From NCBI GenBank assembly GCA_964387675.1, contig CAYLWL010000002.1, positions 22,514 through 86,513 on the forward strand: a stretch of DNA of 64,000 bases, read 5' to 3'. The notes under the pieces were generated by a model. That model was given only the letters and a program-made list of their open reading frames with translations. It had not been told where the DNA came from and made no database searches. Both the position numbers and the translations under genes were made by a program. Below are positions 1 through 64,000 of this stretch, in pieces. The first letter of the stretch is position 1; every line of letters begins with the position of its first letter. The stretch is from an uncultured Candidatus Saccharibacteria bacterium. GTDB taxonomy: Bacteria; Patescibacteriota; Minisyncoccia; UBA6257; 2-01-FULL-56-20.

Positions 1-377
1 AGCATGCCCAAACGTTTCATTTCCGCTTGGCCGAATTCACGGTCTTCTTCCAGGCGGTCGGTGTATGAGCTTCCGCCCACGACGGCCTTCCCGGCTTTTC
101 TCAATCTGTCGGCTTCGGCTCCGAAGCCGACATCGTCGAACACGATCACATCCGCCCAGTCGATATGGGATTTCCAGTCGGGTACTTTTTCAAGAACTCC
201 GTCATAGACATCGGCGTCGGCTGTCTCCTTGATGTAGGCCCTTACCTCGTGTCCTTCTTTTTTTATCTGCCACGCCAAGTCGCCGCTCAAACTTTCCCAA
301 CTGACGAATAAAAATTTATAAATTTTCTTCTGAACTCCGTTTCCGTTTTTCCCTTTTTCATTCGGCTGCAGCGCCAT
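1..377 (-). CDS. ATP-grasp-family enzyme, N-terminal portion (PurD-like pre-ATP-grasp region); CDS continues past window start
   Basis: Hand translation of the minus strand from ATG at 377 reads MALQPNEKGK...KFLFVSWESLSGDLAWQIKKEGHEV...VVGGSSYTDRLEEDREFGQAEMKRLGM with no stops to position 1. The GSS...LEEDR.FGK..MK..G stretch resembles the N-domain/ATP-grasp junction of PurD-type ligases. Confidence 0.4.
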   Translation of the reverse strand, partial: MALQPNEKGKNGNGVQKKIYKFLFVSWESLSGDLAWQIKKEGHEVRAYIKETADADVYDGVLEKVPDWKSHIDWADVIVFDDVGFGAEADRLRKAGKAVVGGSSYTDRLEEDREFGQAEMKRLGM

Positions 378-562
378 GCTTTGTATTATGCACCCAACAC
401 AGATGGAATAGCAACCCTTTTTTCTTTTACAACCCCGTAATCTCTCTCATTCGGGCAAGCATGAGGCAAAGAAGGTTTTATCAAAAGAAAACTTTTCCCG
501 CCAAACATCTTCTGCCTCCGCAAACAAACAGTCCAATATTTTAACGGGCTCGGTAAAATCAC

Positions 563-817
563 TTACGGACTCTTCGCAGAATGCTTTTCCACCATCAGCG
601 GCTTTCCGAATATATCCTCCAATGGGACGAACTCCCTTATTTGCCTCAACGCTAAAAGCGCCTCGTATTCTTTGCGGGGCATAACAACGAGATTATCTCT
701 TTTAGCTAGGTTTTTGGGGATGGTTATCGTATTCATCGTATTTTGACGATAGCATGCAAGCTGGCACATCGCAAATTTAAAAACTCTCCGGTCTGTCTCG
801 ACGATAAGAGAATCCAA
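563..817 (-). CDS. small hypothetical protein, possibly a SpoVT/AbrB-like antitoxin-type DNA-binding protein
   Basis: 84-aa ORF; inner segment NTITIPKNLAKRDNLVVMPRKEYEALLALRQIREF resembles the swapped-hairpin (vvIPkeiR) motif of AbrB/MazE. No partner toxin seen nearby. Confidence 0.3.
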   Translation of the reverse strand: MDSLIVETDRRVFKFAMCQLACYRQNTMNTITIPKNLAKRDNLVVMPRKEYEALLALRQIREFVPLEDIFGKPLMVEKHSAKSP

Positions 818-843
818 CTCGCCGCGGTTCGAAGATTCTTTAA

Positions 844-917
844 TGGCTCGGGGACAGGGAATCGAACCCCAGTTTCCACGTTCAGAGCGTGGCGTCCTAC
901 CGCTAGACGATCCCCGA
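844..917 (-). tRNA. tRNA-Gln (anticodon CTG), CCA encoded
   Basis: Reverse complement TCGGGGATCGTCTAGCGGTAGGACGCCACGCTCTGAACGTGGAAACTGGGGTTCGATTCCCTGTCCCCGAGCCA folds as a cloverleaf: 7-bp acceptor, 3-bp D stem, anticodon loop CTCTGAA, T loop TTCGATT. Confidence 0.85.
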
Positions 918-965
918 ATAAAGTAGAGAAGCTTTATGCTTCAGGATATATGATATAATGACTTT

Positions 966-2210
966 ATGCGCGATATCAAATCTCTCAAGTCCCTTATGGA
1001 AAATCAGCTCGGACAGCCGTTCGAGAAGATTTCCGTGATCAATCTGGTGGATTTGCTTGTGGAGTACGCCTACAGCACGAAGGCCTCGGATATCCATATT
1101 CCACCCACGAGGGCTGGCTCGAGAATTCGCTTTCGCATCGACGGCCTGCTTCAGGATATTTTCGACAAGTCCAAAATTTCCAACGATCTGCATCAAGAAA
1201 TCATCGCGAGGATCAAAGTGCTGTCCGGTTTGAGGACGGACGAGCACTTTTTGCCGCAGGACGGAAGATTCAGGGTCAAAATCGAAGAGTTCGGCGATGT
1301 GGACATAAGAGTTTCCATCATGCCGACGTACTACGGCGAGAACGTGATCATGAGGGTCTTGGCGGAGAGCCAGAATTTCAAATTGGAGGACATGGGTTTT
1401 TCCCCAAACGACATTAAAAAAGTGGAAAGCGCGATCAGCAAATCCTTCGGGATGATTCTCGCGAACGGCCCCACGGGTTCGGGAAAAACCACCACGCTCT
1501 ACACGATTTTGCGGCGGCTCAACAGCCCGGAGGTCTCCATCATCACCATCGAGGACCCGATAGAGTATTCTCTTGACGGCACCACGCAGATTCAAATCAA
1601 CGAGCAGGTGGGGCTCACCTTCGCGAACGGTCTGCGATCCATTTTGCGCCAGGACCCGAACATCATCATGGTCGGCGAAATCCGCGACGAAGACACCGCG
1701 GCCATCGCCGTGAACGCTGCCCTTACGGGGCACTTGGTGCTCTCCACGCTCCACACGAACGACGCCGCCACCACATTCCCGCGGCTCCTTGATATGGGCG
1801 TGCCGCCGTTCCTCGTTGCTTCCACCGTGAACATCGCGACCGGCCAGCGGCTCGTGAGAACATTGTGCCAGGACTGCAAAACGAAGAGGGCATTGAAAGA
1901 CGAAGAAGTCAAAAGCTTATCGGAGCTTTTGCCGGAAATAGCGAAGATGGGCGAGAAAAACTTTTTCGCTCCGAATCCGAAAGGGTGCGACGCGTGCGGC
2001 CAGAGCGGATATCGGGGAAGGATCGGCATCCGTGAAGTGATCGAGGTGAACGAAGAAATCAGGCAGCTTGTGATGAATCGCGCCAACGCGACTCAGATCA
2101 AAGAAGCGGCGATTCGGAACGGGATGACGACGATGATAGAAGATGGTTTGCAAAAGGCGGCCAAAGGGCTGACTTCGATCGAAGAGATCATACGGATTAT
2201 ACATGAATAA
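966..2210 (+). CDS. pilB: type IV pilus assembly / type II secretion ATPase, PilB/GspE family (short form)
   Basis: Walker A GPTGSGKTTT, Asp box IIMVGEIRDEDTA, His box LVLSTLHTNDA, C-terminal Cys pairs CQDCK...CDACG. Overlaps pilC start by 8 nt. Confidence 0.85.
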   Translation: MRDIKSLKSLMENQLGQPFEKISVINLVDLLVEYAYSTKASDIHIPPTRAGSRIRFRIDGLLQDIFDKSKISNDLHQEIIARIKVLSGLRTDEHFLPQDGRFRVKIEEFGDVDIRVSIMPTYYGENVIMRVLAESQNFKLEDMGFSPNDIKKVESAISKSFGMILANGPTGSGKTTTLYTILRRLNSPEVSIITIEDPIEYSLDGTTQIQINEQVGLTFANGLRSILRQDPNIIMVGEIRDEDTAAIAVNAALTGHLVLSTLHTNDAATTFPRLLDMGVPPFLVASTVNIATGQRLVRTLCQDCKTKRALKDEEVKSLSELLPEIAKMGEKNFFAPNPKGCDACGQSGYRGRIGIREVIEVNEEIRQLVMNRANATQIKEAAIRNGMTTMIEDGLQKAAKGLTSIEEIIRIIHE

Positions 2211-3285
2211 GCTCAAGCGCTTTCTCATCAGCACGTTCGGGATCGGAGGAGTGCCGATCCAGGAAAAAATCAATTTTGCCCGCCACCTCTCGATCGTCAT
2301 CAAGGCCGGGCTTCCCATCCTCGAGGGCCTGCGTCTCATCAAACGACAGACCGCTTCGCGCGCCGTGGTTTCCGTTATTGATCAGGTGATTGTGGATGTG
2401 GGCAACGGGCAATTCTTGGCAACCAGCTTGTCGAGGTATCCCCATATTTTCGACGACTTTTTCATCAGCATCGTCCGGGTGGGCGAGACGAGCGGAACGC
2501 TGGCGCAGAATTTGGTGTATCTTGCCGATGAACTCAAAAAATCTCATGACTTAAGGAACAAGGTGCGCTCGGCGATGATTTACCCCGTTATCATTATGAT
2601 CGTCACGTCCGGCCTCGTTTCTTTTTTGGTGTTTTTCGCCTTTCCGAAAATTCTGCCCCTGTTCGCGAGTTTGCGGGTTGAATTGCCTGTCACGACCCGC
2701 GTCCTGATCGCTACTACGGCATTTTTCCTCGCGCACGGCGTCTCTGTCGTTGCGGGACTGGTCGCTTTCTTTGTGGCCCTTAGAATTCTACTGATACTTC
2801 GTCCCACGAAAATGATTTCCGACCGCCTACTCATCGCCACGCCCATCTTTTCCAAGATCATCATTGACGTGAACATGGCAAATTTCACGAGGGTGCTTTC
2901 GGTTCTACTGAAGGGCGGGATCAAGATCGTGGAAGCGGTGACCATCACCTCGCAAACGTTCAATAATCTTGTGTATCGCAGGGAGCTTGCCCGGGCCGCG
3001 GAAGGCATTCAAAAAGGGGATCAGTTGGCGAAGTATCTTGCCCATGATAAAAACATTTTCCCGATGTTGCTTTCGGGTCTCATCGAGATCGGAGAAAATA
3101 CGGGGAACTTGGAGGACAACCTGACATATTTGTCCGATTACTATCGCGAAGAGGCGGAACAGAGCATCAATACTTTAACCGCGCTTATCGAGCCCCTGCT
3201 TTTGCTCCTTATGGGAATGGTGGTGGGATTCGTCGCCATTTCAATCATTTCTCCCATCTATCAGATTACCCAAGGAGTGAGATGA
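2203..3285 (+). CDS. pilC: type IV pilus platform protein PilC/GspF family
   Basis: 360-aa polytopic membrane protein with two GspF-like halves (GLPILEGLRLI..., GGIKIVEAVTI...). Directly follows pilB. Confidence 0.8.
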   Translation: MNKLKRFLISTFGIGGVPIQEKINFARHLSIVIKAGLPILEGLRLIKRQTASRAVVSVIDQVIVDVGNGQFLATSLSRYPHIFDDFFISIVRVGETSGTLAQNLVYLADELKKSHDLRNKVRSAMIYPVIIMIVTSGLVSFLVFFAFPKILPLFASLRVELPVTTRVLIATTAFFLAHGVSVVAGLVAFFVALRILLILRPTKMISDRLLIATPIFSKIIIDVNMANFTRVLSVLLKGGIKIVEAVTITSQTFNNLVYRRELARAAEGIQKGDQLAKYLAHDKNIFPMLLSGLIEIGENTGNLEDNLTYLSDYYREEAEQSINTLTALIEPLLLLLMGMVVGFVAISIISPIYQITQGVR

Positions 3286-3743
3286 CGTTCGCTCGAAATA
3301 TCGAAATTTCGAAATATCGAGATGGTTTCACTTTGACGGAGGTTTTGATCGTTGTCGGGATCCTCGCGGTTGTTTTTGCCTTTGCGATCGGCGTCGGCAT
3401 CAATTTCTACGGCGGCCAAGCCGTTGTTTCGGAACGCGACACGCTCGTGAACGTGCTCCGGGCCGCGCGCGGCCGCGCCTTGAACAATTTCGACGAATCG
3501 AGCCACGGCGTTTTTATTGCCGCCGCGCAATACGTCCTTTTCGAGGGCAATTCGTACGCCAGCCGCAACCAGGATTTCGACTCCGTATTTCCGAGAGGGA
3601 AGGGGCTCACGATGAGCGGATTGTCGGAAGTCGTTTTCAACGCGCCGCAAGGCGACGCGAACGCTTCCGGCACCATAACCCTGTCGAACGACCTTGGCAA
3701 TGCTAAAATTAATATCAACAATGAAGGAAGAATTGATTGGTAA
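3282..3743 (+). CDS. prepilin-type N-terminal cleavage/methylation domain protein (pilin/pseudopilin)
   Basis: N-terminus MTFARNIEISKYRDG|FTLTEVLIVVGILAVVFAFAIG is a class III signal with G|FTLxE and a hydrophobic helix. Overlaps pilC stop by 4 nt. Confidence 0.8.
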   Translation: MTFARNIEISKYRDGFTLTEVLIVVGILAVVFAFAIGVGINFYGGQAVVSERDTLVNVLRAARGRALNNFDESSHGVFIAAAQYVLFEGNSYASRNQDFDSVFPRGKGLTMSGLSEVVFNAPQGDANASGTITLSNDLGNAKININNEGRIDW

Positions 3744-3744
3744 A

Positions 3745-3783
3745 TTATTAGAATCTAGAATCTAGAAAATAGAAAGTAGAATT
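3745..3783. repeat. TAGAA-family hairpin arm (left arm flanking four-helix-bundle gene copy 1)
   Basis: ttattagaatctagaatctagaaaatagaaagtagaatt. The inverted partner is at 4147-4188. Confidence 0.7.
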
Positions 3784-4128
3784 ATGAGTAATACAAAATC
3801 TTTTAAAGATTTAATTGTATGGCAGAAAGCGCGGAGTTTGGCGGTTGCGGTATATAAACTTTCTGAACAATTTCCTAACGTAGAGCTATATGGCCTAACA
3901 AGTCAAATGCGTCGCGCGGCCATTTCCATTTCTTCCAACATCGCCGAAAGTTACCACCGTTTTCATAGAAAAGAAAAACAGCAGTTTCTTTCTATCGCTT
4001 TTGGCTCCGGCTCGGAACTAGAAAGCCAAATAGAAATCGCCAAAGTTTTATTTCCAAAGCTGGATTATCGAGAAAGTGAAGAATTATTGTTGGAGGTTAT
4101 GAAAATACTAAATAATTTTCTACAATGA
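3784..4128 (+). CDS. four-helix-bundle protein (23S rRNA intervening-sequence protein / DGR Avd-like family), copy 1
   Basis: 114 aa. WQKARSLAVAVYKLSEQFPNVELYGLTSQMRRAAISISSNIAESYHRF matches the S23-ribosomal/IVS four-helix-bundle family. Flanked by inverted TAGAA repeats. Confidence 0.8.
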   Translation: MSNTKSFKDLIVWQKARSLAVAVYKLSEQFPNVELYGLTSQMRRAAISISSNIAESYHRFHRKEKQQFLSIAFGSGSELESQIEIAKVLFPKLDYRESEELLLEVMKILNNFLQ

Positions 4129-5558
4129 TCAAAATCGAAAAATTAAAAATAGTTCTTCTACTTTCTATTTTCTATTTTCTACCTTCTCGTAAGCGGGGGC
4201 AGTCCACGATTGAGATTTTGATCGCGGTGACGATTCTGACCGCGGTTTTGACGAGCGCCGCCGCGCTCATTTTCGGCAGCCAATCGCTCTCGGTTGATTC
4301 CGCGGAAAGTAATCAGGCATTGCGTCTCGCCGAACAGGGCTTGGAGGGCGTCAAAAATCAGGCCAGATACGACTTCCTCAACATCGTTTCGAGCACCGTG
4401 ACGCAGGGTGAGTTCACGAAAAACATCATTGTCTCGAATGTAGGCGCGAACACGAAGCAAGTGGTAAGCCGCGTTACGTGGAGCACCGATCCGCAGAGAA
4501 CCCAGCAAGTCGAACTCGTGACGCTTGTGACGGATTGGCGCGGCGTGCAGGACACCGGCGGAGACACGGGGAGCGGCGGCGGTGGCGGCGGCGCTTCTGG
4601 CGACTGGTGCAATCCCGCAACCCTCGGCACGATCGATTTGGGATCGGGTGAGTCGGCGACGGGCATCGATGTGATCGCAACAACGACCTATATGACGGCA
4701 GTCGCTTCCTCCCCGAGCAAGAAGGACTTTTTCATCGTTGATGTTTCCAATTCCAGCACTCCTTCCATTATCGGGTCCATAGACACCGGGCCGGGACTCA
4801 ATGCTCTGGACGTGACGGCAAACTACGCTTATGTCGCGAGCGACGACAGCTCCAAGCAATTCCAAGCCATCGACGTCAGCAACAAGACCAGCCCGGTTCT
4901 CGTTGCATCCACCACTCTTACGAGCAATTCCGCCGTTGGACGGAGTATTTTTTACCATAATCAAAAAGTATATATCGGCACGGACGACAATAGTGGAAAC
5001 GAATTCCAGATTATCGACGTGGCCACTCCCGCAACCCCCGTGATTTTGGGAAGAGCTTCTTTGGATGAAGATGTGAATTCCATTTACGTGAGCGGGAACA
5101 AGGCATATCTTGCAACATCCGATACGTCGAAAGACGTGCAGATTTTCGATGTGTCGACTTCATCCGCGCCCGCGCTTCTTGGCACGTATGACATTTCGGG
5201 TGCCGGAGAAACGAAATGGCTGTATGTGGTTGGCACGAAAATGTATGTGGGCAGAGAAACCGGAGGAGATGAACTTTATGTATTGGATATTACGAATGCC
5301 ACTTCGGTGTCGGTGTTGGGCCATAAGGCGATCGGCAAAACGGTGAACGCGATTACAGTGCGCGGCAATTACGCGTTCCTTGCCACCTCCGACCCGAACA
5401 ACGAGCTCAAGATATTCGACGTTTCCAATCTTTCAAATATCACTTCCTGCAGTAACTTCAACTTTCCCAACATCGCGACCGCCGTCGATTTCGACGCCAA
5501 TCTGGTGTACACCGCCGTGCGATCGAACGACGGCCTGCGCATCGTGACATCGCAATAA
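4125..5558 (+). CDS. prepilin-like N-terminus fused to an LVIVD-repeat beta-propeller domain protein
   Basis: N-terminal KRGQSTIEILIAVTILTAVLTSAAALIFG is a pilin-type G/x-T-x-E plus TM. A Gly-rich linker (GGDTGSGGGGGGASGD) is followed by at least six repeats of the pattern xxIxDVSNxSxPxxxG (FIVDVSNSSTPSIIGS, QAIDVSNKTSPVLVAS, QIIDVATPATPVILGR, QIFDVSTSSAPALLGT, YVLDITNATSVSVLGH, KIFDVSNLSNITSCS). These are typical of LVIVD repeats. True start codon uncertain. Confidence 0.65.
   Translation: MIKIEKLKIVLLLSIFYFLPSRKRGQSTIEILIAVTILTAVLTSAAALIFGSQSLSVDSAESNQALRLAEQGLEGVKNQARYDFLNIVSSTVTQGEFTKNIIVSNVGANTKQVVSRVTWSTDPQRTQQVELVTLVTDWRGVQDTGGDTGSGGGGGGASGDWCNPATLGTIDLGSGESATGIDVIATTTYMTAVASSPSKKDFFIVDVSNSSTPSIIGSIDTGPGLNALDVTANYAYVASDDSSKQFQAIDVSNKTSPVLVASTTLTSNSAVGRSIFYHNQKVYIGTDDNSGNEFQIIDVATPATPVILGRASLDEDVNSIYVSGNKAYLATSDTSKDVQIFDVSTSSAPALLGTYDISGAGETKWLYVVGTKMYVGRETGGDELYVLDITNATSVSVLGHKAIGKTVNAITVRGNYAFLATSDPNNELKIFDVSNLSNITSCSNFNFPNIATAVDFDANLVYTAVRSNDGLRIVTSQ
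4147..4188. repeat. TAGAA-family hairpin arm (right arm); also encodes N-terminus of the following pilin-like ORF
   Basis: tagttcttctactttctattttctattttctaccttctcg is the reverse-complement partner of 3745-3783. It translates in frame as VLLLSIFYFLPSR preceding KRG|QSTIE. Confidence 0.7.
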
Positions 5559-5560
5559 AA

Positions 5561-5600
5561 TTAGAATTTAGTAGCTAGTATCTAGAAACTAGAATGCGAG
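5561..5600. repeat. TAGAA-family hairpin arm
   Basis: ttagaatttagtagctagtatctagaaactagaatgcgag. Partner at 5635-5668. Confidence 0.65.
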
Positions 5601-5624
5601 AAATAACCAACGCAAACGCAATTT

Positions 5625-6155
5625 ATGAATAAAATACTAGATTCTAGATTCCAGATTCTAGATTCTCGCAGAGGGTTTACCTTGATGGAGACCTTGATTT
5701 ACATCGCTCTTTTTTCCGTCATTACGAGCTATGTCCTTGGCGTGTTCTATCAACTCCTCGGCAGCCGCAACCAAAATCGCGACAGGACGGAAGTTGACGC
5801 GGAAGCGAACTTTCTCATGCAGAAACTGCGGTGGGCAATGAGCGGCGTCCAAACCGTCAACCAGCCGGCGACAGGCGCCACTTCGACGACGCTATCGGTC
5901 ACAAAGTACAATTTCGCGCAGAACCCGATCGTATTCGACCTTGATTCCAGTACCCTCCGAATGGCAAAGGGTGGGGGAGCGGCGGTAATTTTAAACAATA
6001 GCCGCGTGGGAGTGGGCCAGCTGACATTCGAGCGCCTGGCTCCGGTGAGTAACGCTCCGGAAGGAGTTACCATAACATTGTCGGTATCGTCCCTTGATGT
6101 TGAGCGGCCGGTCGTCGCTTCCACCACTATCGTGGACACCATTTATTTAAGGTAA
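5625..6155 (+). CDS. prepilin-type N-terminal cleavage/methylation domain protein (pseudopilin)
   Basis: MNKILDSRFQILDSRRG|FTLMETLIYIALFSVITSYVLG is a canonical class III signal peptide. Confidence 0.8.
   Translation: MNKILDSRFQILDSRRGFTLMETLIYIALFSVITSYVLGVFYQLLGSRNQNRDRTEVDAEANFLMQKLRWAMSGVQTVNQPATGATSTTLSVTKYNFAQNPIVFDLDSSTLRMAKGGGAAVILNNSRVGVGQLTFERLAPVSNAPEGVTITLSVSSLDVERPVVASTTIVDTIYLR
5635..5668. repeat. TAGAA-family hairpin arm that encodes the pilin leader peptide
   Basis: tactagattctagattccagattctagattctcg translates as ILDSRFQILDSR immediately before RG|FTLMETLI. Confidence 0.65.
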
Positions 6156-6207
6156 TAAGCTAGCTTTTAGGTGTTAGCTGTTAGGTTTTAGAAAACAAAT
6201 AAATAAA

Positions 6208-6648
6208 ATGAGAGAAAAGTTCTATCATATCGGCAACCTACTAAAAGCTATAAGCTATAAGCTAAAAGCCCGGGTTGGCTACATCGGCATCGTGTCGGCG
6301 CTTATCATATCGGCCGTTGTGGTTCTGATTATGGTCGCGGTGGGGCAGATTTCGTTCTTGAACCGCATCAACATTTCCGACACCCACTTAAAAAAGAAAA
6401 GCCGGGCGCTCGCGGAGGGGTGCGTCGACACAGCGCTCTTGAAGCTCGCGTCGAACGCTTCCTACGCCGGCAACGAAACCATCACTGTTGCGAGCGATAC
6501 ATGCAAAATCGTTTCCGTGGTTTCGTCGAGTACGGGAAAGATCATTTCTGCCCAGGGCAAGTTCCTCGGCGCGGTGACGGATGTCAAGGCGACCGTTGAC
6601 ACCAACACCTTCTCGATCGTGGGCTGGGAAGAGGTGAGGAGTTTTTGA
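6208..6648 (+). CDS. hypothetical membrane protein in pilus operon (possible minor pilin/PilX-like)
   Basis: 146 aa with one N-terminal TM helix (IGIVSALIISAVVVLIMVAVG). No recognisable motif. Confidence 0.4.
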   Translation: MREKFYHIGNLLKAISYKLKARVGYIGIVSALIISAVVVLIMVAVGQISFLNRINISDTHLKKKSRALAEGCVDTALLKLASNASYAGNETITVASDTCKIVSVVSSSTGKIISAQGKFLGAVTDVKATVDTNTFSIVGWEEVRSF

Positions 6649-6691
6649 TTAGAAAGTAGAATTTAGAAAATAGAAAGTAGAATCTGGAAAA
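6649..6691. repeat. TAGAA-family hairpin arm
   Basis: ttagaaagtagaatttagaaaatagaaagtagaatctggaaaa. Partner at 6710-6747. Confidence 0.65.
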
Positions 6692-6693
6692 CT

Positions 6694-7191
6694 ATGAAAA
6701 ATTTAAAAACAACTTCTATTTTCTATTTTCTAGATTCTAGATTCTCGAATAAGGGTTTCACTTTGATAGAGGTCGTCATATCGGTGGCAATCATTACGCT
6801 CCTTACGGTTGCTGCCATTGTTATTCTCGATCCCGCTCGGCAGTTTGCCAAATCGAGAAACACACAGCGCTGGTCGGATGTGAATGTGATTTTGAATGCG
6901 GTTGGGCAAAACACCGTTGACAACCGCGGAACTTTTTCGTGCAGTTCCGGCGGGATTCCCACGACTACGACGAGGATGGCGTCCAGCAGTCCGAACTACA
7001 ATATCGCGCCGTGCCTTGTAGCGACCTATTTAAGCGCCTTGCCGTTCGATCCGGCAACGAGCGGCGCGAAGTGGACGAGCGTAACCGATTACGACACCGC
7101 TTATAACATCCTGCGAAACGCCACAACCGGCCGCGTGACGATTTCCGCTCCGGCGGCCGAACTTGGGGAGAGCGTTACGGTCACGAGGTAG
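6694..7191 (+). CDS. prepilin-type N-terminal cleavage/methylation domain protein (pilin)
   Basis: MKNLKTTSIFYFLDSRFSNKG|FTLIEVVISVAIITLLTVAAIVIL. Confidence 0.8.
   Translation: MKNLKTTSIFYFLDSRFSNKGFTLIEVVISVAIITLLTVAAIVILDPARQFAKSRNTQRWSDVNVILNAVGQNTVDNRGTFSCSSGGIPTTTTRMASSSPNYNIAPCLVATYLSALPFDPATSGAKWTSVTDYDTAYNILRNATTGRVTISAPAAELGESVTVTR
6710..6747. repeat. TAGAA-family hairpin arm encoding pilin leader
   Basis: aacttctattttctattttctagattctagattctcg translates as TSIFYFLDSRFS before NKG|FTLIEV. Confidence 0.65.
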
Positions 7192-7195
7192 GGTC

Positions 7196-7356
7196 GGTGC
7201 GCTCCGCGCCGTCCTTTCGGAAACAGCATAATTTTCTTCCAGCGAGAAAATTTGCTTCGCTCTTGGTCCGCCAGGTCCGATTGTCCGATTACAATCGGAC
7301 CACCAAGCTGGCGGACCTCCGAGATGTTCCTCAAGAACGGCGCGGAGCGCACCATG
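7196..7356. repeat. nested inverted-repeat structured element between convergent genes (likely bidirectional terminator or structured RNA)
   Basis: Outer pair ggtgcgctccgcgccg (7196-7211) / cggcgcggagcgcacc (7341-7356). Inner pairs ggtccgccag/ctggcggacc and gtccgattgt..acaatcggac. Confidence 0.6.
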
Positions 7357-7411
7357 CCTATCGCTTACATGTGGATTGATTATTGAGGTCTAACAAAAAA
7401 TGAAATGTTTC

Positions 7412-9328
7412 TTAGACCGAGGCGTATTTGTCGCTCGGTGAGACCTCTATCGCGTCCCACTTATCTTTGAGCGCTGCCACCTTGCCGGGGTTTGCCAAAG
7501 TCACCGAGAGAAGGATTTTCGTAAGGTTGCTGTCTGTTCGCGTAAACTTTGAACTAAAATCATTTATTTCCTCGCTCAGGAGATGAGCAAGTTCGTGGAG
7601 ATAGGTTTTCGCTGCTTCTAAAAACGGCCCGGCAAGCAAACTTTGATTGATGAAAATATCGCTTCCGCCGATCGCCGTAAATCCGTGGAGTCCTATTTCT
7701 CCTTCTAGGCCCTTCAGTTTCAGAACTTTTCTGGCGGATACTTTCGGGGCGACTTCCTGAAGGCGGAGGATAAACTCCTCGGCTTCAAATACGCCCATGG
7801 CCTGTTCTAAAAGTTTTGGATCGATCGTTCGGCCGTCGAGGAGATGCCATATTTCTTCGAGCACTTTTATCCGCTCTTGTTCCGGAGCGTTTAATTCCAC
7901 GTTTTCTGCCGTATCGACAAGCCCCACTATTTTTTCCCGCGCGAGCGGCATACCAAGCTGGTTCAGTTCCGGTATACATATGGTAAACCCCGCACTCTTC
8001 AGAACCTCTTCATAGCCATTCAAGCGGCTCGAGTAAGCACCTGCCGCATCACGAGCAACGCACATTCCCCAGAATTTTTCAGGAATCCTTGGGGACGAGG
8101 AAGTTGCTCGCATTCCAAATAACAGCTTCTTTACGATTTTTTTGACGAGCAGTAAGGCCGGTTTTTTCGCTTCCTCATAAGGCACATCTTCCCAGTAATC
8201 TTTGAGTTTTTCTAATACATTCCTGGCTTGTTCGTCGGTCATTTCTTTAACAAGCGGCGCCAGCACGTTTTCATCAAATTCCCCGGCTTCGCAGTAACTT
8301 CGATCCCTTCGCTTTTGCAAGGCCTTTCTGTTTGTCCAGATAGTCATTCCTTCAACTTGGTGCGACCAGCCATCGTGCTTTCCGTATTCATATCTTTGTC
8401 CCGAGATATAAAGATTGCCCTTTCCTCCTTTCGGCAAAAGCTCAAATCCGCCGAAGTCAGATTCAAACGTGGGGTTTTGGAAATCTTCGTTCGTGGAGCT
8501 GTAAAAGAAATCTTTCATTAAAGAGAAGTCCTCATCAAGTTTCAAAATTTCCAACGCTTCATCCGGGAGATCATCTTCATACCAATGCCAAAAGGAAGAC
8601 GGAATCGCGAATTTTAAGTAGTTGCCGGGGAATGGTTCTCGCGTAAATTTCGCGCGGACGTGAAGTCCCTGAACTTTATCTGGATAATCTTCTTCTGGCA
8701 GAGAATCCAGATAATAAATCATTTTCCAGTGGCCTGAGCCGAGCTCCACGTTATCGGTTAACCTGTTTTGCAAAAGCAGGAAGGCGGCTATTTTTACCCC
8801 CTCGCCGAATTCACCGGCGGCTTCGGGGTCATCAAACTTTGTTGTTCCTCCATGATGGATCAAATAGCGGTGATCGTATTCTGCCGGAGAGGTGATTACA
8901 AACTCGCGATACTCCCTGCCGTCAATTTGCGCGGTTCTTTCTTCGGACTTAACACCGTCGAGTGTCGGTCTCCCGGCATAAGCCGCCATGCCGTCATAAA
9001 AGTTTTGAAAAATATCCCGGAGCAGTTTTGTGTTTGACCACCCGATCATCTGGGTCTCAAGAGGACCGATGTATCTGCCACCCTCCAGTGCCTTGAGAAG
9101 TGCCGCGATAACTTCGGGATTGGATTTTTTCCGGGTTACAATTCCATACTCTTTTGCCAGTTGGTATGCGGCGTCTATGTCTTCTTTGGAGTAATTGCTC
9201 GGCCACTTCGGGTCGTCCAAAAACTTTCTTACCCGCTCAATTTCTTCGAGCGCCTCGCTTTCGGTTAATGGCTCCTGGTATGGCCCCTCGTCAGGTATGG
9301 TGAAAGATTCTTTCCGTGGTTTAGGCAT
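7412..9328 (-). CDS. large hypothetical protein (638 aa) with C-terminal HExxH zinc-peptidase-like motif
   Basis: No Walker or other family motifs recognised. C-terminal TYLHELAHLLSEE is an HExxH motif as in SprT/ImmA-IrrE-type metallopeptidases. Acidic, Trp-rich central region. Confidence 0.6.
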   Translation of the reverse strand: MPKPRKESFTIPDEGPYQEPLTESEALEEIERVRKFLDDPKWPSNYSKEDIDAAYQLAKEYGIVTRKKSNPEVIAALLKALEGGRYIGPLETQMIGWSNTKLLRDIFQNFYDGMAAYAGRPTLDGVKSEERTAQIDGREYREFVITSPAEYDHRYLIHHGGTTKFDDPEAAGEFGEGVKIAAFLLLQNRLTDNVELGSGHWKMIYYLDSLPEEDYPDKVQGLHVRAKFTREPFPGNYLKFAIPSSFWHWYEDDLPDEALEILKLDEDFSLMKDFFYSSTNEDFQNPTFESDFGGFELLPKGGKGNLYISGQRYEYGKHDGWSHQVEGMTIWTNRKALQKRRDRSYCEAGEFDENVLAPLVKEMTDEQARNVLEKLKDYWEDVPYEEAKKPALLLVKKIVKKLLFGMRATSSSPRIPEKFWGMCVARDAAGAYSSRLNGYEEVLKSAGFTICIPELNQLGMPLAREKIVGLVDTAENVELNAPEQERIKVLEEIWHLLDGRTIDPKLLEQAMGVFEAEEFILRLQEVAPKVSARKVLKLKGLEGEIGLHGFTAIGGSDIFINQSLLAGPFLEAAKTYLHELAHLLSEEINDFSSKFTRTDSNLTKILLSVTLANPGKVAALKDKWDAIEVSPSDKYASV

Positions 9329-9398
9329 GGTATTGAAATTATTTTATCTCTAATTCTTCCACTAAGGCAACTTCTGATGGAACTGCCCTTCGACGGGC

Positions 9399-10502
9399 TT
9401 AGGACAAGTGTTCTATTATTGCTATTTCCAGAGGTACGCTTGCGAACGGCGAGTAGCGCATTTCCGAATATGCGCGGATGAGGGATTTTATCAGGCGAAT
9501 TGCCGATTCGGTTTCGAGCGAGGCGGACAGTTTTTTTATCTTTTCGATTTCGTCCGAAGTCATTTCGCCGCCGAACGATTTTTCGAGGGCGGGGTTCAAC
9601 TTAAGCGTAAGCACCTTTCTTAGATAGTGGATCAGGTCTTTGGTGAGTTGCACTACATTGTGTCCCTCTTCGTTTAGTTCTTCGAGAAAGCCCAAGGCGC
9701 CTTGCAAATCTTTTTTCACGATGAATTCCGAAAGTCCGTGCACTTTTTTGAGGCCCACCCGGCCGGTTGTCCGCTCGACGGTTTTGAGGTCGATCGTTCC
9801 GCCCAAAGATCGCATTTGATCGAGCAGGGACTCGGCGTCGCGTAAGCTTCCTTCTCCAGCCGCCGCGATGAGTTCCAGGGCCGCCGCATCGACATCGATC
9901 TTTTCCGCCTGCGCGATCATGGCAAGTTTCTCGATGATTTTGACCTTCGGGAGTTTCTTGAAAACGAATCGTTGCGTTCGGGACGTGATCGTGGGAGGCA
10001 ACTTTTCGTATTCGGTGGTGGCAAGCACGAGAACCGCGTGCGACGGCGGTTCTTCGAGCGTTTTGAGAAGCGCGTTGAAAGCCGGGCCGGTCAACATATG
10101 CGCCTCGTCGATGATGTAGACCTTGTAGTCGGCCGACGAAGGAGACGTTTTGATGCTGTCTTTGAGGTCGCGGATTTCGTCGATGCCGCGGTTCGAGGCG
10201 GCGTCTATCTCGATCACGTCGAAAGAGTTTTGGTTGTCGATCTCGGTGCAGTGCCGGCAGGCGTTGCAGGGTTCGCCTTGGGCTCTGAACTTTTCATCGT
10301 CGCGGCGTTTTTCGCAGTTTAAGAGTTTAGCAATCAGCCGCGCGGTGGTGGTTTTTCCGGTTCCGCGAGGACCATAAAACAAATAAGCATGGCCAATGCG
10401 GTTGTTCTTGGCCGCGTTCTTCAAAATCAGCGCGTTCGTTTCTTGTCCCAAAAGCTCGTCAAGTTTTTTGGGACGGTATTTGCGGTAAAGTGCGAGGGCC
10501 AT
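9399..10502 (-). CDS. dnaX: DNA polymerase III subunit gamma/tau (short form)
   Basis: YLFYGPRGTGKTTTARLIAKLLNC Walker A, zinc module CEKRRDDEKFRAQGEPCNACRHC, DEAH-like IIDEAHML, SRT sensor TSRTQRF. Confidence 0.9.
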   Translation of the reverse strand: MALALYRKYRPKKLDELLGQETNALILKNAAKNNRIGHAYLFYGPRGTGKTTTARLIAKLLNCEKRRDDEKFRAQGEPCNACRHCTEIDNQNSFDVIEIDAASNRGIDEIRDLKDSIKTSPSSADYKVYIIDEAHMLTGPAFNALLKTLEEPPSHAVLVLATTEYEKLPPTITSRTQRFVFKKLPKVKIIEKLAMIAQAEKIDVDAAALELIAAAGEGSLRDAESLLDQMRSLGGTIDLKTVERTTGRVGLKKVHGLSEFIVKKDLQGALGFLEELNEEGHNVVQLTKDLIHYLRKVLTLKLNPALEKSFGGEMTSDEIEKIKKLSASLETESAIRLIKSLIRAYSEMRYSPFASVPLEIAIIEHLS

Positions 10503-10560
10503 ATGTCTGAATTATAGGAAAAATTCTTGATATCTGCAAAATATCCGATATAATACTGAG

Positions 10561-11871
10561 ATGAGGTTGCGGGTTATTTTGGGAATAGTTGCTCTCGGCG
10601 CCATATTTTTTTTGGTTTTTGTGCCGCGCGTGGTTATTATCGCGCCCGTTGAACTTGCGAAAGTCGCCGTGAAATCGGCCGCTTCCGTTCTCCCCGGCAT
10701 TCCGGAAGCGATCGTTCCAGAGTCGAAACAAGGCCAGTCGAAAATATCGGGAACATCGGATTTGCCCAATCAGCCGCCGCTCGCAAACCCGCCGGATGTC
10801 GCAAAGGGGATCTATGTGACCGGTTGGTCGGCGGGTTCGCAGTCGAGAATAAGCTCGCTCATCGCGCTTGTGAAGCGCACGGAAGTAAACGCGATGGTGG
10901 TGGATATCAAGGATTATTCGGGCAATGTTTCGTACAGAACGGGGCTTCCGGAAGTTGTCGCGGCGGGCGCGGAAGGAGAAATCCGCGTCGCTCAGCCGAA
11001 TGCCCTCATCAAACGGCTTCACGACGAGCATATCTACATCATCGGGCGCATCACCGTGTTCCAGGATCCCATTTTGGCGAAGGCGCATCCCGAGTGGGCG
11101 CTTCAAAACAAAGTGACCGGCAAAACATGGACAGATAGCAAAAAACTTTCCTGGATGGATGCGGCCGCCAAGCCCGTTTGGGATTATACTATTGCTATCG
11201 CCAAGGATGCTTTCGCGCGCGGCTTCGACGAAATTCAATTCGATTATGTGCGGTTCGCCTCCGACGGCGCGCTCGGAGAGATCGATTATCCGTTTTGGGA
11301 CGCGAAAACGCCGCGGCACAAAGTCATCGCCGAGTTTTTCAAGTATCTGCGGGACAGCTTGCCGGGCAAGAAGATTTCCGCCGATCTTTTCGGTCTTGCG
11401 GCAGTTGATACCTGGGATGACCTGGGAATAGGCCAGGTTATTGAAGACGCCTACAAAAACTTCGATTACGTTTCGCCGATGGTGTATCCTTCGCACTTCG
11501 CCGCGGGAACGCTTGGCTATAAAAGCCCCGCCCAGCATCCGTACGAAATCGTAAAGTATTCGATGGAGCAGGCGCTCGCGAGGTTAGCAAAGAGCAAAGA
11601 GCAAAGAGCAAATAGTTCTTCTACTATTATTATCACAACATCATCCGATCAATTCGCTATCGGCCCTTTGCCCTTCGCTGCGAAGTTACGCCCGTGGCTT
11701 CAGGACTTCAATCTCGGAGCAACCTATAACGCGGAGATGGTGCGCAAGCAGATCCAGGCGACCTATGACGTTTTCCTGAACGGCACTTCGAGCGATCCTT
11801 CCAGATTCGGCGGCTGGATACTCTGGGATCCCGCGAATACGTACACGGAAGGAGCGTTGGAGCGAGGATGA
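10561..11871 (+). CDS. secreted/membrane-anchored hypothetical protein, possibly GH-like TIM-barrel (DUF4015/GHL10-type) family
   Basis: N-terminal TM/signal (ILGIVALGAIFFLVF). Motif block GIYVTGWSAGS...VNAMVVDIKDYSGNVSY recalls the COG1306 putative glycoside hydrolase family. Contains the in-frame repeat insertion LAKSKEQRANSSSTIIITTSS (11581-11640). Confidence 0.4.
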   Translation: MRLRVILGIVALGAIFFLVFVPRVVIIAPVELAKVAVKSAASVLPGIPEAIVPESKQGQSKISGTSDLPNQPPLANPPDVAKGIYVTGWSAGSQSRISSLIALVKRTEVNAMVVDIKDYSGNVSYRTGLPEVVAAGAEGEIRVAQPNALIKRLHDEHIYIIGRITVFQDPILAKAHPEWALQNKVTGKTWTDSKKLSWMDAAAKPVWDYTIAIAKDAFARGFDEIQFDYVRFASDGALGEIDYPFWDAKTPRHKVIAEFFKYLRDSLPGKKISADLFGLAAVDTWDDLGIGQVIEDAYKNFDYVSPMVYPSHFAAGTLGYKSPAQHPYEIVKYSMEQALARLAKSKEQRANSSSTIIITTSSDQFAIGPLPFAAKLRPWLQDFNLGATYNAEMVRKQIQATYDVFLNGTSSDPSRFGGWILWDPANTYTEGALERG

Positions 11872-11875
11872 TACT

Positions 11876-12619
11876 TTGAAACACATGACACAAACATACG
11901 AACTAAAGCTCGAAAAATTCAGCGGACCGCTTGAAAAACTCCTCGAATTGATCGAAGAGAAAAAGCTTCAGATTGCCGAAATCAGCTTGGCTCAAGTTAC
12001 GGATGATTTTTTGAAGTATTTTAAGGCGCTTACCGATCTCGAGCGGGATTTGCATCTTGTGGCGGATTTTATTTCTATCGCAAGCAAGCTGATCCTTATA
12101 AAGTCAAAGTTCTTACTGCCGGATTTGACGCTTACGCCGGATGAAGAGCAGGGCATCAAAGACCTTGAGAAGCGCCTCAAAATGTATCAAGAACTCAAGC
12201 CGGTGTTGAAGATTCTCGAGAAGCTTTGGCAGGGAGCGGAACGGGAATTCGGCCGGGAATACTTTTTGAGCAAGGGCTACGTATCGGGCGGAGATGCCCA
12301 TTTTGTTTTTTACCCGGGCAAGGGGCTGTATACGCAAGCTCTCTTCGAAGCGGCAAAAAAGCTTTTCGACGCGCTCCGCGTGGAGGAGCTCGAAACGAAA
12401 ACAATCAAAGAAAAGATCATCAGTATTGAAGAAAAGATTGGGGAGGTGATCAAAAGGATTGAGAACGAATTAGAGATGAACTTTTCCAATCTGTCGAGCA
12501 AAAAATCCCGATCGGAAATCGTAGTCATCTTCCTCGCTATTTTGCACCTGGCTCGCGAGCAGCTCATATATCTTGAGCAATCGGAGCATTTCTCTGATAT
12601 AATCGTTAGAAAGAAATGA
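11876..12619 (+). CDS. scpA: segregation and condensation protein A
   Basis: LEKFSGPLEKLLELIEEKKLQIAEISLAQVTDDFLKYF matches the ScpA N-terminal signature. Followed by scpB. Confidence 0.8.
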   Translation: MKHMTQTYELKLEKFSGPLEKLLELIEEKKLQIAEISLAQVTDDFLKYFKALTDLERDLHLVADFISIASKLILIKSKFLLPDLTLTPDEEQGIKDLEKRLKMYQELKPVLKILEKLWQGAEREFGREYFLSKGYVSGGDAHFVFYPGKGLYTQALFEAAKKLFDALRVEELETKTIKEKIISIEEKIGEVIKRIENELEMNFSNLSSKKSRSEIVVIFLAILHLAREQLIYLEQSEHFSDIIVRKK

Positions 12620-12650
12620 GATATGAGATATGAGAGATGAGGTCATAAAC
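12606..12650. repeat. ATGAGA-family hairpin arm (left arm flanking four-helix-bundle gene copy 2)
   Basis: agaaagaaatgagatatgagatatgagagatgaggtc. Provides the ATG of the 4HB ORF. Confidence 0.7.
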
Positions 12651-13004
12651 GAAGAAAAGTTTATTTTCGAGGATTTAAGGGTGTATCATAGAGCGTTGCA
12701 GCTTGCCGTTGAGCTTACTAAAATTGCAACAAAACTCCCCCACAGTTACTCGAGGATACGAGACCAGTTAATCGGGGCAGTTATTTCTATCCCATTAAAT
12801 CTTGCCGAAGGATCAGGTAGGTTGGGTGAAAAGGATAAAAAGAACTTCTATAAATTTAGTCGCTCTTCGGCATTTGAACTGATTCCAATTATTGATATAA
12901 TTTACCAATTAGAGCTTATCAACAAAGAGAAAAGAAATAATATTCGCCGCGAAGTTGTAGAACTTTCGCGTATCATTTCTGCTTTAATAAAAAAATCGTC
13001 CTAA
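12630..13004 (+). CDS. four-helix-bundle protein (23S rRNA IVS protein / Avd-like), copy 2
   Basis: KFIFEDLRVYHRALQLAVELTKIATKLPHSYSRIRDQLIGAVISIPLNLAEGSGR. Paralog of the 28266-28637 copy (about 60-65% identity by eye). Confidence 0.8.
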   Translation: MRDEVINEEKFIFEDLRVYHRALQLAVELTKIATKLPHSYSRIRDQLIGAVISIPLNLAEGSGRLGEKDKKNFYKFSRSSAFELIPIIDIIYQLELINKEKRNNIRREVVELSRIISALIKKSS

Positions 13005-13040
13005 TTTCTCATTTCTCATGTCTAATTTCTCAATAGAAAA
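13000..13040. repeat. ATGAGA-family hairpin arm (right arm); overlaps scpB start
   Basis: cctaatttctcatttctcatgtctaatttctcaatag. ATG TCT AAT TTC TCA = MSNFS of ScpB. Confidence 0.7.
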
Positions 13041-13623
13041 ACTTGCGGAACTCGAAGCCCTCTTATTTATCCACGGTGAGCCGTTGGCTTTGAAGAAAAT
13101 CAGGTCTCTTTTGGATGTCAAACCCGAGGAATTGGATTCGCTCATCGCCGAATTGAAAAAGTGCCTCGAAACCGAGAATAGGGGACTCGCGCTCGTCGAG
13201 GATGGCGAGAAAATACAGCTGGTAACCAAGCCGAAGTTCGGCAAAATCCTCGAGAGTTTTATAAAAGAGGAATTATCGGAAGACCTGACGCCGGCGAGTT
13301 TGGAGGCCATGGCGCTCATCACGTATTTCGGGCCTATTTCAAGAAGCCGGCTTGATTACCTTCGCGGCGTCAACTCCACGTTTATTTTAAGAAGTTTGCT
13401 TCTGCGGGGGCTCGTGGAGCGTTTTCCCGACCCCGAGCGGCAAAACGCTTTTTTGTATCGCCCAACTTTTGATTTGTTGAGGCACTTGGGGCTTGAAAAA
13501 AAAGAGGATCTGCCGGACTTCGAAAAGTTCCAGTCGCTCATCAAGGCATTTGAGGCCCAGCAGGAGGCGCCGCCCGCAGCAGATTCTGCCATCGGCATAG
13601 TTTCCGACGAACAGAACAAATGA
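13018..13623 (+). CDS. scpB: segregation and condensation protein B
   Basis: ELEALLFIHGEPLALKKIRSLL and the tandem winged-helix pattern of ScpB. Confidence 0.8.
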   Translation: MSNFSIEKLAELEALLFIHGEPLALKKIRSLLDVKPEELDSLIAELKKCLETENRGLALVEDGEKIQLVTKPKFGKILESFIKEELSEDLTPASLEAMALITYFGPISRSRLDYLRGVNSTFILRSLLLRGLVERFPDPERQNAFLYRPTFDLLRHLGLEKKEDLPDFEKFQSLIKAFEAQQEAPPAADSAIGIVSDEQNK

Positions 13624-14144
13624 CCTTAAAATCTTATATCTCTCCCGGGGTGAAAATAAAGAGAAGCAAAATTCAAGGCCTTGGGTTGGCCGCTGTAAAA
13701 AGTTTTAGAAAAGGAGACATCGTTGGCATAAAGAATGGCCATATTTTCGACAAGAAACAGTTTAAAAAACTCGGTGGATTTCAGAGTGATCTTGGCCGCG
13801 CGTTTTTACAAATAGCCGACAACTTTTTTATTGGACCCTCGCAACCTAAAGAATTGAAAAGAAGTAATATGTTTGTAAATCATTCTTGTGATCCCAACAT
13901 TGGGTTTCTGGGAAATATTGTTTCGGTTGCTATGCGTGACATAAGAACGGGGGAAGAACTAACCAACGATTACGCTACTTGGGTGAACTATCCATCTTAC
14001 GAATTAAGATGTAATTGTGGGAGTGGGACTTGTCGCAAAGTTATTACAGGTAGAGATTGGCGTCAGCCAAAACTTCAGAAAAAATACAAAGGATTTTTTT
14101 CGGCTTATATCCAAAAAAAGATTCACACGACACATGACACTTGA
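13620..14144 (+). CDS. SET-domain protein-lysine methyltransferase
   Basis: SET signature NHSCDPN and ELTNDY, plus Cys-rich post-SET CNCGSGTCRK. The 4-nt overlap with the scpB stop suggests translational coupling. Confidence 0.8.
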   Translation: MTLKSYISPGVKIKRSKIQGLGLAAVKSFRKGDIVGIKNGHIFDKKQFKKLGGFQSDLGRAFLQIADNFFIGPSQPKELKRSNMFVNHSCDPNIGFLGNIVSVAMRDIRTGEELTNDYATWVNYPSYELRCNCGSGTCRKVITGRDWRQPKLQKKYKGFFSAYIQKKIHTTHDT

Positions 14145-14158
14145 TACTTGATACGAAC
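14125..14158. repeat. GTGTCA/TGACAC-family tandem repeat at SET gene 3' end
   Basis: cacgacacatgacacttgatacttgatacg. Encodes the C-terminal HTTHDT* of the SET protein. Confidence 0.55.
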
Positions 14159-15227
14159 CATGACCGACGACTTTCATAAATTCATTTTTCTGGGCGCGAT
14201 GATCGTTCTCGCCGTTTTCTCGAACCGCGATTCATTGTATCGGCAGAAAGCGGTGGTGGCCGACGCGAAGCAGTTTGCCCAAAATCAAACATCCCCGCTT
14301 GCGGTGAGCCGAGTCGAACCGCCCATGTTCGTTTTGAATCCTCCGAAAAAACAAGCGACCGCTCCCGCGTACCTCGGCGAACCGCGCGCGGCTGTTTCGG
14401 AAGATGCGTTTCCGCCTCTTGCGGAGGAAAAGAAATCAAGCTCCGTTCTTCAATCGTCTCCGGACGCGCCCGTCACGAGTTTCAAAAAAGTCGGGAATGA
14501 GGATCCGTCGAACGTGGGAGCCAACGTGGTTTTGGTTGCCGATCTCGCGAGCGGCGACGAATTCTTTTCGAAGGGTCCCGAAAAACGGTGGCCCATTGCC
14601 TCTATTACGAAGTTGATGTCCGCCGCAGTTGTTTCGAAAGAATTGGCTTTTCATCAATCGACGACGTTGCTGGAGGCCGATTTTCCTCTTGAGAGTCCCG
14701 GAAAAAACCTGAAAATCGAAGACAGGTATTCTGTCGCGGATTTGATGCTCGCGATGCTTCTCGAATCAAGCAACGAATCGGCGGAAGCGTTGGCCCGTAT
14801 GTATGGTCGTGAAAACTTTCTATCGGCGATGAATCAAACGGCGGCGCTCTGGGGCATTCCGGGCACGCACTTCAGCGATCCGACGGGGTTGTCTCCTTCG
14901 AATCAATCCACGAGCGCCGATTTGCGGAAGCTCGCCTTGACGATATACGGGGAATACCCGGAGATTTTCAAAATAACGAAAAAAGCATCTGCCAGAATCA
15001 CCGAACTCAATTTCGGCAAAAGGCTGTCGCTCACGAACATCAATCTTCTCGCGTCCCGCGCGGACTTTTTAGGCGGCAAAACCGGCTACATCGACGAGGC
15101 GGGGGGCAACCTGCTTTCGATCTTCTCTTATGCCCGCCGACCGATTATCATTATCGTACTGGGAAGCGACGATCGCTTCGGCGAAACGGAAAAGCTTCTC
15201 ACTTGGTTCGAGAAAAACTATCGTTAA
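14148..15227 (+). CDS. dacA: D-alanyl-D-alanine carboxypeptidase (peptidase S11, PBP5/6-like)
   Basis: N-terminal TM. SxxK (ASITKLM), SxN (LLESSNESAEALA), KTG (GGKTGYIDEAG). Confidence 0.75.
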   Translation: MIRTMTDDFHKFIFLGAMIVLAVFSNRDSLYRQKAVVADAKQFAQNQTSPLAVSRVEPPMFVLNPPKKQATAPAYLGEPRAAVSEDAFPPLAEEKKSSSVLQSSPDAPVTSFKKVGNEDPSNVGANVVLVADLASGDEFFSKGPEKRWPIASITKLMSAAVVSKELAFHQSTTLLEADFPLESPGKNLKIEDRYSVADLMLAMLLESSNESAEALARMYGRENFLSAMNQTAALWGIPGTHFSDPTGLSPSNQSTSADLRKLALTIYGEYPEIFKITKKASARITELNFGKRLSLTNINLLASRADFLGGKTGYIDEAGGNLLSIFSYARRPIIIIVLGSDDRFGETEKLLTWFEKNYR

Positions 15228-15235
15228 AGAAAAAA

Positions 15236-15332
15236 GAAATGAGATATGAGAAACGAGGAACGAAAAGGAGTTCCCGATTGCACGAAACGTTCGTAGTTCC
15301 CAATCTCTCATTTCTAATTTCTCATCTCTAGA
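15236..15332. repeat. ATGAGA-family ORF-less hairpin element
   Basis: gaaatgagatatgagaaacgaggaacg ... caatctctcatttctaatttctcatctctag inverted arms around a 38-nt loop. Confidence 0.75.
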
Positions 15333-15335
15333 CAC

Positions 15336-16382
15336 ATGCTCATCTTCCAAACTATCCGCGTGATGATTCTTACGGCCATTGCGTTCCTCGTGGCGCTCGC
15401 CGTGACGCCGCTGTGGTTCGGTTTTTTGAAGAAGCATCAGGTATCGAAGCAGATTAGAGATGGCGCTCAAGCACCCGTGTTCCACAAGTTTCACGAGAAA
15501 AAGGCGGGCACGCCCACGGCGGGAGGAGTGATTATTTGGGCAACCGTTCTCGGCCTCGCTCTTTTATTTTTCGCGGTGTCGAGGATGTCTGACGGCGTGT
15601 GGACATACCTGAACTTCGTGAACCGGGCCGAAACCTACCTGCCGCTCGCGGCGCTCGCCCTCGCGGCGCTTTTCGGGCTTCTCGACGATTGGTTTGGAAT
15701 GCGCAAAATTGGAGGCGCTCCCGGCGGCGGCCTCAAAATTCGCCACAAGTTGATTCTCTACGCCGTTCTTGCCGGAATCGGGGCGTGGTGGTTTTACTTC
15801 CGCTTGGGTTGGGACGTGTTGTACATCCCCTTTTTTGGAAACCTCGTGATCGGAGCGTGGTATATCCCGCTTTTTATTTTTATCATCGTCGCGAGCGCCT
15901 TCTCCGCGAACGAAACCGACGGTCTCGACGGGCTTTTGGGGGGAGTTTCCCTGTTCGCTTTCTTGGCCCTCACCACAGTCGCGTTCTTTTTGCATCGGTA
16001 CGATCTCGCGGCGTTCGGCGGAATGATGGTGGGGGCGCTCCTCGCGTTTTTATGGTTCAACATTTATCCGGCGAAGTTTTTTATGGGAGATACCGGTTCA
16101 ATGTCTTTGGGAATCACGATAGGCGTTATTTCGATGCTCACGAATACCACGCTTCTCCTCCCGTTCTTCGCGATTATCCTTGTTATCGAATCCCTCTCGG
16201 TGATTATTCAGCTCGCGGCAAAGAGAGTCCTGCATAAAAAGATTTTTCTTTCCACCCCCATCCACCACCACTTCGAGGCGCTTGGTTGGCCGGAATCGCA
16301 AGTGACCATGCGTTTTTGGATCATCTCGGCTGTTTTTTGCGGACTGGGACTCGTGCTCTTCTTCGCGTCGAGGTTTTTGTAA
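15336..16382 (+). CDS. mraY: phospho-N-acetylmuramoyl-pentapeptide transferase
   Basis: KAGTPTAGGVIIW (the MraY motif KxGTPTMGG), NETDGLDGL, PIHHHFEALGW. 348 aa polytopic protein. Confidence 0.8.
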   Translation: MLIFQTIRVMILTAIAFLVALAVTPLWFGFLKKHQVSKQIRDGAQAPVFHKFHEKKAGTPTAGGVIIWATVLGLALLFFAVSRMSDGVWTYLNFVNRAETYLPLAALALAALFGLLDDWFGMRKIGGAPGGGLKIRHKLILYAVLAGIGAWWFYFRLGWDVLYIPFFGNLVIGAWYIPLFIFIIVASAFSANETDGLDGLLGGVSLFAFLALTTVAFFLHRYDLAAFGGMMVGALLAFLWFNIYPAKFFMGDTGSMSLGITIGVISMLTNTTLLLPFFAIILVIESLSVIIQLAAKRVLHKKIFLSTPIHHHFEALGWPESQVTMRFWIISAVFCGLGLVLFFASRFL

Positions 16383-16402
16383 TACAGATCACCGTCCCAT
16401 AG

Positions 16403-16467
16403 GAATCATTAAATTAAAATCATTTCCGTTATAACATAATATTATGTTATAACGGAAATGATTTTGT
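16403..16467. terminator. perfect long palindrome after mraY (putative terminator/regulatory hairpin)
   Basis: aatcatttccgttataacataat|attatgttataacggaaatgatt followed by ttgtgg. Confidence 0.55.
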
Positions 16468-16565
16468 GGCCTGTTGGACGAGTACATTTGTTGTTGTTGT
16501 TTGACAGTAGATAAAGATTGCGCTACCCTGCCTATTAGTAACCTTGACGTTTTTGGAGGTGCGTA

Positions 16566-17810
16566 GTGACGCATTTGAAATGGGAACAGGAATTAGCAGA
16601 GCTTCTGAAGGATCCGGACATGTTGTTGCGGTTGGCGAAGGATGTGTCGATAACGACAACCCAGGACTTCCGTTTCGTTTCGATGAGCGGCAACGGGCCG
16701 TTCATTTGGGATGCCAACGGAAAGCGATACTTCGATTTCCACTCCGCGGTGGGGTCTATGAATTTGGGCCACGCCGTACACAAAGTGGAAGAGGCCATTT
16801 TTAGGCAGGGATTTCTGCTCGACCAGTTTTCCGATCAGGACGTCCCGAACGCGGTGAGCACGCTCCTCAAACTGCGGCTGACGCAGATCACGCCGGGGCG
16901 GTTTCCCAAGAAGGTTTTCTTGTGCAACTCCGGAACGGAAGCGATCGAAGGAGCCATCAAGATGCTTTTGGCCGCGAGGCCCGAGCGCAGGTATTTCATT
17001 TCCTTTGTCGGGGCTTTTCACGGCAGAACGTTGGGATCTTTGGCGCTTCATGGATCAAAAGACATCAACCGCGAGCGCTTCCCGCAGAGCTTGGAGGTTA
17101 TTCGCTTGCCATTCCCCGAAGTCGGTAAATACGCTGACGAGAATGACTGGTGGCGAAAGTTCTTTATCTCCATGGGGGCCGGAAACATTCTTCGTCCCTG
17201 GGTCAACGGCGTTTTCATCGAGCTTGTTCAAGGCGAGGGTGGCATCAACGTTGCAGACCCGCGCATCGTGCAGTCGTTGTGCAGGTTTTTGAAAGGGCAC
17301 GGAATCAAACTGGTCGTTGATGAGATACAGACGGGATTCTACCGGACCGGAAAGCTTTTTGCGTGCGAGCACTACGGCATCGAGCCGGACATTATCTGTT
17401 TCGGCAAGGCCGCCGGAGGCAGTTTGCCTTTCGGAGCCGTTGTGGCGAATGCCGACCTCGATTTCGACAAGCCCGGCCGTTTGTCGAACACGTTCGGCGG
17501 CAGTCAGAAGGTCGCGGCCGCCGCGCTTACGGTGATTGAACTCATGCAGTCGTTGGACATGGACTTGCTCAAGAGAAACATAGAAATTCTCACCGACTTT
17601 GCGCCGGAGGGCCTCGGTCTTATGCGGCGGTGGAGGTTCGAATCGAAAGAACTGCGCGACGCGTTCGTCATGGAAGCCGAAAACAGAGGAGTGCATCTCT
17701 TGGGCGCCGGCAGGGCGAACGTGCGGTTCATGCCGCAGGTGAATATACCAACCGAGCTCTTGGAAGAAGCGCTCGCGATTCTCCGCTCGATAGATATCCC
17801 GCATCTCTAG
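16566..17810 (+). CDS. class III pyridoxal-phosphate-dependent aminotransferase (acetylornithine/GABA aminotransferase family)
   Basis: GTG start. LVVDEIQTGFYRTGKLFACEHYGIEPDIICFGKAAGG (PLP-lysine region) and N-terminal GSMNLGH. Confidence 0.8.
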   Translation: MTHLKWEQELAELLKDPDMLLRLAKDVSITTTQDFRFVSMSGNGPFIWDANGKRYFDFHSAVGSMNLGHAVHKVEEAIFRQGFLLDQFSDQDVPNAVSTLLKLRLTQITPGRFPKKVFLCNSGTEAIEGAIKMLLAARPERRYFISFVGAFHGRTLGSLALHGSKDINRERFPQSLEVIRLPFPEVGKYADENDWWRKFFISMGAGNILRPWVNGVFIELVQGEGGINVADPRIVQSLCRFLKGHGIKLVVDEIQTGFYRTGKLFACEHYGIEPDIICFGKAAGGSLPFGAVVANADLDFDKPGRLSNTFGGSQKVAAAALTVIELMQSLDMDLLKRNIEILTDFAPEGLGLMRRWRFESKELRDAFVMEAENRGVHLLGAGRANVRFMPQVNIPTELLEEALAILRSIDIPHL

Positions 17811-17861
17811 CATCTACGAAAAAAGATTTCCCCCGACCATGTGGTCGGGGGATCATTATTT

Positions 17862-18512
17862 TCACCACCTGAGCAAATCCATCCGGACAAGGGCTTTGTA
17901 GGCGCAAGCGACAGCGCTTTCTTCCACGAAAAGCCCGGAGTCCAGGACCTCTTTCCACTCGACAAGCGGAACCTTCAGGGTTCTCATAATCTTATTGGGC
18001 CTAGATTGTTTTCCTTCTTGCACTTCTTCGAGTCCCGAGGCAAGGAAGAGATGGGCTTTGAAACCATGATCGTCCGGACTCGCGCCACGATATTTGCCGG
18101 TTTCGATCAGTATGTGACCGAGGTACACCCAAATGCCGTGTCCGTAGCCGGTTTCGGCAAGATAGACCCTTCGGGTTTGCTCGGCGATCGCTCCGATTGT
18201 CGCATCGGGCGCGATCTTGCCGACGTCACCCGGAGGAAGCTCCCAGCTTGCTTGATTTACGCCGGGTTTCCACTGGCAAAGCGTCACGACGTCCATATCG
18301 ACCGTCAGTCCAAAGCACACCGCCCGCCCCGAGTTTCTCAAAATGGCCGTGTACGGTTCGACTCCGCCGTCGGTTTCGAGATGGTAGTCGAGCGTCCTGC
18401 CGAAGGAGGGGATTTCTGCCCCGATCTGCGGCTCGCCGACCACGGGCCATCCTCTGAAACAATCCTGGGAAGCCAACGCCTTGAATGCATCCACCGCCTT
18501 CATTTTTTCCAC
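17862..18512 (-). CDS. NUDIX-like hydrolase (low confidence)
   Basis: WELPPGDVGKIAPDATIGAIAEQTRRVYLAETGY approximates the Nudix box Gx5Ex7REVxEExG. Confidence 0.4.
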   Translation of the reverse strand: MEKMKAVDAFKALASQDCFRGWPVVGEPQIGAEIPSFGRTLDYHLETDGGVEPYTAILRNSGRAVCFGLTVDMDVVTLCQWKPGVNQASWELPPGDVGKIAPDATIGAIAEQTRRVYLAETGYGHGIWVYLGHILIETGKYRGASPDDHGFKAHLFLASGLEEVQEGKQSRPNKIMRTLKVPLVEWKEVLDSGLFVEESAVACAYKALVRMDLLRW

Positions 18513-18621
18513 TTTACACCCCTCTATATTACTTTTTGCGCTGCGTGTATTCTATGTGTTTGAAAATAATTTGTCAAACGTCGCGCGGAGATGGTATTAT
18601 GTTTGAGAAAATGCCCGGGAG

Positions 18622-18685
18622 TCCTGCCTGCCGGCAGGCAAGGCCTGTCTGCCGGCAGGCAGGCCTGCCTACCGGCAGACAGGGA
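18622..18685. repeat. GC-rich palindromic repeat (GCCTGCCGGCAGGCAGG units)
   Basis: cctgcctgccggcaggcaaggcctgtctgccggcaggcaggcctgcctaccggcagacaggg. Same family at 54726-54768. Confidence 0.75.
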
Positions 18686-18811
18686 AAACTCGATTTCGCT
18701 AGGGGCATTTCAATTAAAATTTCACCATTAGGTTGTTGCTTAAAAAGCAACAAAGTCAGTAAATCAAAATTATCATCGAGTCTCTACTACTTTCTATTAC
18801 CTATTACCGGG

Positions 18812-20038
18812 ATGCTCCAGTCCAAACTTTTCACCAAAGTACAGCGCACTCCGCCCAAAGACGAAGTGGCCTTGAACGCCCAACTTCTCGAGCGGGCCGG
18901 TTTCGTTTTTAAGAATTCCGCGGGAATTTATTCGTATCTGCCGCTCGGCTGGCGGGTTCTGCGGAAGATCGTCTCTATCATCAGGGAAGAGATGGATGTC
19001 ATCGGCGGGCAGGAACTTTTGATGCCGGCTTTGGTCGAGAAGAAGTATTGGGATGCCACGGGCCGTTGGGATGTAGAAGTGGGCTTCGAAGTGCGCGGTA
19101 AAAAAGAAGAAAAAGCCAATTTTGTGCTCGGATGGTCGCACGAAGACCTCTTGACCGCGATCATCGCCCGATACGTGAGTTCTTATAAAGACCTGCCATT
19201 CGCGGCATATCAGATACAAACAAAGTTCAGAAACGAACCGCGCGCGAAATCTGGCCTTCTCCGCGGCCGGGAATTTATGATGAAGGACTTATACAGCTTC
19301 CACACCTCCGAGGAGGACTTAATGGATTACTACAAAACGGTTGCCGAGGCGTATCACAGGATTTTCCGGAAATGCGGCTTGAAAGCGATTTACACGCTTG
19401 CGGCCGGCGGGGATTTTACAATCAGCAACACGCACGAATTCCAGGTTGTGGCCGATGTGGGCGAAGATACGATTTTTGTTTGTGAGAAATGCGAGTACGC
19501 CGAAAACAACGAAATATCAAAACTAAAAAATGTCAATACATGCCCTCAATGTGGCGGTGAAGTGAAAGAAGAAAAATCCATAGAAATCGGAAACATTTTT
19601 CCCTTGGGCACAAAGTATTCCAACGCGCTCAAGCTCCAATTTACGAACGAAGACGGCGCGAAAAAGCCGGTGGTGATGGGTTCATACGGCATAGGTCTTG
19701 ACCGCTTAATGGCCACCGTCGTCGAGATTCATCATGACAAAGACGGCATTGTCTGGCCGGAATCGGTTGCGCCGTTTCGGGTGCATTTGGTGGCCTTGAA
19801 CGGAGCCGATGGCCGCGACGTTTACGAGTCATTGCAAAAAGCATCGGTCGAAGTTCTGTACGACGACAGGGATATGTCTGCCGGAGAAAAATTCGCCGAG
19901 GCGGATCTTTTGGGAATCCCGTGGCGGGTGATAGTGAGTCCCAAACTCGGCGATAAGGTGGAGGTCAAGAGAAGAGACGAAAAAGAAGCCAAGATTATGA
20001 GCAAGGACGAATTGCTTAAAATCTTAAATGGAAGATAA
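18812..20038 (+). CDS. proS: proline--tRNA ligase (short form)
   Basis: LLERAGFVFKNSAGIYSYLPLGWRVLRKIVSIIREEMDVIGGQELLMPAL (class II motif region), FRNEPRAKSGLLRGREFMMKDLYSF (motif 2), C-terminal zinc CEKCEY...CPQCGG. Start at ATG 18812 chosen over the tracked 18485 start, which reads through the GC repeat. Confidence 0.75.
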   Translation: MLQSKLFTKVQRTPPKDEVALNAQLLERAGFVFKNSAGIYSYLPLGWRVLRKIVSIIREEMDVIGGQELLMPALVEKKYWDATGRWDVEVGFEVRGKKEEKANFVLGWSHEDLLTAIIARYVSSYKDLPFAAYQIQTKFRNEPRAKSGLLRGREFMMKDLYSFHTSEEDLMDYYKTVAEAYHRIFRKCGLKAIYTLAAGGDFTISNTHEFQVVADVGEDTIFVCEKCEYAENNEISKLKNVNTCPQCGGEVKEEKSIEIGNIFPLGTKYSNALKLQFTNEDGAKKPVVMGSYGIGLDRLMATVVEIHHDKDGIVWPESVAPFRVHLVALNGADGRDVYESLQKASVEVLYDDRDMSAGEKFAEADLLGIPWRVIVSPKLGDKVEVKRRDEKEAKIMSKDELLKILNGR

Positions 20039-20471
20039 TACCAAAACCAAAACCGGGAAGATAAAGGCGCTGATAGATCAGAACAATCTGGCCGTGTTGT
20101 CCACCGTAACTTCAGAAAACACATCAGAATCAGCCGTGGTGGAGATTTCAGCACGTGAGAATCTCGAACTGATATTCGACACACTGCCGACCTTCCGGAA
20201 GTATAATAACCTCAAGAGTAACCAGAATGTCTCGGTGGTGATCGGATGGGAACCCGCAACGATACAATACGAAGGAGTTGCGATGGAATTAGGCGGCAAG
20301 GAGCTTGAGGAATATAAGCAAGTACACTTCGCGAAGTTTCCCGAGGCGGTGAAATTTGAGAAACTGGGGATTAAATTTTTCAAAATAATCCCAAAGTGGA
20401 TACGTTACACAGATGTTTTTCGGCAGCCATGGGAAGTTTTTGAAATAAGCACCCCGCAACTTAACGAATAA
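20028..20471 (+). CDS. pyridoxamine 5'-phosphate oxidase-like FMN-binding split-barrel protein
   Basis: 147 aa; LIDQNNLAVLSTV...ELIFDT...VSVVIGWEP pattern typical of the PNPOx-like family. Confidence 0.55.
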   Translation: MEDNTKTKTGKIKALIDQNNLAVLSTVTSENTSESAVVEISARENLELIFDTLPTFRKYNNLKSNQNVSVVIGWEPATIQYEGVAMELGGKELEEYKQVHFAKFPEAVKFEKLGIKFFKIIPKWIRYTDVFRQPWEVFEISTPQLNE

Positions 20472-20492
20472 GTAGCATAAGTTTTTTTGTTA

Positions 20493-20528
20493 CCACATTC
20501 TCACATCCTTAAGAATGTGAGAATGTGG
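20493..20528. terminator. hairpin after PNPOx-like gene
   Basis: ccacattctcacat ccttaaga atgtgagaatgtgg (14-bp perfect stem). Confidence 0.5.
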
Positions 20529-20620
20529 TGCGTGCAAAAAGGGTTGGGTTGGGGCCGATGACCTTGTTCGGCCCCCTTGCCCAAAACCTCCTTATCTGGT
20601 AAGGTATTGGCATCAATCCT

Positions 20621-21664
20621 ATGCGTTTTTTAGCATCTATTTTTAAAGACATCGCCGTCGATCTTGGGACGGCGAACTCTCTTGTGTACCTGAAGGGCCG
20701 CGGGCTTGTGGTGAACGAGCCGACGGTTGCGGCGGTGAACAGCAAGACCAACAAAATTCTGGCGGTGGGAGAAGAAGCCAAGAAGATGCTCGGGCGAACC
20801 CCCGCGCACATCAATGTTATCCGTCCGCTCGTGAACGGCGTGATTTCCGATTTCGAAATGACGAGGGAATTCTTGCGCGAGCTTCTCGGCCGTTTGAGAA
20901 CGAATCCAGTCGTGAGTTACAAGAAAGCGATCCTTGCCATCCCGAGTAATTTGACGGAAGTCGAGAGAAAATCCGTGGAAGACGCCGCGCTTTCGGCGGG
21001 ATGTTCTCGGGTATATCTTGCGGAATCCATTATTGCCGCCGCCCTGGGGGCGGATCTTCCCATTACGGCGCCCGTTGGGAGCTTAATCGTCGATATCGGC
21101 GGCGGAACGACGGATATCGCCGTCATATCTCTCGGCGGCACGGTTGTTTCGAAAACGCTGAAGATCGCCGGAGACAGGTTTAACGAAGATATCATAAGAT
21201 TCGTGCGGGATGAATTCCGCCTGGCAATCGGAGAACCGACAGCGGAGTACGCGAAAATCGCCGTTGGTTCCGCCGTGCCGATCGACGAGAGGATGGAGGT
21301 TTCGATACGGGGAAGGGACTTTGCAACGGGTCTTCCCCGGGAAGTAACGATCAAAAGCAATCAGGTGCGGACCGCTCTCGGCAAATCTTTGCATTCAATC
21401 ACCGAATCATTGCGGGAAGCGATCGAAGAAACGCCGGCTGAACTGGTGGGTGATATGCTGAACGAAGGGATTTACGTGTGCGGCGGCGGCGCCCTTTTGC
21501 GAGGGCTTGATCAGATGATCAGCAAGGAGGTCGGCGTTTCGGTGAAAATCGTGGATGACCCTTTGACCTGCGCCGCGAGGGGTTTGGGCCGGATGATTGA
21601 CGGTTTTGAGTCCCAGAGGCATTTTCTCGATAATCCCCCGAAGCCCTTTTCGATCAATCTCTAA
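20621..21664 (+). CDS. mreB: rod shape-determining protein MreB
   Basis: DIAVDLGTANSLVY, actin-fold phosphate motifs (DIGGGTTDIAVIS, GIYVCGGGALLRGL). Confidence 0.9.
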   Translation: MRFLASIFKDIAVDLGTANSLVYLKGRGLVVNEPTVAAVNSKTNKILAVGEEAKKMLGRTPAHINVIRPLVNGVISDFEMTREFLRELLGRLRTNPVVSYKKAILAIPSNLTEVERKSVEDAALSAGCSRVYLAESIIAAALGADLPITAPVGSLIVDIGGGTTDIAVISLGGTVVSKTLKIAGDRFNEDIIRFVRDEFRLAIGEPTAEYAKIAVGSAVPIDERMEVSIRGRDFATGLPREVTIKSNQVRTALGKSLHSITESLREAIEETPAELVGDMLNEGIYVCGGGALLRGLDQMISKEVGVSVKIVDDPLTCAARGLGRMIDGFESQRHFLDNPPKPFSINL

Positions 21665-21672
21665 ACGCGGAT

Positions 21673-22332
21673 ATGAGAAAAGATGCCGCAGTTCCGGTCG
21701 TACTCATCGCCTTTTTATTATTTCTTATTCTTTTCAAACCGTTTTACGGCTGGTGGTTGAGGAATTTTTTCGCGCCGAACCCGGGAGAGGGGGTCAATCT
21801 CGACGCGCGTTTGGAGAACGAAGCATTGAAAGCGGAAATTGCGAAGCTTAATGTGCTCTCTCAAAATCCAACAAGGCGCCCAGGGTATGTATCGGCGATC
21901 GTTTACTCGCGCTATCCCTTTAATTTTAAAAACGAAATTCTGATCAACAAAGGAAAGAACGACGGCGTTCTCGTGGGTAGCCCCGTTTTCTTTGGCGCCG
22001 TTTTACTCGGCCGAATCGAAAAAGTGTTCAATGACGACGCGTTGGTCCAAACCGTTTTCGACGACAGGTTCCAGCTTTCGGCGGGAATCGGAAATTCGGG
22101 AGTGAAGGCGCTTTTCAAAGGGGGCTCCTTGCCAAAATTATCTTTGATTCCTCTTGCTCCGCCGATTGCGGAAGGAGACATCGTGTATTCTGTTTCGCCG
22201 GATTTTCCGTATGGCGCGCCGATTGGCGAGGTGCGTAACCCCGCGTTTTCATCGGATCGCCTTTTTCGAGAGGCCTCTCTGCGTTTTTCTTATGACCTCG
22301 GCGAAGTAAAAACTGTTTTGGTGAAAAAATGA
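21673..22332 (+). CDS. mreC: rod shape-determining protein MreC
   Basis: N-terminal TM, coiled-coil (LENEALKAEIAKLNVL), then a beta-rich domain. Follows mreB. Confidence 0.7.
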   Translation: MRKDAAVPVVLIAFLLFLILFKPFYGWWLRNFFAPNPGEGVNLDARLENEALKAEIAKLNVLSQNPTRRPGYVSAIVYSRYPFNFKNEILINKGKNDGVLVGSPVFFGAVLLGRIEKVFNDDALVQTVFDDRFQLSAGIGNSGVKALFKGGSLPKLSLIPLAPPIAEGDIVYSVSPDFPYGAPIGEVRNPAFSSDRLFREASLRFSYDLGEVKTVLVKK

Positions 22333-22766
22333 TGACCTCCAGATTGTTGATTGCCATTGCTATTTTGCTCACCGCGTTGTTTTTGCAGATTGCTTTCGGG
22401 GACGTCTTGAATATATGGACTGGTCTTGTTTTGGCCGCGTTGATCGCGGGAGTATTCTTTTTGAGTATTCCCGAACTCATATGCGTCATCTTGGCGGCCG
22501 TTTTGATTTTGAACTGGCAGCCGGCATGGAGTTCGGAGATTTTTGTTTTTTCCGTTATTCCGATAACGGCATATTTCGTAAAAACCATTATCCCTTTTCA
22601 GCCGTTCTTGAGCAATCTCTTATTGATTGGTGCCGCCGTCGTATTCTTCTACGCGCTCTTTGATCCCGGCGTGATTTTGCACCGGTTTGGTTTGTTGGCG
22701 TTAGATGCCGGGGCAAGCATGATATACGGCGGAGCGGCATTCTGGATCCTAAAAATGCAAAGTTGA
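22329..22766 (+). CDS. mreD: rod shape-determining protein MreD-like membrane protein
   Basis: 145-aa polytopic membrane protein. 4-nt overlap with mreC and sits before mrdA. Confidence 0.5.
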   Translation: MMTSRLLIAIAILLTALFLQIAFGDVLNIWTGLVLAALIAGVFFLSIPELICVILAAVLILNWQPAWSSEIFVFSVIPITAYFVKTIIPFQPFLSNLLLIGAAVVFFYALFDPGVILHRFGLLALDAGASMIYGGAAFWILKMQS

Positions 22767-22862
22767 AATATCAAAATAGGAAATGACAATGTAAAATGTT
22801 CCAATTGACCTTTTTAACCCGTTCATTTTTTAACTTTGCGCTGTCATTTTGAACTTTGATTT

Positions 22863-24773
22863 TTGCATTTTGAACTTTTGATTATGTTTTCCAAAAAAGG
22901 AGAAAAAGATGTCGCTTTTGAGGACTCTTTGGGCGATGATTGGTCGAGCGACCTCGACGTGGTGGAGGTGCCGATTGATAACCGTTCGCTGTGGTATCTC
23001 GGGATCGTTCTTTTTTCGGTGGGAGCGGTGTTTCTTGGGAGGGTGTTCTATCTCAACTTTCTCCTTAGCGATGCGTATCGGACGAGGTCTGAATTCAACG
23101 CTCACGCGTATGAATTGACGGTGGCGCCGCGAGGCCTGATTTCGGACAGGAGCGGCAGAACGCTGGCCGATAACGTCGGAAGCTTCTCCTTGTTTTTGAA
23201 TGCCAAGGAATTCTTGAAGGGCGGTGCATTGCAAGAGAAAACGCTCCAGGCGCTTGAGAATGTGCTGTATCTTCCGAGAAGCGAGGTTTTGGGTTTGATA
23301 CAGGCCGCGAGTGACGAAGATTTCGTGAGGCCGGTGGTGCTCTCCGAAGACTTGACCCAAGACCAGCTTGTCGGGCTTGAAGGATTGAATCTGGCATCTC
23401 TTGCCATCGAGAGTTCCTTTAAGAGGCGATACGCGAGCGGCCCCGTTTTCGCGCCGATTCTCGGGTACGTGGGAAGAACCAACTCGAAAGATTTGAAGAG
23501 CGCCGCCAATCTGAGTAGCCGTGACGTTGTCGGCCGTTCGGGAATCGAGGAGTTTTACGACAAGGAACTGCGAGGGGAATCCGGCACGATCGTCAAGCTG
23601 AAAAATGCCAAGGGCTCGACCCTGCTCCAAAGCAAGATGAACGAGCCGCGTATCGGAAAATCTTTGCGCCTCACGATAGACGGAGAGTTCCAGGAATATT
23701 TCTATGCGCGATTGAGGGACGCTTTGCGGTCTTTGGGAAGAAACGTCGGCGTGGGTATGGCTATGAATCCGCAAAACGGAGAAATTCTCGCCATGGTCAG
23801 CTTGCCGAGTTTTGATAACAACGTTTTAAGCGTTGCCGGCCACCGGAGCGAGAAAGAGCAGGTTCTGAATTCGGAGCACAAGCCGCTCTTTAACCGGTTC
23901 GTGAGCGGCCTGTATACCCCGGGTTCGACGATAAAACCGCTCGTGGGGGTCGCGGCCCTCCATGAAAAAGTAATAGACCCGAAGAAAGAAATCTTTTCTC
24001 CCGGATACCTTGACGTGCCGAATCCGTACGACCCGGAACATCCGACGCGCTTCCTCGACTGGCGTTACCAGGGGAATGTCGATATGTCTTCCGCGATCGC
24101 GCAGTCATCGAACGTTTACTTTTACACGGTCGGCGGCGGCGCCCTCGACGTGAAGGGCTTGGGAATTTCGAAGCTCGAAGAATGGTGGCAAAGATTCGGT
24201 TTGGGCAAGATCACGGGGATCGACTTGCCAAGGGAAGAAAGCGGGTTTCTGCCCTCTCCGGACTGGAAGGAGCGGAGAACAAAAAAACCGTGGCTTTTGG
24301 GCGATACCTATAACGTTTCCATCGGACAAGGCGATCTTTTATTGACCCCTATCCAGCTTTTGAACTATATAACTGCCTTCGCGAATGGCGGGAAAATGTA
24401 TCAGCCGGTTGTCAATCTCGACGCGGCGCATCCGAACGTACTCGCGGATTTGTCCTCGCTCAAGAAAGAAATCGACGAAGTGAGGAAGGGAATGCGGGAA
24501 GCGGTCACCTCCCCTATGGGTACGGCTTACAAACTGAACGACCTCGGTTTTACGATCGGAGCAAAGACAGGAAGCGCCCAGGTGAAAAACAACGCGCAAG
24601 AGAACGCTCTCTTTGTCGGTTTCGCGCCGTTCGATCCGTCGCCTCACGGGCGGCAGATAGCGATTCTGGTTCTCATCGAAAACTCTCTGGAGGGCAGTTT
24701 GAATGCCGTTCCGGTGGCGAAAGATGTTTTAAATTGGTATTATTGGAACAGGATAAGTAGTAATCGCGAATAA
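22863..24773 (+). CDS. mrdA: penicillin-binding protein 2 (peptidoglycan D,D-transpeptidase)
   Basis: N-terminal TM. STIKPLVGVAAL (SxxK), SSN (AQSSNVYF), KTGSAQV (KTG). Confidence 0.85.
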   Translation: MHFELLIMFSKKGEKDVAFEDSLGDDWSSDLDVVEVPIDNRSLWYLGIVLFSVGAVFLGRVFYLNFLLSDAYRTRSEFNAHAYELTVAPRGLISDRSGRTLADNVGSFSLFLNAKEFLKGGALQEKTLQALENVLYLPRSEVLGLIQAASDEDFVRPVVLSEDLTQDQLVGLEGLNLASLAIESSFKRRYASGPVFAPILGYVGRTNSKDLKSAANLSSRDVVGRSGIEEFYDKELRGESGTIVKLKNAKGSTLLQSKMNEPRIGKSLRLTIDGEFQEYFYARLRDALRSLGRNVGVGMAMNPQNGEILAMVSLPSFDNNVLSVAGHRSEKEQVLNSEHKPLFNRFVSGLYTPGSTIKPLVGVAALHEKVIDPKKEIFSPGYLDVPNPYDPEHPTRFLDWRYQGNVDMSSAIAQSSNVYFYTVGGGALDVKGLGISKLEEWWQRFGLGKITGIDLPREESGFLPSPDWKERRTKKPWLLGDTYNVSIGQGDLLLTPIQLLNYITAFANGGKMYQPVVNLDAAHPNVLADLSSLKKEIDEVRKGMREAVTSPMGTAYKLNDLGFTIGAKTGSAQVKNNAQENALFVGFAPFDPSPHGRQIAILVLIENSLEGSLNAVPVAKDVLNWYYWNRISSNRE

Positions 24774-24775
24774 CG

Positions 24776-24862
24776 CGAATGAACTAACCGCTAATAACGC
24801 GAATATACAAAATTTAAATAACGCCAATCATTCGCGTTATTAATTTAAAGATTCGAGTTATT
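24776..24862. terminator. AT-rich inverted-repeat hairpin after mrdA
   Basis: taacgcgaatga...ataacgcgaatat...attcgcgttattaat...gttattcgcgaa (complementary arms). Confidence 0.5.
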
Positions 24863-24875
24863 CGCGAACACTCCC

Positions 24876-25862
24876 ATGTCTGAACTTCGTCAAGACCCGG
24901 TTTCCGGCGATTGGATTATCGTCGCGCCGGATAGAATAAAAAGGCCGCATGAACTTTTTAAGAAGAGGACTCCGCGTCGGCCGTCGTCGATACGAACGTG
25001 CCCTTTTGAAGACGCGCGCATCAGGAAGTCGAGCCAGTGGCCGCCGATGGTAAGCTCTCCGAGCGAGGAAAACTGGCGTGTTATCATTACGCAGAATAAA
25101 TATCCGGCGCTCACTCATATCGCGGGTTGCGCGTCTCTCGGAAGACTTGGCCCCCACAACTCGATGACCGGCACGGGAGAGCATGACTTGGTGATCACTC
25201 GTGATCATAAGAAAAATTTTGCCGATTTGTCTCCGGCCGGAGCGCTCGAGGTTCTTAAAATCATTCAAGAACGGTACAAAATGTTGGCGCGCGACAGGTG
25301 CAACCTCTATGCCTCGACTTTTTTCAACTGGGGAGTTGCGGCGGGGGCATCGGTGTATCATCCTCATTATCAGATTCTGACATTGCCGATCGTGCCGCCC
25401 GACGTTTCACACTCTTTGAATGGTTCAAGGCGTTATTTCCAAAAACACAAGAGATGCGTCCATTGCGTTCTGCTCGCGTTCGACCTCAAAGAGAAAAAGA
25501 GAATTGTCGATGAGGACGCATTGGCTGTTTCCGTTGCGCCTCGTGTTTCGAGAGTACCGTTCGAGATGAGGGTTTTTCCGAAAAAGCATTTGCCCTATTT
25601 CGAGCGGACGTCCGATCGCGATTTGAAAGACGTGGCCGCGGTTTTGCAAAAAACGTTGCGGCGCATCAAGAGGTACCTCAAAGACCCCGATTTGAACTTT
25701 TTCATCCACACCGCCCCCTTCGAAAGCCGCTATGATTATTATCATTGGCACATAGAGATTACTCCCAAGATTTCCATTTGGGGCGGATTTGAGCTCGGTA
25801 CGGGTATCGATATCAACGTAGTGGATCCCGCGACGGCCGCCGCGATGCTCAAAGGAAAGTAA
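24876..25862 (+). CDS. galT: galactose-1-phosphate uridylyltransferase-like (HIT superfamily, GalT family)
   Basis: CPFEDARI (zinc Cys), QNKYPAL, HPHYQI (active-site His-Pro-His), second half-barrel FPKKHLPYFE. Confidence 0.65.
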   Translation: MSELRQDPVSGDWIIVAPDRIKRPHELFKKRTPRRPSSIRTCPFEDARIRKSSQWPPMVSSPSEENWRVIITQNKYPALTHIAGCASLGRLGPHNSMTGTGEHDLVITRDHKKNFADLSPAGALEVLKIIQERYKMLARDRCNLYASTFFNWGVAAGASVYHPHYQILTLPIVPPDVSHSLNGSRRYFQKHKRCVHCVLLAFDLKEKKRIVDEDALAVSVAPRVSRVPFEMRVFPKKHLPYFERTSDRDLKDVAAVLQKTLRRIKRYLKDPDLNFFIHTAPFESRYDYYHWHIEITPKISIWGGFELGTGIDINVVDPATAAAMLKGK

Positions 25863-25874
25863 TCATCAAGAAGT

Positions 25875-26228
25875 ATGAACATGTTGAGCAAGGACGGCAT
25901 TTTGAAATTCAGGATCGTTTACTCAATGTTTCTTTTTGATTTCGCTTTGGTTCTCGGCGGTGTGCTGTGGGCTTATTTCTCTCTACGAAACGCGAGCGGG
26001 CCGGTGGTCATCCACTTTAACGACATTGCCGGCATCAACCGTATCGGAAGTTTCTGGGACGTGGTTGGAATCGGCGTAACGGGCCTTGCCATAGTCGTTC
26101 TTAACTTATTTATAGCTCTCGAGTTCGAAAAAAGAGACCGATTTTGGGGGAAGCTGGCGGCCGCTTTCACGGTCGTTGTGAGCATCTTGATTTTTATAGC
26201 GTTAGCGGCTATCATATCTGTAAACTAA
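25875..26228 (+). CDS. hypothetical small membrane protein
   Basis: 117 aa with 3 predicted TM helices. Confidence 0.4.
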   Translation: MNMLSKDGILKFRIVYSMFLFDFALVLGGVLWAYFSLRNASGPVVIHFNDIAGINRIGSFWDVVGIGVTGLAIVVLNLFIALEFEKRDRFWGKLAAAFTVVVSILIFIALAAIISVN

Positions 26229-26309
26229 GAAAGTAGAAATGAGATATGAGAAATGAGGAACGCGTGCCCCTAGCCCCTAATCTCTCATTTCTAATTTCTC
26301 GTCTCTAAA
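26226..26309. repeat. ATGAGA-family ORF-less hairpin element
   Basis: aagaaagtagaaatgagatatgagaaatgaggaacg cgtgcccctagcccc taatctctcatttctaatttctcgtctctaaac. Confidence 0.75.
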
Positions 26310-26312
26310 CCA

Positions 26313-26618
26313 ATGTTTGCCATCATCGAGACCGGAGGGAAACAATATAAAGTTTCTCCCGGCAGTAAAATTAAGGTTGAGAAATTAGCGGCCGACGCGG
26401 GTGCGAGTTTTTCGTTCGACAAGGTGCTTTTGGTGGCTGATGGGGATGCCGTGAAAATCGGCGCGCCGTACGTGAGCGGCGCGAAAGTAGAAGCCAAAGT
26501 TTTGCGCCAGGCCCGCGACAGAAAAAAAATCGTTTTCAAGTATCATTCCAAAACCCGTTATCGCAAGATGAAGGGGCATCGGCAGCCGTTCACGGAACTC
26601 GAGGTGCTTCGGTTTTAA
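26313..26618 (+). CDS. rplU: 50S ribosomal protein L21
   Basis: MFAIIETGGKQYKVSPGSKIKVEKL...RKMKGHRQPFTELEV. Start codon lies 4 nt after the hairpin. Confidence 0.9.
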   Translation: MFAIIETGGKQYKVSPGSKIKVEKLAADAGASFSFDKVLLVADGDAVKIGAPYVSGAKVEAKVLRQARDRKKIVFKYHSKTRYRKMKGHRQPFTELEVLRF

Positions 26619-26636
26619 CTAATGGAAACAATAAGA

Positions 26637-26665
26637 GGGCGCCACGGTGGCGCCCCATTTTTATT
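26637..26665 (+). terminator. rho-independent terminator after rplU
   Basis: gggcgccacggtggcgcccc followed by atttttatt. Confidence 0.75.
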
Positions 26666-27023
26666 CTCCTCGTGCCGGTTTATCGGATGTTGTTCGGCAC
26701 CTTAACGCTGAATTGATTAAGGAAACCGTAAGTCAACGTTGTGCCCCGGATCTTTGCAACGAATTTTCCTCTAGCCTCTTTGCGGGTTTTCCCGGCAGAC
26801 GAAAGCAATGTGCCGCCAACAGAGTTGTCTATCCCCGATAGTGCCCTACCACGCTTGTAAGAAATAGAGCCTTCAAAGAACGGAGAAAGTAAATCGCAAG
26901 CCCATTCCTGTTCTCTTGTGCGGTTTCTACCACGCCGCGAAATAATGCATTTCTCCCTAATCGTCTGTGTAAACACGAGGCGAAATCCATTTCTCCTGGC
27001 GAACGTCTCCAATTTTTGCGCCA

Positions 27024-27635
27024 TCATCGTCCTCCGTGCTCGTGGCGGTGGCTGAAAACGACATAGACCCTGAATGCGTTTTGTTCGGAGCGCCTGAACT
27101 GGTACGCCGCCGCGGTTGCCACCTTGAATTTCCCCAAGATTCCGAGTGGCAAACTTACGCGCGGTCCGGCGCCGAGAGAATCCAAGCCCCCTTTGTGCAC
27201 GTTTTCGGTTTCGGCACCGATATTGACCTTGCGCCAAACTCCCTCTTCGACGATGACCATATCGTACATGGCCCTTCTGTCAAGGAACGGAGCGGCCTCG
27301 ACATACAAAGACGTTCTCCCGGACTGATACTGGAAACGGTTATCGAGCAGGATCTTTTCGCCTTTGGCGCTCCATTGCCGTTGCACCATTGATTCCAGCC
27401 ACCATTTTTTGTTGTCGCTTCTGTAGCCAATTCCTCCAAAGAGGTTGATATTGTCGGTTCCGTATACTTGGGCGTTGCCAATAACCCATCCCGCGAGAAA
27501 CCAGTTTTGAGCGACATCCGCTTGTTCGTGGAGAATCGTTCGGTTTTGCCAATCCGTAATCTCTTGGGCCTCCAAGCGCGAAGTTGAAAATACAAGCACA
27601 ACTGCGAAAGGCAGTAACCGGAGAAACGATTTCAT
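27024..27635 (-). CDS. hypothetical secreted beta-rich protein with signal peptide
   Basis: MKSFLRLLPFAVVLVFSTSRLEAQE signal peptide. Alternating aromatic/polar pattern. No family motif recognised. Confidence 0.45.
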   Translation of the reverse strand: MKSFLRLLPFAVVLVFSTSRLEAQEITDWQNRTILHEQADVAQNWFLAGWVIGNAQVYGTDNINLFGGIGYRSDNKKWWLESMVQRQWSAKGEKILLDNRFQYQSGRTSLYVEAAPFLDRRAMYDMVIVEEGVWRKVNIGAETENVHKGGLDSLGAGPRVSLPLGILGKFKVATAAAYQFRRSEQNAFRVYVVFSHRHEHGGR

Positions 27636-27817
27636 GAATCACCTCTTGGTTATCAAGCGAAGCTGGGTGGATTATAGACGGTCTCAATGATTTTGTCAAC
27701 GACCAAATGAGTTGTTCTGTTTCAATTCGAGGGAATTGGTATAATAAACTAGCAAAGTGCTAAGAGCTAATAGCTGGGGGTTTATCGTCAGCGTTAAAAC
27801 GATTTGCCCTTTGCTCT

Positions 27818-28234
27818 TTGCCATTAGCCGCAACTATGGACCAACCCTCTCAATCATTTGAACATGAAGCCCTCGAGGCCGATATTAAAGCCCTTGCGCA
27901 GGAAGTCGAGAAACATCGCGAACTTCCGGAGAATAAAGGCGTGAGCGGGCAGGAGTTGTTAAAGAAAGCAATCCGTGCCTTGCCGCCGGTTTCAACCGCG
28001 ACAGAGCCCGTCTCAAAACCCTCACGGCCGAGTCCGCTCCCGCAGTACGCGCAAAGCGCCTCGCCGGAAGTCCGTCTTGAAATCGAGTACTTGATTGACT
28101 TGGCTTTCCACGCCGGTATCGGTAAGGCCTCGGCGGAAGCGAAGAAATCCCCCGATTTCGTGCAAGACGCTTTTCATGACGCCTTGGCCGGAAAACTGTA
28201 CCCGATGTTTCAGGAGAGGGGAATACTTAAATAG
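27818..28234 (+). CDS. hypothetical protein
   Basis: 138-aa ORF, acidic helical. Preceded by a ctttgctctttgcc repeat. Confidence 0.35.
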   Translation: MPLAATMDQPSQSFEHEALEADIKALAQEVEKHRELPENKGVSGQELLKKAIRALPPVSTATEPVSKPSRPSPLPQYAQSASPEVRLEIEYLIDLAFHAGIGKASAEAKKSPDFVQDAFHDALAGKLYPMFQERGILK

Positions 28235-28265
28235 AGATTAGAGATGAGAAATGAGATATTAGGAT
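28222..28265. repeat. ATGAGA-family hairpin arm (left arm flanking four-helix-bundle copy 3)
   Basis: tagagattagagatgagaaatgagatattaggatatgagc. Confidence 0.7.
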
Positions 28266-28637
28266 ATGAGCAATGAAAAATTTATTTTTGAAGATTTAAG
28301 GGTTTATCACGGGGCATTAAAACTTTCAGTGGAGCTTACTAAGCTGGCTACGAAATTTCCACACGACTATTCGAGAATACAAAATCAATTAATTGGAGCA
28401 GCTATTTCTGTTCCCTTGAATCTCGCCGAGGGTTCTGGAAGGGAAAGCGATAAGGATAAAAAGAATTTTTATAGAATTAGTAGATCATCTATTTTTGAAC
28501 TCGTGCCTCTTATTGATATAATTTACGAACTAGGACTCATAGGAAGCGACAAGCGAGATGAAATTCGTCACGAAGTTGCGGAACTTTCGCGAATTGTTTC
28601 CACCTTAATGAAAAACAAAGTTTCTCAAAAGTCCTAA
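28266..28637 (+). CDS. four-helix-bundle protein (23S rRNA IVS protein / Avd-like), copy 3
   Basis: MSNEKFIFEDLRVYHGALKLSVELTKLATKFPHDYSRIQNQLIGAAISVPLNLAEGSGR. Confidence 0.8.
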   Translation: MSNEKFIFEDLRVYHGALKLSVELTKLATKFPHDYSRIQNQLIGAAISVPLNLAEGSGRESDKDKKNFYRISRSSIFELVPLIDIIYELGLIGSDKRDEIRHEVAELSRIVSTLMKNKVSQKS

Positions 28638-28662
28638 TTTCTCATTTCTAATATCTCATCTC
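28625..28662. repeat. ATGAGA-family hairpin arm (right arm)
   Basis: cctaatttctcatttctaatatctcatctctaaat. The same right arm recurs at 59630-59665 and 36765-36780. Confidence 0.7.
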
Positions 28663-28667
28663 TAAAT

Positions 28668-31040
28668 ATGTTTATTTACTTCCTTATGGGTTTTATCGTA
28701 AGCGCCGTTTTGGGCGTGAGTATTTATTTTTTGGCACGGCACATCGTTCGAGGCAAGCTTTTCGCGTCTTTGGGAATGACGCTCTTGCTCATCAAGATTC
28801 CCCGCGAAACCTCCGCCCAAAACGCGCCGGAAAAAGATTTCAAAACGGAGATTAATCGATTCGAGCAGCTTTTGGGCGGGCTCGCTTCTTTGAAGAAGCC
28901 GGTTGTGTTTGAGGCGGCGGTGCCCCACGTCGGCGAGGAAATCCATTTTTATCTCGCGGTGCCCAAAAAAATGATGGAGGTAGCCATAAAACAAGTCCAG
29001 GGTTTGTGGAACGGAGCGAGCGTCGACATCGCCCCTGATGACTTCAATATCTTTAACGCCAATGGCGCGACCTCGGCCGCCTATATTATGCAGAAAGAAA
29101 ACTATGCCTTGCCGATTCGGAGTTACTTGGAACTTGGGCTCGATTCGTTCGCGTCCGTTATCGGCGGCTTTTCGAAGGTTGCCGAAATTGGCGAAGGCGC
29201 GGCGCTGCAAATTGTTCTGCGGCCCGGCCCGAAAGACGCCAAGAAAAAAATCCACGGTTTCATCCAATCCCTCAAAAAGGGCGAGCCGCTCAAAAAAGTG
29301 TTCGGCCACGAATTTCCGGTGAGTTTCTCGGAGATCGGCCAGGCCCTGAATCCCAAGAAAGAGGAAGAGAAGAAAGAGAAGATCGTCGACGAAGAGGCGG
29401 TGAAGGCGCTCGAAATGAAAATAACAAAGCCCTTATTTGAGGTGAACGTGAGGGTGGTATGCTCGGCGGGTTCCAAATTCCAGTCGGATGATATTTTGGA
29501 CGGTATCACCGCGGGTTTCAATCAATTCGGCAGTCCGAGGAGGAATGAGTTCAGGGTGGTAAAACCGAGAAACCCAAACACGGTGGCTCGCCAGTTCATA
29601 TTCCGGAATTTTGAGTCCTCGCAAAGAATGCTACTCTCTGCCGAGGAAATCGCGAGCTTCTATCATTTTCCGACGGCGCTCACCGAAACGCCTCGAATCA
29701 AATGGCTCAAGTCCAAAGAAGCCCCGCCGCCCGCAAACTTGCCCGCGAGCGGCATCCAGATAGGAGAGAGTTTATTCCGCGGCCAGACGAAGCCCGTATA
29801 TATAACACACGAGGATAGGCGGCGGCATGTGTATACCATCGGTCAGACGGGTACGGGAAAATCCACGCTTTTGGGCAATATGATTATCGAAGACATCAAG
29901 CAGGGGAGGGGCGTGGCAATCATCGATCCTCACGGCGATCTGGTGGGCAACGCCTTGGGTTTTATTCCGAAAGACCGGATTGACGACTTGATTTATTTCG
30001 ACCCCGCGGATCTTGAAAGGCCGCTTGGACTCAACATGCTGGATTATAATTTTGATCGTCCCGAAGAGAAGACATTCATCGTGAACGAGATGCAGAGTAT
30101 CTTTAACAAACTGTTCCCACCGGAGACGATGGGCCCGATGTTCGAGCAGTATATGAGGAACGCGCTTTTGCTTTTAATGGAAGACATGCCCAACGAACCG
30201 GCGACGCTCATTGAGGTCCCCAGGGTTTTTACGGACGCAGAGTACCGCGCGCGCAAACTCGAGCGGATTCAGAATCCCGTGGTCATCGATTTTTGGGAAA
30301 AAGAAGCGGTGAAGGCGGGAGGCGAAGCGTCTCTTGCCAATATGACGCCGTATATCACCTCTAAATTCAACAACTTCATTTCGAACGACTATATGCGGCC
30401 GATTATCGGCCAGGCGAAGTCGGCGTTCAATTTCAGAAAGGTGATGGATGAAGGAAAGATTTTACTCATCAATCTTTCCAAGGGAAGGATTGGAGACATC
30501 AACGCCGGACTTCTCGGCATGGTGTTCACCGGAAAGATTTTGATGGCCGCTTTGTCGAGAGTGGACATAGCCGAGGTTGAGAGGCGGCGTGACTTTAATC
30601 TCTACATAGACGAATTCCAAAACTTCACGACGGATTCCATCGCCACGATTCTCTCTGAGGCAAGAAAATACAAATTGAATCTGACGATGGCGCACCAGTT
30701 CATTGCCCAGCTCACGGAAAAAATCCGCGACGCGGTTTTCGGCAACGTCGGTTCGCAGATTGTGTTTCGCGTCGGCGTGCAGGATGCGGAGTTTTTGGTG
30801 AAGCAGTTCGAGCCGGTGTTTAGTCAGAACGATTTATTGAATATCGACAACTTGAACGCCTACGCGAAGATTTTAATCAACGGCGAAACGTCAAAACCCT
30901 TTAACATTAAAATTCTTACCACTTCCTGGGGAGCGGGCGACAAAGACATGGCCCAAAAGCTAAGGGAATACTCAAGGATGAAATACGGCATGGATCGGCA
31001 GGGGATCGAGGCGGAGATTTATAGGAGGTTGCGAGAGTAA
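28668..31040 (+). CDS. membrane-anchored P-loop ATPase of the VirD4/TraD/TraG type IV coupling-protein-like family
   Basis: N-terminal TM (FIYFLMGFIVSAVLGVSIYFL). HVYTIGQTGTGKSTLLGNMI (Walker A), then AIIDPHGDLVGNALGFIPKDRIDDLIYFDPAD, which parallels the TrwB/VirD4 block (vIvDPnGD...ilnP.d), and LYIDEFQNF (Walker B). Confidence 0.55.
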   Translation: MFIYFLMGFIVSAVLGVSIYFLARHIVRGKLFASLGMTLLLIKIPRETSAQNAPEKDFKTEINRFEQLLGGLASLKKPVVFEAAVPHVGEEIHFYLAVPKKMMEVAIKQVQGLWNGASVDIAPDDFNIFNANGATSAAYIMQKENYALPIRSYLELGLDSFASVIGGFSKVAEIGEGAALQIVLRPGPKDAKKKIHGFIQSLKKGEPLKKVFGHEFPVSFSEIGQALNPKKEEEKKEKIVDEEAVKALEMKITKPLFEVNVRVVCSAGSKFQSDDILDGITAGFNQFGSPRRNEFRVVKPRNPNTVARQFIFRNFESSQRMLLSAEEIASFYHFPTALTETPRIKWLKSKEAPPPANLPASGIQIGESLFRGQTKPVYITHEDRRRHVYTIGQTGTGKSTLLGNMIIEDIKQGRGVAIIDPHGDLVGNALGFIPKDRIDDLIYFDPADLERPLGLNMLDYNFDRPEEKTFIVNEMQSIFNKLFPPETMGPMFEQYMRNALLLLMEDMPNEPATLIEVPRVFTDAEYRARKLERIQNPVVIDFWEKEAVKAGGEASLANMTPYITSKFNNFISNDYMRPIIGQAKSAFNFRKVMDEGKILLINLSKGRIGDINAGLLGMVFTGKILMAALSRVDIAEVERRRDFNLYIDEFQNFTTDSIATILSEARKYKLNLTMAHQFIAQLTEKIRDAVFGNVGSQIVFRVGVQDAEFLVKQFEPVFSQNDLLNIDNLNAYAKILINGETSKPFNIKILTTSWGAGDKDMAQKLREYSRMKYGMDRQGIEAEIYRRLRE

Positions 31041-31077
31041 AATGGATAAGGGACGCTTGAGTGAGCGTCCCTTGTTG

Positions 31078-32013
31078 TTATCTGATGAGAGCAAGTAGCC
31101 GGTTTTTGGTAGCTTCCACTGCTTCCATATCTTCCTTGTGGTGGTAGAAATAGGGGAGGAGTTTCGCGGCAAAGAGCGCATGGAGCGCTTTTTCGATTTC
31201 GTCTGTTTCCGCGAGCGTGAAGTTTCCAAGACCGTGGGTTTCGAGAAACGGAGTTCGCACTTTTTCTCGGCCGCCTTTTTTCCAATACGTGAGGACGGCG
31301 TAGTCCTGAATCCAGATATGCGATTGCGCGTTGTCCCAATCCACGAGCACCAATTCGCCGTCCGGCCTCAAGACGCAATTTTCCGGCCCGGCGTCCCAAT
31401 GCACAAGCACCGGCTCGAACTTCTGAACATGCGGTTGGAGCGTGCCTTGGACGAGCTCATAAACGCTCATCCGCGCGCCGGAATCCAACAGTTTCAATTG
31501 CTCCATTGCATCAAGACAGTTTTCTATGTCTCGTAGCATATACGTTACGAAATCGGAGGAAACTTTTTTGTGTTCGCCCATGTCTCCGTATACGGGGAAC
31601 TTGATCCGGTGAACTTTCTTAAGCAGTCTTCCTAACCTCCCATAAAATTCAGCGGAGCTGATTTTTGTTCCGATGGCCTCGGAGCATGTCGTGCCCTCGA
31701 CGAATTCCGTAATCATAAAGCCGTACGGAAAATGCCGGTTGTCTCTCGTGTGGTGGAGAATTCGTGCATGGGCTATTTCGTGCTCATCAAGCATCCTCTC
31801 GACCAACGCCAGTTTTCCGTTCGGCGGCCAAAACTCTTCTCCGAAGACCCGCACCGCAACTACGGAGCCATCTTGAAGGCAAACTCGGTAAACGTGATTT
31901 ACGGAGCCGTTCATGATTTTTGCGGCATTCAAAACCGATATTTTCAGCGCTTCTTCCGCGGCTTGAATGACGGCGCCGTCGAGCTGTTTTGAGTACTTAA
32001 GCGGTTTTGACAC
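31078..32013 (-). CDS. phosphotransferase-family kinase (APH/choline-kinase-like fold)
   Basis: LVHWDAGPENCVLRPDGELVLVDWDNA is the HxDxxxxN...D catalytic/Mg motif pair of the APH family. Confidence 0.65.
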   Translation of the reverse strand: MSKPLKYSKQLDGAVIQAAEEALKISVLNAAKIMNGSVNHVYRVCLQDGSVVAVRVFGEEFWPPNGKLALVERMLDEHEIAHARILHHTRDNRHFPYGFMITEFVEGTTCSEAIGTKISSAEFYGRLGRLLKKVHRIKFPVYGDMGEHKKVSSDFVTYMLRDIENCLDAMEQLKLLDSGARMSVYELVQGTLQPHVQKFEPVLVHWDAGPENCVLRPDGELVLVDWDNAQSHIWIQDYAVLTYWKKGGREKVRTPFLETHGLGNFTLAETDEIEKALHALFAAKLLPYFYHHKEDMEAVEATKNRLLALIR

Positions 32014-32218
32014 GCTACCTCCTCTGTCTGTTGTCTGTGATTCTTCAATGCACTAAGGGATATTTTGCAATAGAGCTAACTATCTGTCAAGTTTTCCCCA
32101 ACCGGTCGTTCTGCGCAAAAATCCAGAGCTCTAACCCAAGAATGTTGACATCATAAATGACTATTCACTTATAGTGTCAACATTTGCTTTTGGGTGAAGA
32201 TCTAAAAACCCGAGGAAG

Positions 32219-33508
32219 CTAGCCCAATCTATCGTTTTGAATAAATATCCATAATCCTCGGAGCCAAATTCTTATGGCCCTCCAAAACGGCATAATCGAA
32301 AGGAGATAATTTAATTCAACAAGTCCCTTGATGACCCAGCCGTCGAAGCCGGGGATGATCCACGACCCGATTTTCGCGATCGCGTATTTTCCGCCGACTG
32401 GCACAATGTAGGGATATTCGCGCGGCGCGTAGTTCGTGATTCTTGCTTCATACTTCCTGCTTCCTGCTTCTTGTTTCTTAATCTCCTCGATTACATTGTG
32501 TGCCACCACGTCTGCCTGCACAATCGCGGCTCGGGCAACTGCTGGAGTTGGCTTGCCAGTCGCGGAATCGTAAAAGCAGACACCGTCTCCCAATCCGTAA
32601 ACCATCGAGCGCAATTTAAGATCCGGCGTTTGCGGGAGGCATTCCATTCCTCCGCCAACGACCGGTTTGCCGTGCGCTTCGGTGTGCAGGGGCAGTTTCG
32701 TAAGTACCCGAGGCGATTGTATGCCTCCTGCCCAGACAAGCACGTCAAAAGCGATTTTCTTGCCGCTTTCTAATGCCACTTCGTTTTTGCCTGCCGATAC
32801 GATCTTTTCACCGGGCATAATTTCCACACCGAGCTTCCGTAATCTTTTTTCCGCGAGTGAAATTACTTTGGGGTGCAATCCTCCGAGAATCGAGGGTTGG
32901 GCCTCTACAATTAAAATATTAAGTTGGCATTCGGTTTTGAGCTGACCCTCTAATTCTCTGCGCCAGGATTTTAACTCGCCGGCCAGCTCCACACCAGTCG
33001 GGCCGCCGCCGCCAATCACAATTTTTACCGGCCCCCCTTTGCTTTCCGCCAGATTGCGGATGGCGTCTCTCATCATGATCGCATCCCGAAATGTTTTGAG
33101 CGGCAAAGAATTCTCTTCAAGTCCCGGTATGCCGAAATAATTGGTTTCCGAGCCAAGCGCTATCACGAGAAAGTCGGCGCATAACTCCTGACCATTATTC
33201 AGGTGGATGTCTCCCTCAAGCGGATCCATCGAAAGAACTTCGGCTTGGACAAAACGAACCCCTGTATTTTTTATGAGAGATTCGATGCGGTATGTCGCAA
33301 CTTCGTGGAGGCGGCACAAATTGGCCGTTTCCTGGGACGTGGTCGCGACTTCGTAGAGGAGGGGGGTGTAGGTTTGGTGCTCATTTTTATCCACCAAGAT
33401 CACCTCGTACTTGTTGAGGAGTTTCAGGGATTTCAACTTTTTCGATATCAGAGACGCCGCTCTTAATCCGCCAAAGCCGGCGCCCAAGACGACAACTTTT
33501 TTTGTCAT
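32219..33508 (-). CDS. ndh: type II NADH dehydrogenase (NDH-2) / pyridine nucleotide-disulfide oxidoreductase
   Basis: KKVVVLGAGFGGLRAA (FAD Rossmann), a second Rossmann KIVIGGGGPTGVELAGEL, C-terminal membrane-anchor-like tail. Confidence 0.75.
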   Translation of the reverse strand: MTKKVVVLGAGFGGLRAASLISKKLKSLKLLNKYEVILVDKNEHQTYTPLLYEVATTSQETANLCRLHEVATYRIESLIKNTGVRFVQAEVLSMDPLEGDIHLNNGQELCADFLVIALGSETNYFGIPGLEENSLPLKTFRDAIMMRDAIRNLAESKGGPVKIVIGGGGPTGVELAGELKSWRRELEGQLKTECQLNILIVEAQPSILGGLHPKVISLAEKRLRKLGVEIMPGEKIVSAGKNEVALESGKKIAFDVLVWAGGIQSPRVLTKLPLHTEAHGKPVVGGGMECLPQTPDLKLRSMVYGLGDGVCFYDSATGKPTPAVARAAIVQADVVAHNVIEEIKKQEAGSRKYEARITNYAPREYPYIVPVGGKYAIAKIGSWIIPGFDGWVIKGLVELNYLLSIMPFWRAIRIWLRGLWIFIQNDRLG

Positions 33509-33552
33509 ATTTCTTCATTATACAGGAGTATTCGGTTATAATTAAAACTGCT

Positions 33553-34689
33553 ATGATCCGCTATTTGAGCAAAACCAGCCCGAGGGCGCTCAAGGGGGTT
33601 GCCCTTCTGCGCCTTGATTTCAACACCGAAGACAATTGGCGGATGAGGGCGGCAACGCCGACGATAAAGTTTCTGCTTCGTTACGCCTCAAAAATTCTCA
33701 TTGTAAGCCACAAAGGCCGCCCGCTTCACACCCTAATTCGCGCGAATGGTAGAATAGTTGGCGCAGAGAAAAAGCTTGGTTTGTTAGAAGATGCGAAAAC
33801 GCTTGAGCGGCTGCTGCGCAAGAAAGTCAATTTTATTCCGCGTTTTAATTTCAAGAGAATTGACGACGTTATTTCTCGGGCCAGAGAGAAATCTATTTTT
33901 GTTTTGGAAAATATCAGATTTTTGAAAAGTGAGTCCACGAAGAAACCGGAGCTTGCAAAACAACTCGCCCAACTTGTCGACTATTACGTGAACGACGCCT
34001 TCGCCGTATCTCACAGAAGCAGCGATTCCGTAGCCAAAATAGAAAAGTTTTTGCCAAGCTATGCTGGATTGGAACTGGAGGCAGAGCTGAAGTCCCTGAC
34101 GCATATTCTCGCAAAACCAAAACAGCCGCTGGTCTTGATTCTTGGGGGAAGCAAGGCGTCGGACAAGCTCGGCATCATTAAAAATCTGAAGGGAAAAGTT
34201 GATTTGTTCATTTTGGGGGGAGCGCCGGCAAACACCATTTTTTTTCTGAAAGGTATGGATGTGAAAAAATCGCTGAGAGACAGGGATAGAAAAGACCTGA
34301 AAAACTTGAAGGCAATTTTGAATTACCCCAATCTGTGCCTGCCCGCGGATTTTAAGTGGAAAGACGGCGCGATTCTCGACATAGGCGAAAAGACCATCAA
34401 GGTTTTTGAGGAAAAAATAAAAAATGCGAGAACCATATTTTGGAACGGGCCGATGGGCCTTATGGAAAAAAAGCCATATGACAAAGGGACGCTGGCGTTG
34501 GCACGGGCGATCGTAAAAAATCGCAAAGCATTTACCATTGCGGGCGGAGGCGAAACCGTAATGTTCCTCAAAAAACACAAACTTGATACAAAGTTCAGCT
34601 TCATTTCAACCGGCGGCGGAGCGATGCTCGATTTTCTCGCCGGAAAAAAATTGCCCGGGATCGAAGCTCTTAAATATGGCAAAAGATAA
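33553..34689 (+). CDS. pgk: phosphoglycerate kinase
   Basis: LLRLDFNTEDNWRMRAATPTIKFLL, ILGGSKASDKLGII, AGGGETV, ISTGGGAMLDFLAGKKLPGIEAL. Start moved to ATG 33553. Confidence 0.8.
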   Translation: MIRYLSKTSPRALKGVALLRLDFNTEDNWRMRAATPTIKFLLRYASKILIVSHKGRPLHTLIRANGRIVGAEKKLGLLEDAKTLERLLRKKVNFIPRFNFKRIDDVISRAREKSIFVLENIRFLKSESTKKPELAKQLAQLVDYYVNDAFAVSHRSSDSVAKIEKFLPSYAGLELEAELKSLTHILAKPKQPLVLILGGSKASDKLGIIKNLKGKVDLFILGGAPANTIFFLKGMDVKKSLRDRDRKDLKNLKAILNYPNLCLPADFKWKDGAILDIGEKTIKVFEEKIKNARTIFWNGPMGLMEKKPYDKGTLALARAIVKNRKAFTIAGGGETVMFLKKHKLDTKFSFISTGGGAMLDFLAGKKLPGIEALKYGKR

Positions 34690-35527
34690 GAAGATCGTCA
34701 TTATCTATCACGGGGGCTGTAGAGATGGATTTGGTGGCGCTTGGGCTGCATGGAAAAAGTTTGGAAATAAAGCGGTGTATCTTCCCGCGCACGATCGATT
34801 TGTGTTGCCCCGAGAGATCAAGAATAAAGAGGTCTATCTCATTGATTACACCTACGAGCCGGATTTGGTGAAAAAGTTGTTACGGGATAATAAGCGTGTT
34901 ACGGCTATAGATCATCACATTACGGCGCAAAAGGCGGCGAGGTTAACGAAAGAGTATTCTTTCTCTTTGCGCAATTCTGGCGCCGTGCTTGCGTGGAATT
35001 ATTTCCATCCTGGCAGAAAAACCCCGATGCTTTTACGATATATCGAAGACGGGGATTTGTGGAAGTGGAAAATCCCACGCTCAAGAGAGATTTTAACTTC
35101 CACCATTGACTTAACCGACTTCGATTTTATGGAGTGGAGTCGTCTTGCGAGAGAATTGGAAACACCCGCGAAAAGTAAAAAATACGCCGAATATGGAAAG
35201 TTGATTTTGAGATACGAACGCTCGATTATCGAAGAGTTGCTACCGGGCGCCGAACTTGTGAAATTTGCGAATCACAAGGTGTTCGCGGTGAATGCTCCTC
35301 ATCGGTTTGCTTCTGATCTGGGACATATTCTAGCCAGAAAATCACACTCGTTGGCGATCGTTTGGAGAAAAGAAAGCGGAAAAATCAAAGTATCTTTGCG
35401 TTCGAATGGCAGTATTAATGTCGGCGCTATTGCCAAAAAATATGGCGGAGGCGGCGGACATAAGGCCGCGGCGGGGTTCGAGTGGTCATCAAACGTTTCG
35501 CTTCCTTGGAAGCCGATAAAAAAATGA
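34676..35527 (+). CDS. nrnA: DHH-family phosphoesterase (NrnA-like oligoribonuclease/pAp phosphatase)
   Basis: VTAIDHHITAQ (DHH motif), GGGGHKAAAGF (DHHA1 GGGH). Start at ATG 34676 (MAKDKKIVIIYHGGCRDGFGGAW). Confidence 0.7.
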   Translation: MAKDKKIVIIYHGGCRDGFGGAWAAWKKFGNKAVYLPAHDRFVLPREIKNKEVYLIDYTYEPDLVKKLLRDNKRVTAIDHHITAQKAARLTKEYSFSLRNSGAVLAWNYFHPGRKTPMLLRYIEDGDLWKWKIPRSREILTSTIDLTDFDFMEWSRLARELETPAKSKKYAEYGKLILRYERSIIEELLPGAELVKFANHKVFAVNAPHRFASDLGHILARKSHSLAIVWRKESGKIKVSLRSNGSINVGAIAKKYGGGGGHKAAAGFEWSSNVSLPWKPIKK

Positions 35528-35952
35528 CAAAGAAAAACTTGTTTGCGGCCGGGAAAGTAGTCGTTTATACCGACGGCGGCGCAAGGGGAAACCCCGGGCC
35601 GGCGGCGATCGGCGTGGTGATAAATGGACGCGAGTATGGTGAGTATCTTGGAGAGCGCACCAACAATCAGGCGGAGTACGAGGCGCTGATTTTCGCGTTG
35701 AAAAAAGTAAAACAGCTTGTCGGAAAAGCGAAATCAAAGGAAGCGGAGATAGAGGCGCGGATGGACTCCGAACTCGTGGCGAAACAGCTCAACGGGAAAT
35801 ATAAAATTCTGGAGCCGGAACTTCAGCCGCTTTTCGTAAAAGTTTGGAATCTAAAACTCGATTTCAAGAAAGTTTCGTTTGTTCACGTGCCGCGCGAAGA
35901 AAACAAGAAAGCGGACAGGATGGTGAATAAGGTTTTGGACGAGCACGCTTGA
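35524..35952 (+). CDS. rnhA: ribonuclease HI
   Basis: VYTDGGARGNPGPAAIG, NNQAEYEALI, C-terminal VPREENKKAD. Confidence 0.85.
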   Translation: MTKKNLFAAGKVVVYTDGGARGNPGPAAIGVVINGREYGEYLGERTNNQAEYEALIFALKKVKQLVGKAKSKEAEIEARMDSELVAKQLNGKYKILEPELQPLFVKVWNLKLDFKKVSFVHVPREENKKADRMVNKVLDEHA

Positions 35953-35999
35953 AAATTAAGCCGCCACGTTATGAGACGTGGCGGGCGACGTGGCCGACT

Positions 36000-36602
36000 C
36001 TACGCGGCTTGGCGGAACCGCGCTTTCCTCGATTGTGTCGAGAGGACTGCGATACTGCCGTGCGCGATGATGAGCACGATGGGTGTGACGAGCGCGATGA
36101 GCTTGTCGTCTCGCAGAACGACGTTCGTCGTCGTAACGAGGAGTGCTAGTGTCCAGAGCGCCCACGACCGAGGCGTCTCCTTGAATGGGTCTCGCCATAC
36201 TCCCTCGAAAGTTGGAATGAACGAGATGAGAAAGGCGACGAGAACGATCATGTTGGCTCCGGTTGCGCTCCGGAATTTCCACCACACCAGCGTTGCGAGT
36301 AGGCCAAGGGCGAACAGTCCCCACTCCTTCGGCTTCAACTTCGAGAACTTCCCGATGGTGAGCACGTAGAGGAATGTGAGAATGCACGCAACCGAGCCGG
36401 TGAAGAACTGGAGCGCCACCACCATGTCGCCGCTCATCTCACGATATGAGAGAGCATTGAGAGTGGCGAGAAACGCCCAGACACTCCAACTCGCAGCGTT
36501 GGGGCTGGATTTCCCCATTTTGGTCTGCACGTTGTACAGAACGTAAGCGACGCCGTGCAAGAGCGCCGCCGTTAGACCGAGAGCAATGGTTAGCTCTTGC
36601 AT
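36000..36602 (-). CDS. hypothetical polytopic membrane protein
   Basis: About 200 aa, 6 predicted TM helices. GGAGG RBS 7 nt before ATG 36602. Confidence 0.45.
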   Translation of the reverse strand: MQELTIALGLTAALLHGVAYVLYNVQTKMGKSSPNAASWSVWAFLATLNALSYREMSGDMVVALQFFTGSVACILTFLYVLTIGKFSKLKPKEWGLFALGLLATLVWWKFRSATGANMIVLVAFLISFIPTFEGVWRDPFKETPRSWALWTLALLVTTTNVVLRDDKLIALVTPIVLIIAHGSIAVLSTQSRKARFRQAA

Positions 36603-36680
36603 GACGCACCTCCGTATTGTTGATACTATTGAAAGTATAACAAAATTCCAAACACTTGTCAAGCTCAAAACAATAGTTTA

Positions 36681-37305
36681 TAATACAAACAGTTGGTAAT
36701 TCAGGCGATCGCTCTTGCGTGCGTAGCACGCAGAAAATGAGGTATGAGATATGAGAAATTAGGAACGACCTAATATCTCAAGGGAGAAGCCCGTTCTCAT
36801 TTCTTGTTTCTTGCGCGCTGCGCGCGCAGGGGAGGAAAGTCCGGACACCGGCGTGCGTGGCACGCAGCACGGGGCAAAGGGCAAATCGCAAAGGGCAGTC
36901 GGTTTAACCGAACTCTTTGCTCTTGGCTCTAAGCTATTTGCTGCGCGCTGCGCGCGCAAGCGTAGCGGCTAACAGCCGTCGTCCGCAAGGATAGAGGTGC
37001 GAGCAGAGACGCCGCGTGGCGAAAGCTTTACGCGGGGACCCAATCCTAAGCTCGTTGGTCTAGTCCTGCCATAGGGATAAAAAAGCAGGAGTGAAACGGC
37101 TAAATCCTTACAGGGTGTAAGGCCGTACTCCGATGTTACGCATCGGTTTGTGCCGCATTGAGCCAAAGAGTAATCGATGGCCCAGATAAATGATCGTCAG
37201 AGTGTTCCCGAATCCCGAATTACTTACGAATATACGAATTCGTATATTCGTGTAGATTCGTAATTAGCGAATACTCCACAGAATCCGGCTTACGAATTGC
37301 CAACG
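36681..37305 (+). ncRNA. rnpB: RNase P RNA (bacterial type), unusually long because of inserted repeat hairpins
   Basis: P4 5' strand GGAGGAAAGTCCGGAC at 36831-36846. P4 3' strand ACAGAATCCGGCTTA at 37278-37292. P1 pairing gttggtaattc (36681-36691) with gaattgccaac (37295-37305). Terminator immediately 3'. Confidence 0.75.
36733..36811. repeat. ATGAGA-family hairpin located inside rnpB at the P3 position
   Basis: gaaaatgaggtatgagatatgagaaattaggaacgacctaat...gttctcatttcttgtttc lies between the P1/P2 5' strands and the P4 5' strand. Confidence 0.65.
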
Positions 37306-37308
37306 AAT

Positions 37309-37345
37309 GAAAAATCCCTCCGACTGCGGTCGGAGGGATTTTCTT
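37309..37345. terminator. bidirectional rho-independent terminator (rnpB on +, mgtC on -)
   Basis: aaaaatccctccgac tgcg gtcggagggattttctt, with T/A runs on both sides. Confidence 0.75.
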
Positions 37346-37826
37346 AGTCAACATGATTGTCATCTCCAGATTCCACTTTCTTGCCGGGCCGGATTATTTC
37401 ATATAACCCGACTTTCCTTAAGAAATAGAGCAATCCTGTTATGATTAACGCCGTAGTGAAGGCAAATTTGATAAGACCAAGACCAACGAGCGTACCTATG
37501 GCCGCTGTGGCCCACACAACCGCAGCCGTTGTAAGGCCGCGTACGTGTTCGCCGGACTTAAGGATAATGCCGCCGCCGAGAAATCCAACACCGACCACGA
37601 TGTTGGAAACAACCCTGTCCGAGATAGTATTCAGGTTTTCGGGGTCTAAATTGAACACCTCCGGCATAACCAGAGAGATCATTGCGAACAAGCCGGCGCC
37701 GCCGGAAACAAGCATGGACGTTCTTATGCCGGCATCTTTGCCCAAAAGCTCTCTTTCAAGGCCTATTAACGCGCCCAAAGCAAGAGAGACCACCAGCCGC
37801 AAAACCATTTGTTCGAATGAAAGCAT
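37344..37826 (-). CDS. mgtC: MgtC/SapB family membrane protein
   Basis: LVVSLALGALIGLERELLGKDAGIRTSMLVSGGAGLFAMIS matches the MgtC signature. Confidence 0.75.
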   Translation of the reverse strand: MLSFEQMVLRLVVSLALGALIGLERELLGKDAGIRTSMLVSGGAGLFAMISLVMPEVFNLDPENLNTISDRVVSNIVVGVGFLGGGIILKSGEHVRGLTTAAVVWATAAIGTLVGLGLIKFAFTTALIITGLLYFLRKVGLYEIIRPGKKVESGDDNHVD

Positions 37827-37915
37827 TGGTTTATAATGTTGATTATAGCATAATCAACAATTTCCAATTTTACAACTCGAAATTTTCAATGATTTATTGA
37901 GAGTTTCAACAAAAT

Positions 37916-39229
37916 ATGGACAGAACTTATATCGGCAAAATCAAAGAAAAAATTGGAGAGAAAATAACGATCGAGGGTTTTGTGCAGACCGTCCGTGACC
38001 AGGGGAGTATTAAGTTTTTCATCGTGCGCGACGTGTCCGGCACCGTTCAGGTGGTGATCACGAAAAACAGCGCGGAGGCAATGAATGTCGCGAAGTTCGT
38101 AAGTTTGGAATCTGTTGTCAAAATTGAGGGGTTAGCTAAAGAAGAGGCTCAAGCTCCAGGCGGGTTCGAAGTTGCTGCAGAAAGCGTAGAAATTTTATCT
38201 CGCGCGAACCCCGAATTGCCGATCCCTGTTGTCGAAAAAGGAGCCGAAGAAACCGATCAACAGATCCGTTTGGATTGGAGGTGGATTGATTTGCGAAAAC
38301 CGGAGAAAGCCTTGATTTTCAAAGTGTGGACGACAATGGAGCAGGCGTTTAGAAACTTTTTTATTGAAAACGGATTTATCGAAATTCATTCGCCAAAATT
38401 GACGGCAACCGCCACGGAGTCCGGTGCTGAATTATTCGAGGTTAAATATTTTGATCGCAAGGCGCATCTTGCCCAATCGCCGCAGTTATACAAGCAAATG
38501 GCCATGGCGGCGGGGTTCGAAAAAGTTTTCGAGGTTGGGCCGGTTTTCCGGGCGAATCCTTCATTTACATCCCGGCATGATACGGAGTTCACTATGTACG
38601 ATATCGAAATGTCTTTTGTTTCTTCGCATCATGACCTGATGGACGTTGAAGAAAAAATGGTTGTCGCGATGCTTGCGGCGGTAAAAGAAAAGTACGGCGA
38701 CGAAATACAAAAAGCATATAACCGCGAAGTTATCGTGCCCAAAACCCCATTCCCTCGATTAACCATAAAAGAGGCAAAAGAAATTCTAGGGCGTTTGGGC
38801 ACTCCGAGCGAGCGTGGCGGCGACATGAGCCCGGAAGAAGAACGAGCTATCTCGGAACATGTGCGAAAAGAAACCGGAAACGAGTTTTTATTCCTTCACG
38901 AATTTCCGACTAAGGTCCGCGCCTTTTACAGTATGAGAAAAGATGATGACCCGACCGTAACCAAGAGTTTTGACCTGCTCTGGAACGGCATGGAAATTAC
39001 GAGTGGCGCCCAGAGAGAGCACAGGGTTGAACAATTGGAGAAGCAAATTAAGGAGCAGGGACTCAATCCGGCATCGTTCGAAACATATCTTAACTTTTTC
39101 CGATACGGGTGTCCTCCTCACGGCGGTTTTGCGCCCGGCCCTACGCGGATGCTGATGAAACTCTTTGATATAGCAAATGTCCGCGAGGTCACGTATCTCT
39201 ATCGTGGAGTAAAGAGATTAGAGCCATAA
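37916..39229 (+). CDS. aspS: aspartate--tRNA ligase, class IIb archaeal/eukaryotic-type (AspRS/AsnRS family)
   Basis: N-terminal OB fold, QSPQLYKQMAMAAGFEKVFEVGPVFRANPSFTSRHDTEFTMYD (motif 2), C-terminal GGFAPGPTRMLM (motif 3). Asp versus Asn specificity not resolvable by eye. Confidence 0.65.
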   Translation: MDRTYIGKIKEKIGEKITIEGFVQTVRDQGSIKFFIVRDVSGTVQVVITKNSAEAMNVAKFVSLESVVKIEGLAKEEAQAPGGFEVAAESVEILSRANPELPIPVVEKGAEETDQQIRLDWRWIDLRKPEKALIFKVWTTMEQAFRNFFIENGFIEIHSPKLTATATESGAELFEVKYFDRKAHLAQSPQLYKQMAMAAGFEKVFEVGPVFRANPSFTSRHDTEFTMYDIEMSFVSSHHDLMDVEEKMVVAMLAAVKEKYGDEIQKAYNREVIVPKTPFPRLTIKEAKEILGRLGTPSERGGDMSPEEERAISEHVRKETGNEFLFLHEFPTKVRAFYSMRKDDDPTVTKSFDLLWNGMEITSGAQREHRVEQLEKQIKEQGLNPASFETYLNFFRYGCPPHGGFAPGPTRMLMKLFDIANVREVTYLYRGVKRLEP

Positions 39230-39233
39230 TACC

Positions 39234-40307
39234 ATGCAAGGAATTGATTTCCCTCTGTCAAAAACTAAACAAGAATCAGGCCGCAAGTTCAACTTAAACG
39301 ATCCTCGCGATCGGCAGAGGTATTTTTCGTCGAAAGTTGGAGCGGAGATCGAAAAGCTCAAAAAGTATCTTGCGAGCGGAAAAACGTTTGTCGGCTATCT
39401 TTTGGGTAAAAAGAATTCGGGGAAAGGGACGTATTCGAAACTTTTTATGGAAGCGTTAGGAACGGATCGCGTGGGCCACGTCGCGGTGGGGGATATTGTG
39501 CGCGACGTGCACTCCGGCCTTGCCGACCCCGCGACGAAAAAAGAACTCTCTGATTTTTTGAGCAAGAACTATCGGGGGTTCCACAGTTTGGAAGAAATTG
39601 AGCAGGTTATCGAAGGGCGGAGCCAGTCGACCCTAGTCCCCACGGAGCTTATCCTTGCTCTCTTAAAGTTTGAAATCAGCAAACGCCCCCGACAAGCGCT
39701 TTTTATCGACGGCTTTCCTCGCGGCCTCGATCAGATCGGTTATTCGCTCTATTTGAAAGAGCTTTTGGGATACCGCGATGACCCGGACTTTTTCGTTTTT
39801 ATCAGTTTGCCGAATACCGTCCTCGACGAGAGGATCAAGTACCGCGTGATCTGCCCGATCTGCAAAACTCCGAGGAGCACCAAGCTGTTGGCGACGAGCG
39901 GAGCCGGCTACGACGAGGCGGCAAGAAAGTTCTATCTGATATGCGATAATCCGCCCTGCAACAAAGCGCGTATGGTTCCCAAAGAAGGAGACGAGCTGGG
40001 GATCGAGCCCATCCGCGCCCGGCTTGAAACCGACGACCAGATTTTCCGAAAGTTGCTCGAGCTCCAAGGCGTGCCGAAGGTGTATCTCCGCAACGCGGTG
40101 CCCTCCGCCGAAGCAAAAGAATACGTGGATGATTACGAACTTACTCCGGCGTACGGCTACGAGCTTGACCAAGCAACGAAGAACGTAAAGATTCTCGAGT
40201 CCCCGTGGGTCGTTGAGGATGACGACGGCATCCCGTCATACAGTTTATTACCGCCGGCGGTTGTGGTGTCGTTAATCCGGCAAGTAGTCCACGTGCTCAA
40301 ACTTTAG
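39234..40307 (+). CDS. divergent adenylate-kinase-family protein with N- and C-terminal extensions
   Basis: GYLLGKKNSGKGTYSKLF (P-loop like Adk GxPGxGKGT), FIDGFPRGLDQ (Adk NMP-binding motif), zinc LID ICPICKT...CDNPPC. 357 aa versus about 215 for canonical Adk. Confidence 0.55.
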   Translation: MQGIDFPLSKTKQESGRKFNLNDPRDRQRYFSSKVGAEIEKLKKYLASGKTFVGYLLGKKNSGKGTYSKLFMEALGTDRVGHVAVGDIVRDVHSGLADPATKKELSDFLSKNYRGFHSLEEIEQVIEGRSQSTLVPTELILALLKFEISKRPRQALFIDGFPRGLDQIGYSLYLKELLGYRDDPDFFVFISLPNTVLDERIKYRVICPICKTPRSTKLLATSGAGYDEAARKFYLICDNPPCNKARMVPKEGDELGIEPIRARLETDDQIFRKLLELQGVPKVYLRNAVPSAEAKEYVDDYELTPAYGYELDQATKNVKILESPWVVEDDDGIPSYSLLPPAVVVSLIRQVVHVLKL

Positions 40308-40315
40308 TTTTTATT

Positions 40316-40897
40316 ATGGCCGATCTTGACCCGCGTTTACATTTCGTAGTGCCGACCGCGATCGTCGTGAAAAACGGGAAATTTTTGATCGCCAAACGTG
40401 CCGCCCACGAAAAGGCGTTTCCGGATAAATGGACGGTGCCCGGAGGCAAGCTGGTGCTCCATGAATATGAGCACCTGCCACGGGGTTTTCGTGGTCGTCA
40501 TGATGACGACCACGGCGAAGGAGGGGTCGGGAGGAAAGTACAAGGTTCCTCCCGTGTAGGAGATTATTCAGAACTGAGGGTTCTGAAGGAGGAGCGAAGC
40601 GACGACCCGCAATGGTACAACGTCGTGGAGTGGGTGCTTCGAAAAGAAGTTCGCGAAGAAGTCGATTTGGAGATCGAGAAGCCGCGGTATCTTTGCGATC
40701 TGGTTTTCGTGCGGCCGGACGGCTATCCGGTGGTAACACTCTCGTACTGGGCTTTCTACAAAAGCGGAGAAGTGAAACTTTGCAAGGACTTGACCGATTA
40801 CGCCTGGGTGACGGTTGAAGAGGCGAAGCAATACGATCTCATCGACGGCATCTGGGACGAAATCAAAGAAGTGGCAGATATCGTAAAAAAAGTATAA
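40316..40897 (+). CDS. NUDIX hydrolase with about 50-aa insertion inside the Nudix box
   Basis: WTVPGGKLV...[insert]...LRKEVREEVDL. The Nudix box GGx5E...REVxEE is split by a palindrome-rich insert at 40470-40625. Confidence 0.65.
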   Translation: MADLDPRLHFVVPTAIVVKNGKFLIAKRAAHEKAFPDKWTVPGGKLVLHEYEHLPRGFRGRHDDDHGEGGVGRKVQGSSRVGDYSELRVLKEERSDDPQWYNVVEWVLRKEVREEVDLEIEKPRYLCDLVFVRPDGYPVVTLSYWAFYKSGEVKLCKDLTDYAWVTVEEAKQYDLIDGIWDEIKEVADIVKKV

Positions 40898-40911
40898 GGA
40901 ACAGCTAAGAG

Positions 40912-41628
40912 TTATTCTTTGAATGCTTTGATTATCGGATCGAGGTCGCCATCCAAGATTCGTACTATATTATGAAACTTTTTCCCAAGGCGGTGATCGG
41001 TGATCCGGTCGTCGGGGAAGTTGTAGGTTCTGATTTTTTCCGAGCGGTCGCCGGTGCCCACCTGTTCCCTGCGCGTTGCGCCGAGTTTTCGAGCATCCGT
41101 TTCTTTTTGGAGGTCGTAGAGTTTCGCTCGTAACACCGCCATCGCCCGCTCGCGGTTCGCGTGCTGGGCTCGTTCCACGCGCGAGGAAACGACGATGCCG
41201 GTCGGTTTGTGGAGAATTCGCACCGCGCTCTCTATCTTGTTGACGTTTTGCCCGCCGGGGCCTCCGGCGCGCGAAAAAGTTACCTCAAGGTCATTCGGGT
41301 TTATAGTTACTTCTTTCGGTTCGACTTCCGGGATAATGGCAACGGTTGCGGTTGAGGTGTGAACCCGGCCGGACTTCTCGGTGTCCGGTATCCTCTGGAT
41401 TCGGTGAACGCCGGACTCATGCCGAAGCGCCTCCAATATTCCGGCGCCGCCAACCTCGGCCACAAAAGTTTTGTACCCGTTGAGCGACGTTTGATTCGAG
41501 TCGAGAACCGCGAACGACCAGCCCCGCTTCGCGGCGTAGCGCTGGTACATTCTCGCGAGATCGCCGGCGAAGATCGCGGCTTCATCGCCGCCGACCCCTG
41601 CTCTAATTTCTAAGATAATTTTTTCCAT
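40912..41628 (-). CDS. prfA: class I peptide chain release factor, RF1-like (PDT motif), lacking N-terminal domain 1
   Basis: [26 protein letters not shown] (PxT codon-recognition motif), [22 protein letters not shown] (GGQ). Only 239 aa from MEKIIL. The 250 nt upstream is non-coding. Confidence 0.7.
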
Positions 41629-41924
41629 AATGTAGAGTATGTACGGAAATTCGCTGTTTGTCCAAATGAATAACCGCACCGCAGAGCGGTGCGGTGTCAC
41701 CGCTTAAGGATTGCGGTTATTCACCCATCCCCATTTGCTGTAAAATCTATGCATATGTACTATTTGAAGACGAAGTCGCCTTGCGGCTCTGATTGTGTAA
41801 TAGCTCAATCTCTGCCACAAATGGGGAGGGGTTTATTATTCACGCGTCGCAATTCATCCCGCCCGGGCTTCGACTGAACTCAGCCGAATGTCCAAGCGGG
41901 CGGGTATTCTTGCGAGTGAATAAT

Positions 41925-41958
41925 AAAAAATCCCCGTTTCCGGGCGGAAAGGGGGATT
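41925..41958 (-). terminator. rho-independent terminator for the membrane-protein gene at 41957-42469
   Basis: Minus strand reads aatcccccttt ccgcccgg aaacggggatttttt. Confidence 0.65.
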
Positions 41959-42469
41959 ACTTTGCGAGTTGAATCAGCTCCTGGAGTCCCAGTGCGACCA
42001 GGTACATCTTGAGGGCGCTGCCGGCGACCATCAGCACGATACACAAAATTCTATTGAGTTTGAGCGCCTTGCTTGATGCCGGTCCGAGCCACAGGAGATA
42101 CGGCACAAATCCGAAGAGCGGCATGGCGTAGTAGGGGATTTTCTTGATATAAGGGAAGTACCACTTTTCTTCCAGTTCCGATACTTCTTCTTCGTCGCGT
42201 TTTGAGGGCCAAAATCGCGTGAGGACGGGGAGGGATTTATCGGTAATCCAAAACCATAAGTAGATGTGCATGCAGTCGCAAGCGATCGCTATGCAGATCG
42301 CGGTGAACACGGGAACTTCAAGAATCAGCCACAATCCTATGCCGGTTTCTCCCTGAATCATGGTCCACACGAGCGCGCCGGCATATGCCTTGTTAAAGTA
42401 TCCGACTGCGAGCGGAAGAAGAAGCAAGAACGAAAAAAAGGCGACCCAAGCCCTTAGTTGTTTTAACAA
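41957..42469 (-). CDS. hypothetical membrane protein
   Basis: 170 aa, 4-5 TM helices. Confidence 0.4.
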   Translation of the reverse strand: MLKQLRAWVAFFSFLLLLPLAVGYFNKAYAGALVWTMIQGETGIGLWLILEVPVFTAICIAIACDCMHIYLWFWITDKSLPVLTRFWPSKRDEEEVSELEEKWYFPYIKKIPYYAMPLFGFVPYLLWLGPASSKALKLNRILCIVLMVAGSALKMYLVALGLQELIQLAK

Positions 42470-42528
42470 GCACTCCTCCTATTCGGACACGGAGAACTCC
42501 CTCTAGTATGCCTCAAGTACCGCAAAAA

Positions 42529-43101
42529 TCAAGCGTGTTTATCGATTCTTTCAACATAATCCCCGGTTTCGGTGTTGATTCGTATGACATCCCCTTGATT
42601 TATGAAAAGGGGAGCCGAGACCTTCGCGCCGCCCTCGAGCGTAACCACTTTCGTTCCGCCCTGGGCGGTGTTGCCGCGTATCGCCGGCGGCGCTTCGGCA
42701 ACTTCAAAATCCATTTTGATCGGAAGTTTGACGTTGATTATTTTTTCACCGAACATCAGCAACTCCACTTTTGTGTTCGGTTTCAGAAATTGTCTCGGTT
42801 CGCCCAATGTCTCTGCGGGTATGGAAAATCTGTTTTTGGGATTATGTTCTTCGGTAAACCAATATTGGTCGCGATGGGCGTAGATGAATATGGCCGGCTT
42901 TTTTTCTGTCTCCGTTTCTTCAAAATAATCGCTCTGCTGGAAGTTGCGGTCCAACACTTTTCCGGTGACGAGATTTCGGATCTTCGTTTGCACCACCGCT
43001 TTGCGCTGTTGCATCCGCAAAAAATGGGACTCCAAGACCTCGTACGGGTCGCCGTCCATGACGAACATTATTCCTTTGGTGAGGTCGGTGTAGGAAAGCA
43101 T
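42529..43101 (-). CDS. efp: elongation factor P
   Basis: MLSYTDLTKGIMFVMDGDPYEVLESHFLRMQQRKAVVQTKIRNLVTGKV... matches EF-P domain I-III architecture. Confidence 0.85.
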   Translation of the reverse strand: MLSYTDLTKGIMFVMDGDPYEVLESHFLRMQQRKAVVQTKIRNLVTGKVLDRNFQQSDYFEETETEKKPAIFIYAHRDQYWFTEEHNPKNRFSIPAETLGEPRQFLKPNTKVELLMFGEKIINVKLPIKMDFEVAEAPPAIRGNTAQGGTKVVTLEGGAKVSAPLFINQGDVIRINTETGDYVERIDKHA

Positions 43102-43110
43102 TGTTTAATA

Positions 43111-43140
43111 AGTGTCAGGTGTCAGGTGTCAGGTGTCAAG
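43111..43140. repeat. GTGTCAG tandem heptamer repeat
   Basis: gtgtcaggtgtcaggtgtcaggtgtcaag directly upstream of the efp start. Confidence 0.8.
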
Positions 43141-43252
43141 CACGACCCCTCCCAAAAAGCTGTTGCAATCAAAAACCGCGCCGATTTCTCGGAGCGGTTT
43201 TTGCGGCGAATGTCGGCTGCTAAAAGCTAATAGCTAAAACCTATCACCTCGT

Positions 43253-43555
43253 TTAGTACTCTTCCCTGCGGGGCGGTCGTTCGCCTCGGGTGCTTCCTTC
43301 CGGCTCTTCAATCTTGAGATTGACGCGGGCATTGTTCTTAATGCCTACGATCCTCAAAAGAGAACGGATGGACTTGGCGGTGGCTCCTTGTCTTCCGACA
43401 ACTTGCCCCATATCCATCGGATGTACTTTTAAGGAAAGCAGCACTCCCATCTCATCGACTTTCCGGTCGACTTTCACGTCATCCGGATGATCAACGAGGG
43501 ATTTAATCAGGTATTCAAGAAATTCCTGATCCGTCGCTGTTGCTTTGCTGGACAT
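43253..43555 (-). CDS. KH-domain RNA-binding protein (YlqC/UPF0109-like)
   Basis: GVLLSLKVHPMDMGQVVGRQGATAKSIRSLLRIVG matches the KH GxxG loop. Gene order rpsP-KH is conserved. Confidence 0.65.
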   Translation of the reverse strand: MSSKATATDQEFLEYLIKSLVDHPDDVKVDRKVDEMGVLLSLKVHPMDMGQVVGRQGATAKSIRSLLRIVGIKNNARVNLKIEEPEGSTRGERPPRREEY

Positions 43556-43572
43556 AATCTTTTTCTGATTCA

Positions 43573-43934
43573 GACCCCATCTCAAAAATAATCATCATAG
43601 TGCTTCAAGTGCTTATTTTTGAGATAGGGTCTCCCTTCGACCTTTCTTTTCTTTCGGTCCATTGACTTCGTTGAGGAGGCGATGCCGAGAATGAATCTAG
43701 GCATCGCCTGAAGTGAGTGGGGGATGGGAGGACTAACCTCCATTGCCGGGTGTTGCCGATCGAAGTTCTGCCAGAGTTTCCGGATTAAGAGTCCGGGCTT
43801 GTGACAGCACCGCCGTTCACCCAAGCACCGCAACCGTGGCCTTTGGTCACGGGGGACGCGCGATTTTTATCAAGGACAGCGCTTATTGTCCCTCACACCC
43901 CACACATTATGAGGATTTCTCCTCAACGAAGTCA
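43573..43934. other. non-coding structured element between rpsP and KH gene: local hairpin plus a 273-bp unit bounded by 17-bp inverted repeats
   Basis: Hairpin accccatctcaaaaata...tatttttgagatagggt (43573-43632). Terminal inverted repeat ttgacttcgttgaggag (43662-43678) / ctcctcaacgaagtcaa (43918-43934). Several internal hairpins. Confidence 0.5.
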
Positions 43935-43997
43935 ACGAGCTTCCTTCTGGATTATTACCGAGTAATTATAATCCCATTTCAAAACCTTGTCAAGCGA

Positions 43998-44387
43998 TTA
44001 CTCGGTTGCTGGTTTTTCGGTTGGCGCGGCTGTTTCCGTGGTCGGGGTCCCCGAAACTTCGGCTGTCGGAGCAACCGTTTCGGGAGTCGCTGCGGTTGCG
44101 GCAGGCGCTTCAACCTTTTCCGGTTTATTTATTTTGATCGCGATTTTCGGGCCGCTCACGGCGCCCGCTTTTACCAAGAGATTCCACACCGTTGGCGTGG
44201 GCTTGGCTCCCGATTTTATCCAGTACGCGACTCTCTCTTTCTCCGCGCTCACGGCTTTCGTGAAGGGGTTGTAGGAGCCCACGTCCTCAACCGGCGGCGC
44301 GATAAGCCGGGACCGTTTTTCGGCCACCACGATTCGGAAATGCGGCTGGTGTTTTTTGCCTATCCTTTGCAGTTTGATAGCAAGCAT
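43998..44387 (-). CDS. rpsP: 30S ribosomal protein S16 with Pro/Ala/Thr-rich C-terminal extension
   Basis: MLAIKLQRIGKKHQPHFRIVVAEKRSRLIAPPVEDVGSYNP. Confidence 0.85.
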   Translation of the reverse strand: MLAIKLQRIGKKHQPHFRIVVAEKRSRLIAPPVEDVGSYNPFTKAVSAEKERVAYWIKSGAKPTPTVWNLLVKAGAVSGPKIAIKINKPEKVEAPAATAATPETVAPTAEVSGTPTTETAAPTEKPATE

Positions 44388-44434
44388 TTTTGTAATAGTT
44401 TAGGGGATAAGGGGCTTTTCGTCAAATGGGGATT

Positions 44435-44980
44435 TTAGAACGAAACGAAAGCGAAAAAGACGAGCGCGAATATCACCATAAACATCTCCGCGTAAGACGT
44501 CTTGGTTTTCGCGTACGCCTTTGTCATATTCCAATAGAACCCGACAAGCGACCCGTCTTGGGGAAAGTCCAACACCAGCCCCGGTTCGAGCGCGTAGAGT
44601 TTTTTGCCGAAGGGCCAGCGCCACATGATTCCGTACTCGATGGAATCCAATAGCATATGGCTCATCGAACCAAGAAGCATAACAAACGTGAAGGTGTGGC
44701 CGTATGGTGAGTTCGCGAAAAGATACGCGATGCCGCAGAGCGCAAGCCACACGAGCGGCGCGTGAGACGGGCTCCGGCGATGGTTGAATTTGTTCACGCG
44801 GAGCCGGAGCGATTTGCCCACAACGAGTGTGATGACCTGATCCCAATCTACGATGACGGCCCAAAATATTCCCCAAAAAATCAGCGAGGTAATCTGCTGA
44901 TCCGGAAGCGGCTTGTTTGCGATTTCGAGCGCGGCATAGGTTACTGCGTATCCTGCCGCGGCATGTCCGATGGGGGTCAT
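44435..44980 (-). CDS. membrane-bound metal-dependent hydrolase-like protein (YdjM/DUF457-type)
   Basis: MTPIGHAAAGYAV N-terminus, His-rich polytopic membrane protein. Confidence 0.4.
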   Translation of the reverse strand: MTPIGHAAAGYAVTYAALEIANKPLPDQQITSLIFWGIFWAVIVDWDQVITLVVGKSLRLRVNKFNHRRSPSHAPLVWLALCGIAYLFANSPYGHTFTFVMLLGSMSHMLLDSIEYGIMWRWPFGKKLYALEPGLVLDFPQDGSLVGFYWNMTKAYAKTKTSYAEMFMVIFALVFFAFVSF

Positions 44981-44983
44981 ACA

Positions 44984-45022
44984 TTAGAATCCAGAATCTA
45001 GTGGCTAGAATCTAGAATTTTA
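44984..45022. repeat. TAGAA-family repeat
   Basis: cattagaatccagaatctagtggctagaatctagaattt. Confidence 0.65.
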
Positions 45023-45147
45023 GTGTAAAGAATATGGGGCGCCTTTGTGGGATTTTAGTGAACTTCGGGTCCTACGGCAAATTCCTTTTCACCGCGCCAC
45101 AAGCCATTTAGGCCCGCTTCGCCGGAGCTTCAGCGAGGCGAATGTTT

Positions 45148-45459
45148 TTATCTTCGCTTTTCGAGAAGCAAAACTCTCCGTTCCAAAGCCGCGAACTCAT
45201 CCACGTCAACTTTTCTCTTGAAACCGGCTTTGATAAATTCAATATCCTCTTTGACTATTTCCACGTCAATGGTCAACTTGCCCATCATTTCAGTATGAGT
45301 GTTCAAGGTTTCAGTATGGGCGCTCAAAGTCTTTTTTATGTCGCCGTACTGCTCGGCGACTAAGGAAACTTTATCGTCGACGTGTTCAATCATCACGCCG
45401 AGGTGGCGTAATTCCTGATGCAAGTTGGGCTGCCTTTTCGATTTTTTATGTTTAGCCAT
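45148..45459 (-). CDS. hypothetical coiled-coil protein
   Basis: 103 aa, heptad-like repeats (LNTHTEMMGKLTIDVEIVKEDIEFIK). Confidence 0.35.
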   Translation of the reverse strand: MAKHKKSKRQPNLHQELRHLGVMIEHVDDKVSLVAEQYGDIKKTLSAHTETLNTHTEMMGKLTIDVEIVKEDIEFIKAGFKRKVDVDEFAALERRVLLLEKRR

Positions 45460-45504
45460 TTATATGTTTATATGTAGGATATCTTTTCACGTAGAAACGT
45501 CAAG

Positions 45505-45585
45505 TGCCCGGGGAGAGAGTCGAACTCTCATGAGTTTCCTCACACGATTTTGAGTCGTGCGCGTCTGCCATTCCGCCACCCGGGC
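45505..45585 (-). tRNA. tRNA-Leu (anticodon CAA), no encoded CCA
   Basis: Reverse complement GCCCGGGTGGCGGAATGGCAGACGCGCACGACTCAAAATCGTGTGAGGAAACTCATGAGAGTTCGACTCTCTCCCCGGGCA. Long variable arm, T loop TTCGACT. Confidence 0.85.
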
Positions 45586-45637
45586 CATCTTTCTTATATT
45601 GGTTGATTATATATGGGTTTTTGCTAAAATCAATTCG

Positions 45638-46465
45638 ATGGCAAGAGTAATCGCAATTTGTAATGCCAAAGGCGGAGTCGGGAAAACCACGACCGCAGTG
45701 AACCTCGGCGCTTATCTCGCCTATATGGGCAGGCGCGCGCTGCTTTTGGATTTCGATCCGCAGGCGAACGCGAGTTCCGCTTTGGGCCACGATCATAAGG
45801 CCGGGCACCCGACGGTTTACCACGGAATTATGGGCCAGGTCGATCCGGAGCACGCAGTGCGGCCCACCGCGATTTATAACTTCAGTTACGTTCCGGCGGC
45901 GCCGCATTTGGCCGGGGCCCTCATCGAACTCGTGAACGTCATCGGCCGGGAATATTTCCTCCGCAAGTTTTTGAACAACATCCGCCACACGTACGATTAT
46001 ATTCTCATCGACTTGCCGCCGAGTTTGAGCTTGCTCACGGTGAATGGTCTTATCGCGAGCGACGAAGTGCTGATTCCGGTGCAGGCGGAATATTACAGCT
46101 TAGAGGGCCTGGGGCAGCTGCTCGAGACCATCAATCTTGTGAGGAATAACCTGAAGCATCCGCTCAAGGTTGCAGGCGCGGTGGTCACCATGCACGATAA
46201 GAGAGAGCACTTGAGCCGGGAAATCGCTAAAAACGTACGCAGGCATTTCCCTTATCATGTTTTTGAAACGGAAATTCCCAGAAGTATCGCGTTGGCCGAG
46301 GCGCCCAGTTTTTCCAAACCCGTCATACTTTACCGGCCGGATTCTCCGGGAGCGCTCGCGTATCAGCGTCTTGCGGACGAAGTTATCAGACAAGAAAAAG
46401 AACCGCAGACGCCGCAGGCGACAGTTGCGAGCGCCGACTTCGGGGATTTTAATATAAACCTTTAG
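45638..46465 (+). CDS. parA: chromosome partitioning ATPase ParA/Soj
   Basis: MARVIAICNAKGGVGKTTTAVNLGAYLA deviant Walker A. Confidence 0.9.
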   Translation: MARVIAICNAKGGVGKTTTAVNLGAYLAYMGRRALLLDFDPQANASSALGHDHKAGHPTVYHGIMGQVDPEHAVRPTAIYNFSYVPAAPHLAGALIELVNVIGREYFLRKFLNNIRHTYDYILIDLPPSLSLLTVNGLIASDEVLIPVQAEYYSLEGLGQLLETINLVRNNLKHPLKVAGAVVTMHDKREHLSREIAKNVRRHFPYHVFETEIPRSIALAEAPSFSKPVILYRPDSPGALAYQRLADEVIRQEKEPQTPQATVASADFGDFNINL

Positions 46466-46572
46466 TAAGCGAAATACTAATATACTAATTCGTGCGAATG
46501 ATACTAATGGATACTAATTCGTATTATTTGTATCATTAGCATGCATTCGTATATTGGTATCACACTTTATTC

Positions 46573-47577
46573 ATGTTAGGCAAAGGCCTCGAGTCATTAA
46601 TACCTCCGTCGCAAGGAGATGACGGCGTCGGGCAACCCGCGGCGCCAAGGACAATACCGGAGGACGCTGTAAAAAGTAATGCGGATGATCTCAAACCGCA
46701 CGATTTTGTTTTTCATATCGAGGTCGCTAAAATTTCACCGAATCCGAATCAGCCTCGCCGAAACTTCGATGAAGCCGGAATACGGGAACTCGCGAATTCT
46801 ATCCGCGAATTCGGCTTTTTACAGCCGCTTGTGATTACGCGCCGCGAAAAAGAGACGCCGAACGGCGTTGAGGTGAGCTACGAACTGATTGCCGGAGAGC
46901 GCCGGCTGATGGCCGCGAAGATGCTGGGACTCGAAGTGGTGCCGGCGATCATCAAGGGAGTCGATCGGGAGCGCGAAAAACTCGAACTCGCGATCGTAGA
47001 AAACATCCAGCGCGAGAACTTGAATCCGATCGAATCAGCCCGCGCCTTCCAGCAACTCCAAGAAGAATTCAGGTTAACGCAAAGAGAAATCGCCTCAAAG
47101 CTTGGGAAAAGCAGAGAATCGGTGGCGAATACGATGCGACTTCTCGATCTCCCGCCTTACGTTCAAGAAGCGCTTGAGAAAGGATACATTACGGAAAGCC
47201 ATGGCAGGTTTTTGCTGTCGGTTGCGAACCCCGGGAATCAGAGAAGGTTGTTCGATGAAATTATGATGAAGGGGCTGACCACGAGAGAGGTGAAAGAGAG
47301 AATACGCAGCGAAAACGCCGCCTCCGGGACGCCGGCCGCGGCCGAGTCGCCCAAAGAGACACATATTGGTTCGGCGCCGCTCACCACAAGAGAACTTCCT
47401 CCCGAGTTCAAAATGGCGGAAGAAAAATTGAGTTCCGAACTCGGCACGCCGGTGAAAATCGAGAAAAAAGGAGATCCGCCGGCTGGCGGAGGAAAGATTA
47501 CCATTACGTTCTACTCGGAAGAAGAACTGGAGAGTATTTTACGCAAAATCGGCGGCGGCGATCAAACAAGCTTATAG
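46573..47577 (+). CDS. parB: chromosome partitioning protein ParB/Spo0J
   Basis: GFLQPLVITRRE...YELIAGERRLMAAKMLGL, HTH block, C-terminal dimerisation region. Confidence 0.85.
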   Translation: MLGKGLESLIPPSQGDDGVGQPAAPRTIPEDAVKSNADDLKPHDFVFHIEVAKISPNPNQPRRNFDEAGIRELANSIREFGFLQPLVITRREKETPNGVEVSYELIAGERRLMAAKMLGLEVVPAIIKGVDREREKLELAIVENIQRENLNPIESARAFQQLQEEFRLTQREIASKLGKSRESVANTMRLLDLPPYVQEALEKGYITESHGRFLLSVANPGNQRRLFDEIMMKGLTTREVKERIRSENAASGTPAAAESPKETHIGSAPLTTRELPPEFKMAEEKLSSELGTPVKIEKKGDPPAGGGKITITFYSEEELESILRKIGGGDQTSL

Positions 47578-49262
47578 CTCACCTCCCGCACGCCTTTTAC
47601 TTTTTTTAGTTTGACAATGAGTTTTTGCAGGGTCTTCTTATCGGTAGTATCAACCTCCACTTTGTTTATCAAAAATTTCCCGGGCTGATGGGGGGCATGG
47701 AAGCTTAGAATTTTTATGTGCGATTGGGCAATAGCGGCTGATATGTCTTTGATCAAACCGACGCGGTCCTCGACGGTGATCTTCAGTTCGGTTTTGGTTG
47801 GCAGGTTGGCGCGCCTCGCGAAATCTCCCCGATTGCGCAACGCGTTTTTGATGTGATCCCGCGCGAGCGCGGTTTTCACGAATTTCAGCCAGTCCTCGGC
47901 CGGCTTTTTATTTTTTTGCGTGATGATTTCGACGAGTTCGCCGGAATGAAGCTCGTGATCCAGGGGGACGAGGGTGTTGTTCACTTTGGCGCCGACACAC
48001 GAGTCGCCGACTTCGCTGTGGATTTGGTACGCAAAATCGACCGGCGTCGATCCGACCGGCAAGTCAATGACGTCTCCCTTCGGGGTGATCGCGAAAATCC
48101 TGTCCTTGAAAAAATCAATTTTCATCGCTTGCATGAATTCATCGGGTTCGTAATCCTTGCTCCGGAACTTTTCCTGCCAGTTTTTGAGCTGTTGCACCCA
48201 GCGCAGTTCTTCGGCCATCTTTTTTGCCGCGCCGCCGGCCGCGACGCCCTTTTTCGATTGTTCATATATCCAATGAGCCGCGACGCCATGCTCGTTTTCC
48301 TCGTGCATCGATTTGGTCCGTATCTGGAACTCGACCATCTTGCCTTCGGGGCCGATGACCGTGGTGTGCAAACTTCGGTAATTATTCGGCTTGGGCATGG
48401 CAATGTAGTCCTTGATGCGTCCCGGGAGCGGCGGCCACTTTTCGTGAATGATGCCGAGCACGGCGTAGCACTCGGGAATCGTTTCCACAATAATCCTCAT
48501 GGCCACGATGTCGTATATCTTTTCCATATCCATATTGTGCCGCAGAAGTTTGTGGTATAAGCTCGACCGGCGTTTGGCCCGGAAGTCTATCTGAATCGGT
48601 TTCAATTTGTGCTGATGCAGGGTTTCTTCGAGCGCGGGTTTTATGTGCTCCAGATATCGGTACCTGTTTTCGTAGAGTTCCACGGCGATTTTTTCGAGCC
48701 ATTTGTCTTCTTTGTGATAGAGATAAGGGAAGGCGAGGTCGTGCAGTTCTCCGCTCAAATTTTGCATACCCAGGCGATAGGCGAGCGGGGCGTAAATTTC
48801 GTCGGTTTCGAGCGCGATCCTTTTCTGCTTGACGGGCGGGAGCGCCGCGAGCGTTTTCATGTTATGGAGCCGGTCGGCGAGTTTGATGAAAACCACCCGC
48901 AGATCGTGGCTTAGGGCGAGTATCATTTTTCTCATGTTCTCGACTTTGCTTTCCACGCCGCGATATTTTATCCTGCCGAGCTTGGTGACCCCATCCACCA
49001 AAAACGCCACTTCCTCGCCGAATTGTTCTTTAATCTGCGCGATCGGCACGCCCGTATCCTCCACGATGTCGTGGAGCAGGCCGGCCGCGATAGTATCTTC
49101 ATCCAGGTGCCACTCATTCAAAATTTCCGCGGTGGCGAGGACATGCTTGAAGTACGGCTCGCCGTTTTCTCTCTTCTGGCCGGCGTGCGCTTTCTCCGCG
49201 AAAGCGAATGCTCTTCCGGTGACGCTATTCGGTTTTATTTTGACGAATTCCGCTATGGTCAT
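47562..49262 (-). CDS. rsh: bifunctional (p)ppGpp synthetase/hydrolase RelA/SpoT homolog (short)
   Basis: HD domain (HLDEDTIAAGLLHDIVEDT), synthetase (RSLHTTVIGPEGKMVEFQIRT), TGS and ACT-like C-terminus. Confidence 0.85.
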   Translation of the reverse strand: MTIAEFVKIKPNSVTGRAFAFAEKAHAGQKRENGEPYFKHVLATAEILNEWHLDEDTIAAGLLHDIVEDTGVPIAQIKEQFGEEVAFLVDGVTKLGRIKYRGVESKVENMRKMILALSHDLRVVFIKLADRLHNMKTLAALPPVKQKRIALETDEIYAPLAYRLGMQNLSGELHDLAFPYLYHKEDKWLEKIAVELYENRYRYLEHIKPALEETLHQHKLKPIQIDFRAKRRSSLYHKLLRHNMDMEKIYDIVAMRIIVETIPECYAVLGIIHEKWPPLPGRIKDYIAMPKPNNYRSLHTTVIGPEGKMVEFQIRTKSMHEENEHGVAAHWIYEQSKKGVAAGGAAKKMAEELRWVQQLKNWQEKFRSKDYEPDEFMQAMKIDFFKDRIFAITPKGDVIDLPVGSTPVDFAYQIHSEVGDSCVGAKVNNTLVPLDHELHSGELVEIITQKNKKPAEDWLKFVKTALARDHIKNALRNRGDFARRANLPTKTELKITVEDRVGLIKDISAAIAQSHIKILSFHAPHQPGKFLINKVEVDTTDKKTLQKLIVKLKKVKGVREVSYKLV

Positions 49263-49269
49263 CCATTTA

Positions 49270-49299
49270 AGTGTCAGGTGTCAAGTGTCAGGTGTCAAG
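49270..49299. repeat. GTGTCAG tandem heptamer repeat
   Basis: gtgtcaggtgtcaagtgtcaggtgtcaag directly upstream of the rsh start. Confidence 0.8.
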
Positions 49300-49420
49300 A
49301 AAAACGAAGAGAAAACGAAATAACCGTCCGGAAAACCCGAATGGCTATCATCGCTAAATCTCCCGCTTCGCCAACGAAGCGAGGCGAGTCGGCGAAGCGA
49401 GTGATAATTTAAAGTTTTTC

Positions 49421-50002
49421 TTAACTTTTTCTTGCAACGACAACGGCAACCATAGTAAGGATGCTGACGAAAAGAGGAAACCAAACTTGTGAAAACCATG
49501 GAACCGGAATCAAGAAAAGGACGTCGGGGGTAAGGAGCGATGAAGGCCAACGAACCGTTGCCCACAAGCCGACGTAGTAAAAAATGTCCCACGCGGCGAA
49601 CGTCCAGAGAAATATCGCCCACCGCTCCCGTAAAGACGCAGTCGCGAGAAGAGCAACGACAAGTAGCATAATCATCGTGGCGGCTTCCCGAAAGAATTCC
49701 AGCACCAGCAAGCTCCTGGGCAGTTCGCCGAGAATTTGGGATTGCTGGTAGATGCCGGCAGAAAGCCGGGCCACATCGGAAAGCGTGCCGCCGTATCCGG
49801 GAAGGAGTCCTACCGCCGCGCGGAGATATACCACAACCGATGCTTCCACGAATCCGAAAGCGATTCCGAACAAACCGGCAAAGGTGAGCGTCCATATTGA
49901 TATGCCGAGTCCTTCCTTTCGCCATAAAGCGTACGCGACAAAGGGAACGGCAAAAAGGAGATTTACCCACCACGGTTTGGCGAAAAGTACGAGTTCGTTC
50001 AT
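49421..50002 (-). CDS. hypothetical polytopic membrane protein
   Basis: About 190 aa from MNELVLF, 6 TM helices. Abuts the topA stop. Confidence 0.4.
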   Translation of the reverse strand: MNELVLFAKPWWVNLLFAVPFVAYALWRKEGLGISIWTLTFAGLFGIAFGFVEASVVVYLRAAVGLLPGYGGTLSDVARLSAGIYQQSQILGELPRSLLVLEFFREAATMIMLLVVALLATASLRERWAIFLWTFAAWDIFYYVGLWATVRWPSSLLTPDVLFLIPVPWFSQVWFPLFVSILTMVAVVVARKS

Positions 50003-52383
50003 CTTTTTGGTTTCGGGGGATTCTCCCCGGCACCAGAAGACTTTTTGTCTTCGGTGCGGCCCGCTTCGCTGGAGCTTAAGCGAGGCGAGGGCTTCGCTCT
50101 CCATTCTTTATATGCGGCGTTGAGTTCATCCTCATTCTCGGGCCGCTTGTTCATCACGAAGGCGCAGTCCGGGAATCTGGTGCAGGCCCAGAACGGCTTG
50201 CCCCGCCCGCGGGATTTTTTCTCGACGATGTCGCCGATTAACTGCTTATCGCTTATCGCTAACTGCTTATCGTCTTTTGCATCGGGCTCTTTGCTCTTTG
50301 CTCTTTGCTCTTTGCAGTTAGGACACTTGAAGCCGGTTTTGTTCCAGATTCTCGAAACGCCTTTGCATTTCGGGTAATCGCTGCATCCCAAAAAGAATCC
50401 AAATCGTCCTCGTTTCACATCCATCGGTTTTCCACACAGCGGGCATCGTTCATCTTTTGTTTTTTCCTGAAGTTCTTTGATTTTTGCCGCTTCTTCGGGC
50501 ATCGGCAGTGTTACTTTGCTTTCGGGATCGGGACAGACCAAAAACTTCCCCATCCGGCCAAACTTCATGATCATCGGCTTGCCGCAATGGGGGCAGGGAG
50601 TGTCGGAAACTTCAGTGTGTTTCAACACACTTTCTTCTTTTTCGGCAAGATGTTTTTTGAACGGAGTGTAAAATTCGCGCATCACCTCCGTCCACTTTAT
50701 TTTTCCTTCGGCTATCGAATCGAACTCTTCTTCGACGTGAGAAGTGAACTTGATGTCCACGATTTCGGGGAAGTGCTCTACCAGGAGATCGTTTACCACC
50801 ATGCCGATTTCTGTGGGGTGATACTTTTTTTCAATCTTCTCAACGTATTCCCGCGCTTGGATAGTGGAGAGTGTCGGGGCATAGGTCGAAGGGCGGCCGA
50901 TGCCTTCCGCCTCGAGTACTTTAATGAGCGTCGCGTCCGTGTATCTCGGCAGGGGCTCCGTGAAGTGTCGGAGAGGATCGATTTTTTTTATCGTGAGCGC
51001 GTCTCCCTCGGCAAGCTTAGGGAGAGATGCTTGGTAGTCCTCGTCGGCTCCGCCAGCCGGCTGATCGTCGCGGCCTTCGGTGTACACTCTTATAAAGCCA
51101 TCGAAGACAACTCTTTGGCCGTTCGCCCGAAACGTTCCGCTCTTGTCGTCGGCGATGACGTCGACCGCCGTCTGTTCCATCTCCGCGGATCGCATCTGCG
51201 AGGCGAGCGTCCGTTTCCAGATGAGGCCATAAAGTCGATTTTGTCCACGGTCTTGAAAAAGGTCACCGCGGCGCGAAAGGTCCGTCGGTCGGATGGCTTC
51301 GTGCGCTTCCTGCGCGCCTTTGGATTTGGCGGTATAGACGCGAGGAACGTCGAGCGCGTATTGCGCGCCGAATTCGTCCGCGATGACGCTTTTTGCTTGG
51401 GCGAGCGCGGACGAGGCGAGGGAAACGCTGTCTGTTCTCATATACGTTATGTGGCCGTTTTCATAAAGTTGTTGCGCGATCACCATGGTCTGCTTCGCCG
51501 AGAATCCTAATTTTCTCGCCGCTTCCTGCTGGAGAGTAGAGGTGGTGAACGGCGGCGCCGGGTTGCGAAGTACGTCTTTGACAGTGACCGATTGGACGGC
51601 ATATTTTTTGTTTTTGAGACGGGATACGATCTTGTCGGCCGAGTCGCCGTCTTTGATATCCATTTTGCCGAGAGATTTTCCGTCGAGCGCCACGAGCCGC
51701 GTCCGGAACGGATTACCTTTCACTCCTTTCGCAAAGTCCGCTTCGACGGACCAATATTCTTCACTCTTGAACTTTTGGATTTCCCGCTCGCGTTCTACGA
51801 TGAGCCGCACGGCAACGGACTGAACGCGGCCGGCAGATAATCCATAGCGAATTTTTCTCCACAAGAAAGGAGAGAGCTCGTAACCCACCATTCTGTCGAG
51901 CACTCTTCGCGCTTGTTGGGCATCAACAAGGTTCATGTCGATCTCCCGCGGGTTTTTAAGGGCCTCCTCGATAGCGGGTTTTGTGATTTCATGGAAGGCG
52001 ATGCGCTCAATCGGCAAAGGGCCGATAGCCGATGGCAAAGGGGCGGACCTTTTGCTCTTTGCTCTTTGCTCTTTGCCGTTCAAGCCAAGGGCTTGAACAA
52101 GGTGCCAGGCGATTGCTTCTCCTTCCCGGTCCTCATCGGTTGCGAGGATAACCCCCTCGGCCTTCTCCATTCTGTTTTGCAAGTTCTTGATGACGTCCTT
52201 CGCCTTCACGGGAATCGTATACGTCGGCGCAAAATCGTGTTCGACATCTATGCCGAACTTGCTTTTTGGCAGGTCGCGAACGTGGCCGTAAGACGATTCG
52301 ACTTCAAAGTTTTTTCCAAGGAACTTGCCGATTGTCTTGGCCTTGGTGGGGGATTCTACGATTACTAATTTCATTTCTTTGCT
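49999..52383 (-). CDS. topA: DNA topoisomerase I with C-terminal zinc ribbons and in-frame repeat-derived insertions
   Basis: MKLVIVESPTKAKTIGKFLG (TOPRIM), YMRTDS active-site Tyr, Cys4 ribbons (CPHCGK...CPLCGK...CPNCKE). Inserts KEQRAKSKRSAP (52048-52075) and KEQRAKSKEPDAKDDKQLAISDKQL (50236-50315). Confidence 0.85.
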   Translation of the reverse strand, partial: SKEMKLVIVESPTKAKTIGKFLGKNFEVESSYGHVRDLPKSKFGIDVEHDFAPTYTIPVKAKDVIKNLQNRMEKAEGVILATDEDREGEAIAWHLVQALGLNGKEQRAKSKRSAPLPSAIGPLPIERIAFHEITKPAIEEALKNPREIDMNLVDAQQARRVLDRMVGYELSPFLWRKIRYGLSAGRVQSVAVRLIVEREREIQKFKSEEYWSVEADFAKGVKGNPFRTRLVALDGKSLGKMDIKDGDSADKIVSRLKNKKYAVQSVTVKDVLRNPAPPFTTSTLQQEAARKLGFSAKQTMVIAQQLYENGHITYMRTDSVSLASSALAQAKSVIADEFGAQYALDVPRVYTAKSKGAQEAHEAIRPTDLSRRGDLFQDRGQNRLYGLIWKRTLASQMRSAEMEQTAVDVIADDKSGTFRANGQRVVFDGFIRVYTEGRDDQPAGGADEDYQASLPKLAEGDALTIKKIDPLRHFTEPLPRYTDATLIKVLEAEGIGRPSTYAPTLSTIQAREYVEKIEKKYHPTEIGMVVNDLLVEHFPEIVDIKFTSHVEEEFDSIAEGKIKWTEVMREFYTPFKKHLAEKEESVLKHTEVSDTPCPHCGKPMIMKFGRMGKFLVCPDPESKVTLPMPEEAAKIKELQEKTKDERCPLCGKPMDVKRGRFGFFLGCSDYPKCKGVSRIWNKTGFKCPNCKEQRAKSKEPDAKDDKQLAISDKQLIGDIVEKKSRGRGKPFWACTRFPDCAFVMNKRPENEDELNAAYKEWRAKPSPRLSSSEAGRTEDKKSSGAGENPPKPKR

Positions 52384-52814
52384 ATTTTTAAGTATTTTTG
52401 GACCCCTTCGAGCCAACCGCCCGAAAAGTACTTTTCCGGTTTGAAGTTTTTCACGGAAATCCACAAATACCGAGAGTGTCTTTTGGAAAGCCGGATAGTG
52501 CCGCCAATATATTTTGCCCGATAGCCGACGGCAAAAATTCTCGCCTTTTTGCGTCCGCCTGGCATTCTTTCCTTTCTTTCGTGCCTCATAAAAACCACGG
52601 GTTTTCCAAGGTCGTATTTAATACGAGAACCGAGTTCCTCCTTTACTTTTCTTTGCAAGATTTTCTCTAATGGAGTATTAAATTCGTTGGGTAAGATTCT
52701 CCCGCCCGGTATGTCCCAATGTTTAAAACTATCTTCAAAAATAAAGAGTTTGCCCCCTTTTCTTAAGAAAACTTTGACCGCGACATAATAAACATCTTTC
52801 GCGTTATTTTTCAT
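52371..52814 (-). CDS. NUDIX hydrolase
   Basis: WDIPGGRILPNEFNTPLEKILQRKVKEELG is a canonical Nudix box. Confidence 0.75.
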   Translation of the reverse strand: MKNNAKDVYYVAVKVFLRKGGKLFIFEDSFKHWDIPGGRILPNEFNTPLEKILQRKVKEELGSRIKYDLGKPVVFMRHERKERMPGGRKKARIFAVGYRAKYIGGTIRLSKRHSRYLWISVKNFKPEKYFSGGWLEGVQKYLKIAKK

Positions 52815-53887
52815 ACTGATTGCGCATTGGTTGCGTAGCCCTGGGCCGTTTCTCTCACGACATCTTTCATTATAAGGAATGTGAGGGCCTTGTTTATGTC
52901 CGAAGTATTGAGATTAGTCAATTCCGTGAGTTTGTCAACATCGGCCGGCGCGCCGATCTTCGCGAGCGCCGCAAAAACCCGCTTTTCTTCTTCGGTTTCG
53001 AGGTGCGCCAAACTGCCTTTCGTCGAAGCGGTTTCGATGCCGAATGCCTGCAGGATTTCTTCTGATTTGGTGACAAGCTCGGCGCCGGCGCGGATAAGCT
53101 GGTTCGAGCCGTAGAAATTCGGATGGTTGACCGGCCCGGGGACGACGAACACTTCCCGATTTTGTTCCAGCGCCAGACGGGCGGTGACGAGCGATCCGGA
53201 ATGTTTAGGCGCTTCAATGACGAGCGTGCCGCGCGAGAGGCCGCTCACAATTCTGTTGCGTTCCAGGAATCGATATTGGAATACTTCCGAGCCGAGCGGA
53301 TATTCAGAAATCACCGCGCCGCCCGACTCGATGATTTTTTTAGCCAATCGCTCATTTGTTCTGGGGCAAATTTGGTCGAGTCCGTTTGCGAGAACGGCGA
53401 CCGCTTTTCCTCCACCATTGAGGCATCCTTCGTGCGCCGCGGCATCAAGGCCCAAAGCCAAACCGCTTACGATCGCAAAACCGTTTCTTGCGAGTTCCGA
53501 GGCGAACTGTTTTGCCAGGGCCTTGCCGTCATACGTCGCTTTTCTCGTGCCGACGATCGCTACCGGCGGCAAGGAATCATCCGGTATGGTTCCGAGGACA
53601 TATATTCCGAACGGTGATTGAGGTATTTCTCGAAGCAGTTTTGGATACGCCGCATCTTCTTGGATCAGTAATCGTACTCCTCCTTTTTCGAGTTTTTTCC
53701 ATTCCCGCTCAACTTCAATGCCCGTGCCGCCACCGAGGGCGTTCCATGCTTTTTCCCAATCCCCGAACCGATCTTTGATTTTCGCGTTTTTTCGGTAATC
53801 TCCCTGATTGAGCAGGTTGATGGCGTTGTAAAATACTACTCCAGGATTCATTTTGTAAGAATAGCCCATACCGGGATTATGATACAA
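52811..53887 (-). CDS. dprA: DNA processing protein DprA (Smf)
   Basis: VAIVGTRKATYDGKALAKQFASELARNGFAIVSGLALGLDAAAHEGCL, C-terminal winged helix. Confidence 0.8.
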   Translation of the reverse strand: MYHNPGMGYSYKMNPGVVFYNAINLLNQGDYRKNAKIKDRFGDWEKAWNALGGGTGIEVEREWKKLEKGGVRLLIQEDAAYPKLLREIPQSPFGIYVLGTIPDDSLPPVAIVGTRKATYDGKALAKQFASELARNGFAIVSGLALGLDAAAHEGCLNGGGKAVAVLANGLDQICPRTNERLAKKIIESGGAVISEYPLGSEVFQYRFLERNRIVSGLSRGTLVIEAPKHSGSLVTARLALEQNREVFVVPGPVNHPNFYGSNQLIRAGAELVTKSEEILQAFGIETASTKGSLAHLETEEEKRVFAALAKIGAPADVDKLTELTNLNTSDINKALTFLIMKDVVRETAQGYATNAQSV

Positions 53888-53891
53888 ATGG

Positions 53892-54449
53892 GTGTTATTT
53901 GCTACAATAGTAAAGATGGGACCAGATTATTTTAGGCGAGAACTGACCGTCAATTTTTCGATTATCATCGGGAGCATGGTTGTGTTCGCGGGGATATTGT
54001 ATTTCTTTTCACAGGAGCTGTCTTCCGAAGCGGAAAAAATCGTTGCTCGTCGGCTGCTGATCAACCAGCGCGTCAGCGCCATCGGGACGCTCGCCGCGTT
54101 GAAAAAAGACGCGCCGCAAGCTGATGCGTATCTCCATGCGATGAATTGGCTTCTTGTTGCTCAAGATCAGCTCCTCGAGTTCCCGCGCTGGCTTGACGGG
54201 CTTGCGCGAGTAAGACAAACAGGGATCAAGTTTTCTTTTCACGGCAACCAGGTTGCTCCGCGGGAAAATTCGCCGGGATATATTCCATTCTCGCTTGATC
54301 TGCAAGGGGGGTTGCAAAACCTCACGGATTTTTTGAAAGATGTGGAGTTTCAGTCGCCGCGATTTCTCGCGGAGATAGATAATTTCGATATTACGAAGAA
54401 CGAGTCCGGATACCGGCTTTCGGCAAACGGCAGAGTATTCTTCCAATAA
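53892..54449 (+). CDS. hypothetical single-pass membrane protein (PilO/PilN-like topology)
   Basis: 185 aa, N-terminal TM then coiled coil. No diagnostic motif. Confidence 0.3.
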   Translation: MLFATIVKMGPDYFRRELTVNFSIIIGSMVVFAGILYFFSQELSSEAEKIVARRLLINQRVSAIGTLAALKKDAPQADAYLHAMNWLLVAQDQLLEFPRWLDGLARVRQTGIKFSFHGNQVAPRENSPGYIPFSLDLQGGLQNLTDFLKDVEFQSPRFLAEIDNFDITKNESGYRLSANGRVFFQ

Positions 54450-54452
54450 AAA

Positions 54453-54668
54453 ATGAAAGACCTTTTTAAAAAACGCCCCGAATTTGTTTTTGCCGGCATT
54501 ACGATCTTGTTTCTGACAATCTTGATCGGGTATTTCGCGTGGGGGATGCGAATGATTATGACAAATCTCGGTACCGCGATCGGATCCGGGACCAGAAATG
54601 GCCAAGCAGGCGCGGGATTTGATTTGGAAGGAGCGAAGAGGTTAGACTTGAAAGGATTGATTCAATAG
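54453..54668 (+). CDS. hypothetical small membrane protein
   Basis: 71 aa, one TM (FVFAGITILFLTILIGYFAWG). Confidence 0.3.
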   Translation: MKDLFKKRPEFVFAGITILFLTILIGYFAWGMRMIMTNLGTAIGSGTRNGQAGAGFDLEGAKRLDLKGLIQ

Positions 54669-54703
54669 GTTCGCAACCGATAATGCTTTATCTGCCGGGG
54701 GAA

Positions 54704-54725
54704 GTGAGTGAATGCGCGATTAGCT
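54704..54725 (+). pseudogene. tRNA 5'-half-like fragment (acceptor plus D arm)
   Basis: GCGCGATTAGCTCAGTGGCAGA, immediately followed by a GC palindromic repeat. Matching 3' half at 54961-54985. Confidence 0.4.
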
Positions 54726-54768
54726 CAGTGGCAGACCTGCCTGCCGGCAGGCAGGTCTGCCTGCCGGC
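54726..54768. repeat. GC-rich palindromic repeat (same family as 18622-18685)
   Basis: cctgcctgccggcaggcaggtctgcctgccggcaggcagggcg. Confidence 0.75.
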
Positions 54769-54828
54769 AGGCAGGGCGCTTGTTGACCCCGCACCTTCGG
54801 AGGCGTATTATTTTAGGAATCGATGCAA

Positions 54829-54901
54829 GCGCGTGTAGCTCAGTGGTTAGAGCGCGTCGTTGACATCGACGAGGCCCGTGGTCCGATTCCACGCACGCGC
54901 A
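54829..54901 (+). tRNA. tRNA-Val (anticodon GAC)
   Basis: GCGCGTG TA GCTC AGTGGTTA GAGC G CGTCG TTGACAT CGACG AGGCC CGTGG TCCGATT CCACG CACGCGC A. All stems Watson-Crick. Confidence 0.85.
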
Positions 54902-54960
54902 CGGTTTTTAATTGGAACATACACGCCTCCAAAGTTGACGGGGCAAGCACGCAAGAGGCC

Positions 54961-54985
54961 GCAGGTCCGATCCCTGCATCGCGCA
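54961..54985 (+). pseudogene. tRNA 3'-half-like fragment (T arm plus acceptor 3' strand)
   Basis: GCAGG TCCGATC CCTGC ATCGCGC A. The acceptor strand is complementary to GCGCGAT at 54704-54710. Confidence 0.4.
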
Positions 54986-55106
54986 CAAAACTTATGAGGA
55001 GAGAATTGATAAATTAGGGAGTTGCTTTTTCTCGGTTTTTTGGTATTATCTTTTTAGCCAAAGACGCCTTGCAAGCGCGCTTTTTTCTCAACAAAAGAGG
55101 TGGCGA

Positions 55107-55751
55107 ATGATCCAGGGTCTTCCTGCGCCACGGGTGATTATCTGCGATATGGGGAATGTTCTCGTGAACGTAACTCCTCCGGATCAAACCGCTTTTTTTG
55201 CCAAGTGCGCCGTTTCGGCCGAAGAGATCAAAAGGTTTTTTACCGCCGATGAAGAGTTTTTCGAGTACGAGCGAGGGCATACTCCAAGGGAGAGATTTTT
55301 CGAGATCGTTCAAGAGAAACTCGGATACCGCGGGGATTTTCGGCAATGGGTCGATGATTTCTGCGACATCTTCAGCTTGAACCGAGAAGTGTACGACTTG
55401 CTTTTGGGAGACGTGAAAATCAATAACCAAGTGGAGATTTGGCTATTGTCGAACCTGAACGAGCTTCACTACGAGTTCCTGTTAAAGCGCTGGCCAGGAG
55501 TTTTCTCGAGTTGTCGAAGGGTTTTTCTTTCTTTCGAGCTTGGGATGAGAAAGCCGGAACCGGCGATTTGGGAATTGATTTTGCGAACCGAGGGCGCCAA
55601 GAGAGAGCGGTGTCTGCTGATAGATGACCTGGAAGCGAACTGCCGCGGCGCGTTCGATGCCGGCATGTCAAGCGTCATGTTCCTCGGCATCCTCAAATTG
55701 CGCGAACAGCTTGAGAAATTCGGACTCAATCTTGAAAACCGCGAGGAATAG
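55107..55751 (+). CDS. HAD-superfamily hydrolase-like protein (variant motif I)
   Basis: VIICDMGNVLV (DxG variant of DxD motif I), LIDDLEANCRGAFDAGMSSVMF (motifs III/IV). Confidence 0.5.
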   Translation: MIQGLPAPRVIICDMGNVLVNVTPPDQTAFFAKCAVSAEEIKRFFTADEEFFEYERGHTPRERFFEIVQEKLGYRGDFRQWVDDFCDIFSLNREVYDLLLGDVKINNQVEIWLLSNLNELHYEFLLKRWPGVFSSCRRVFLSFELGMRKPEPAIWELILRTEGAKRERCLLIDDLEANCRGAFDAGMSSVMFLGILKLREQLEKFGLNLENREE

Positions 55752-55765
55752 AAAGGGCAACTGCT

Positions 55766-55797
55766 CCGGGCTTTCGACCCGGAGCTTTCTTTTTTCA
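55766..55797 (+). terminator. rho-independent terminator after HAD-like gene
   Basis: ccgggctttcgacccgg followed by agctttcttttttc. Confidence 0.65.
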
Positions 55798-55806
55798 ATC
55801 AATTTA

Positions 55807-56082
55807 TTCTAGAACCCATCTCAAAATACCGCGAGCCGCGATAGAGGCCAATGTCCGCGAGGCCGCGGAGCGAGGACGAAGGTGTACCTTGTGGTACTCC
55901 GAGTCCGAAGCGACAATGGCCTAGTGGAAATTGGTCCTATCCCGAAGGGTTTTCGCTATTTTCTCCGCCCGCTGCGTTACGGCTCGGTCGCGGTGCATAA
56001 AGCACGGCTCTCTCGCCAAGCCTTGCGGATCGGAGAAAATAGCTGAAAACGCGACTTCGTGGTATTTTGAGATGGGTTCTAG
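55807..56082. mobile_element. 276-bp non-coding MITE-like element with 22-bp perfect terminal inverted repeats, next to tRNA-Ile
   Basis: tctagaacccatctcaaaatacc (55808-55830) / ggtattttgagatgggttctag (56061-56082). Nested IR cgctattttctcc/ggagaaaatagc inside. No ORF. Confidence 0.55.
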
Positions 56083-56105
56083 TAAGGAACGGAAGCAAAG
56101 TTTTT

Positions 56106-56177
56106 GGGTGTGTAGTTCAGTGGTAGAACGCTGTCCTGATAAGACAGAGGTCGATGGTTCGATTCCATCCACACCCA
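56106..56177 (+). tRNA. tRNA-Ile (anticodon GAT)
   Basis: GGGTGTG TA GTTC AGTGGTA GAAC G CTGTC CTGATAA GACAG AGGTC GATGG TTCGATT CCATC CACACCC A. Confidence 0.85.
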
Positions 56178-56224
56178 CAAAATCAAACCCAAATTTTACT
56201 GCGGGGCGCAATAATAACGAGGAG

Positions 56225-56698
56225 ATGAAAAAATACATAAATTGGTTTTGGAGATGGTACGAAGGCAACTTGCGTCTCAATATCGGGATTGCCGCCGGTA
56301 TTTTTGTGTGGCAGTTGATACATTTGTTCTGGCTCACTCTCGACGTCGTCACCGCGCGATTATTTTCAGTCGCGCTTTTCCACATAACGGGAGTATTGCA
56401 ATACGCGATTATTGCCGTTGATTATGCGGAGATGCCGGCAATCATTACCGTGTCGCTGGTGTATATAAACGAACTGCGGAAAGGTAAAGACGTAAAAAGA
56501 AATATATTATTTCTCGTTCTTCTCAATTCCCAGTGGCTTCACTTGTTTTGGATAACAGACGAGTTTGTGCTGGAGATTTTGAGGGGCGGCGGAGCTGTTT
56601 TGCCGTTGTGGCTGGCGTGGATCGCGATACTGATAGATTACCTTGAACTGCCGGTGATTTACGACACGATAAGGAAGCTTCTTAAGTCCCGCGGTTAA
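56225..56698 (+). CDS. hypothetical polytopic membrane protein
   Basis: 157 aa from MKKYINWFWRWY, Trp-rich, 4 TM helices. The upstream part of the tracked ORF overlaps tRNA-Ile and is rejected. Confidence 0.4.
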   Translation: MKKYINWFWRWYEGNLRLNIGIAAGIFVWQLIHLFWLTLDVVTARLFSVALFHITGVLQYAIIAVDYAEMPAIITVSLVYINELRKGKDVKRNILFLVLLNSQWLHLFWITDEFVLEILRGGGAVLPLWLAWIAILIDYLELPVIYDTIRKLLKSRG

Positions 56699-56772
56699 GT
56701 TTTACGTTTGCGTAATTTGAGAGAGGGTTTATACTATAAAGTAGCTATCTTAAGTATTCAACGGGGGGTTGT

Positions 56773-57732
56773 ATGAGGGGATTGATCCTGCTTGTCGCCT
56801 TGTTTCTATCCGCGTTCTTTCCAGGCCCGATCCTGGCGCAGCAGCCCTTCAAATCTAGTGTCGATTTGGTGGTTTTAAACGTAACCGTGATAGACGGCAG
56901 CGCGAGAGGAGACAAGCCGCGTTTTGTGCGGGGACTCGCCGAGAAAGATTTTGTTGTCTACGAAAACGGCATCGGACAAGACATTGCGTTTTTCACGCAA
57001 AGCGACGTGCCGATCGAAATCGCGCTTATCATAGATACGAGCGCGAGCATGACAGATAAAATGCAGATGGCGAAAGAGGCCGCCATCGGCTTCATTCGCA
57101 ATTTACGACCGCAGGACTCCGCCGAAATTTTGGGATGTGACGCGAGAATCAGAATATTCCAAACATTTACGAACGACAAAGACAAACTCGAAAAGTCCAT
57201 CGAGCTGATTTCTGCCGGAGGATCGACTTCTTTATATAACGCCATCTACGTCGCGGTGAATGAGTTCAAGAAAAATCGGGGGTCTTCGAACGATATTCGC
57301 CGCCAGGCCATTGTTGTTTTGTCCGACGGAGAAGACACCTCGAGTCTCATTACGTTTGATGAGTCCCTCCAAACGGCGCAAAAAGCGAATATCGCGATAT
57401 ACGCGATTTCGTTGAAATCTGGGCCCATTACTACCACCAGCCGCCGTTATTTCAATCAATCGGATTTTGTGATGACCCGATTCGCGAGCGAAACCGGCGG
57501 ACGCTCGATTTCCGCGATCCGCCCGGAAGACCTGCGTGATATTTACAGCAACATCCTCGACGAGATCATGAGCCAGTACACGATCGGTTACGAATCCAGC
57601 AACAAAATTGCCGACGGTAAATGGCGCGCGGTCATTGTCCAGGCCCTGAAGCCGAACGTAACCGTTCGCACGAGAAAAGGGTACGAAGGGCCGACACCGT
57701 CCGGTGTTCGCGACAAAGAGAAAAGTAAATAA
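56773..57732 (+). CDS. secreted von Willebrand factor type A domain protein (VWFA-related, TIGR03436-like N-terminus)
   Basis: Signal peptide. VDLVVLNVTVIDGSARGDKPRFVRGLAEKDFVVYENGIGQDIAFF. MIDAS DTSASM...S...T, VVLSDGEDTSS. Confidence 0.7.
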   Translation: MRGLILLVALFLSAFFPGPILAQQPFKSSVDLVVLNVTVIDGSARGDKPRFVRGLAEKDFVVYENGIGQDIAFFTQSDVPIEIALIIDTSASMTDKMQMAKEAAIGFIRNLRPQDSAEILGCDARIRIFQTFTNDKDKLEKSIELISAGGSTSLYNAIYVAVNEFKKNRGSSNDIRRQAIVVLSDGEDTSSLITFDESLQTAQKANIAIYAISLKSGPITTTSRRYFNQSDFVMTRFASETGGRSISAIRPEDLRDIYSNILDEIMSQYTIGYESSNKIADGKWRAVIVQALKPNVTVRTRKGYEGPTPSGVRDKEKSK

Positions 57733-58158
57733 CAATTGGGCAGAGTATAGCGCCTCTATACACCGCCCAGTTTTTTTGAGCCAATTTAATAACCGAATAA
57801 CCGACACGCAACACGTGAACAACCTGTGCATATCTCGCAGGCCTTTTTTATTTTTATGCTGAAAAATCAATGCTTTCCGGGCCGCAAAAAGCCAAAACTC
57901 CGGCTTTTTGACGGCATAATGCGGTGGTGTAGTATTAAATGTAAGTGGTGGGTTGTGGATAACTATGGGGATAAACCACTGTTTCTGGGGATAACTCGCT
58001 CGCACCTTTACTTTTAGGAACCGGCGTCCAATTTGCTCCAGCGGCAAATTGTCGCCTGCATCTCGCTCTTGCGGCTCCGACCGCGGTCGGAGACCAAGCC
58101 CGCAAGAGCTCCGATAGCTTCCTAAAAGCAAAGCTGCTCGCTTTAGAGAAAACAAACA

Positions 58159-58590
58159 ATGCTATTGGGCGAATATCAACACAATTTAGACAACAAAGGT
58201 CGAGTGGCGATCCCGGCGAAGTTCAAAGATCGGCTCGCACCGGGGGCTATTATCACGCGCGGTTTAGACAACTGCCTTTTCGTTTTTGCGAGCAAGGAGT
58301 GGGAGGCGTTGGCCCAAAAATTGGTGGCATTGCCCCTCGCTCAGGCCAATTCGCGCGCCTTCGTGCGTTTGATGCTTGCCGGAGCGTGCGACGTCAATCT
58401 CGACAATCAATCGAGGATTCTGATTCCCGATTATTTGAGACAATACGCCGGACTCGAGAAGTCGCTCACCATCGCCGGCTTGTATAATCGGGTGGAAATT
58501 TGGGATTCGTTCCGCTGGGCCGAGTACAAGAAAAAAACGGAAGGAGCATCGGAGGAAATAGCGGAGAAGCTCGGCGAACTCGGAATTTAG
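58159..58590 (+). CDS. mraZ: transcriptional regulator MraZ
   Basis: MLLGEYQHNLDNKGRVAIPAKFKDRL; duplicated DXXXR MraZ halves. Confidence 0.85.
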   Translation: MLLGEYQHNLDNKGRVAIPAKFKDRLAPGAIITRGLDNCLFVFASKEWEALAQKLVALPLAQANSRAFVRLMLAGACDVNLDNQSRILIPDYLRQYAGLEKSLTIAGLYNRVEIWDSFRWAEYKKKTEGASEEIAEKLGELGI

Positions 58591-58668
58591 TATCAAGTGT
58601 CAAGTATCACGTATCAAGCGGTAAAAAATCTTGACACATGACACCTGATACATGACACATCAACCCGT
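58591..58668. repeat. GTGTCA/TGACAC-family inverted-repeat hairpin between mraZ and rsmH
   Basis: tatcaagtgtcaagtatcacgtatcaag...cttgacacatgacacctgatacatgacacatca. The right arm encodes MTHQ of RsmH. Confidence 0.7.
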
Positions 58669-59566
58669 TCTCTTAAAAGAAGTCATAGAAGTTTTACATC
58701 CTCGTCCGGGTTCGTTTGTGATCGATGGCACGATAGACGGCGGAGGGCACGCGGCCGCAATCCTTGAAAGAATTGTGCCGGGCGGCAGATTCTTGGGAGT
58801 AGATTGGGATGGTGAAGCCGTGAAAGAAACCAAAAGAAGAATTGCGGCAATTCCTAATCACCAATTTCTAATTTCTAAACCTCTTTTGGTTCATGGAAAT
58901 TACGCCGACCTCCCCGCGATTTTGAAAAAGAAGGGGATGGGAAAGGCCGACGGTTTGCTTCTTGATCTCGGTTTCTCTTCGGAACAGCTGGAGTCCGCCG
59001 GTGGCCGGATGGGGAAGGGATTCAGCTTCGCGAAAAAAGACGAGCCGTTGCTCATGACATACGACGCGGAACGCAAGCCGGTGAAAAAGCTCCTTCGGGA
59101 ACTGAGCGTTCGGGAGCTCGCGCGCATCATTCACGACTTGAGCGGAGAAAGATTTGCCATGCGCGTTGCCGAAGCGATCAAGGAGAAGATGAAGGCAAAA
59201 CCGATCGAAACCACCCGAGATCTCCGAGACATCGTGCACGCCGCTGTTCCAAGAAATTACGAGCACGGACGAATCGACCCGGCCACCCGTACGTTCCAGG
59301 CCTTGAGAATCTACGCGAACGATGAGCTTGGAAATCTCAGAAAACTTATTGACCGTCTTCCCGAGATACTGAAGCCCGGCGGACGCGCGGCAATCATAAG
59401 TTTCCACTCTCTGGAAGATAAGATCGTGAAGGACTTATTTCGGGATTTTGCCAAGAGGGGAATCGTGGAGATTTTGACCAAAAAGCCAATCGTCCCGTCG
59501 CGAGAAGAGATTTACTCCAATCGCCGGAGCCGGTCGGCCAAATTGAGAGCGGCGCAGTTAGTTTAG
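58652..59566 (+). CDS. rsmH: 16S rRNA (cytosine1402-N4)-methyltransferase
   Basis: HQPVLLKEVIEVL, VIDGTIDGGGHAAAIL, SAM-MTase motifs. Confidence 0.85.
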   Translation: MTHQPVLLKEVIEVLHPRPGSFVIDGTIDGGGHAAAILERIVPGGRFLGVDWDGEAVKETKRRIAAIPNHQFLISKPLLVHGNYADLPAILKKKGMGKADGLLLDLGFSSEQLESAGGRMGKGFSFAKKDEPLLMTYDAERKPVKKLLRELSVRELARIIHDLSGERFAMRVAEAIKEKMKAKPIETTRDLRDIVHAAVPRNYEHGRIDPATRTFQALRIYANDELGNLRKLIDRLPEILKPGGRAAIISFHSLEDKIVKDLFRDFAKRGIVEILTKKPIVPSREEIYSNRRSRSAKLRAAQLV

Positions 59567-59665
59567 TTAGAAATGAGAAATGAGACATGAGACATGAGGA
59601 GCAAGAAACGAGACGTTGGCGATGCTGAACGACCTAATTTCTCATTTCTAATATCTCATCTCTAT
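59567..59665. repeat. ATGAGA-family ORF-less hairpin element between rsmH and ftsL
   Basis: ttagaaatgagaaatgagacatgagacatgagg...gaacgacctaatttctcatttctaatatctcatctcta. Confidence 0.75.
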
Positions 59666-59670
59666 TTATT

Positions 59671-59982
59671 ATGACTTTTATCCAACCCAACAAAAATAGC
59701 AATATCATCAATATCACGGTCTTGTTTTTTCTTTCGGCATTGCTCATTGCGGGCGCCATTCTTTTGGTTATTCTTTATAATAGATTCGTGAATTTCGAAC
59801 ACGGAGTTTCAGGCATCAAACTTCAACTGAAAGAAATTCAAGCTCAAAATGTGGAAATTGAAGATAAGATTTTCACGCTGATTGACTCGTCGAAATCGGA
59901 AAGTGTGTCGCTCGGAAAACTGATCCCCGATAAAAACCCTAAATACTTCGAAGCAAAATGGTCATACGCCTCTCAATACTGA
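59671..59982 (+). CDS. ftsL: cell division protein FtsL-like
   Basis: 103 aa, single TM (ITVLFFLSALLIAGAILLVIL) then coiled coil. Sits between rsmH and ftsI. Confidence 0.5.
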   Translation: MTFIQPNKNSNIINITVLFFLSALLIAGAILLVILYNRFVNFEHGVSGIKLQLKEIQAQNVEIEDKIFTLIDSSKSESVSLGKLIPDKNPKYFEAKWSYASQY

Positions 59983-61607
59983 CGATTTGTCTCGCGCTGG
60001 CATATTCGTTTTTGCTTTTTCATTTATACGATCTGCAAATCGTAAAAGGCGGTTACTATTTGGCTCGATCCGGCGCGGAATACCTTGCCCAGGAGTATCT
60101 CGACGCGAACCGCGGAGCGATATATTTTACCGGCAGGAACGGAAGTTTTTTGCCCGCCGTTTTGAACAAGGACTTCCCGATCGTCTACGCCGTTCCGAAA
60201 GAGATCGAGGATGTTTCGGAGGCGGCTCACGCGCTTGCTCCCATTCTTGAAAGGCCCGCGGAGGAATTAAAAACCCTTTTTTCGAAAAAGAACGATCTGT
60301 ACGAAATGCTGGTGAAAAAAGCCGACCCGGCTCTTGCGAGCCAAATTGCCGACTTAAAAATAAAAGGCATCTCCGTTGACAAGCAAGCAGGCCGTTTTTA
60401 TCCGCTTGGCTCCTTGGCCTCCCATGCTCTCGGTTTTGTCGGACCCACGGCTCAAAGCGCGGCAGATGCCGGGCACTATGGACTCGAGGAGTTTTATAAT
60501 AAAGACCTGAGTGGCGAAAGAGGCTCGGTGTCGGGATCGAAAATCAAGAAAACTGTTCCGGGAAAAGACGTGGTGACCACGCTCGATCCCAATATTCAAA
60601 TCGAGGCAGAGAGGATTTTGGAAAATCTTGTAAAAACCTATAAGGCGCGGGGCGGGAGCGTGATCGTGGAAGATCCGCGCACGGGAAGAATTTTGGCGAT
60701 GGGGTCATATCCCGATTTCGATCCGAATCAGTACGGCGAGTTCCCGATTGCTTCTTTTTTAAACCCGAACGTCCAGCAAGTCTACGAACCCGGTTCCGTT
60801 TTTAAGGCGATCACCATGGCCACGGGCATCGATTCGGGAAAGATCACGCCCGACACCACGTATTACGATACGGGCACGCTCACCATAAACGGCCGAACGA
60901 TTTCGAACTACGATCTCAAAAAACACGGACCCTACGGAAAGGCGACGATGACCAACGTGATTGAGCATTCGATCAACACCGGCGCCGTTTTTGCCGAGCG
61001 GCAAATCGGCAGAGAAATTTTCACCGCGTACCTCAAGGATTTCGGATTTTCGGAAAAAACGGGGATTGATTTGCCCGGCGAACTCAAAGGAGACCTGCGG
61101 CGGCTGAATCCCAAAGAACGGGACGTGGCTTTTGCTACGGCTTCGTATGGGCAGGGAGTTGCCGTTACCCCCATAGAGCTCATCACCGCCATGGCGGCGC
61201 TTGCGAATGGCGGGAACTTGATGAGGCCGTATCTTAACGCCGAGCTTGAGCCGCGGATTATACGGAGGGTGGTGAGCGAAGAAACGGCGAGGCAAGTGAC
61301 CAATATGATGATTTCAGCGGTGGATAACGCGGAAATAGCGAAGATCAACGGCTTCACGATCGCCGGCAAAACCGGCACTGCCTATGTTCCGGATTTCAAA
61401 AAAGGAGGGTACACTGATAACGTGATCAATACCTACGTCGGTTTCGGCCCCGCGAGCGACCCGAAGTTTATTGCTTTGATCAAACTGAATGAGCCGCAAG
61501 GAGCCCCCGTCGCGGGACTTTCCGTCGTGCCCGCCTTCCGCGACCTCGCTCAATTTATTTTGAATTATTACCGTGTATCACCCGACAGATTGGAAACTAG
61601 AAACTAA
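59958..61607 (+). CDS. ftsI: peptidoglycan D,D-transpeptidase FtsI (PBP3-like)
   Basis: SVFKAITMATGI (SxxK), HSINTGAVF (SxN), GKTGTAYV (KTG). Confidence 0.8.
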   Translation: MVIRLSILTICLALAYSFLLFHLYDLQIVKGGYYLARSGAEYLAQEYLDANRGAIYFTGRNGSFLPAVLNKDFPIVYAVPKEIEDVSEAAHALAPILERPAEELKTLFSKKNDLYEMLVKKADPALASQIADLKIKGISVDKQAGRFYPLGSLASHALGFVGPTAQSAADAGHYGLEEFYNKDLSGERGSVSGSKIKKTVPGKDVVTTLDPNIQIEAERILENLVKTYKARGGSVIVEDPRTGRILAMGSYPDFDPNQYGEFPIASFLNPNVQQVYEPGSVFKAITMATGIDSGKITPDTTYYDTGTLTINGRTISNYDLKKHGPYGKATMTNVIEHSINTGAVFAERQIGREIFTAYLKDFGFSEKTGIDLPGELKGDLRRLNPKERDVAFATASYGQGVAVTPIELITAMAALANGGNLMRPYLNAELEPRIIRRVVSEETARQVTNMMISAVDNAEIAKINGFTIAGKTGTAYVPDFKKGGYTDNVINTYVGFGPASDPKFIALIKLNEPQGAPVAGLSVVPAFRDLAQFILNYYRVSPDRLETRN

Positions 61608-61609
61608 GG

Positions 61610-61646
61610 ATCAGTAATCAGTCATTAGTCATCAGTAATCAGTATA
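61610..61646. repeat. CAGTAATCAGT-type tandem repeat
   Basis: tcagtaatcagtcattagtcatcagtaatcagtat, immediately upstream of murF. Confidence 0.6.
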
Positions 61647-62945
61647 ATGAACTTTTTTACAAAAACTTTGCGGTGGATGGTCAAGCGCTTGGCCCAGCTT
61701 GCGGTCTGGCGCTATCGGCCGGGAATCATCGGCATCACCGGAAGCGTGGGGAAGACCTCCACAAAGCTCGCCGTGCAGGCGGTGCTCGGCGGAGAGCGGA
61801 GAGTCAGGGCTTCGGCCGGGAACCTGAACAGCGACCTGGGCCTCCCGCTCACTATTTTGGGTGACTGGAGCGAAAAAGAGCTTGCGCTCGTGAGTCGCGA
61901 TCAACCGCCGCACACGGCGAGGATCAGGAAGCTGTTCTTTTGGGCAAAAGTGATACTCTCTTCTTTCTGGAGAGTTCTCTTTGCCGCGAGATCGAGCTAC
62001 CCTGATATTCTGGTGTTGGAATACGGCGCGGATAGACCGGGGGATTTGAAGTACTTGCTCGGCATCGCGCGGCCCAATATAAGCGTCATTACCGCGATAG
62101 GCGACATACCGGTTCATGTGGAGTTTTTCGCCGGACCGGACGACGTGGCTCGCGAGAAGGCGCGACTTATCGAATATCTGCCGTCGGCGGGCTTCGCGGT
62201 CTTAAACCGCGACGATGATTCGGTGATGAACCTGAAAGACAGGACGCGGGCGCACGTGATCACGTTCGGTTTCGCCTCCGATGCCGACGTGCGCATTTCA
62301 CGGTTTGAGAATCGCACAGAAGGAGACGTGCCGGCGGGAATTTCTTTTAAGCTGGAATACGGAGGGAGTTTGGTGCCGGTGCGGCTTGACGGTGTCTTCG
62401 GCAAGGCCCAAAGTTACGCGTCCGCCGCGGCCGCGGCGATCGGTTTGGTGTTTGGGTTAAATCTGGTGAAAATTTCGGAGGCATTGAAGAAATACGTGCC
62501 GGCGGATTCGAGAATGAAACTTGTGCCCGGCATCAAGCACACCCATCTCATTGATGATTCGTACAACGCGAGCCCCTTATCGATGCACGCGGCGCTCGAT
62601 ACGCTCAAAAGTTTGCCTGCCAAGCGCAAAATGGCCGTGTTGGGAGATATGCTTGAGATAGGAAAGTACGCGATTGAAGCCCATGAACGCGCGGGCCGCC
62701 TGGCCGGAAAATTCTTGGATGTTCTGATTACGGTCGGGCCCCGGGCGAAGTTTATCGCGGAGGAAGCGCGCAAATCCGGCATGAGGAGAAACAAAATCTA
62801 TTCGTTCGACACCGCGGATGCCGCCAAACGAGAAGTGCAAAACTTGATGAAAAAAGGCGATCTTGTTTTAATCAAGGGGTCGCACGCGATGGAACTCAAT
62901 AAGGTGGTGGAGGAAGTAAAACAGTATCTAGTATCTAGTATCTAG
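61647..62945 (+). CDS. murF: UDP-N-acetylmuramoyl-tripeptide--D-alanyl-D-alanine ligase
   Basis: IIGITGSVGKTSTK, NLNSDLGLPLTIL (MurF signature). murE is not present between ftsI and murF. Confidence 0.8.
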   Translation: MNFFTKTLRWMVKRLAQLAVWRYRPGIIGITGSVGKTSTKLAVQAVLGGERRVRASAGNLNSDLGLPLTILGDWSEKELALVSRDQPPHTARIRKLFFWAKVILSSFWRVLFAARSSYPDILVLEYGADRPGDLKYLLGIARPNISVITAIGDIPVHVEFFAGPDDVAREKARLIEYLPSAGFAVLNRDDDSVMNLKDRTRAHVITFGFASDADVRISRFENRTEGDVPAGISFKLEYGGSLVPVRLDGVFGKAQSYASAAAAAIGLVFGLNLVKISEALKKYVPADSRMKLVPGIKHTHLIDDSYNASPLSMHAALDTLKSLPAKRKMAVLGDMLEIGKYAIEAHERAGRLAGKFLDVLITVGPRAKFIAEEARKSGMRRNKIYSFDTADAAKREVQNLMKKGDLVLIKGSHAMELNKVVEEVKQYLVSSI

Positions 62946-63003
62946 TATCTAGAAACTAGAATCTAGAATTTCGGTCATTTTAACTACTAAATTCTAGATT
63001 CTG
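62924..63003. repeat. TAGAA/CTAGTAT-family repeat cluster; first units encode MurF C-terminus
   Basis: cagtatctagtatctagtatctagtatctagaaactagaatctagaatttcgg...aaattctagattctg. Translates to ...KQYLVSSI*. Confidence 0.7.
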
Positions 63004-63044
63004 CGATGATGGCCTATCGTTCCCGATTTATACAAAAATTTGTT

Positions 63045-63122
63045 GCCCCTATCGTCTAGCCTGGTCTAGGACACATGGTTCTCAGCCATGGAACTGGGGT
63101 TCGAATCCCCATGGGGGCACCA
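63045..63122 (+). tRNA. tRNA-Glu (anticodon CTC), CCA encoded
   Basis: GCCCCTATCGTCTAGCCTGGTCTAGGACACATGGTTCTCAGCCATGGAACTGGGGTTCGAATCCCCATGGGGGCACCA. Confidence 0.8.
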
Positions 63123-63182
63123 AATTTTTGTAAATAAATCGAGGATCCTCGATTTTGTACAGTGTTTCACGCTAACAAAATC

Positions 63183-63236
63183 GGGAGACGTATGGTTCTT
63201 ATCCATGTAACTCGGGTTCAAATCCCAACGAGAGCA
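63183..63236 (+). pseudogene. degenerate partial copy of the 3' two-thirds of tRNA-Glu (tRNA pseudogene fragment)
   Basis: GGGAGACGTATGGTTCTTATCCATGTAACTCGGGTTCAAATCCCAACGAGAGCA aligns to the tRNA-Glu anticodon and T arms. No complementary 5' acceptor strand. Confidence 0.45.
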
Positions 63237-63324
63237 ACAATTTTTATACGGGGTCAACGCCGGAACAGGGATTCTCGACAAATCAACTTTAAAAGTCGAT
63301 AACTATGATACAATAAAGAATACA

Positions 63325-63555
63325 ATGCACGAGAATTTGAGGAAATACGAACACGGGCAGGTTTCGTTTTTGCCGGAAGATGAAAAAAGGGTTCGCGACA
63401 AGGCCCTTGCGGAGGGCAAAAATCCCGATGAAGCGGTAAAGGTGGAAAGAGAGAAAATGGCTCGCGCCACCGAGCGAATTCAAGAAGCCCACAAAGAGGC
63501 CCAGCCGCGAAAGGCGAGAGTTTTACTGGGGAATTTCGAGCAGAAAGAGAAATAA
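63325..63555 (+). CDS. hypothetical small charged protein
   Basis: 76-aa Lys/Glu-rich ORF. Confidence 0.3.
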   Translation: MHENLRKYEHGQVSFLPEDEKRVRDKALAEGKNPDEAVKVEREKMARATERIQEAHKEAQPRKARVLLGNFEQKEK

Positions 63556-63765
63556 GGGGAAGCCACGGGTGTGCATAACCTCGACGCCCCGGAGTATTCT
63601 CCGCGATACCATGCCTCGTTGGCGGTGTTTTTTGTCAATGAAATCATTGTTTCACGGCTGGAATCGGATTCGTCGAAGGACAATCAGGACGCGTAGTTGA
63701 CGGCTAATCCTCGAGTTTTATCATTAAGAGTAGACACGTTTTTACATACGAATAAGGAGATGCAA

Positions 63766-64000
63766 TGAAAGCGAAAGCGAAGAAGAGTATGCTTCTTGCC
63801 CTTGTTGCTTTGTTCGCGCTCAGCACCCCTGTTTTTGCCCAGCCCGTAAAAGAATTGCCGTGGTACTTCCCGCACGGGATTACTCCCCAGCCGGGAGACC
63901 CGTTCCAGATGAAGAATTACCTGAGGTATCTTGCCTCGGAGTGGAACTGTTTCCAGGGCAATGCGCATGGATTAACTTGGTTGATTCCGGGGAACGACAG
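63766..64000 (+). CDS. hypothetical secreted protein (partial; continues past window end)
   Basis: AAGGAG RBS at 63753-63758. MKAKAKKSMLLALVALFALSTPVFAQP signal peptide. Confidence 0.5.

What the first reader, a model, noticed from the sequence alone, without database searches (positions are those of the whole stretch)
7412..9328. 638-aa orphan protein with only a C-terminal HExxH motif, convergent on the pilus operon
No family assignable by eye. Acidic and Trp-rich (WHWYEDDLPDE, DYWEDVPYEE), ending in TYLHELAHLLSEE, an SprT/ImmA-IrrE-like zinc-peptidase signature. Size, lack of TM segments, and placement directly downstream of the pili make it a candidate novel effector or regulatory protease.
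Basis: seen in the sequence. Interest (0 to 1): 0.55.

Follow-up and report, generated by a model that had tools for sequence, protein, structure and literature searches.

The report
ATPase-coupled zinc protease, unannotated family
The "orphan" gene encodes a fusion not found in the literature searched here, a topoisomerase/MORC/Hsp90-type ATP-driven clamp joined to a Wss1/SprT-type zinc protease; it belongs to a large unannotated family found in ultra-small bacteria and archaea and in gut Melainabacteria, with phage relatives of the ATPase part, and has no real link to the neighbouring pilus genes.

The parts
7412..9328 (-). Whole gene: 638-aa GHKL-ATPase / WLM-type zinc protease fusion (NCBI: hypothetical protein HY434_01580, Candidatus Liptonbacteria MAG)
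   Evidence: ORF; identity and source; full-length conservation
9077..9328 (-). aa 1-84: N-terminal extension specific to the close CPR clade, helical and poorly modelled; variable or replaced in the wider family
8507..9076 (-). aa 85-274: Bergerat-fold (GHKL) ATP-binding domain (boundaries approximate)
8993..9019 (-). aa 104-112 RDIFQNFYD: GHKL motif I (N-box, ExxxNxxD) with D105 in place of the catalytic Glu, N109 as Mg ligand, and D112
   Evidence: R/D/Q/N/F/D each conserved in 96-99% of 112 modules; the phage homologue has the canonical RELIQNAID; coordinates checked
8792..8851 (-). aa 160-179 GGTTKFDDPEAAGEFGEGVK: ATP-lid with K164 and the GxxGxG box (G172/G175/G177)
   Evidence: G160 97%, K164 95%, G172 100%, E176 96%, G177 99%. 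The resemblance to the GyrB GGKFDD...GGLHGVG and MutL HATSK...GFRGEA lids is from my own knowledge and was not aligned here.
8549..8590 (-). aa 247-260 WHWYEDDLPDEALE: insertion unique to this protein, in a surface loop of the ATPase domain
   Evidence: absent from all 12 close homologues; model pLDDT 58-65 there
8207..8506 (-). aa 275-374: transducer domain (ribosomal-S5-type fold), with G304-N-L-Y-I-S-G-Q-R312 and R341-D342-R343 (boundaries approximate)
7889..8206 (-). aa 375-480: helical middle region linking ATPase and protease; no structural match found
7415..7888 (-). aa 481-638: WLM/SprT-like small zincin (metalloprotease) domain
7559..7597 (-). aa 578-590 HELAHLLSEEIND: catalytic HExxH (H578, E579, H582) plus invariant D590, the candidate third zinc ligand
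   Evidence: H/E/H in 111/112 modules, D590 in 98/112; invariant in the close clade; coordinates checked
9399..10502 (-). Context only: short dnaX (367 aa, clamp-loader domains I-III), upstream on the same strand with a 70-nt gap; possibly co-transcribed, but the linkage is not conserved
   Evidence: homologue contexts
9341..9370 (-). Weak sigma-70-like promoter match (TTGCCT-18-TAAAAT, 9/12) between dnaX and the gene; consensus match only

Best explanation
The gene encodes a cytoplasmic, stand-alone, ATP-gated zinc metalloprotease. Its N-terminal half is a GHKL (Bergerat-fold) ATP-binding domain followed by an S5-type transducer domain, the same two-domain engine found in type II topoisomerases, MutL, Hsp90 and MORC. 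Its C-terminal domain is a WLM/SprT-type small zincin using HExxH plus a conserved Asp. By analogy with all characterised GHKL+transducer proteins, ATP binding should close the ATP lid and dimerise the N-terminal domains. A basic residue from the transducer would then complete the ATPase site, and the movement would pass through the transducer and helical middle region to the protease, controlling substrate access or activity. Shown here: the folds, the conservation of the catalytic and ligand residues of both domains, the fixed domain order across hundreds of relatives, and the absence of any conserved partner gene. Inferred: ATP hydrolysis, dimerisation, coupling between ATPase and protease, and the substrate. 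My preferred role is regulated or quality-control proteolysis of cellular proteins, a housekeeping role in these small-genome lineages, but the substrate is unknown.
Against: No biochemical data exist for any member. The canonical adenine-binding Asp of GHKL motif II (DxGxG) is not conserved at the expected strand end (I145-x-G147), and the catalytic Glu is replaced by Asp, so nucleotide specificity or hydrolysis rate may differ, or the domain may only bind nucleotide. The third zinc ligand is Asp rather than the His of WLM/SprT, and this protein has a unique 3-residue insertion in that loop. I could not inspect the model coordinates, so the zinc geometry, the identity of the transducer 'finger' residue and any ATPase-protease contact are unverified. 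About 26-29 relatives carry an N-terminal TM helix whose topology is undetermined. A minority of full-length relatives lack HExxH. The housekeeping role rests only on the absence of defence context.
Confidence: 0.57

Rival explanations
1. Conflict/defence module of the paraMORC type. The GHKL+S5 ATPase senses an invader (for example phage DNA or a phage protein) and switches on the fused protease as the effector. Phage-encoded, protease-less homologues would act as decoys or counter-defence.
For: GHKL+S5 modules fused to C-terminal effector domains (nuclease, TIR) are the paraMORC pattern (PMC2292703). The distribution is patchy across very distant lineages: CPR, DPANN archaea, Melainabacteria, Gammaproteobacteria MAGs, Methanosarcinales, Muribaculaceae. 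This suggests lateral transfer. Phage relatives of the ATPase part exist: phrog_6077 hits 66/73 members, Vequintavirinae phages carry a homologue, and there is structural similarity to RIIA.
Against: PADLOC gives no hit. No restriction-modification, helicase, nuclease or other defence family is enriched among 150 non-redundant flanking genes. Neighbours in the window and in close homologues are housekeeping genes: dnaX, pili, DnaG, sigma-70, NUDIX. There are no matches in plasmid records. The phages carrying homologues infect Enterobacteria; I did not search enterobacterial genomes for this family.
Confidence: 0.17
2. DNA-protein crosslink or chromatin-bound-protein protease. A MORC/MutL-like ATP-dependent DNA clamp would deliver a Wss1/SPRTN-like protease to proteins stuck on DNA, linked to replication.
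For: The closest structural relative of the protease is Wss1, with Spartan also matched; both are DNA-protein crosslink proteases (PMC4559962). The best ATPase matches are DNA enzymes: topo II, ParE, MORC, MutL. In the window the gene sits 70 nt downstream of dnaX on the same strand. One close homologue lies next to an Exo_endo_phos protein and DnaG primase, another two genes from an RNase_T-type exonuclease.
Against: Every domain of the protein is acidic or neutral (-4, -6, -8, -9, 0), so no basic DNA-binding surface is evident from sequence. The replication/repair neighbours are not conserved. Relatives include membrane-anchored and giant multi-thousand-residue forms, which do not fit a soluble DNA-repair factor. 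Small zincins of this fold (M48, minigluzincins) also act on non-DNA substrates.
Confidence: 0.13
3. Pilus-associated effector or regulatory protease. The protein would process or regulate components of the adjacent type IV pilus system or be delivered by it.
For: Only the physical proximity and convergent orientation to the pilus cluster at 966-7191.
Against: The gene is on the opposite strand, separated by a 220-nt spacer containing a very stable hairpin. None of the close-homologue contexts shown has pilus genes, and no family recurs in the flanks of the distant loci. The protein has no secretion signal.
Confidence: 0.03
4. Nucleotide-binding scaffold, or a self-processing domain rather than a protease acting on other proteins. 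The GHKL domain would only bind a ligand and the zincin would cleave the protein itself, for example to release parts of the giant relatives.
For: The motif II Asp is missing and the catalytic Glu is Asp. In giant proteins of 1,100-6,000 aa the module sits internally, as releasing peptidases do in large multidomain proteins. Wss1 itself self-cleaves (PMC4559962).
Against: Most members are ~500-850-aa proteins consisting of little more than the module, so nothing needs releasing. The Mg-binding Asn, lid Lys, Gly loops and invariant Arg residues in the transducer region are conserved as in active GHL ATPases.
Confidence: 0.1

Closest known systems
GHKL+S5 ATPase modules of type II topoisomerases (GyrB/ParE/Topo II), MutL, Hsp90 and MORC
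   Different: Sequence similarity is undetectable by HMMER against PDB or Pfam for the query. The catalytic Glu is Asp, and the motif II Asp is absent. The output domain is a protease rather than a nuclease, Toprim or client-binding domain.
Prokaryotic paraMORC families (Iyer, Abhiman and Aravind 2008, PMC2292703)
   Same: GHKL+S5 module with a family-specific C-terminal effector domain and a sporadic distribution across bacteria and archaea. The S5-region motif G304-N-L-Y-I-S-G-Q-R312-Y-E fits 9 of 11 positions of the MORC signature GhXhhpXXRhl quoted in that paper. A phage homologue weakly hits HATPase_c_3, a Pfam GHKL-type ATPase model.
   Different: The paraMORC effectors described there are nucleases or TIR domains, and most sit in restriction-modification operons with helicases and methylases. 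Here the effector is a zinc protease and there is no such context. The paper does not mention any peptidase fusion (0 occurrences).
Wss1 / SPRTN (WLM and SprT-like DNA-protein-crosslink proteases; minigluzincin-like)
   Different: The third zinc ligand His (HELTHNLFGPH in Wss1p) is replaced by a conserved Asp (HExxHxxGxD in most of the family, with a longer loop in this protein). There are no SUMO/ubiquitin/Cdc48-binding motifs, no evidence of DNA binding, and the partner ATPase has a different fold (GHKL, not AAA+).
AAA+ ATP-dependent proteases (FtsH, Lon)
   Same: Concept only: an ATPase and a protease in one polypeptide. FtsH also uses an HExxH zinc site, and some relatives here are membrane-anchored by an N-terminal helix.
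   Different: The ATPase has a different fold and presumably a different mechanism: a dimeric clamp rather than a hexameric unfoldase ring. The AAA-type Pfam hits belong to the neighbouring DnaX protein, not to this one.
Phage phrog_6077 proteins (e.g. Cronobacter phage GAP31 gene 101) and T4 RIIA-type GHKL proteins
   Same: phrog_6077 is truly homologous to the ATPase-transducer part (66/73 members hit, best E=6.6e-15; hhalign 97%), sharing the N-box, GxTTK, GxFGEG and RDR motifs. RIIA proteins are structural relatives.
   Different: The phage proteins are ~380 aa and lack the protease domain. Their function is unknown. RIIA similarity is at fold level only (phrog RIIA hit in 1/73).

Membership tests
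GHKL (Bergerat-fold) ATPase superfamily | Bergerat alpha/beta sandwich ATP-binding fold | tested here: met
GHKL (Bergerat-fold) ATPase superfamily | Motif I (N-box) ExxxNxxD with a Mg-binding Asn and a general-base Glu | tested here: met
   D105-x3-N109-x2-D112. RDxxQNxxD occurs in 148/161 relatives and RExxQNxxD in 3. The acid is Asp instead of Glu; the phage homologue has the canonical RELIQNAID.
GHKL (Bergerat-fold) ATPase superfamily | Motif II DxGxG with the adenine-contacting Asp | tested here: not met
   No conserved Asp at the end of the second strand. The consensus is V-x-I145-x-G147-x-[GAS]-x-Y151. This is judged from sequence only; no structure-based alignment was possible.
GHKL (Bergerat-fold) ATPase superfamily | Motif III GxxGxG and a Gly-rich ATP lid | tested here: met
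   G172-x-x-G175-E-G177 (100/91/99%), preceded by G160...K164 (97/95%).
GHKL (Bergerat-fold) ATPase superfamily | ATP binding and hydrolysis | not testable with these tools
   Needs biochemistry.
GHL/MORC subclass (GHKL + S5 transducer) | S5-fold transducer domain directly after the GHKL domain | tested here: met
GHL/MORC subclass (GHKL + S5 transducer) | Conserved basic residue from the transducer reaching the gamma-phosphate | tested here: inconclusive
   The candidates R312 (88%), R341 (96%) and R343 (100%) are conserved. The model coordinates could not be inspected to say which one points into the pocket.
MORC family proper | S5-domain signature GhXhhpXXRhl (PMC2292703) | tested here: inconclusive
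paraMORC restriction-modification-linked systems | Conserved operon with SF-II helicase, methylase or endonuclease genes | tested here: not met
   No such families among the listed top Pfam families of 150 non-redundant flanking genes. No conserved neighbour cluster beyond related Gastranaerophilales.
WLM / SprT-like zincins (Wss1, SPRTN) | Small zincin fold with HExxH on the active-site helix | tested here: met
WLM / SprT-like zincins (Wss1, SPRTN) | Third zinc ligand His six residues after the second His (HExxHxxxxxH) | tested here: not met
   The family consensus is HExxHxxGxD, and the query has HELAHLLSEEIND. A conserved Asp (D590, 98/112) lies next to the aligned position of the Wss1 His.
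WLM / SprT-like zincins (Wss1, SPRTN) | Significant match to the curated family model | tested here: inconclusive
   The query has no Pfam hit. WLM PF08325 is hit weakly by 17/73 members, best E=0.001. Family profile vs Wss1p sequence: E=0.018.
WLM / SprT-like zincins (Wss1, SPRTN) | DNA-stimulated proteolysis of DNA-bound proteins | not testable with these tools
   Needs biochemistry. The acidic composition gives no support.
ImmA/IrrE (M78) peptidases | Match to the ImmA/IrrE fold or model, usually next to an HTH regulator gene | tested here: not met
AAA+ ATP-dependent proteases | AAA+ P-loop ATPase domain | tested here: not met
   No AAA/P-loop model hits this protein. The ATPase fold is Bergerat.

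The most novel reading that the evidence does not exclude
This family is a new class of energy-dependent protease. A dimeric GHKL/Bergerat-fold ATP clamp, not an AAA+ ring, would capture or gate substrates for a WLM-type zinc protease. It would be widespread in CPR bacteria, DPANN archaea and human-gut Melainabacteria, with phages carrying protease-less copies of the ATPase that may interfere with it.
Probability: 0.3. Interest if true: 0.8.

Novelty: new variant of a known kind. Interest (0 to 1): 0.6.

Why it matters
To my knowledge, all well-studied ATP-dependent proteases couple proteolysis to AAA+ ATPases. A conserved fusion of a topoisomerase/MutL/Hsp90/MORC-type ATPase engine to a Wss1/SprT-type protease would be a different way of coupling ATP to proteolysis. 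It would also extend the known outputs of the GHKL+S5 engine (nuclease, Toprim, TIR, client binding) to a peptidase. The family has at least 463 sequence clusters and no curated model among the libraries searched here (Pfam, NCBIfam, PADLOC). It is concentrated in lineages whose biology is largely unknown: CPR, DPANN and Gastranaerophilales of the human and animal gut. It also has clear homologues in large enterobacterial phages. That gives experimentally tractable entry points, namely recombinant protein and the phage gene GAP31_101, and assigns folds and likely enzymatic domains to hundreds of 'hypothetical proteins', including parts of giant proteins of up to 6,024 residues.

Tried and rejected
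1. Direct scans of the query against Pfam, NCBIfam, PADLOC and PDB sequences gave nothing. The close-clade profile against PDB and Pfam also gave nothing useful.
2. The first AlphaFold run, with only the 13 close sequences, gave a poor model (pLDDT 42) and was discarded. The 88-sequence alignment fixed this.
3. The afdb50 fold library was unavailable, so I could not look for annotated AlphaFold-DB relatives.
4. A second homologous-protein run with the broad alignment only re-found the close clade.
5. tblastn of the query against phage and plasmid records found nothing. Only the family consensus reached phage homologues.
6. Conserved gene neighbourhood: rejected after clustering 787 ORFs from 80 loci and scanning 150 flanking proteins against Pfam.
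7. Pilus linkage: rejected, as it is absent from the homologue contexts examined.
8. The idea that the ORF supplies the missing tau C-terminus of the short DnaX, or is joined to it by frameshift or read-through: rejected. The genes are in different frames, 70 nt apart; homologues are not next to dnaX; and the fold is unrelated.
9. Extra domains in giant relatives: none found. The 6,024-aa protein exceeded the tool's size limit.
10. Topology of the membrane-anchored subgroup by the positive-inside rule: undecided, with 3.8 vs 4.1 K/R on the two flanks.
11. Rfam scan of the gene and its flanks: no RNA family.
12. Literature searches for a GHKL-WLM/SprT/metallopeptidase fusion found no description.

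Full report
OBSERVATION. The ORF is exactly as described. It runs from ATG at 9328 to TAA at 7412-7414 on the minus strand and encodes 638 codons. The quoted peptides are present. The protein is acidic (net charge -27) and has no hydrophobic segment. It converges on a + strand type IV pilus/pseudopilin cluster: a GspE/PilB ATPase, a GspF-like protein and three N-methyl pseudopilins ending at 7191. dnaX is transcribed divergently from 10561-11871(+), and the 359-aa minus-strand ORF at 10459-11538 is a shadow ORF. Pfam, NCBIfam, PADLOC and PDB-sequence searches with the query give nothing. The sequence is identical to NCBI 'hypothetical protein HY434_01580' from a Candidatus Liptonbacteria (CPR) MAG.

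NOT AN ORPHAN. Twelve homologues at 36-42% identity align end to end. H578, E579 and H582 are invariant among them, but the N-terminal half is conserved even more strongly. An exhaustive profile search of 1.84 billion cluster representatives finds 463 proteins at E<=1e-3 and 164 at <=1e-30. All share a core (positions ~95-480). In most, an HExxH follows: 133 of 161 listed relatives carry the motif, and it lies a median 61 residues after the core in 56 of the 65 relatives that could be scored. Proteins of 1,100-6,000 aa carry two tandem modules. The first keeps HExxH; in all but one case the second has lost it while usually keeping the ATPase-type motifs. Ten distant members and three further giants have no informative Pfam domain, and every member that carries a name is 'hypothetical protein'.

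FOLD. AlphaFold with the 13 close sequences failed (pLDDT 42). With an 88-sequence alignment of the wider family (A2; query aa 85-638) it gave pLDDT 89.4 and pTM 0.87.
- Foldseek agrees, hitting Hsp90, Top2, MORC2/3/4, Topo VI-B and GyrB.
The helical region between the two domains (aa ~375-480) has no match.

INDEPENDENT SEQUENCE SUPPORT.
- The broad profile hits Wss1p at E=0.018 over the entire protease domain, with HELxH aligned.
- Scanned individually, 17 of 73 diverse members hit Pfam WLM weakly (best E=0.001), the most frequent family by far, and 2 hit HATPase_c_3.
- PHROGs family phrog_6077 (unknown function) is hit by 66 of 73 members, best E=6.6e-15.
- A family consensus finds its members in ~140-150-kb enterobacterial myophages, including Vequintavirinae.
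- One of these, the 382-aa product of Cronobacter phage GAP31 gene 101, aligns to the ATPase-transducer part at hhalign probability 97%, E=1.6e-11. It carries a canonical N-box (RELIQNAIDAG) and the shared GxTTK, GKFGEG and RDR motifs, but no protease tail.
- That phage protein in turn hits Pfam HATPase_c_3 at E=7.5e-4 and the Sacsin domain at 0.017.

CATALYTIC RESIDUES (112 diverse modules).
- Motif I is R104-D105-x-x-Q108-N109-F110-x-D112, each residue 96-99% conserved. It equals ExxxNxxD with Asp for the general-base Glu.
- The ATP lid is G160-x-x-x-K164...G172-x-x-G175-E176-G177-x-K179. From my own knowledge this resembles the GyrB (GGKFDD...GGLHGVG) and MutL (HATSK...GFRGEA) lids; I did not align them here.
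- Motif IV is G235-N236.
- The transducer has G304-N-h-Y307-h-x-G-Q311-R312 and an almost invariant R341-D342-R343. The former fits 9 of 11 positions of the MORC S5 signature GhXhhpXXRhl quoted by Iyer et al. (PMC2292703).
- The one canonical feature that is missing is the adenine-binding Asp of motif II.
- The protease has HExxH in 111/112 modules, followed by G-x-D in most of the family. This protein has a unique 3-residue insertion, giving HELAHLLSEEIND590. The Asp lies next to the position of Wss1's third His ligand in the profile alignment, so the site looks like an Asp-zincin variant of the WLM fold.

CONTEXT.
- Close homologues sit in different surroundings: NUDIX, Exo_endo_phos, DnaG and sigma-70 in one; metallo-beta-lactamase, RNase_T and NUDIX in another; unrelated metabolic genes in a third.
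- A scan of 185,579 species genomes returned 184 confirmed loci. The 80 kept come from CPR lineages, Nano- and Woesearchaeota, many Gastranaerophilales/Melainabacteria, some Gammaproteobacteria MAGs, Thioploca, Methanosarcinales and Muribaculaceae.
- After clustering 787 flanking ORFs, no neighbour family occurs in more than 11 loci, and those are all related Gastranaerophilales.
- No Pfam family is enriched among 150 non-redundant genes within two positions of the family gene; the maximum is 3.
So the pilus adjacency and the dnaX adjacency are both local accidents, and there is no defence-island or restriction-modification signature. About 26-29 relatives have a single N-terminal TM helix, with topology undecided. 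The query has none.

MECHANISM. Shown: two enzyme folds with their key residues conserved, in a fixed order, in a stand-alone gene. Inferred from the GHL/MORC paradigm (PMC2292703 and established knowledge of GyrB, MutL and Hsp90): ATP binding closes the lid and dimerises the N-terminal domains, a transducer Arg completes the site, and the motion passes through the transducer and helical region to the C-terminal output domain, here a protease. The tandem-module giants, in which only one of the two modules keeps HExxH, fit a dimeric working unit with one active protease site being sufficient. The substrate is unknown. I favour regulated or quality-control proteolysis, because the neighbours are housekeeping genes and defence context is absent. 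The alternatives are a conflict-system role (patchy distribution, phage homologues) and a Wss1-like role on DNA-bound proteins (best structural match; dnaX, DnaG or exonuclease genes nearby in three of the four close-clade contexts, counting the window; against it, acidic domains).

COMPARISON AND NOVELTY. The protein works like a GHKL+S5 engine with a fused output domain (MutL-endonuclease, GyrB-Toprim, paraMORC-nuclease/TIR), and its output domain is like Wss1/SprT. It is not a member of any curated family among those searched. It fails the paraMORC operon criterion, the WLM third-ligand criterion and the GHKL motif II criterion, while meeting the fold and other motif criteria. Five full-text searches found no description of a GHKL-metallopeptidase fusion, and the paraMORC paper lists no peptidase effector. 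I therefore rate it a new variant of known kinds. The most novel reading still open is a non-AAA+, GHKL-driven ATP-dependent protease.

LIMITS. Everything rests on prediction. I could not inspect the model coordinates, run a dimer prediction or search the AlphaFold database. Domain boundaries in the parts list are approximate, taken from secondary structure and alignment ranges.

Noticed in passing
window 7189-7360 (intergenic, between the last pseudopilin gene and the 3' end of the ORF): A nested long inverted repeat: arms 7189-7222/7327-7360 (34 nt, 82% complementary), 7265-7274/7308-7317 (10/10) and 7274-7284/7291-7301 (11/11). Folded as RNA it gives -104 kcal/mol against -60.9 +/- 4.4 for shuffles (z = -9.9). 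It has no Rfam match, and its core palindrome is unique in the window. It may be a bidirectional terminator or an unknown structured RNA or mobile remnant. The 84-aa ORF at 7101-7355(-) lies on it and is probably spurious.
   Followed up: partly
window 9399-10502 (-): dnaX is only 367 aa, covering clamp-loader domains I-III (gamma-like). It has no tau C-terminal domains IV-V and no second ORF that could supply them.
   Followed up: partly
window 3784-5558 (+): A 23S-rRNA-intervening-sequence-type protein (114 aa, PF05635, E=1.4e-32) and a 477-aa LVIVD-repeat beta-propeller protein sit inside the type IV pilus/pseudopilin gene cluster.
   Followed up: no
window 10459-11871: The 359-aa minus-strand ORF (10459-11538) is a shadow of the real + strand gene 10561-11871. 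That gene encodes 436 aa with a hydrophobic N-terminus and has no PADLOC or NCBIfam hit (I did not scan it against Pfam). A bidirectional promoter-like pair lies at 10511-10554, between it and dnaX.
   Followed up: partly
L064:1-5796, L069:1-9423, L071:4717-9252, L085:1-5847; proteins P0028, P0036, P0040 (6,024 aa) and others: Giant relatives carry two tandem ATPase-protease modules. The first keeps HExxH, and in all but one case (P0049) the second has lost it. The rest of these giants has no informative Pfam domain.
   Followed up: partly
L087:3986-5134 (+) (Cronobacter phage vB_CsaM_GAP31 gene GAP31_101) and 14 other phage records: Large enterobacterial myophages, including Vequintavirinae, encode a ~380-aa homologue of the ATPase-transducer part only (phrog_6077). 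It sits among small hypothetical genes and its function is unknown.
   Followed up: partly
relatives P0065, P0083, P0094, P0104, P0114 and others (about 26-29 of 161): A subgroup of 700-940-aa relatives has a single N-terminal transmembrane helix at residues ~36-90, and some members give weak coiled-coil-type Pfam hits. The positive-inside rule does not decide the topology.
   Followed up: partly
relatives P0079, P0087, P0122, P0140, P0149, P0150: A minority of apparently full-length single-module relatives have the ATPase core but no HExxH downstream. This may be a subfamily with a different or inactivated C-terminal domain.
   Followed up: no
It lies in a lower-confidence loop of the ATPase domain.
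   Followed up: yes

Follow-up and report, generated by a model that had tools for sequence, protein, structure and literature searches.

A compositionally foreign SET-domain methyltransferase gene in the scpA–scpB operon of a Saccharibacteria genome, probably linked to scpB by accident of insertion

Does a gene whose start codon overlaps the stop codon of scpB encode a partner of the chromosome-condensation machinery, or can such a position mislead? The question is raised by a gene for a SET-domain protein found in the 64,000-nucleotide stretch of DNA analyzed here (hereafter the window), whose coordinates and those of its surroundings are collected in Table 1. An earlier note on this DNA placed the gene in a condensation operon and suggested that its product methylates a nucleoid-associated or condensin-related substrate. 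The explanation considered probable here, taken as a whole, is that of a foreign stand-alone SET methyltransferase in a housekeeping operon, whose link to scpB is accidental.

Table 1. Features of the SET locus, in window positions.
Feature	Position	Strand	Basis or detail
DUF4015 gene, first of the co-directional run	10561..11871	+	PF13200, 311 bits
scpA	11876..12619	+	PF02616, 93 bits
Four-helix-bundle gene (PF05635) of low GC, an insert separating scpA and scpB	12630..13004	+	Pfam match, composition
scpB	13018..13623	+	PF04079, 125 bits; MBI4087496.1
SET/post-SET methyltransferase gene	13620..14144	+	174 aa, pI 9.95
ATGA overlap of SET start codon and scpB stop codon	13620..13623	+	read from sequence
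N-terminal GxG cofactor motif, G20-L-G22	13677..13685	+	G22, L23 invariant; aligned to MLL1 HGRGLF
NHSCDPN, residues 87-93	13878..13898	+	N87, H88, S89, C90, P92, N93 invariant; aligned to MLL1 NHSCEPN
ELTNDY, residues 113-118	13956..13973	+	homologue alignment and MLL1 alignment
Post-SET CxCx4C (C131, C133, C138)	14010..14033	+	3/3 Cys invariant; aligned to MLL1 CNCGAKKC
Basic C-terminal extension, family-specific, R139-T174, after post-SET	14034..14141	+	conserved residues and predicted helices
S11 D-Ala-D-Ala carboxypeptidase gene, begins 15 nt past SET stop	14160..15227	+	PF00768
mraY, last gene of the run	15336..16382	+	TIGR00445, 192.5 bits
20-bp perfect hairpin after mraY	16418..16463	.	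AT-rich

The SET gene is already annotated by domain in GenBank, where its protein (MBI4087495.1) has 164 residues and, hence, a later start, probably at a GTG within window positions 13620–13650. Judged from the alignment, this later start looks mis-called and the ATG at 13620, the first start codon past the preceding in-frame stop, appears better, because the first ten residues hold invariant positions: S5 and S8 are the same in all 24 homologues aligned, and the ATG at 13620 is needed to keep this conserved N-terminus. The 4-nt overlap with the scpB stop that had been remarked on earlier is, thus, real. At the other end of the gene, a tandem repeat (ACTTGAT ACTTGAT AC, window 14137–14152) runs across the stop codon into the 15-nt spacer that precedes the S11 peptidase gene.

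That the product carries a genuine SET domain, as the earlier note had held, is confirmed by the NHSCDPN, ELTNDY, and post-SET Cys signatures together with the match to PF00856. This is the sole Pfam match of the protein (45.1 bits against a gathering cut-off of 22.4) and covers residues 20–118 and profile positions 1–104 of 105, i.e., nearly the whole model. When conservation was scored on the alignment of the 24 homologues, the GxG, NHxCxPN, and ELxxDY motifs proved invariant or nearly so, and Y118 corresponds to a Trp residue in most family members. The post-SET Cys residues, together with C90, form a presumed zinc site. An AlphaFold2 model built from the homologue alignment (pLDDT 96.1, pTM 0.89) matches MLL4, MLL1, NSD1, ASH1L, and BurB in Foldseek searches at about E 1e-9, and both the model and these structure matches place the protein in the SET fold. 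Homologues align to it through about residue 169, and its 35-residue C-terminal extension contains six invariant residues in the 24 homologues (R139, G144, D146, W147, Q153, and Y156) and two helices predicted by the model (150–155 and 162–173). Binding of S-adenosylmethionine would take place through the GxG, NHSC, and ELTNDY motifs. No signal peptide is obvious by eye at the N-terminus. As part of the explanation favored above, the protein is probably a cytoplasmic, stand-alone SET and post-SET methyltransferase that depends on S-adenosylmethionine.

The SET gene occupies a co-directional run of genes that extends from the DUF4015 gene to mraY, in which the start of the S11 gene was set by a called gene in another locus (L001) and by conserved N-termini read from sister-locus DNA. 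The hairpin behind mraY is much stronger than the other terminator-like sites of the region and probably ends the transcription unit. A promoter-like site with 11/12 matches is found ahead of the run (10527–10554), which is only suggestive, since such sites are no commoner than in shuffled sequence (6 vs 5.3). Co-transcription of the SET gene with scpB within this hairpin- and promoter-framed run appears likely, because a scan found no terminator-like site at either the scpB–SET or the SET–S11 junction. At the ends of the four-helix-bundle gene, and exactly there, lie the two arms of a 16-nt inverted repeat (12612–12627 and 13001–13016, 88% complementary), which may mark the borders of an insert or be a chance find among 58 pairs.

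From this same-strand arrangement, a partnership with condensin can be read, in which the SET enzyme would methylate ScpB, ScpA, SMC, or another nucleoid-associated protein while translational coupling keeps its level in step with that of ScpB. The overlap and the shared operon are real, the protein has a strongly basic pI of 9.95, and prokaryotic SET enzymes have been reported to methylate endogenous DNA-binding proteins (cpnSET on Hc1 and Go1-SET on MC1-alpha, PMC3980110). Against this reading, neither an HU nor an SMC gene was detectable in the window, in which E. coli HupA was used as a tblastn query and very long open reading frames were scanned for. Further evidence comes from the settings of SET and scpB genes in other genomes.

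Seen from the SET gene, the linkage is confined to one genome population. Identical copies in six metagenome contigs share the operon, and a selection test by nucleotide comparison over these contigs was uninformative, as all copies are identical. The ScpA and ScpB sequences of the window were searched against the six-frame open reading frames of all 94 SET loci, and scpA/scpB was found within 5 kb of the SET gene in one of the 80 non-redundant loci from other genomes; in this single exception (L043), the genes lie about 1.2 kb away on the opposite strand. The closest non-identical homologues (53–60% identity), which are CPR proteins, all belong to low-GC genomes and have other settings, namely nusA–SET–H+PPase (L007 and L012), MetRS–SET–ASCH (L009), Fic–SET adjoining an integrase (L011), and NUDIX–PCC–SET–SIMPL (L014). 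In the third of these settings, the SET gene is 58% identical and is immediately preceded by the Fic-domain gene, beside an rve integrase (L011, 1888–3642). Moreover, clustering of the open reading frames within 3 kb of the SET gene in 86 loci gave no neighbor family that recurs across phyla: the largest clusters consist of alternative-frame reading frames of the SET gene itself, and the first genuine neighbor family, with 15 loci that are all from Verrucomicrobiota, reflects clade synteny.

The same picture is obtained from scpB. In the four sister loci (L095–L098), which carry the nearest ScpB relatives (71–78% identical), the SET gene is missing without exception. Three of them (L096, L097, and L098) have the order scpA–scpB–S11–mraY, with 9–46 nt from scpB to the peptidase gene and no four-helix-bundle gene at the scpA–scpB junction, and the remaining one (L095) reads scpA–PDDEXK_3–scpB–DUF5674–unknown–S11–mraY. 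When these loci and 63 more from a metagenome scan were screened with the family HMM, the SET gene was present in none of the 67 ScpB-anchored loci, and scpB is followed by the S11 peptidase gene in 43 of them. Conservation of the scpB–SET linkage in relatives is, thus, not borne out, and of the proposed placement in a condensation operon, the shared strand and the overlap hold but the position is not conserved. Enlarged scpA–scpB and scpB–S11 junctions elsewhere hold genes for PDDEXK_3, CofD, and D-Ala-D-Ala ligase (Ddl), a Trp-repressor-like gene, and unknown reading frames, and DUF5674 also figures among the genes at these junctions in relatives. The two junctions are, thus, variable slots within a conserved operon, and the presence of unrelated genes at the position of the SET gene in relatives speaks against a condensin partner. 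Low-GC PDDEXK_3 genes occupy the scpA–scpB junction in two related loci (L095, 4552–4947; L109, 3524–3907), the slot that the four-helix-bundle gene takes in the window, which points to independent small inserts at one slot in related genomes.

The overlap itself is not a mark of partnership, since an overlap of exactly 4 nt is found in four of the 42 same-strand adjacent gene pairs of the window; it is a habit of a compact genome, in which 17 of these 42 pairs overlap or lie at most 20 nt apart. A further four-helix-bundle gene of low GC (3784–4128) takes part in one of these four overlaps, so that the frequency of such overlaps, inserts included, counts against reading the scpB–SET overlap as coupling to condensin.

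Base composition sets the SET gene apart from its surroundings. Across the 64 gene calls of the window, which are crude, mean GC is 0.501 (sd 0.046) and mean GC3 is 0.58, and the SET gene has a GC of 0.387 (z -2.5) and a GC3 of 0.354. Over 78 loci, the GC3 of SET genes follows that of their flanks (mean difference +0.006, sd 0.086), and the largest deficit, 0.27, occurs at this locus. The copy beside the Fic gene (L011, 0.20 below) is the only other one with a foreign composition, and in 76 of the 78 loci, SET GC3 lies within 0.15 of the flanks, as expected for a resident gene. In the genomes of the closest homologues, flanking genes have 36–42% GC. Composition, therefore, points to a recent acquisition from a low-GC donor, given a GC3 far below that of the flanks and closest homologues that reside in low-GC genomes. 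The SET gene is one of five low-GC outliers in the window, three others being PF05635 four-helix-bundle genes (23S rRNA IVP/Avd-like; 3784–4128, 12630–13004, and 28266–28637), which have GC values of 0.36–0.37 vs 0.50 and look like foreign inserts scattered over the 64 kb; one lies between scpA and scpB, and a second shares 4 nt with the gene downstream of it. A further low-GC outlier (GC 0.38) is a reading frame of 103 aa without a Pfam match (59671–59982), which, in the crude calls, shares 25 nt with the gene that follows.

A foreign composition also bears on the methylation of condensin. The nucleoid-associated or condensin-related substrate had been drawn from gene position only, and it is not sustained by a gene of foreign composition in a slot that holds unrelated genes elsewhere; a SET enzyme that serves as a condensin partner is, thus, considered unlikely. 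A variant in which the gene was recruited after its acquisition, with its product methylating ScpB, ScpA, SMC, or another nucleoid protein and its translation tied to that of ScpB, is rated as very improbable, and would, if true, mean that a bacterial condensin is regulated by lysine methylation.

The foreign signature could instead indicate cargo of mobile DNA with a role in conflict, i.e., a toxin, an anti-defense factor, or an effector that acts on the host cell of an episymbiotic bacterium. Such a role would fit the foreign composition and the patchy, context-free distribution of the gene, the relative with Fic and rve integrase genes beside it, the low-GC signature that the SET gene shares with the scattered PF05635 genes, and the existence of SET effectors in pathogens (PMC3980110). 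Nevertheless, scans with PADLOC and PHROGs returned no match, the locus has no integrase or transposase and no meaningful repeats bracketing the gene, no signal peptide is obvious, and GC3 near that of the flanks in 76 of 78 loci is what a resident gene would be expected to show. This role is, therefore, held to be highly unlikely.

The explanation favored here is, thus, that the SET gene would have been gained recently by horizontal transfer, from a donor of low GC, and inserted into the short spacer between scpB and the S11 peptidase gene of a conserved DUF4015–scpA–scpB–S11–mraY operon. Because of this insertion into a conserved operon spacer, the gene would probably share a transcript with scpB and be coupled to it in translation, and the enzyme would be expressed as a passenger of the scp and cell-wall operon. 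The link to scpB would be an accident of insertion without functional partnership, and the enzyme would have an intact cofactor site, depend on S-adenosylmethionine, carry a zinc-stabilized post-SET region, and probably be dimeric. If so, a tempting connection between chromatin-type methylation and condensin arises from the accident of a gene insertion, and the locus itself matters little. Overlapping a housekeeping gene by 4 nt is a poor indicator of shared function in the compact genomes of CPR bacteria, since foreign genes land in the short spacers of conserved operons there, and the locus serves as an example of how operon position can mislead in these genomes.

Of modest wider interest is the family to which the protein belongs, a very large one of stand-alone SET methyltransferases. 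Its members, of about 170 aa, come from bacteria of soil and groundwater and from some archaea. Relatives are encoded in at least 549 species-representative genomes, which include those of Acidobacteriota, Verrucomicrobiota, Actinomycetota, Chloroflexota, Proteobacteria, Patescibacteria, and a few archaea, and an exhaustive search returned 5171 clusters (50% identity) at E<=1e-3 and 87 at E<=1e-30. Members are named "SET domain-containing protein-lysine N-methyltransferase" at NCBI, NCBIfam has no model for the family, and a literature search found no paper that characterizes it or that deals with SET domains in Patescibacteria/Candidate Phyla Radiation. Among the 149 representatives examined of the 150 best, 28 are tandem fusions of about 350 aa with two near-full-length SET modules. 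Examples of such double-module proteins are P0248, P0249, P0251, and P0254, and in some the NHSC motif is lost from one copy. Since this two-module arrangement is seen in many relatives, single-module proteins such as the present one probably act as dimers.

Among the closest known SET systems is MLL1/KMT2A, whose SET domain is matched by the 24-homologue profile at E 2.9e-24 over residues 10–138, with the GxG, NHSCxPN, ELTxDY, and CxCx4C motifs aligned. In contrast to MLL1/KMT2A and yeast Set1, which are H3K4 methyltransferases, the SET protein is a stand-alone enzyme of 174 aa without N-terminal flanking domains and has a shorter insert after NHSCDPN. Furthermore, MLL1 ends at the post-SET region, whereas the SET protein adds the conserved basic extension of 35 residues. 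Neither of two Tyr residues of the KMT2/SET1 enzymes is present: the Phe/Tyr-switch residue of MLL1 (the first Tyr of ELTYDY) is replaced by N116, a position held by His in most homologues, and the EYAG residue is replaced by K38. Both are Tyr residues of the lysine channel. To our knowledge, histones, WRAD partners, and COMPASS subunits do not occur in bacteria of this group.

A different kind of substrate is exemplified by BurB of Burkholderia thailandensis, a stand-alone SET enzyme of 172 aa that methylates free methionine and belongs to the DMSP/malleicyprol pathway with burI, burD, and burE (PMC12542666). By analogy with this methionine S-methyltransferase (MSMT; PDB 9l4t/9l4v), the protein studied here might act on free methionine or another metabolite rather than on a protein. 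However, its sequence match to BurB is restricted to residues 85–141, compared with residues 10–138 at E 3e-24 for MLL1. The bur pathway genes are absent from this locus, and no burI-, burD-, or burE-like genes for a decarboxylase, aminotransferase, or dehydrogenase adjoin the SET gene here or in five related contexts; its neighbors are scpA, the four-helix-bundle gene, scpB, S11, and mraY at this locus and nusA, MetRS, Fic, and NUDIX at related ones. CPR genomes, moreover, have little secondary metabolism. A small-molecule methyltransferase is, thus, unlikely. The SET protein would most likely transfer the methyl group to an endogenous protein, at a lysine residue, with protein lysine taken as the default because the best whole-domain matches are lysine methyltransferases. 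Such a substrate appears probable from these matches with moderate confidence only, since the two channel Tyr residues are replaced and BurB methylates free methionine.

For prokaryotic SET enzymes reported to act on endogenous DNA-binding proteins, the SET protein can be likened, by description, to cpnSET of Chlamydia pneumoniae, which methylates Hc1, and to Go1-SET of Methanosarcina mazei, which methylates MC1-alpha (PMC3980110); for neither enzyme has a link to scpAB been reported. By this precedent, methylation of a nucleoid protein may be possible, and the genomic context gives it no support. The viral enzyme vSET works as a dimer. This protein of Paramecium bursaria chlorella virus 1 (PDB 1n3j) is, like the SET protein of the window, a minimal SET enzyme; for the SET protein, tandem fusions among relatives suggest a dimeric state as well.

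What the first reader, a model, noticed from the sequence alone, without database searches (positions are those of the whole stretch)
27024..31040. Cluster of secreted beta-rich protein, hypothetical, 4HB cassette and a 790-aa VirD4/TraD-like ATPase
The ATPase has one N-terminal TM and about 350 aa before the Walker A (GQTGTGKST). An IIDPHGDL...DLIYFDPADLERP block parallels T4CP ATP-binding cores. There are no relaxase, VirB4 or integrase genes nearby. This looks like a chromosomal, stand-alone coupling-protein-like ATPase, perhaps working with the T4P for DNA transfer.
Basis: partly seen in the sequence, partly recalled or inferred. Interest (0 to 1): 0.55.

Follow-up and report, generated by a model that had tools for sequence, protein, structure and literature searches.

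The report
Core coupling-protein-like ATPase of Patescibacteria
This is an ordinary, vertically inherited copy of a membrane-anchored VirD4-type (type IV coupling protein) ATPase that nearly all Patescibacteria carry away from their secretion-system genes; it works as a pair with the small gene just upstream, and its likely counterpart in the one genetically tractable relative is essential.

Summary
The sequence features are real. The 790-aa ORF (28668-31040) has one N-terminal TM helix, Walker A at aa 392-400 and the quoted motifs. No relaxase, VirB4 or integrase lies in the 64-kb window or in 9 kb sampled upstream of its low-coordinate end.

The four-gene "cluster" is not one unit:
- The 132-138-aa protein upstream is a conserved partner, adjacent or fused in frame in 59 of 80 species-representative loci.
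- The 4HB gene is a low-GC cassette flanked by inverted repeats, inserted between the two partners.
- The 203-aa secreted protein is lineage-specific.

The window is from a Candidatus Liptonbacteria MAG, and the gene sits in conserved housekeeping synteny. Stand-alone T4CP homologues in Patescibacteria were published in 2025. By synteny and a rough tree, this gene falls in the paralogue group of Southlakia SEML1_0142, which is Tn-seq essential. A link to type IV pili has no support.

Verdict: new member of a known kind.

The parts
27818..28234 (+). Small helical partner protein. The maximal ORF is 138 aa from a TTG. The likely true start is the ATG at 27836 (132 aa), which matches the N-termini of the orthologues. 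The C-terminal ~55 aa hold the conserved motif G-[IL]-x(10-13)-P-x-[FIL]-x-D-x-F-H-x-x-L.
   Evidence: No Pfam, NCBIfam or PADLOC match. It lies directly upstream of the ATPase orthologue in L001, L002, L004 and L005, at 53-59% identity with a nearly invariant C-terminus. The domain is found directly upstream of the ATPase in 59 of 80 GTDB loci, 31 times fused in frame and 28 times as a separate ORF. Profile-profile comparison of the free and fused forms gives E 2.9e-5, probability 74%. Bridging sequences P0125 and P0151 score E 1e-4 and 3e-5. The TTG-start sequence is not in the protein collection.
28668..31040 (+). 790-aa membrane-anchored T4CP-family ATPase (MBI4087478.1).
28671..28739 (+). 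Single N-terminal transmembrane helix (aa 2-24), followed by RHIVRGK. This predicts that the rest of the protein is cytoplasmic.
   Evidence: Hydropathy scan of the family: most ~800-aa members have one N-terminal TM, while the fused ~910-930-aa members have none. The topology is inferred from the positive-inside rule.
28773..29657 (+). N-terminal alpha/beta domain (aa ~36-330), Pfam DUF8128 (PF26449), with a VirB4-N-terminal-domain-like fold.
29805..31037 (+). T4CP-type nucleotide-binding domain (aa ~380-790). It contains Walker A GQTGTGKST (29841-29867), Walker B LYIDEF (30600-30617), the EARKY...AHQF motif (30657-30701), and a highly conserved all-helical insert at aa ~460-585 (30045-30422), where T4CPs carry their all-alpha domain.
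   Evidence: Pfam T4SS-DNA_transf aligns 384-685 to positions 44-347 of 468. Invariant residues are listed. Foldseek gives TrwB E 1.9e-6. The helical insert is modelled with low confidence.
28266..28637 (+). Four-helix-bundle gene (PF05635, 23S_rRNA_IVP). It is an inserted cassette and not part of the ATPase unit.
   Evidence: E 1.5e-22. It is absent between the partner gene and the ATPase in L001, L002, L004 and L005. Its GC content is 0.363 against 0.50 for the window. Two further copies sit inside other operons at 3784-4128 and 12630-13004.
28225..28264 (.). Left arm of the imperfect inverted repeat that brackets the 4HB cassette. The right arm is 28632-28671.
   Evidence: 40-nt arms, 83% complementary, 367 nt apart. 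The other two cassettes carry similar arms.
28632..28671 (.). Right arm of the inverted repeat. It reaches the ATG of the ATPase gene.
27024..27635 (-). 203-aa protein with a signal peptide (MBI4087481.1). It is a lineage-specific neighbour, not a conserved partner.
   Evidence: No family match. Relatives have a PMT_2 glycosyltransferase gene in this slot. It has its own perfect-consensus promoter-like site at 27699-27671 on the minus strand.
31048..31073 (.). GC-rich hairpin between the ATPase gene and the convergent APH-kinase gene. It is terminator-like.
   Evidence: This is a consensus match only.

Best explanation
What is shown:
- The 790-aa protein belongs to the type IV coupling protein (VirD4/TrwB) branch of the FtsK/HerA ATPases.
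- Its layout is TM helix, then DUF8128 domain, then T4CP nucleotide-binding domain with a helical insert.
- The DUF8128 domain has the fold of the VirB4 N-terminal domain.
- The same full-length layout occurs in T4CP-position proteins of monoderm conjugative clusters.
- The gene forms a conserved two-gene unit (often a fusion) with the small helical protein encoded just upstream.
- It sits in conserved housekeeping synteny in Paceibacteria and is not on a mobile element.

What is inferred:
- It assembles as a hexamer at the cytoplasmic face of the membrane.
- It docks through its VirB4-like N-domain, with the small protein as adaptor, onto the chromosomal monoderm-type T4SS that most Patescibacteria encode elsewhere, usually near dnaA.
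- It uses ATP to feed a conserved substrate into that machine. With no relaxase, the substrate is more likely protein than relaxase-piloted DNA.
- By synteny and a rough phylogeny, it belongs to the paralogue group of Southlakia epibionticum SEML1_0142. That gene and its upstream small gene SEML1_0141 are Tn-seq essential. The second paralogue, SEML1_0293, is dispensable.
For: Family assignment:
- Pfam and NCBIfam hits are T4CP-type.
- PDB profile ranking is TrwB, then DotL, then HerA.
- Identity is 31% over aa 301-747 (E 4e-65) to the Embleya T4CP, which lies between a VirB4-like ATPase and a Replic_Relax relaxase, with PrgI, TrbL-like and NlpC/P60 genes nearby.
- The Embleya N-terminus matches my N-domain HMM at E 5e-15.
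- The window protein aligns end to end (aa 93-790, E 6e-34) with a 913-aa protein next to TcpD/TcpE genes on a B. subtilis plasmid.

Partner gene.

Core, vertically inherited gene:
- 4,412 homologue clusters, at 70-87% identity across Paceibacteria.
- 5,773 50%-identity clusters with E below 1e-30.
- At least 600 GTDB species loci.
- Conserved order mreBCD, PBP2..., L21..., partner, ATPase..., PGK.

Literature:
- T4CP homologues occur in 2,918 of 3,035 Patescibacteria genomes, with only 148 near virB4. VirB4 occurs in 2,417 genomes (PMC12102498).
- The Southlakia T4SS is essential, and no coupling protein was recognised in its cluster (PMC10633639).

Link to the Southlakia essential pair:
- L093 repeats the SEML1_0137-0145 gene order around P0469, which is 36% identical to the window protein over its full length.
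- L094 repeats the SEML1_0296-0293 order around P0235.
- In NJ bootstraps the window groups with the 0142-like protein in 74 of 100 replicates, against 1 of 100 for the alternative.
Against: - No T4SS gene lies in the window or the flank that could be sampled, and the rest of this MAG could not be examined. VirB4 presence in this genome is therefore unknown; some published Liptonbacteria genomes are scored VirB4-negative.
- No experiment links any Patescibacteria T4CP homologue to the T4SS.
- Orthology with SEML1_0142 rests on synteny of a related metagenomic contig plus a crude NJ tree with 74% support. I never held the SEML1 sequences.
- The gene upstream of the Saccharimonadia orthologue shows no detectable similarity to the window's small protein (E 0.37).
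- The fused family members lack a TM helix, so membrane anchoring is not universal.
- The all-alpha-domain region is modelled with low confidence.
Confidence: 0.5

Rival explanations
1. A T4SS-independent essential translocase. On this reading the ATPase and its small partner act alone or with another envelope machine (type IV pilus with ComEC, or an unknown channel) to move DNA, nucleotides or protein across the single membrane. This includes the first reader's idea of T4P-linked DNA transfer.
For: The gene is almost never next to virB4: 148 of 5,713 cases (PMC12102498). The helical insert is nearly invariant across orders, which suggests one universal substrate. The review PMC12857230 notes cases where VirB4 and a T4CP work with a type IV pilus. 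The window also encodes T4P genes and DprA.
Against: The T4P genes are more than 20 kb away and are not syntenic with the ATPase in relatives. In Southlakia comEC is dispensable while SEML1_0142 is essential. The published counts (T4CP in 96% of genomes, VirB4 in 80%) fit two T4CP paralogues and one VirB4 per genome with about 20% per-gene dropout in MAGs. That is my own arithmetic, and it means the counts do not show independence. The VirB4-like N-domain is known as a T4SS docking module.
Confidence: 0.25
2. A HerA/FtsK-type housekeeping DNA motor that handles chromosome segregation at division or DNA repair and has been mislabelled as a T4CP.
For: The nominally best Pfam hit is DUF87, the HerA central domain (E 1.4e-7). 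HerA appears among the fold and PADLOC hits. The gene lies beside mreBCD-PBP2, or beside mraZ-mraW-ftsI-murE in L001. The likely orthologue is essential.
Against: The DUF87 match covers only the P-loop stretch 364-427. Family profiles score TrwB and DotL better than HerA and give no FtsK hit. The Pfam FtsK_SpoIIIE match is weak (E 0.027, below its cut-off). No HerA barrel domain or FtsK gamma domain was detected. Southlakia keeps a canonical, essential FtsK, SEML1_0096. The closest non-Patescibacteria full-length relatives sit in conjugation clusters.
Confidence: 0.08
3. A remnant or active part of an integrated conjugative or mobilisable element.
For: The family is homologous to conjugative T4CPs. 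The neighbouring 4HB cassette is low-GC.
Against: The gene's GC content (0.505) equals that of the window. It occupies the same housekeeping position in four related genomes. No relaxase, integrase, VirB4 or repeat boundaries were found in the window or the sampled flank. It has 70-87% identity across many genera.
Confidence: 0.03
4. A component of an anti-phage defence system, for example of the MADS type.
For: PADLOC mad8 scores E 3.2e-15 over aa 375-740.
Against: The small, 4HB and 203-aa proteins gave no PADLOC match (other neighbours were not scanned with PADLOC). The match is to the generic ATPase core. The gene is core and syntenic, and no neighbouring gene carries a defence-related Pfam domain.
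Confidence: 0.03

Closest known systems
T4CP homologues of Patescibacteria surveyed by Quinonero-Coronel et al. 2025 (Microb Genom, PMC12102498)
   Same: They are chromosomal VirD4-type ATPases found in about 96% of genomes, almost always far from virB4 and without a relaxase. The authors already raised possible exaptation. [quoted passage not shown]
   Different: This particular MAG is not in the part of their tables I could read. In the main text and the readable part of the supplements I found no mention of the VirB4-like N-domain, the small partner or its fusion, or two paralogue clades. They cite the Southlakia T4CP homologue as non-essential. That fits SEML1_0293, whereas SEML1_0142 is scored essential.
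T4CPs of monoderm conjugative elements with a long N-terminal domain: the Embleya sp. plasmid NZ_CP108778 812-aa protein and the B. subtilis plasmid CP120602 913-aa protein
   Same: The full-length layout is the same: an N-terminal hydrophobic segment (Embleya), a DUF8128-like domain and a T4CP ATPase. Identity is 31% over 456 aa to the Embleya protein and 23% over about 700 aa to the B. subtilis protein.
   Different: Those genes lie inside conjugation clusters with VirB4, VirB6/TrbL, PrgI, a relaxase and cell-wall hydrolases. The window gene lies among housekeeping genes and has a dedicated small partner.
TrwB (R388) and VirD4 (Ti), the canonical proteobacterial coupling proteins
   Same: They share the P-loop motifs, the position of the helical insert, and the best PDB sequence and fold matches for the ATPase half.
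   Different: From established knowledge, TrwB has two N-terminal TM helices and no 300-aa cytoplasmic N-domain, and it acts with a relaxosome. Sequence similarity here is detectable mainly around the P-loop.
VirB4/TrwK
   Different: The ATPase half scores as T4CP, not VirB4. It gives E 2e-4 to a VirB4-like protein against 4e-65 to the T4CP of the same cluster. There are no CagE_TrbE_VirB or AAA_10 Pfam hits. From established knowledge, VirB4 has no TM helix and no T4CP-type helical insert.
Southlakia epibionticum SEML1_0141/SEML1_0142 (Wang et al. 2023, PMC10633639, Tables S1 and S2)
   Same: A small hypothetical gene (139 aa) lies 12 nt upstream of a long TraM-recognition-domain ATPase whose P-loop domain starts near aa 381. 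Both are scored essential. A syntenic relative of SEML1_0142 carries DUF8128 and is 36% identical to the window protein over its full length.
   Different: SEML1_0142 has a ~220-aa C-terminal extension. Homology between the small proteins could not be detected. Orthology is inferred, not shown.

Membership tests
Type IV coupling protein (VirD4/TrwB family) | FtsK/HerA-superfamily P-loop domain with Walker A and Walker B motifs | tested here: met
   GQTGTGKST is at aa 392-400 and LYIDEF at 645-650. G392, G395, G397, K398, D648 and E649 are invariant or nearly invariant in the family alignments.
Type IV coupling protein (VirD4/TrwB family) | Matches the curated T4CP sequence profiles | tested here: met
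   Pfam T4SS-DNA_transf scores 29.5 bits (cut-off 20.1), TraG-D_C 26.0 (22) and TrwB_AAD_bind 23.2 (20.5). TrwB and DotL are the top PDB sequence hits with the family profile. NCBIfam TraD/VirD4 models hit, but far below their own cut-offs (53.5 against 366 for the subfamily model SXT_TraD), so it is not a member of any curated T4CP subfamily.
Type IV coupling protein (VirD4/TrwB family) | All-alpha domain inserted in the nucleotide-binding domain | tested here: inconclusive
   An all-helical, highly conserved insert at aa ~460-585 lies at the equivalent position and aligns with the Embleya T4CP. The AF2 confidence there is below 50, and the Pfam TrwB_AAD_bind match covers only the P-loop part.
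Type IV coupling protein (VirD4/TrwB family) | N-terminal membrane anchor | tested here: met
   There is one TM helix at aa 2-24, where canonical proteobacterial T4CPs have two. Fused relatives lack it.
Type IV coupling protein (VirD4/TrwB family) | Genetic association with a relaxase and/or a VirB4-containing T4SS | tested here: not met
   None is present in the 64-kb window or in 9 kb beyond its low-coordinate end. The rest of the genome could not be examined. This is typical for Patescibacteria (PMC12102498).
Type IV coupling protein (VirD4/TrwB family) | Recruits substrates to a T4SS channel (the functional definition) | not testable with these tools
   This needs genetics or biochemistry.
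VirB4 | VirB4-type N-terminal domain | tested here: met
VirB4 | VirB4-type C-terminal ATPase (CagE_TrbE_VirB, AAA_10 or TraC profiles) | tested here: not met
   No such Pfam hits. TIGR00929 scores 21 bits against a cut-off of 643. BLAST to a VirB4-like protein gives E 2e-4, against 4e-65 to the T4CP of the same cluster.
HerA / FtsK-SpoIIIE DNA translocases | HerA barrel N-domain or FtsK alpha/beta/gamma domains, with best profile matches to those families | tested here: not met
   DUF87 hits only aa 364-427. FtsK_SpoIIIE scores E 0.027, below its cut-off, and HerA_C scores E 0.032. PDB profile hits to HerA (E 0.03 or weaker) are weaker than those to TrwB and DotL, and no FtsK chain is matched.
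DUF8128 (PF26449)-T4CP family of Patescibacteria | TM or fused small domain, then DUF8128, then T4CP ATPase, with the small helical partner upstream | tested here: met
   PF26449 is precomputed on the identical protein P0001 and on every listed homologue. The partner is upstream in 59 of 80 loci.

The most novel reading that the evidence does not exclude
The small protein and the ATPase together would be the missing, essential coupling motor of the Patescibacteria T4SS. This is a phylum-wide, vertically inherited two-component ATPase that keeps a VirB4-type N-terminal docking domain fused to a T4CP motor. Such a layout could be the ancestral form of T4CPs, lost in proteobacterial VirD4/TrwB. 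With no relaxase, it would deliver a conserved non-relaxosome substrate into host cells. This would explain why the Southlakia T4SS cluster seems to lack a coupling protein, and it would give a defined handle (the SEML1_0141/0142 type) on what that essential machine transports.
Probability: 0.3. Interest if true: 0.65.

Novelty: new member of a known kind. Interest (0 to 1): 0.42.

Why it matters
Patescibacteria are a very large, mostly uncultured bacterial group that live on other cells. Their T4SS is the first one shown to be essential to its owner, yet its substrate and its power source are unknown.

This gene is an ordinary member of a family already counted as T4CP homologues in a 2025 survey. 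Three points from this analysis sharpen the open question:
- The 350-aa "unknown" N-terminal region has the fold of the VirB4 N-terminal domain, which in VirB4 is the part that docks onto the T4SS inner-membrane complex.
- The ATPase always travels with a small helical partner, and the two are often fused.
- There appear to be two paralogue clades. The one that includes this gene corresponds to a gene pair scored essential in Southlakia, whereas the published remark that the T4CP homologue is non-essential fits the other clade.

Together these give a concrete, testable candidate for the coupling ATPase of the essential T4SS.

Tried and rejected
- **Full-length AF2 model.** A shallow alignment gave only pLDDT 65, with the helical insert unresolved. 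Its Foldseek TM-scores are low, so I used it only for ranking.
- **Pairwise BLAST of the small protein against the fused variants.** It was insignificant (E 0.08-0.2). Only HMM and profile-profile tests showed the link.
- **The small protein and the 203-aa protein against PDB sequences.** Nothing meaningful came back, only designed helical bundles and a chance phage hit.
- **Searching papers for DUF8128.** No papers. I also found no paper describing a VirB4-like N-domain in T4CPs.
- **AFDB50 fold search.** The library was not available.
- **Looking up this MAG's accession in the Quinonero-Coronel supplement.** It was not found, and the stored file is truncated.
- **Extending the window past its high-coordinate end.** The look-up returned only a 3-kb contig.
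- **FtsK-replacement idea.** Rejected, because Southlakia has a canonical, essential FtsK.
- **Defence-system idea.** Rejected on context, despite the PADLOC mad8 hit.
- **The pLS20 coupling protein.** pLS20 gene 48 is a 786-aa protein with two TM helices (PMC8557374). I could not show that the 913-aa B. subtilis plasmid protein is that gene, so I describe it only by its Tcp-like neighbours.
- **Homology of the Saccharimonadia upstream 210-aa protein to the window's small protein.** Not detected.

Full report
**1. Observation**

The four ORFs exist as described. The 790-aa ORF (28668-31040, + strand) has these features:
- one hydrophobic helix at aa 2-24, followed by basic residues;
- Walker A GQTGTGKST at aa 392-400;
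- IIDPHGDL at aa 418-425 and DLIYFDPADLERP at aa 440-452;
- Walker B LYIDEF at aa 645-650.

[quoted passage not shown] The source is a Candidatus Liptonbacteria MAG (GCA_016204365.1, contig JACQKV010000013.1).

The 123-aa protein is a PF05635/TIGR02436 four-helix-bundle protein. The 203-aa protein has a clear signal peptide but no family match. Its beta-richness was not tested.

The rest of the window is housekeeping:
- a T4P cluster at 966-7191;
- scpAB, mreBCD-PBP2, ribosomal protein L21 and PGK;
- parAB, relA, topA and dprA;
- mraZ-mraW-ftsI-murE.

Five tRNAs are the only Rfam or ARAGORN hits, and none lies in the region of interest. No relaxase, VirB4 or integrase was found in the window or in 9 kb sampled beyond its low-coordinate end. 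About a dozen ORFs have no Pfam match, and several short ORFs were not scanned.

**2. What the ATPase is**

Sequence evidence places the C-terminal half in the T4CP (VirD4/TrwB) branch:
- Pfam T4SS-DNA_transf aligns aa 384-685 to positions 44-347 of 468. TraG-D_C and TrwB_AAD_bind also pass their gathering scores. DUF87, nominally the best hit, covers only the P-loop stretch 364-427.
- The best NCBIfam hits are TraD/VirD4 families, all far below their curated cut-offs.
- Family profiles searched against PDB sequences rank TrwB first (6e-5 with A1, 1.8e-6 with the more diverse A5). DotL follows at 5.7e-4 and HerA at 0.03 or weaker. Neither VirB4 nor FtsK appears.
- A tblastn of aa 350-790 against plasmids finds 665 records.
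- The best full-architecture relative is an 812-aa Embleya protein. It is 31% identical over aa 301-747 (E 4e-65).
- That Embleya gene lies between a VirB4-like ATPase (AAA_10/TraC hits) and a Replic_Relax relaxase. PrgI, TrbL-like and NlpC/P60 genes are nearby, so this is a bona fide monoderm conjugation cluster.
- Against the VirB4-like protein of that same cluster, the window protein scores only E 2e-4.

**3. The 350 aa before the P-loop**

All homologues carry the precomputed Pfam domain PF26449 (DUF8128). I modelled aa 30-352 with a 60-sequence alignment and obtained pLDDT 87.3 and pTM 0.86.

No RecA-like ATPase chain (TrwB, HerA, or a VirB4 C-terminal-domain entry) appears in that list. 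I therefore infer that the match is to the VirB4 N-terminal domain. This agrees with the collinear full-length Foldseek matches to TrwK (E 1.6e-9 over about 900 alignment columns).

The layout is not peculiar to Patescibacteria. The Embleya T4CP N-terminus matches my N-domain HMM at E 5e-15. A 913-aa protein next to TcpD/TcpE genes on a B. subtilis plasmid aligns with the window protein from aa 93 to 790 (E 6e-34).

So the protein has a VirB4-like N-domain joined to a T4CP motor. I found no paper that describes this. That is absence from the searchable library, not proof of novelty.

**4. What belongs with it**

In four related genomes the order is mreBCD, PBP2, a galT-like gene, x, L21..., PMT_2 (minus strand), a small protein, the ATPase..., PGK. 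One relative has mraZ-mraW-ftsI-murE upstream instead.

*The small protein.* The 119-138-aa protein is always directly upstream. Its C-terminal ~55 aa are nearly invariant.

*Fused forms.* Many ~910-930-aa family members lack the TM helix and carry an N-terminal extension with the same motif. Three tests link the free and fused forms:
- HMM hits to the bridging sequences P0125 and P0151 (E 1e-4 and 3e-5);
- hhalign between the free and fused forms (E 2.9e-5, probability 74%);
- a scan of 80 GTDB species-representative loci. The domain lies directly upstream in 59 of them (55 of the 71 with enough upstream DNA). It is fused in frame in 31 and a separate ORF in 28.

A more distant lineage has the pair after the ribosomal-protein, secY, adk and map block. 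The small gene and the ATPase are thus a two-component unit.

*The 4HB gene.* It is absent from this position in the relatives. Its GC content is 0.36 against 0.50 for the window, and it is bracketed by 40-nt imperfect inverted repeats. Two sister cassettes sit inside the pilin operon and between scpA and scpB. It is an insertion.

*The 203-aa gene.* It occupies the slot where relatives have PMT_2, and it has its own promoter-like site. It is not a partner.

**5. Distribution and prior knowledge**

The family has 4,412 90%-identity clusters with E at or below 1e-5 among the candidates scored. Identity is 70-87% across Paceibacteria. There are 5,773 50%-identity clusters with E below 1e-30 and at least 600 loci in GTDB representatives. 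Nearly all named loci are Patescibacteria lineages. A few carry other labels (for example Gammaproteobacteria, Bdellovibrionales, Bacillota), which I take to be unreliable bin labels.

Quinonero-Coronel et al. 2025 (PMC12102498) reported:
- 5,713 VirD4-type T4CP homologues in 2,918 of 3,035 Patescibacteria genomes;
- only 148 of them near virB4;
- VirB4 in 2,417 genomes;
- almost no relaxases, and possible exaptation.

My own arithmetic: one VirB4 and two T4CP paralogues per genome, with about 20% per-gene dropout in MAGs, reproduces the 80% and 96% figures. The counts therefore do not argue for independence from the T4SS.

Wang et al. 2023 (PMC10633639) found the Southlakia T4SS essential and saw no coupling protein in its cluster.

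**6. Link to essential genes**

Wang's Tables S1 and S2 list two long T4CP-like ATPases:
- SEML1_0293 (921 aa) is scored NE/NE/NE.
- SEML1_0142 (1019 aa, P-loop domain 381-800) is scored ES/ES/ES.
- SEML1_0141, a 139-aa gene 12 nt upstream of SEML1_0142, is scored GD/ES/ES with no insertions recovered at T0-T2.

I could not obtain the SEML1 sequences. Two metagenomic contigs stand in for them:
- L093 repeats the order infC, yifB, x, x, ATPase, gyrB, gyrA, as in SEML1_0137-0145. Its ATPase (P0469) carries DUF8128 and is 36% identical to the window protein over its full length.
- L094 repeats topA, sigma factor, ATPase, as in SEML1_0296-0293.

An NJ tree of 139 family members rooted on the two plasmid T4CPs puts the window protein with the 0142-like protein rather than the 0293-like one. 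Bootstrap support is 74 of 100 against 1 of 100. This is moderate support from a crude method.

The protein upstream of P0469 is not detectably related to the window's small protein.

**7. Mechanism**

Shown:
- T4CP-type motor;
- VirB4-like N-domain;
- TM anchor;
- conserved small partner, adjacent or fused;
- core chromosomal gene.

Inferred:
- A hexamer forms at the membrane.
- The N-domain docks onto the inner-membrane part of the chromosomal T4SS, as the TrwK N-domain does in R388 (established knowledge).
- The small protein acts as an auxiliary adaptor.
- The strongly conserved helical insert recognises a conserved substrate.

I give this about 0.5. The main rival is a T4SS-independent essential translocase, at about 0.25. 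The other readings are unlikely:
- An FtsK-like role is disfavoured because Southlakia has a canonical, essential FtsK.
- A mobile-element origin is excluded by the synteny and base composition.
- A defence role has only a generic PADLOC ATPase hit behind it.
- The T4P idea has no support from synteny.

**8. Verdict**

The finding is real and correctly recognised as T4CP-like. It is a typical member of a family already reported as stand-alone T4CP homologues in Patescibacteria, so I rate it a new member of a known kind. The added value lies in the domain assignment, the partner gene and the probable tie to an essential gene pair.

Noticed in passing
window 3784-4128, 12630-13004, 28266-28637: There are three PF05635 (23S_rRNA_IVP, four-helix-bundle) genes, each inserted inside an otherwise conserved operon: between a pilin gene and an LVIVD protein gene, between scpA and scpB, and between the partner gene and the ATPase. 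All have GC 0.36-0.37 against 0.50 for the window. Each is bracketed by 16-40-nt purine-rich/pyrimidine-rich imperfect inverted repeats about 370 nt apart. This looks like a small mobile or RNA-processed cassette.
   Followed up: partly
window 27024-27635 (-): A 203-aa signal-peptide protein with no family match sits where related genomes encode a PMT_2 glycosyltransferase. It is preceded by a perfect TTGACA-17-TATAAT site at 27699-27671. Its sequence cluster has a single member.
   Followed up: partly
L011 7040-9412 (upstream of the window on the same contig): The purD (GARS) gene encodes 790 aa and carries a faint LAGLIDADG_3 hit, which suggests an intein or homing-endonuclease insertion.
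   Followed up: no
window 40912-41700 (-): A 262-aa protein has only the C-terminal part of the PCRF domain (profile positions 100-194) plus an RF-1 domain, so it is an N-terminally short class-I release-factor-like protein. A full-length 348-aa release factor lies upstream of the window.
   Followed up: no
window 4125-5558 (+): A 477-aa LVIVD-repeat beta-propeller protein is encoded inside the type IV pilus gene cluster, between pilin-like genes. It may be a pilus-associated adhesin.
   Followed up: no
L010 (JGI 3300056626 contig): In this locus the DUF8128 ATPase, ParB and an ABC ATPase are all split into several short ORFs under translation table 11. This is consistent with an organism that reads UGA as a sense codon (Gracilibacteria or Absconditabacteria type) rather than with pseudogenes.
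   Followed up: no
P0172-P0197 (family representatives of 1,100-2,000 aa): One clade of the family, close to the Saccharimonadia SEML1_0142-like proteins in the NJ tree, carries very long C-terminal extensions of up to about 1,200 aa of unknown nature.
   Followed up: no
   Followed up: no
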